A stretch of 11,615 nt of DNA from Gemmatimonadota bacterium (lineage in GTDB: Bacteria > Latescibacterota > UBA2968 > UBA8231), in the NCBI GenBank assembly GCA_038128265.1, contig JAYPJE010000056.1:1-11615 (forward strand), written 5' to 3'. Made by a program: the position numbers and the translations under genes. Position 1 is the first letter of the stretch. Every line of letters starts with the position of its first letter. Shown piece by piece: positions 1 to 11,615 of the stretch. The notes below the pieces were generated by a model that was given only the letters and a program-made list of their open reading frames with translations, had not been told where the DNA came from and made no database searches.

Positions 1-611
1 ATATCGCGGTGCGCATCCCAGCGGTCGCGTCGCGCACCCTCGGCCATGTGCTGGGCAGCGCCCTCGGCAAACCACATGGGCACCACCGTGCTCATTACCG
101 GGTAGGAAGCGATCGCATCGGGATAGCCCACTAAAATATCGGGGCGATTTTTCTCGCGCTGATAGCCAAAGTACTGTAAGTAGAGCGCCGGCACGCGCTG
201 CACCGTCTTGCGCGAAACGCCCAGCGAAACGATGTGGGTGAATTCGTGTGTGATTACGTTGCGCAGCCAGTCACTCGTTCCGCGCAGCTCGTAGTCGTGA
301 TCGAGCGACGTAGTCCAAATCTCGATGGTGTCGTGGTAGAAAAAGGCCGCACCGTTGGCGTAGTCATCGTAGTCTTTTAGAACGATGCGCACCTTTTCAC
401 GCGGCTCATAGCCGTAGAGCTGCGTGATGGGACCATAGGCATCTTCCGCTATATTAGCCGCCCGACTAGCGGCTTCTTCCAACCCCTGGTGGTAGAGCAC
501 GCGAAAGTGCTCTGTCTCAAATACCTGCCACTGCAGTTCGGGATGGTTTTGCGCGTCCACGCCGCGCGAATACAGCAGAAAAACTATCAGTGAAAAACGC
601 CATGCCCTCAC
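1..611 (-). CDS. Exported gluzincin (peptidase MA-like) domain protein, N-terminal ~203 aa; runs off the window start
   Basis: Hand translation, absent from the ORF track. The GTG start at 611 overlaps the TGA of the upstream gene (GTGA). It reads MRAWRFSLIVFLLYSRGVDA|QNHPELQWQVFETEHFRVLYHQG...DYDDYANGAA...WLRNVITHEFTHIV...VPMWFAEGAAQH and stays open to position 1. HEFTH is at 234-248 and the downstream Glu of P-x-WF-x-EG is at 63-65. Confidence 0.88.
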   Translation of the reverse strand, partial: MRAWRFSLIVFLLYSRGVDAQNHPELQWQVFETEHFRVLYHQGLEEAASRAANIAEDAYGPITQLYGYEPREKVRIVLKDYDDYANGAAFFYHDTIEIWTTSLDHDYELRGTSDWLRNVITHEFTHIVSLGVSRKTVQRVPALYLQYFGYQREKNRPDILVGYPDAIASYPVMSTVVPMWFAEGAAQHMAEGARRDRWDAHRD

Positions 612-3457
612 TGGCTCACCGCCATCTTTACGAGGGCGCTGGCGCTGCGCGAAGCCGTTTTTGCCCGCAGCTTCAGCAGGTATACCCCGCTGGCATACGC
701 ATCCACATCCCAGGCGATATCGTTTTCCCCGACGTGACCGACCCGTGCCATGCGCTCGACGAGCGCGCCTAGTCCATCGTAGACCTCCACATCAACGGAG
801 GCCGCTTCGCGCAGAAAAAAGCGCAGATGGACGCGCGTGCCGTCGGCTACGGGGTTGGGATAGCAGTAGACGCGCTCCAAGAGGCTATCCGCCCTGTCCG
901 GCTCTTCCAGTAGGCCCTTCGAGCGGACAAAGCGCATGCCGTCGGCGCGCCCATCGGCCTGTCCCCAATCGGCCACAGTGCCCACGTACTGCGAATCGAC
1001 CGCGCGCAAATCCCACACGTACAGCGCGTCCTCGGCGAGGGCCGCAAGGTCGAGCAACCCATCGCCGTCAAAGTCGGCGACCACCGGCGCATGCACGGGC
1101 GGCCTCGCCATGAGCAAGGGAAAACCCGGCACCATGCGTCCCGTTTGCCCCATGGCGTAGACGCCGTGCGCGCCGGCCAAGACAATCTCTCCGTCGCCGC
1201 GCCCGTCGACATCGGCCACCACTGGATCGTAGACCATGCGTCCAGCCTGCGCATAGCGCGGCAAGGCCGCGGGAAAATTGGCCTGCTGCACGCCGGTAGC
1301 ATCCAGCACGTGAACCTCGTTGACCCCCGCAAAGACGCCTTCCAACAAGCCATCGCCATCTACGTCCCCCAGCGCCGGTGCGGCCAGCAGCGAGTCGTTC
1401 AGTGCTACAACGCTATCGCCTAACCGTATCCGGCCATCGTGCCCCGCTACGAATGTATACACTTCGTCGCCCTGTTCGGCCCAAAGCCCCGGCAGCGGCT
1501 GCCGATGGCCATCGCCTTGCGCATGGGCCAGCACGCCGCTAAATCCCACCTCATTGCCATAGAGCGATCGAAATCCCCCCTCATCGCTGTCGATTATGGC
1601 GCGCAAGGCACCGTCACGCGCGTCGATTTCTTCAACGCGGTCCTCTACGACCAGCGCGAGCGTTGGTTCAGTCGCGCTACCAGCGCGGCGAAAGCGCCCA
1701 AATAGCGCATCGCGCAGATTGCCTGCCAGCGCGTGTCGCCACAGAGGGCTCTCGCCGCCTGCCTCCCAGGCCTCAACCGCGCCGTCTCGCTGCACAAAGA
1801 GTTCGGCACGCCCGTCGCCGTCGATATCGCCGGCGGCCAGAAAGTGGCCCCCGCCAATGCGCCACTGCGAGAAACCACCGCCCATCTCGGCGTAGCGCAG
1901 ACCGGACGTGTCTTCAACCAGCAATTCGACTTGGCCATCGCCGTCGATATCGGCTGCCTGCAGCCGCCGACCGCCCTCTACGGCCTGCGGCCAGCCCGCC
2001 GCCTGGCGACCAAAGCGGATGGCTACTTGTATGCGATCCTCGCTCTCCGACAGCACTTCGACTTCTATGCCCGTGGCCCACCCGTCGTTGCTGCGCGAAT
2101 TGGGCTGGGTTTCCGCACCGAACAGGCGCGGACCGTCGGCGCGAAAGGGATCGTCCTGCGAGCCTTCGATTTGCCGCAGACGTTCAAATAGCGGATAGCC
2201 TATATCGCGGTAGCCGTCGGCCTCTTCGAGGGCAATCCCCGGCTGCACCGGATCGTTGTTCATCGTCCCGGCTGGCCGCTCGCCTATGACCCGCTCATCG
2301 ACATGCCAAATGAGCAGGCCTGAACCCGGCACAAACGCATCGTATTCGTCCACGCCCAGCCACACGCCCTCATTCGCTGCGGAAAAATCAATCTCGTCTT
2401 CGCCAATCCAAGCAATTTCGTCGGGATCGGCCCCGACGACCTGCATACCCTCAGGCGCGCCCTGGCGCGCGCGGCGCTGACGGTGCTCCAGTAGAAAGTA
2501 CTCTTCATCGTCGATGGGAATGCGCACCGCTTTGGGCCATTCCCCCGCGCGGTCCGTGGCCAAAATCGACACCACCGTGTCGCGCATCACTTCAAGCGGC
2601 TCAATCCACCCCAAGTGTGCTTTGCTCCAAGCCATCGGATGGGGAGCCACAAAACCAACGACGGGATCCAAGCTATCGCGGCGCACAAAGCCCAGCGCGT
2701 TGGCCCCCACGTCCATTAGACTCCAGCCGCCTAAGGCCGGCAGGCCATCGGCAAAGTTCGACAGGCCCGGCAGGCCGAGCTGATGGCCAAAAAACTTAGC
2801 CATCAGGCCGTTTAACCCACCGCGACCGCTATCGCTGGGCGACTCGGGCAAAATCCACGCCCGTTCGATTGCGACATCGCCGATGCGCAGGGGCCCACCG
2901 GCGTACTGGGCGAAATCGCTCTCTTCCAAAAATACCGAGCGGATATCGTTGAGCTGGCCGGTCTCGTGTCCAACCCCAGCGTGCACGATGAGAAAGCTGT
3001 TAAAATCGGCCAGATTGGGGCCATCGGGATCGGCCGCGGCCCGCTCGAGCGCATCGCGCAGCAGCTCGATCCAGCGCTGACCTATTTCTTCGCCACTGCG
3101 ACCATTGCCATAGTGCAGCATGCTTTGAGGCATTGTGTACGCCGCCTCATTGGCACGTGGATATACCTCGTAGACCATATCGACGCGCCCCTCGGATACG
3201 ACGTCGTAGTAGCGGCTGAGGGCATTCAGATGATGTTGGAAATAGATTCGATCGTGCGGCGGTAGATCGTACGGCAGTGCATAGTCGGCACGCGCCTCGT
3301 CGGCGCTGCGCAGATCAAAAAGCCCCCGCCCCGTCGTGGTAAATTCGTCTGTCTCTTCGTAGGGAAAATCCACTCTCAGAGCGAGAATCCGCCACTCCTG
3401 CGCACGGGCCACGGCGGCGCACAAGAGTAGCGGGATGACGATGCGGATCAATGACAA
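608..3457 (-). CDS. Secreted M6 (immune inhibitor A-like) metallopeptidase-like protein with degenerate zinc site, FG-GAP-like repeats and a C-terminal T9SS type A sorting domain
   Basis: 949-aa ORF with signal peptide (..AAVARA|QEW). M6-type motifs: ILALRVDF, IVHAGVGHE, GHQLGLP, WSLMDVG (Met-turn), EYFLLEHR, GLLIWHVDE, LEEADG. Five DxDGxG repeats. C-terminal YCYPNPV...VEVYDGLG...WD...SGVYLLKL...VKMAV. The start is TTG (3457 or 3451) and is uncertain. Confidence 0.88.
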   Translation of the reverse strand: MSLIRIVIPLLLCAAVARAQEWRILALRVDFPYEETDEFTTTGRGLFDLRSADEARADYALPYDLPPHDRIYFQHHLNALSRYYDVVSEGRVDMVYEVYPRANEAAYTMPQSMLHYGNGRSGEEIGQRWIELLRDALERAAADPDGPNLADFNSFLIVHAGVGHETGQLNDIRSVFLEESDFAQYAGGPLRIGDVAIERAWILPESPSDSGRGGLNGLMAKFFGHQLGLPGLSNFADGLPALGGWSLMDVGANALGFVRRDSLDPVVGFVAPHPMAWSKAHLGWIEPLEVMRDTVVSILATDRAGEWPKAVRIPIDDEEYFLLEHRQRRARQGAPEGMQVVGADPDEIAWIGEDEIDFSAANEGVWLGVDEYDAFVPGSGLLIWHVDERVIGERPAGTMNNDPVQPGIALEEADGYRDIGYPLFERLRQIEGSQDDPFRADGPRLFGAETQPNSRSNDGWATGIEVEVLSESEDRIQVAIRFGRQAAGWPQAVEGGRRLQAADIDGDGQVELLVEDTSGLRYAEMGGGFSQWRIGGGHFLAAGDIDGDGRAELFVQRDGAVEAWEAGGESPLWRHALAGNLRDALFGRFRRAGSATEPTLALVVEDRVEEIDARDGALRAIIDSDEGGFRSLYGNEVGFSGVLAHAQGDGHRQPLPGLWAEQGDEVYTFVAGHDGRIRLGDSVVALNDSLLAAPALGDVDGDGLLEGVFAGVNEVHVLDATGVQQANFPAALPRYAQAGRMVYDPVVADVDGRGDGEIVLAGAHGVYAMGQTGRMVPGFPLLMARPPVHAPVVADFDGDGLLDLAALAEDALYVWDLRAVDSQYVGTVADWGQADGRADGMRFVRSKGLLEEPDRADSLLERVYCYPNPVADGTRVHLRFFLREAASVDVEVYDGLGALVERMARVGHVGENDIAWDVDAYASGVYLLKLRAKTASRSASALVKMAVSQ
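1046..1958 (-). repeat. Protein-level FG-GAP/VCBS-like calcium-binding repeats (five copies), probable beta-propeller
   Basis: AADIDGDGQVELLV, AGDIDGDGRAELFV, LGDVDGDGLLEGVF, VADVDGRGDGEIVL and VADFDGDGLLDLAA in the 949-aa translation, with intervening (G/N)FP/GWP motifs. Confidence 0.8.
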
Positions 3458-3543
3458 TGGACTAGCGTCTATCGCAATGAGGTTGGCCTATAATTGGGGC
3501 AACAGTACGCGACGTCCGGCCCCACCGATTCGACAACGCGATC

Positions 3544-4593
3544 TTAGAAAATCAGGTTGAGCGAGAAACGCGTATTGTCCTGCATCGGCGTTTCTTCGCC
3601 CGTCAGATACGCCACGTCGATTTGGAACCGGTTGTATTTCAGGCCGATGCCGAACGTCGGCGTATTGAGCTCTCCGTCGCGGTCCATAGAGTAGCCGGCG
3701 CGCAGCGCGAAAAACGCGTCGTCCTGATGGGCGGACAACCCGTATTTATACTCGCCGCCCACGTGGAGATCCATCTCCTTGAACTCGTCGCCGAGCGGAT
3801 CGTCGGCCCATGCCTTAAACAGGTTGCTCACAAACGAGCCATCGGCGATGAGGGGCTTGTAGAGGTCGAGCGAGAGCAGCACGTCGTGGTACTGCGTGTC
3901 CATCACCTCGTACGCCATCCCAAGGACCAAGTGCTGGGGCAGTGGATCTGCTTGGCTCGCATCGATGTAGGCAATTTTGGGTCCCAAGTTGCGCAGAGCG
4001 GCCCCAACGGTAACGTGCGTCGTCGCCTTCCACAAAAAGCCCAAATCGGCGGCGAAGCTATTGCCCACTCCCTTACCGCGCTCGATGCCAGCCCCCTGAT
4101 CGGCCAAGTTGCTGCGAATAAACTTCAAGCCGATGCCGGCCGATGAGTTATCGCCAATCTCAGCCCCATAGGCGGCCGATAGCGCCACGTCGTAGCTGCG
4201 GAAAGTCCCCTGTGCATTGCCGCGTTCGTCGGTCCGCGTCTGCTCTCCGAGATTGAGCAGCGAAACGTTGAGGCCGATATTTCCCCAACCTTCTACGGGC
4301 GTGGAATAGGCCAGAAATTCGTAGGATAAATCGTCGGCCAGGCCCGGCAGCCATTTGCTGTGCGTGAAATTGATTTTCTTCTTTGTCTGTCCGGCGAGCG
4401 CAGCCGGATTGAAGTAGCTGGCCGTGGCATCGTCGGCAATAGCGACATAGGATTCGCCCATGGCGATGGCGCGCGCCCCAGGCTCAATAAGCAAGAACAG
4501 CACGGCAGCGCGACTCTCTGGCGTAGCGCTGGCCCTATCGGTTGTGACCAATAGACAGAAGGTGGCCAACAGCACGGCGCTGATTTTTTTCAT
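3544..4593 (-). CDS. porV: PorV/PorQ-family T9SS outer-membrane beta-barrel (PorV-like), 349 aa
   Basis: N-terminal motif AVLFLLIEPGARAIAMGESYVAIADDATASYFNPAAL, plus HSKWLPGLADDL, GIGLKFIRSNL, NLGPKIAY..DPLP and a C-terminal Phe (LNLIF). It lies directly downstream of the porU-like gene. Start moved from 4647 to ATG 4593 (MKKISAVLL signal peptide) because of the strong SD. Confidence 0.88.
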   Translation of the reverse strand: MKKISAVLLATFCLLVTTDRASATPESRAAVLFLLIEPGARAIAMGESYVAIADDATASYFNPAALAGQTKKKINFTHSKWLPGLADDLSYEFLAYSTPVEGWGNIGLNVSLLNLGEQTRTDERGNAQGTFRSYDVALSAAYGAEIGDNSSAGIGLKFIRSNLADQGAGIERGKGVGNSFAADLGFLWKATTHVTVGAALRNLGPKIAYIDASQADPLPQHLVLGMAYEVMDTQYHDVLLSLDLYKPLIADGSFVSNLFKAWADDPLGDEFKEMDLHVGGEYKYGLSAHQDDAFFALRAGYSMDRDGELNTPTFGIGLKYNRFQIDVAYLTGEETPMQDNTRFSLNLIF

Positions 4594-4600
4594 AACGACG

Positions 4601-4608
4601 TCCTCCTC
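4601..4608 (-). promoter_or_regulatory. Shine-Dalgarno site of porV
   Basis: GAGGAGGA on the minus strand, 7 nt before ATG 4593. Confidence 0.85.
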
Positions 4609-4711
4609 GGACATGTAAAAACAACTATGACGGCGCACAAACCGCATTGCGGTGCCGCCGGCGCTGATAACGCGATATCCGTGCTACAAAGGCGCTCCTA
4701 TGGTTCCGCTG

Positions 4712-7700
4712 TTATTTGGCAATCTGCAGGGCGGATGCGCGCTCGGCGACTCCACCCTCCATGCGATCAGCCTCTAGCCTATAAAGATAAGTACCATTGG
4801 CCAGATTCGCAGGTCTCTGCCAGAGAATCTGGTTGTATCCCTCGGCGCTTGCCGCCTCGATTTCATCCACCAGTCGGCCGCTGAGAGCAAAAATCTGAAT
4901 GCGCGCCGAAAGGGCCTCTTCGGCCAGTTCGTAGGTAAAATGTCCGCTATCGCCGCGCAGTGGATTGGGATGAAATAGCGCGTTCCTGATAATCGATTCC
5001 TTGCTTGCCACCAGCTCAAACACGGCCTCTGCGCGCGACGAGTTATTGAACGTATCCCATGCTTTCAGACGTATCTCGTGCTGACCGAGTTCCAAGCTGG
5101 GTAGCGTAAACTCTACAACCCCCTCGCGAAAGTCTCCTTCGAGCACGTTAAAAAACTCCGTCGTGTTAAAGATCTCATCGTCGATTGTCAGCTCGATGGC
5201 ATGCCCCGTCTCATTGGTAATATTTATACCGCTGGGGTCGCGAATCGCGGCCATGAGAACGGGTGCACCAGCGACCTTATCGCCGCTTTTAAACGAGCCC
5301 AACCCTTTAAAGCCAATGCGAATTTGCGGGCCCTCCGTATCCAATTCAATGTCGGAGGCCGTGCCTTCGATCAGCAAATCTTCAAGCGATCCGTACGCGG
5401 TGGGCGCATCGTTGCTCCACGCATAGGCGCTAATGCGCCCGTCGATACCCCCATAGCTGATATCTTTGGGAACGCGAAACTGACCGCTGAAACGACCATT
5501 TACCACCTCGTAACGACCGCGAAATAGATAAGCGCCCGGCTGCCGGTAGCGCAGACCGTCCAATACGCTCAACTCAGCGGAGTCAAAGGCCTGTAGCCAA
5601 ACGTACCCGTTGTAGTTATCGGCAGCAGTGCCCGTTTCGTCCAGCACCTGACCGCGCACATCGACCACGCCTAGTGCACTCAGCGGTCCATCAATTTCGA
5701 GACCAATCTCGTAGCGCGGCTGGGCCAGTCGCTGCAGCGGGTCACCAAAGATCGAATAGCGCCTCATATTGCGGATACCTACCAGGTCGCTGATGTTCAT
5801 CTGTTGGCGCGCAATATGCTTGGCTTCCATTAGGGCCAAACCCACCGGCACGTGCTCGCGCTCGCTGCGGTACATCTGTTTGTGAAAGGCGGCAGCGAGC
5901 AGAATGTTGCTCAGGTGAAAACCGACGCGCGTGGCCGAAATCATACCGATCACGCCACCGTCTGGCATCTTCAGCAGCTCTTCTGGCATAGACGTCTTTA
6001 CCGGATCGTCAAACACGCCCACCTGACTGGCCGCGGTATAGAATAAGGGCAAGCGTTTGCCGTTGTCGACTTCGCCAATATCGCGGGAGATCCGAAACAT
6101 CTGTTCGTGCGCCAGCACGTCGGGATTGCCGTGCCCAACGTAGGTGAGAATAAGTGAGCCCTCGTTAAAACGGCGAATAAATTCGTCGCGCGCGCGCGGC
6201 TTGGTGCGCCCTTCAAAGGGAAATTGAGCCAGATAGAGCTTGTCGATATTGATCCCCGGAGGAAATGAATTCTGCGCCATAAACTCGCTGTCCGTCAGAA
6301 AGAACGTCTCGGAATCCAGCGGGTGGTCAGGGTTGACCACATCGTCGGCCACCAGCAGAACGCGGCTCTGCCATAGACCCAGTTCGGGTTCGCGATCGTA
6401 GGCGATGATCTTGTCGACTATGCGATCGGCCTCTTCGGCCAACTGCACGGGAATGCGCCCGATAGCCATATCGGGCAGCTCGTCGTCGCCCAGCAAATAC
6501 ACATACCATTCGTCGTACGTGCTGTCACCGTCCTGATAGGGCGGTATCCAATTGCCGTTACTCGTCTTCGAGTTGTTCTTGTAATCGTAGGAACCGTCGC
6601 CTAACAGCAGCACGTACATGGGCGCGCGCTGCCAGTTGGCCTCGGCGTAGCCGAGAAAATTTCGCAGAGCAGAGGGGTCCAGCATACCGCCGGAAAACTC
6701 GTCGTATACGTCTTGTATATCGACCGTTTGGGCTACGGGGGGTGGACCCCAGCGGTCGTCGGCGCCGCGCCATGCCGCCAGGCGCTCGGCAGCCGCGGCA
6801 AAATCCGCGTGATAGACAATGACGTAGTCGGCGCCGTTGCCCGTGGACAACAGCGAACTCGGCCGATCCTCTACAATCCGCTTGGGCTTCAGCCACGTAG
6901 ATTCACCGCCGACCACATACTCTCCCGGTGTGGGCAGCGCATCGTCCTGAAAAACGAGCGTTCCACCGTCCGCATCGTAGACAAAGTCGCGTATTTCCGT
7001 TAGCTCGCCTCCGACTTCAAATACGCGCGGCTCCTCTTCGGCAAATCCCTCTAATGCGTATTCAGCCGCGGCGTTTTTCACGGGCGAAAAAAAGCGTAAG
7101 CGCCCGCGCTCTGCGCTAAAGCCGCGGCTGTACTCGAGCTCGTACCAGTCAAAGCGCGCCGGGTCGCCGGCGTGATACAGCCCCAATTCATTCAGCCCCT
7201 CGACCGGACCCGCGGCGCTGCGCAACTCCTCCCGCACGCGCGTAGCGCTATCAAAGGAGATACGCCCAACATCGTTGCCGTTCCAGCGCACCGCGAAGCG
7301 CGAGAGATTGCCCCCAATACCATTGAAGCCCAGGCGAATGTCGACCGGCTCGTCGACGGCATCGCGGACGAGCACGCGGTAGTTGCGCGCGTTGCCGCGG
7401 AAGTCTTCGCCATACCACGTATAGCCCGACTTTATGCCGAAAGTCTGATAGAGAATAAACTGCTCGTCTTCGCTGTGCAGATACACGCGATAGCTCTGCG
7501 GTCGCTCCGGTGTTTCGCGGGTTAGGGCCCCGCTGCGCTCAACCGCGCGCTGCCCCTCCACGCCTCCGGCAAAGCCCAGCCAATACGTATTGTCGTTGGT
7601 GTAGAGGTTTTCTCTCCAAACGTATCGCGACTGTTTGCCGTCGTATTCCCAGCGCTGCGGAGGTTCGCCGTAGAAAAGGACGAAGTCGGACGGGTCAAAG

Positions 7701-8443
7701 CGCCCGTCGTTGCCGTCTTCTACAACCAGTCCCATCTCCCGCCACGCACGCGGCGCCTCCACGACCTTTGCGGAGAGCATTTGTCCTCCCCCGTACATCA
7801 GGCGCAGCGTCTGCGGATCGATATCGTCGAGCGCTATGCCCGCCTCTTCCAGATCCTCACCCGTTATGCGGAACATCCCCTGCTCGTTTACCACGACGCG
7901 CAGCCAGCGGCCCGTTTCCTGGGCCCCCTTGGCCACGCGGCGCGGACTCCGCGGCAGGCGCCACGAGGCAGCCTGCTCGTAATTGCTTATAACCTGGGCG
8001 TAATAGGGCTCGGCGTAGGCATCGGCGCCCCACGCAGCAGTGCGAAATGCTCCCCCGTCAGTGGGGAATACAAGATCGACTACCACGCGCTCGATCGCCT
8101 CTTTGTCTCCTTTGTCCACAGTAGCGGCAAAGGCCAGTTCCACCACGCGCTGACGGCGCGCCATCCCCTCGCTTCCCAAGGCGGCAAAGACGGCGGCATC
8201 CTCGCCCGTAAGGCGACGCCCATCGGCTGTAAAAGCCTCGACCCGCGCGATGCCCACATCGCCTTCCAACGGCACACCGACTAGAAAGGTTGCACCCGCA
8301 CTGCACGCCCGCGCGCTCTCCGGGTGGTATTGCAGTCGAACACCCCCAACGTGCGCGTCAATTACCTGTAGCTGCGCGTGCAGTTCTCCGGCGAGCACAA
8401 TGCCGGCCGCAAGCGCGTAGCATAGCCATCGATTCATGTTCAT
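4712..8443 (-). CDS. porU: T9SS sortase PorU-like protein (peptidase C25/gingipain fold) with C-terminal sorting domain; expected catalytic Cys replaced by Ser
   Basis: 1243 aa with signal peptide (..GELHA|Q). PorU-type motifs: GMFRITG, DFVLFYG, NLYTNDNTYWL, VYDEFSGG..DPSALRNF, YVLLLGDGSYDYKN, IGRIPV, VLLVADD, TYVGHG...LAHE, ISATR, FGDP, FRVPKDISY, DTEGPQI, DPSGIN..GH, LKAWDTFNNSS. CTD with FHPNP..QIFALSGRLV..LANGTYLYRL. Start is ATG 8443 or 8437. Confidence 0.92.
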   Translation of the reverse strand: MNMNRWLCYALAAGIVLAGELHAQLQVIDAHVGGVRLQYHPESARACSAGATFLVGVPLEGDVGIARVEAFTADGRRLTGEDAAVFAALGSEGMARRQRVVELAFAATVDKGDKEAIERVVVDLVFPTDGGAFRTAAWGADAYAEPYYAQVISNYEQAASWRLPRSPRRVAKGAQETGRWLRVVVNEQGMFRITGEDLEEAGIALDDIDPQTLRLMYGGGQMLSAKVVEAPRAWREMGLVVEDGNDGRFDPSDFVLFYGEPPQRWEYDGKQSRYVWRENLYTNDNTYWLGFAGGVEGQRAVERSGALTRETPERPQSYRVYLHSEDEQFILYQTFGIKSGYTWYGEDFRGNARNYRVLVRDAVDEPVDIRLGFNGIGGNLSRFAVRWNGNDVGRISFDSATRVREELRSAAGPVEGLNELGLYHAGDPARFDWYELEYSRGFSAERGRLRFFSPVKNAAAEYALEGFAEEEPRVFEVGGELTEIRDFVYDADGGTLVFQDDALPTPGEYVVGGESTWLKPKRIVEDRPSSLLSTGNGADYVIVYHADFAAAAERLAAWRGADDRWGPPPVAQTVDIQDVYDEFSGGMLDPSALRNFLGYAEANWQRAPMYVLLLGDGSYDYKNNSKTSNGNWIPPYQDGDSTYDEWYVYLLGDDELPDMAIGRIPVQLAEEADRIVDKIIAYDREPELGLWQSRVLLVADDVVNPDHPLDSETFFLTDSEFMAQNSFPPGINIDKLYLAQFPFEGRTKPRARDEFIRRFNEGSLILTYVGHGNPDVLAHEQMFRISRDIGEVDNGKRLPLFYTAASQVGVFDDPVKTSMPEELLKMPDGGVIGMISATRVGFHLSNILLAAAFHKQMYRSEREHVPVGLALMEAKHIARQQMNISDLVGIRNMRRYSIFGDPLQRLAQPRYEIGLEIDGPLSALGVVDVRGQVLDETGTAADNYNGYVWLQAFDSAELSVLDGLRYRQPGAYLFRGRYEVVNGRFSGQFRVPKDISYGGIDGRISAYAWSNDAPTAYGSLEDLLIEGTASDIELDTEGPQIRIGFKGLGSFKSGDKVAGAPVLMAAIRDPSGINITNETGHAIELTIDDEIFNTTEFFNVLEGDFREGVVEFTLPSLELGQHEIRLKAWDTFNNSSRAEAVFELVASKESIIRNALFHPNPLRGDSGHFTYELAEEALSARIQIFALSGRLVDEIEAASAEGYNQILWQRPANLANGTYLYRLEADRMEGGVAERASALQIAK

Positions 8444-8541
8444 CTGGATGTAAAAATGTCGATATCACTTTACGAGGAACTACGCCTTTTCGGCGCCATT
8501 TTTAAGGTGGTGGCAATGGGCCCCTTTGTCAAGCTGTTCTC

Positions 8542-8570
8542 TTGACTTATAAACCCATACAGCCTATTTT
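8542..8570 (+). promoter_or_regulatory. Putative sigma70-type promoter of rpmB
   Basis: TTGACT (8542-8547), 17-nt spacer, TATTTT (8565-8570), followed by SD AGGAG at 8585-8589 and ATG at 8598. Confidence 0.7.
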
Positions 8571-8597
8571 TTGGAGTCTTTTATAGGAGAAGTCAAA

Positions 8598-8825
8598 ATG
8601 GCCAGAAAGTGTAGCTTAACGGGCAAAAAGGGACTGGTTGGAAACAACGTCAGTCACTCGCAGCGCAAGACCAAGCGCGTTCAACAGCCCAATCTCATCA
8701 CCAAACGCCTGTACATACCCGAAGAAGATCGCACCGTTACCGTGCGGCTCTCAGCCCGCGCCCTGCGCACGCTCAACAAAAAGGGTATTCAGAAGTTCTT
8801 GAAGGACGAGGGGCTTTCGCTGTAG
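8598..8825 (+). CDS. rpmB: 50S ribosomal protein bL28, 75 aa
   Basis: MARKCSLTGKKGLVGNNVSHSQRKTKRVQQPNL...VRLSARALRTL is the classic L28 signature. SD AGGAG lies 8 nt upstream of ATG 8598. Confidence 0.97.
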   Translation: MARKCSLTGKKGLVGNNVSHSQRKTKRVQQPNLITKRLYIPEEDRTVTVRLSARALRTLNKKGIQKFLKDEGLSL

Positions 8826-8850
8826 AACAGCACGGCGAGAACGCATCGCG

Positions 8851-8891
8851 AGAGACGGGTACTGGCTTGGCGCCGGAACCCGTTTTTTGTT
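8851..8891 (+). terminator. Probable intrinsic terminator of rpmB
   Basis: ACGGGT-A-CTGGC-(TTGGC)-GCCGG-A-ACCCGT hairpin (8855-8883, one G-U pair, one mismatch) followed by TTTTTGTT. Confidence 0.75.
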
Positions 8892-8912
8892 GTGCTCACG
8901 GGCGTGAGCACA
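8891..8912. repeat. Perfect 10-bp inverted repeat
   Basis: TGTGCTCACG-GG-CGTGAGCACA, directly after the terminator T-tract and between convergent genes. Confidence 0.85.
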
Positions 8913-8989
8913 GCGCGCGGCGGCGCGGACGTCCATGGGCCAGCCGCAGGCGTCCTAGCTGATTGAATCCGCGCACGAACCCACCCGCT

Positions 8990-9292
8990 TTAGATCAGCA
9001 TGTCCTCGATTTCGCGCTGCACCTGTTCGTCGCGTACCTGGTCGATCACCAGTTTAAAGTAGCGCGCCGCGCCGCTGGTAATCAGCCGCTGAATCGCATC
9101 CATTTCCTCTTCGCTATATGCGCCGGACTCTTTAACGAGCTCCATATACTCCGCCTTGGCATCCTTGTCTAGGTCGGAAATCGAAGCCAGCATATCAAAT
9201 AGCTTGTAAGCCGCCTGGCTCTCCAAACAGCGCTCGACGATAAAGGCCAAGCGCTCGTTGCGCACGCTCGTCTGCGTTTCGAGGTTCTCCAT
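8990..9292 (-). CDS. Hypothetical acidic, probably all-helical cytoplasmic protein, 100 aa
   Basis: ATG with AGGA upstream (9302-9305), natural-looking composition with amphipathic helical pattern, and it fills the gap between rpmB and an AT-rich promoter region. No family recognised. Confidence 0.8.
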   Translation of the reverse strand: MENLETQTSVRNERLAFIVERCLESQAAYKLFDMLASISDLDKDAKAEYMELVKESGAYSEEEMDAIQRLITSGAARYFKLVIDQVRDEQVQREIEDMLI

Positions 9293-9294
9293 TT

Positions 9295-9388
9295 TTCACT
9301 GTCCTGCAAAGTGGTTTCACGTCGGGAAGATCCCGCACATGCCCCACATAGCAAGGATCGGACCGCCGCCACACACGGATACAGTAAA
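9295..9388 (-). promoter_or_regulatory. Candidate structured 5' leader (cis-regulatory RNA) covering the SD of the 100-aa gene
   Basis: Nested helices found by eye on the minus strand: UCCUUGC/GCAGGA, GUGG/CCAC, CAUGU/ACGUG, CGGGA/UCCCG, plus outer UUUACUGU/ACAGUGAA. No known RNA family recognised. Confidence 0.45.
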
Positions 9389-9401
9389 GCAAACTAAACA
9401 T

Positions 9402-9430
9402 ATAATAAACAGCTATTTACAATGAATTAA
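9402..9430 (-). promoter_or_regulatory. Possible promoter for the 100-aa gene, in an AT-rich patch
   Basis: Minus strand TTAATT (9430-9425), 17-nt spacer, TATTAT (9407-9402). The -35 match is weak. It would start transcription near 9395, just before the structured leader. Confidence 0.4.
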
Positions 9431-9523
9431 AAACTTTCTCAATTAGATTAACTGACGTACCGCGCGTATTGATAGGGGAAAAAATATCCTACTCGGGTAC
9501 AACTTTTCCCATATCCACGGCGC

Positions 9524-9552
9524 TTGTTGCCAGGAATGGGCTATGCTATTTT
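9524..9552 (+). promoter_or_regulatory. Putative extended -10 promoter of the Trm112-family gene
   Basis: TTGTTG (9524-9529), 17-nt spacer ending TGC, TATTTT (9547-9552). Same -10 hexamer as the rpmB promoter. Confidence 0.5.
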
Positions 9553-9581
9553 TAAACAAACCTTTTGCGAAATGGAACGAT

Positions 9582-9830
9582 ATGATCGATAAGGAACTGC
9601 TGGATATACTCGCCTGCCCAGAAGATAAGTCCCCCGTCCAACTGGCGGATCAAGCGCTGATAGACCAGCTCAACGAGCGCATCGCCAACGGCCAGCTCAG
9701 CAATCGCGGAGGGCAGCAAGTCGAAAAGGCCATCGATGGAGGCCTCGTGCGGGCAGACGGCGCCTACCTCTACCCAATCGACGACGGGATTCCCATCATG
9801 CTTATAGACGAGGCTATTCCCCTGACTTAG
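9582..9830 (+). CDS. Trm112/YcaR (UPF0434)-family protein, 82 aa
   Basis: MIDKELLDILACPEDK...LYPIDDGIPIMLIDEAIPL matches the N- and C-terminal family signatures. Start moved from 9543 to ATG 9582. Confidence 0.92.
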   Translation: MIDKELLDILACPEDKSPVQLADQALIDQLNERIANGQLSNRGGQQVEKAIDGGLVRADGAYLYPIDDGIPIMLIDEAIPLT

Positions 9831-10359
9831 GGAGTATCTCTTCAACTTTGATCAGCGTCTGGCTCCGCTGCTGGTTCTGCAATAACAGCACGCGCACGCC
9901 CTGCTTTCGCGCTTCCTCGGCGTAGTTGTCAATTAATTCGACGGTGCGCTGCCTGCGCAGCAGCTTGAGCTCGGCCAAACGGTTAAATCCCTCTTTTGTG
10001 ACGACGCCCAGCGGCTGTCCCTGATAGTATATAGTGTAGGCGCGCACTCCCACATTGGGCTCTTCTGATGGGATAGCGGCGCGTGGCTTCCCGCCGTAGG
10101 TCAACGCCCAGCCAATGATATTGACGAGCACCACCGACAGATCGCTGACCCAAGCAGCCAAATTGAGCCGGTCAAATACCCATAGCGGCACTAGACAAAC
10201 AAGCATTAGACTCGCCATAAAGAAAAACACCAGCCGATGACCGGCCACGTTCAGACCGCGGCGCTTGCGCACGAGCATCGAGCCGATCTGCACCAACGCA
10301 CCGCAGAAAAACAGGGCGAATAACAGCAACATGGCCAATTCGCGCACGCCGCTACTCAA
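9814..10359 (-). CDS. Hypothetical membrane protein: about three N-terminal TM helices and a soluble C-terminal domain, 181 aa
   Basis: Hydrophobic stretches LAMLLLFALFFCGALVQIGSML, LVFFFMASLMLVCLVPLWVF and WVSDLSVVLVNIIGWALTY. Start set at TTG 10359 because AAGGGAGGA lies 6 nt upstream. Its 3' end overlaps the Trm112 gene by 17 bp. Confidence 0.78.
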   Translation of the reverse strand: MSSGVRELAMLLLFALFFCGALVQIGSMLVRKRRGLNVAGHRLVFFFMASLMLVCLVPLWVFDRLNLAAWVSDLSVVLVNIIGWALTYGGKPRAAIPSEEPNVGVRAYTIYYQGQPLGVVTKEGFNRLAELKLLRRQRTVELIDNYAEEARKQGVRVLLLQNQQRSQTLIKVEEILPKSGE

Positions 10360-10533
10360 TTGGAGTCCTCCCTTGCTGGAGCACTGTGCCACCAGAGCAC
10401 GTCATTGCCCCTCCTGCACACAGACGATGGCAAGACGAGAGCAGCCCGCCGTTGCGCAGCAACACGCGCGCCTCCGCAACAGCGACACCGCATCGCATGC
10501 ACGGGCTGCGCACCCGCGCCCTGCTGGTCGGCC

Positions 10534-11615
10534 ATGAGCGACCGAATATTCTGGCCGCTCGTAGCATGTGTGGCCATCATAGCCCATTTCCCGACGCTGG
10601 GCGCTGACTTCGTCAAAGATGATCTGGCACTCATTCTCAGCGCACGTTCGCTACCTAGCCATGCGCTTACCCATTCCTGGCCAGGCGGTTTCTTCCGGCC
10701 GAGTGCCGAGGTGTTTCTGGCACTACAGCGCGCGCTCTTTTCCACCAACGCCCTACCCTATCACGCCGTTTCGCTCCTCATTCACGCCCTGTCGGCGGCT
10801 GCGGCCCACCGCATCTTCGCGCGCCTATCGGACAACGCTCACATCAATCGAAATGCCGCTGCGCTCTTTCTCCTCCACCCTTTGCAAACGGAAAGCGTCA
10901 GTTGGATTTCGGGTCAAATGAGCCAACTTTCTAGTCTGTGTGCTCTATTGACCCTTTACTTCGCGCTGCATAAACACCCCGCAGCCAATGTGGCTATCCT
11001 AGCGGTGGCTGCAGTGGGCATGGGGTTCTACGAGCATTATTTCGTCGCATTCACACTCGTGCTGTTTCTGTGCATCGCCCTCCCCAACGCCCGCTACTAC
11101 ATAACGCGTTGGCGGTTGGCCACACTGCTATTGGGCCTCCCCCTCCTAAGTGCGGGATATGCCTATTGGCGATTTGTCGAGCTCGATCTGCGCGGAGGCA
11201 ACTACGCCCTATCGATTGCGCCCACGGCGATTCTGACAAACGCCACCTATTACGTCTATCTGCTCTTGGGCGGCAGCGCCATCGGCGGACGCATAGCGCA
11301 CTATGCGCCATCGCTCGCCTCTGAGTGGTCTCATATGGCGTATGTAGTCCCCCCCCTACTCATTGCAACTGTAGCCGTCTTATCTGCCGCTTTTGCAATG
11401 CGACGGCACGGCCTGTGCGCTTGGGCGCCGATGCGAGGACTATTGATTGGCATAGCCGCGCTGTTTATCAGTCTGCTGCCAGCGCTCGTCCTATCCGAAC
11501 GCCCGCGACGACTCTCTTACCTCGCCATCGTCTGCTTTGCATTTATACTCTCGCTCGCCATCGCCCAACTGCGCGCCCGTTCTAAGCGGCTCGGACGCGC
11601 TGCGCTGCTCTCCAT
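10534..11615 (+). CDS. GT-C-fold integral membrane glycosyltransferase (TMTC/ArnT/PMT-like), partial; runs off the window end
   Basis: Hand translation, absent from the ORF track, open for ~360 codons: MSDRIFWPLVACVAIIAHFPTLGADFVKDD...GFFRP...YHAVSLLIH...ALFLLHPLQTESVSWISG...GFYE...ERPRRLSY. DD after TM1 (10618-10623) and many TM segments. No clear SD. Confidence 0.85.
   Translation, partial: MSDRIFWPLVACVAIIAHFPTLGADFVKDDLALILSARSLPSHALTHSWPGGFFRPSAEVFLALQRALFSTNALPYHAVSLLIHALSAAAAHRIFARLSDNAHINRNAAALFLLHPLQTESVSWISGQMSQLSSLCALLTLYFALHKHPAANVAILAVAAVGMGFYEHYFVAFTLVLFLCIALPNARYYITRWRLATLLLGLPLLSAGYAYWRFVELDLRGGNYALSIAPTAILTNATYYVYLLLGGSAIGGRIAHYAPSLASEWSHMAYVVPPLLIATVAVLSAAFAMRRHGLCAWAPMRGLLIGIAALFISLLPALVLSERPRRLSYLAIVCFAFILSLAIAQLRARSKRLGRAALLS

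Follow-up and report, generated by a model that had tools for sequence, protein, structure and literature searches.

A PorU orthologue of Latescibacterota with serine at the nucleophile position, possibly a serine-type sortase of the T9SS

PorU of Porphyromonas gingivalis (PG0026; family C25, clan CD) is the described protein to which the one analysed here is to be compared. Its catalytic mutant is C690A (PMC5562754), and its Arg722 is a conserved feature of PorU that gingipains lack (PMC4560394). The CTD of PorU itself stays unprocessed, and the cut consensus for cargo in P. gingivalis is T/E/D/N before the cut and G/A/S after it (PMC10202324); in Prevotella intermedia the cut site is PT/GI (PMC11969387). 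A further component, PorZ, is an A-LPS-binding protein whose interaction with PorU takes place when A-LPS is present (PMC8545088). In the clan CD enzymes described (caspases, legumains and gingipains), the catalytic His and the nucleophile are more than 5 Å apart on either side of the substrate, so that the His cannot deprotonate the nucleophile (PMC10088814). With the His at this distance, a plain exchange of Cys for Ser should not work. Serine is also far less acidic than cysteine. MCA4 of T. brucei (clan CD, C14B), which has a His/Ser pair, is inactive and gains weak activity as S219C; Ser-nucleophile activity in the caspase fold was not known to the authors of that 2011 paper (PMC3220528), and the consulted part of a 2025 review of clan CD names serine just as a general protease class (PMC12445089). 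In the literature consulted, mostly freely accessible papers, no Ser-type PorU and no active Ser in clan CD is described.

The window, meaning the whole stretch of DNA analysed, is 11,615 nucleotides long, and its features are collected in Table 1. The protein of interest shares with PorU its length, domain order, C25 fold and His motif, together with the Arg722 equivalent, a CTD of its own, an adjoining porV, a PorZ-like partner and a cargo linker motif in which the T before the presumed cut is followed by a small and a hydrophobic residue. It differs in that its host phylum is Latescibacterota rather than Bacteroidota, in having Ser for Cys690, in a catalytic domain free of Cys, and in the clade-specific residues Ala805, Gln807, Gly841 and His843. 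The PorU profile NF033707 is matched over its full length at 656 bits (curated cut-off 420), and P. gingivalis PorU (PDB 6za2) is matched by phmmer at E 6e-60, which bears out the assignment to PorU made in the initial annotation. The PorV-family barrel encoded next to it is presumably the membrane anchor of PorU, and the order porU then porV is unchanged in four other loci (L083, L128, L130 and L229). Relatives also share the arrangement with the M6-like gene further downstream.

Table 1. Features of the window (positions count from its first letter)
Feature	Position	Strand	Remarks
porU orthologue	4712-8443	-	1243 aa; N-terminal region, C25 domain, Ig-like domains, CTD; signal peptide by eye
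C25 gingipain-type catalytic domain	5729-6826	-	residues 540-905; PF01364 E 9e-77; no Cys inside
Ser806 codon AGT	6026-6028	-	position of PorU Cys690
His771-Gly772	6128-6133	-	His771 is CAC, 6131-6133; invariant in Ser clade (92/92)
Arg839	5927-5929	-	PorU Arg722 by alignment; 92/92 in Ser clade
Gly841-Phe842-His843	5915-5923	-	Ser-clade-specific; strand matching RgpB Gln282-Trp284 (S1 lid)
Asp700-Asp701	6341-6346	-	invariant acids; loop aligned with RgpB Ser150-Glu152
CTD of PorU itself	4769-4969	-	TIGR04183, residues 1159-1225; 21 bits, slightly below cut-off 23
PorV-family barrel	3544-4647	-	directly downstream of porU; NF033709 260 bits (cut-off 90); NF033710 177 bits (below 250)
M6-like protein, FG-GAP repeats and CTD	608-3457	-	KFFGHQLG replaces zinc motif; NF052323 288 bits (below 600)
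Secreted-looking protein, N-terminal part	3-611	-	intact HEFTH zinc motif; truncated by contig start
Ribosomal protein L28	8604-8825	+	family match
Trm112-like protein	9543-9830	+	family match

In the phmmer alignment to 6za2, YVGHG falls on YAGHG, and FYTAASQVGVFD falls on WITATCDFANYD. Because the nucleophile motif aligns without gaps, Ser806 is the counterpart of Cys690. The initial annotation had described an intact His motif, an AGT codon for Ser806, a Ser in place of the nucleophilic Cys and only two Cys, both early in the protein; all of this holds, the two Cys being residues 8 and 47. The C25 domain, the catalytic His and the PorU-specific Arg are all in place, as is the T9SS context (its own CTD, SprA, PorV, PorZ and CTD cargo), and the nucleophilic Cys common to PorU, C25 and the clan CD cysteine peptidases is replaced by Ser. 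The protein is therefore a PorU orthologue that lacks the Cys by which C25 peptidases are defined. Two ways around this conclusion were considered and ruled out. A shift of register, in which the Ser merely precedes a lost Cys, is contradicted by the motif being ungapped on both sides and by the relatives, which read TAACQVGAFDDP, TATCQVGAFDDP and TAACAVGQFDHP. An alternative Cys nucleophile is contradicted by the domain having no Cys here and by Cys836 occurring in just 27 of 92 clade members.

The AGT codon is one base from TGT, and the initial annotation had allowed for a sequencing error or a recent inactivating mutation in this genome. This is now refuted. Logan contigs from two other studies cover the codon: X5 record 4 spans 5966-6675 with no differences, and X6 record 7 spans 5713-6286 with three differences, none of which affects the codon. 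In one RNA run (X20), no close match spans the codon. The phylum was then searched over 168 genomes. In family f1 the site was read in 74 of 76 genomes, belonging to 18 genera, at a total of 97 PorU loci. Ser was found in all 74 genomes, with the codons AGC at 54 loci, AGT at 42 and TGC at one. The annotation had named TGY in close relatives as the sign that would count against its reading, and 96 of the 97 family loci have AGY. It had also proposed, as a sign of selection, a Ser conserved across a clade and written with both AGY and TCN codons: the conservation is there, the double codon usage is not, AGY alone being used and TCN being absent from the 97 loci. Nor do these loci have Gly, Asn, Thr, Ile or Arg at the site, all one base from AGY, or Ala.

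Outside family f1, AGC is found in 2/2 loci of family f9, and all 29 loci read from nine further families have TGY. Among homologues, the best 120 of 659 comprise 119 with Ser and one with Cys, and the His is kept in all. A set of 150 representatives at 50% identity contains 133 with Cys, 13 with Ser (all top-ranking), three unaligned and one misaligned, and no independent switch to Ser elsewhere in C25; none was seen either among 68 scored domains from a survey of 57 genome loci (65 His/Cys and 3 His/Ser, the latter all clade members; 9 partial rows do not cover the site), both surveys being small samples of 14,411 matches.

In a tree of 132 rows, one well-supported clade holds 56 Ser and 3 Cys rows. 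In a tree of 36 rows, the Cys-bearing P0130 is sister to the rest (90/87), while the Cys forms L036 and P0112 are nested deep among Ser forms, and the supported branches force three changes; a constraint placing all Ser forms together is rejected (p-AU 0.00035). The simplest reading is a single switch from Cys to Ser followed by two nested returns to Cys. L036 (G016:C108) and P0112 are natural Ser-to-Cys revertants; G016 carries one Ser copy and one Cys copy, and in P0112 a Thr precedes the Cys, like the ancestral motif. A tree of 92 sequences gives 14 codon changes against one amino-acid change at the Ser site, so that the Ser is under purifying selection, yet it is one among many constrained sites: a median of 8 amino-acid changes per site is found, and 62 of the 365 sites do not vary. 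The Ser swap is genuine; it is old and extends across a whole lineage of uncultured bacteria.

The rest of the active site was compared between 46 Ser sequences, less than 80% identical to each other, and 130 Cys sequences. Residues conserved in Cys-PorU and retained in the Ser set are Asp700, Asp701, Glu720, Gly770, His771, Gly772, His779, Glu780, Asp812, Glu821, Arg839 and Asn846, and the conserved residues lost from the catalytic region are the Cys itself and Asn767 only. By analogy with the gingipains, His771 would be the catalytic His and Gly772 presumably provides the oxyanion hole; RgpB Glu152, which aligns in the loop of the two invariant acids, is presumably its third catalytic residue. 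The Ser clade has gained Ala805, Gln807, Pro820, Gly841 and His843, the last of these being His in 44/46 Ser and 11/130 Cys sequences, and in 90/92 of the larger clade set. A profile alignment to RgpB places Gly841 on Gln282; carried one residue further, it pairs His843 with Trp284, which in RgpB touches P1 and forms the lid of the S1 pocket (PMC4357240). From its place in the alignment, His843 is a speculative candidate for a general base.

AlphaFold2 was used to model residues 530-920, with a pLDDT of 94. The closest structural matches of the model are the gingipains RgpB and Kgp (1cvr, 4ief, 6i9a), led by RgpB (Z 42, rmsd 2.1 over 327 residues, TM 0.74), and these are nearer than latent PorU 6za2 (Z 22, TM 0.49). 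The gingipains are Cys hydrolases for Arg or Lys and lack the PorU Arg, and the Trp284 lid stands where the clade has His843. It is worth adding that, in the N-terminal columns of alignment A2, the PorU profile matches gingipain pro-domains (4ief_A and 5mun_A, E ~1e-21).

The initial annotation had offered a choice between a Ser sortase and a dead scaffold. The genomes incline us towards a site that remains in use: several of them have no C25 protein other than the Ser form, PorZ is retained alongside it, the cut motif is kept, and the Ser has been exchanged for nothing but Cys. We favour the reading, at a probability of roughly 0.55, that the protein serves this lineage as its functional T9SS signal peptidase/sortase, with Ser as the nucleophile. 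As its partners and its cut sites are kept, it may be a working Ser enzyme in a fold known to work only with Cys. Cargo would exit through SprA onto PorV, and PorU would bind the linker at T[AGS][VI], some 10-25 residues ahead of the CTD, with the cut falling after the Thr. Ser806 would attack the Thr carbonyl, the oxyanion being held by the backbone NH of Ser806 and Gly772, and the CTD would depart to leave an acyl-oxyester. An amine on the glycolipid delivered by PorZ would resolve this ester and so anchor the cargo, or water would resolve it and release the cargo. Since His771 lies across the substrate in clan CD, activation of the Ser would need either substrate assistance or a new base. 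The best, if speculative, candidate would be His843, which arose at the S1-lid position together with the Ser. Taken in full, this would be a natural Ser peptidase/transpeptidase in the caspase-gingipain fold, with His843 recruited as base, acting as a thiol-free sortase that cuts between T and AV and anchors dozens of surface proteins, and would make clan CD a mixed-nucleophile clan; we give this full version about even odds.

It is possible, though we rather doubt it, that the Ser form is instead dead and serves as a cargo-binding scaffold in a PorU-PorV-PorZ complex, holding the linker in the old active site while the cargo retains its CTD or is processed by another enzyme, either PorU2 or an unrelated protease. 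MCA4 is a precedent, sharing the natural His/Ser pair in a caspase-type fold with Ser for Cys and the His kept; the geometry of clan CD points the same way, and the structure of human separase C2029S, which we take to be an inactivating mutant, is among the fold matches of the model. If the pocket bound cargo without cutting it, its residues, PorZ and the linker motif would be retained all the same, as would a Ser isosteric with Cys. On the other hand, the His, Gly, Arg and acids are invariant, and the site, which has tolerated two returns to Cys, has not drifted to Gly, Asn, Thr or Ala at any of the 97 loci.

The comparison with MCA4 turns on other enzymes in the same genomes, since MCA4 coexists with active paralogues that process it. 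A candidate for such a role is PorU2 (NF052324, putative), which has a C25 domain and a CTD and occurs in the same genomes as Ser PorU; it differs in its length of ~1800-1950 aa, in keeping His/Cys, in forming a separate clade and in being found without PorZ in families f2-f4. Genome G000 encodes a PorU2-like second C25 protein (G000:C29:27111-32597, reverse strand; L001; a frame of 1828 aa with His/Cys intact and a CTD), and such a His/Cys protein is present in most f1 genera, which would suit a scaffold served by another enzyme. However, exactly one C25 match is found in 26 of the 31 genomes of genus g14, and in all five single-contig g14 genomes (completeness 93-95%) PF01364 at E<=1 matches the Ser PorU and nothing else, with no His/Cys paralogue among C25 proteins; a non-C25 peptidase may still be present. 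The same five genomes have 49-104 CTD matches each, and SprA and 11-12 PorV-family matches were found in 3/3 of the single-contig g14 genomes tested; barrels in such number could hold uncleaved cargo, as the scaffold reading would have it. Unlike MCA4, the Ser PorU is also still accompanied by what are presumed to be its substrate motif and the partner that delivers the acceptor. Furthermore, PorU2 does not look like the partner of a scaffold, because in f2-f4, where a PorU2-like protein is the only C25 protein found, neither PorZ nor the cargo motif accompanies it. Neither PorU nor PorZ was found in f2-f4 genomes, for example G047, which has SprA, 34 PorV-family matches and 10 CTD matches, with cargo lacking the cut motif; these families possibly have a T9SS that anchors cargo without processing it.

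The PorZ profile PF21544 finds a match in G000, in 73 of 75 other f1 genomes and in 2/2 f9 genomes, and in none of 56 f2-f4 genomes, all of which lack PorU. It also gave no match in several families with Cys-PorU (f5-f7, f11, f13 and f14), and is therefore not fully sensitive. The PorZ-like protein of G000 (C6:91859-94078, 739 aa) matches PDB 5m11 (PG93), which we take to be PorZ, along its length, and scores 177 bits against NF052228, below the cut-off of 260. A second clade of Ser-PorU paralogues (AASQM/LGxFDDP) is seen in L230, L231 and L223, and second paralogues lie directly behind a PorZ-like gene of their own in 3/3 such loci examined.

This retention and joint duplication of PorZ-like genes bears on a further alternative, which we consider quite improbable, namely that the Ser has brought a changed chemistry or role: a slow enzyme that only hydrolyses and so releases cargo, a long-lived acyl-Ser tether, or transfer to a hydroxyl rather than an amine. 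Oxyesters resist aminolysis more than thioesters do, and several residues at the S1 rim have altered along with the Ser, both of which would fit. The PorZ-like partners, however, point to the usual glycolipid acceptor route, and nothing positive speaks for another acceptor.

The cut motif was examined in the linkers of cargo, using the pattern T[AGS][VI], which was picked after viewing G000 cargo and scored from 35 to 5 residues before the PNP motif of the CTD; it agrees with both published cut consensuses. Cargo loci were the best-scoring CTDs, with near-identical linkers collapsed, and related genomes are not independent samples, in these counts as in those of co-retention. The motif is present in 18/44 linkers of G000, in 15/33 distinct linkers of genus g14, which is of the Ser-only type (best 59 of 512 matches, 8 unread), in 7/15 from other f1 genera (best 18 of 64, 3 unread) and in 6/27 from Cys-PorU outgroups (best 30 of 322, 3 unread). 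It was found in 0/40 from genomes without PorU (best 61 of 71, 7 unread), and control windows further upstream have it at 2-5%. In f9, with Ser, the strict motif was found in 0/9 (best 12 of 78, 2 unread), with PTVV and PTDI as near matches. The motif thus being kept with Ser PorU and not found without PorU, the site is still recognised, which speaks for recognition and not for cleavage. The linker before PorU's own CTD is without the motif, in line with the CTD of PorU not being processed. G000 also encodes dozens of proteins of 600-900 aa with a TPNGDG-type C-terminal tail, mostly without T[AGS][VI], which form a second class of cargo.

If the Ser form is active, as we favour, it would be a Ser enzyme in a fold whose His is unable to activate the nucleophile and in which exchange of Cys for Ser left MCA4 inactive; it would illustrate the recruitment of a new base and provide a protein ligase that resists oxidation, for which the natural Cys revertants and the Cys sister branch are ready controls. 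If it is dead, dozens of genomes with up to ~100 CTD cargoes run T9SS attachment without a catalytic C25 enzyme, and therefore have an unknown CTD peptidase or a non-covalent route of anchoring. Either outcome is new for T9SS biology.

The M6-like protein encoded beside porU and porV lies in the same orientation as these genes and is retained in f1 and f9 loci; its linker lacks T[AGS][VI]. It is a second apparent pseudo-protease at this locus, and a neighbour that is likewise without its catalytic motif would accord with a dead PorU. The secreted-looking protein at 3-611 (reverse strand) gave no Pfam or NCBIfam match, and the open reading frames at 8990-9292, 9814-10392 and 10360-11613 gave none in the family search. 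Named homologues are labelled Ca. Latescibacterota, with two close records labelled Gemmatimonadota, and matching DNA comes mainly from estuary, marine and biofilm metagenomes.
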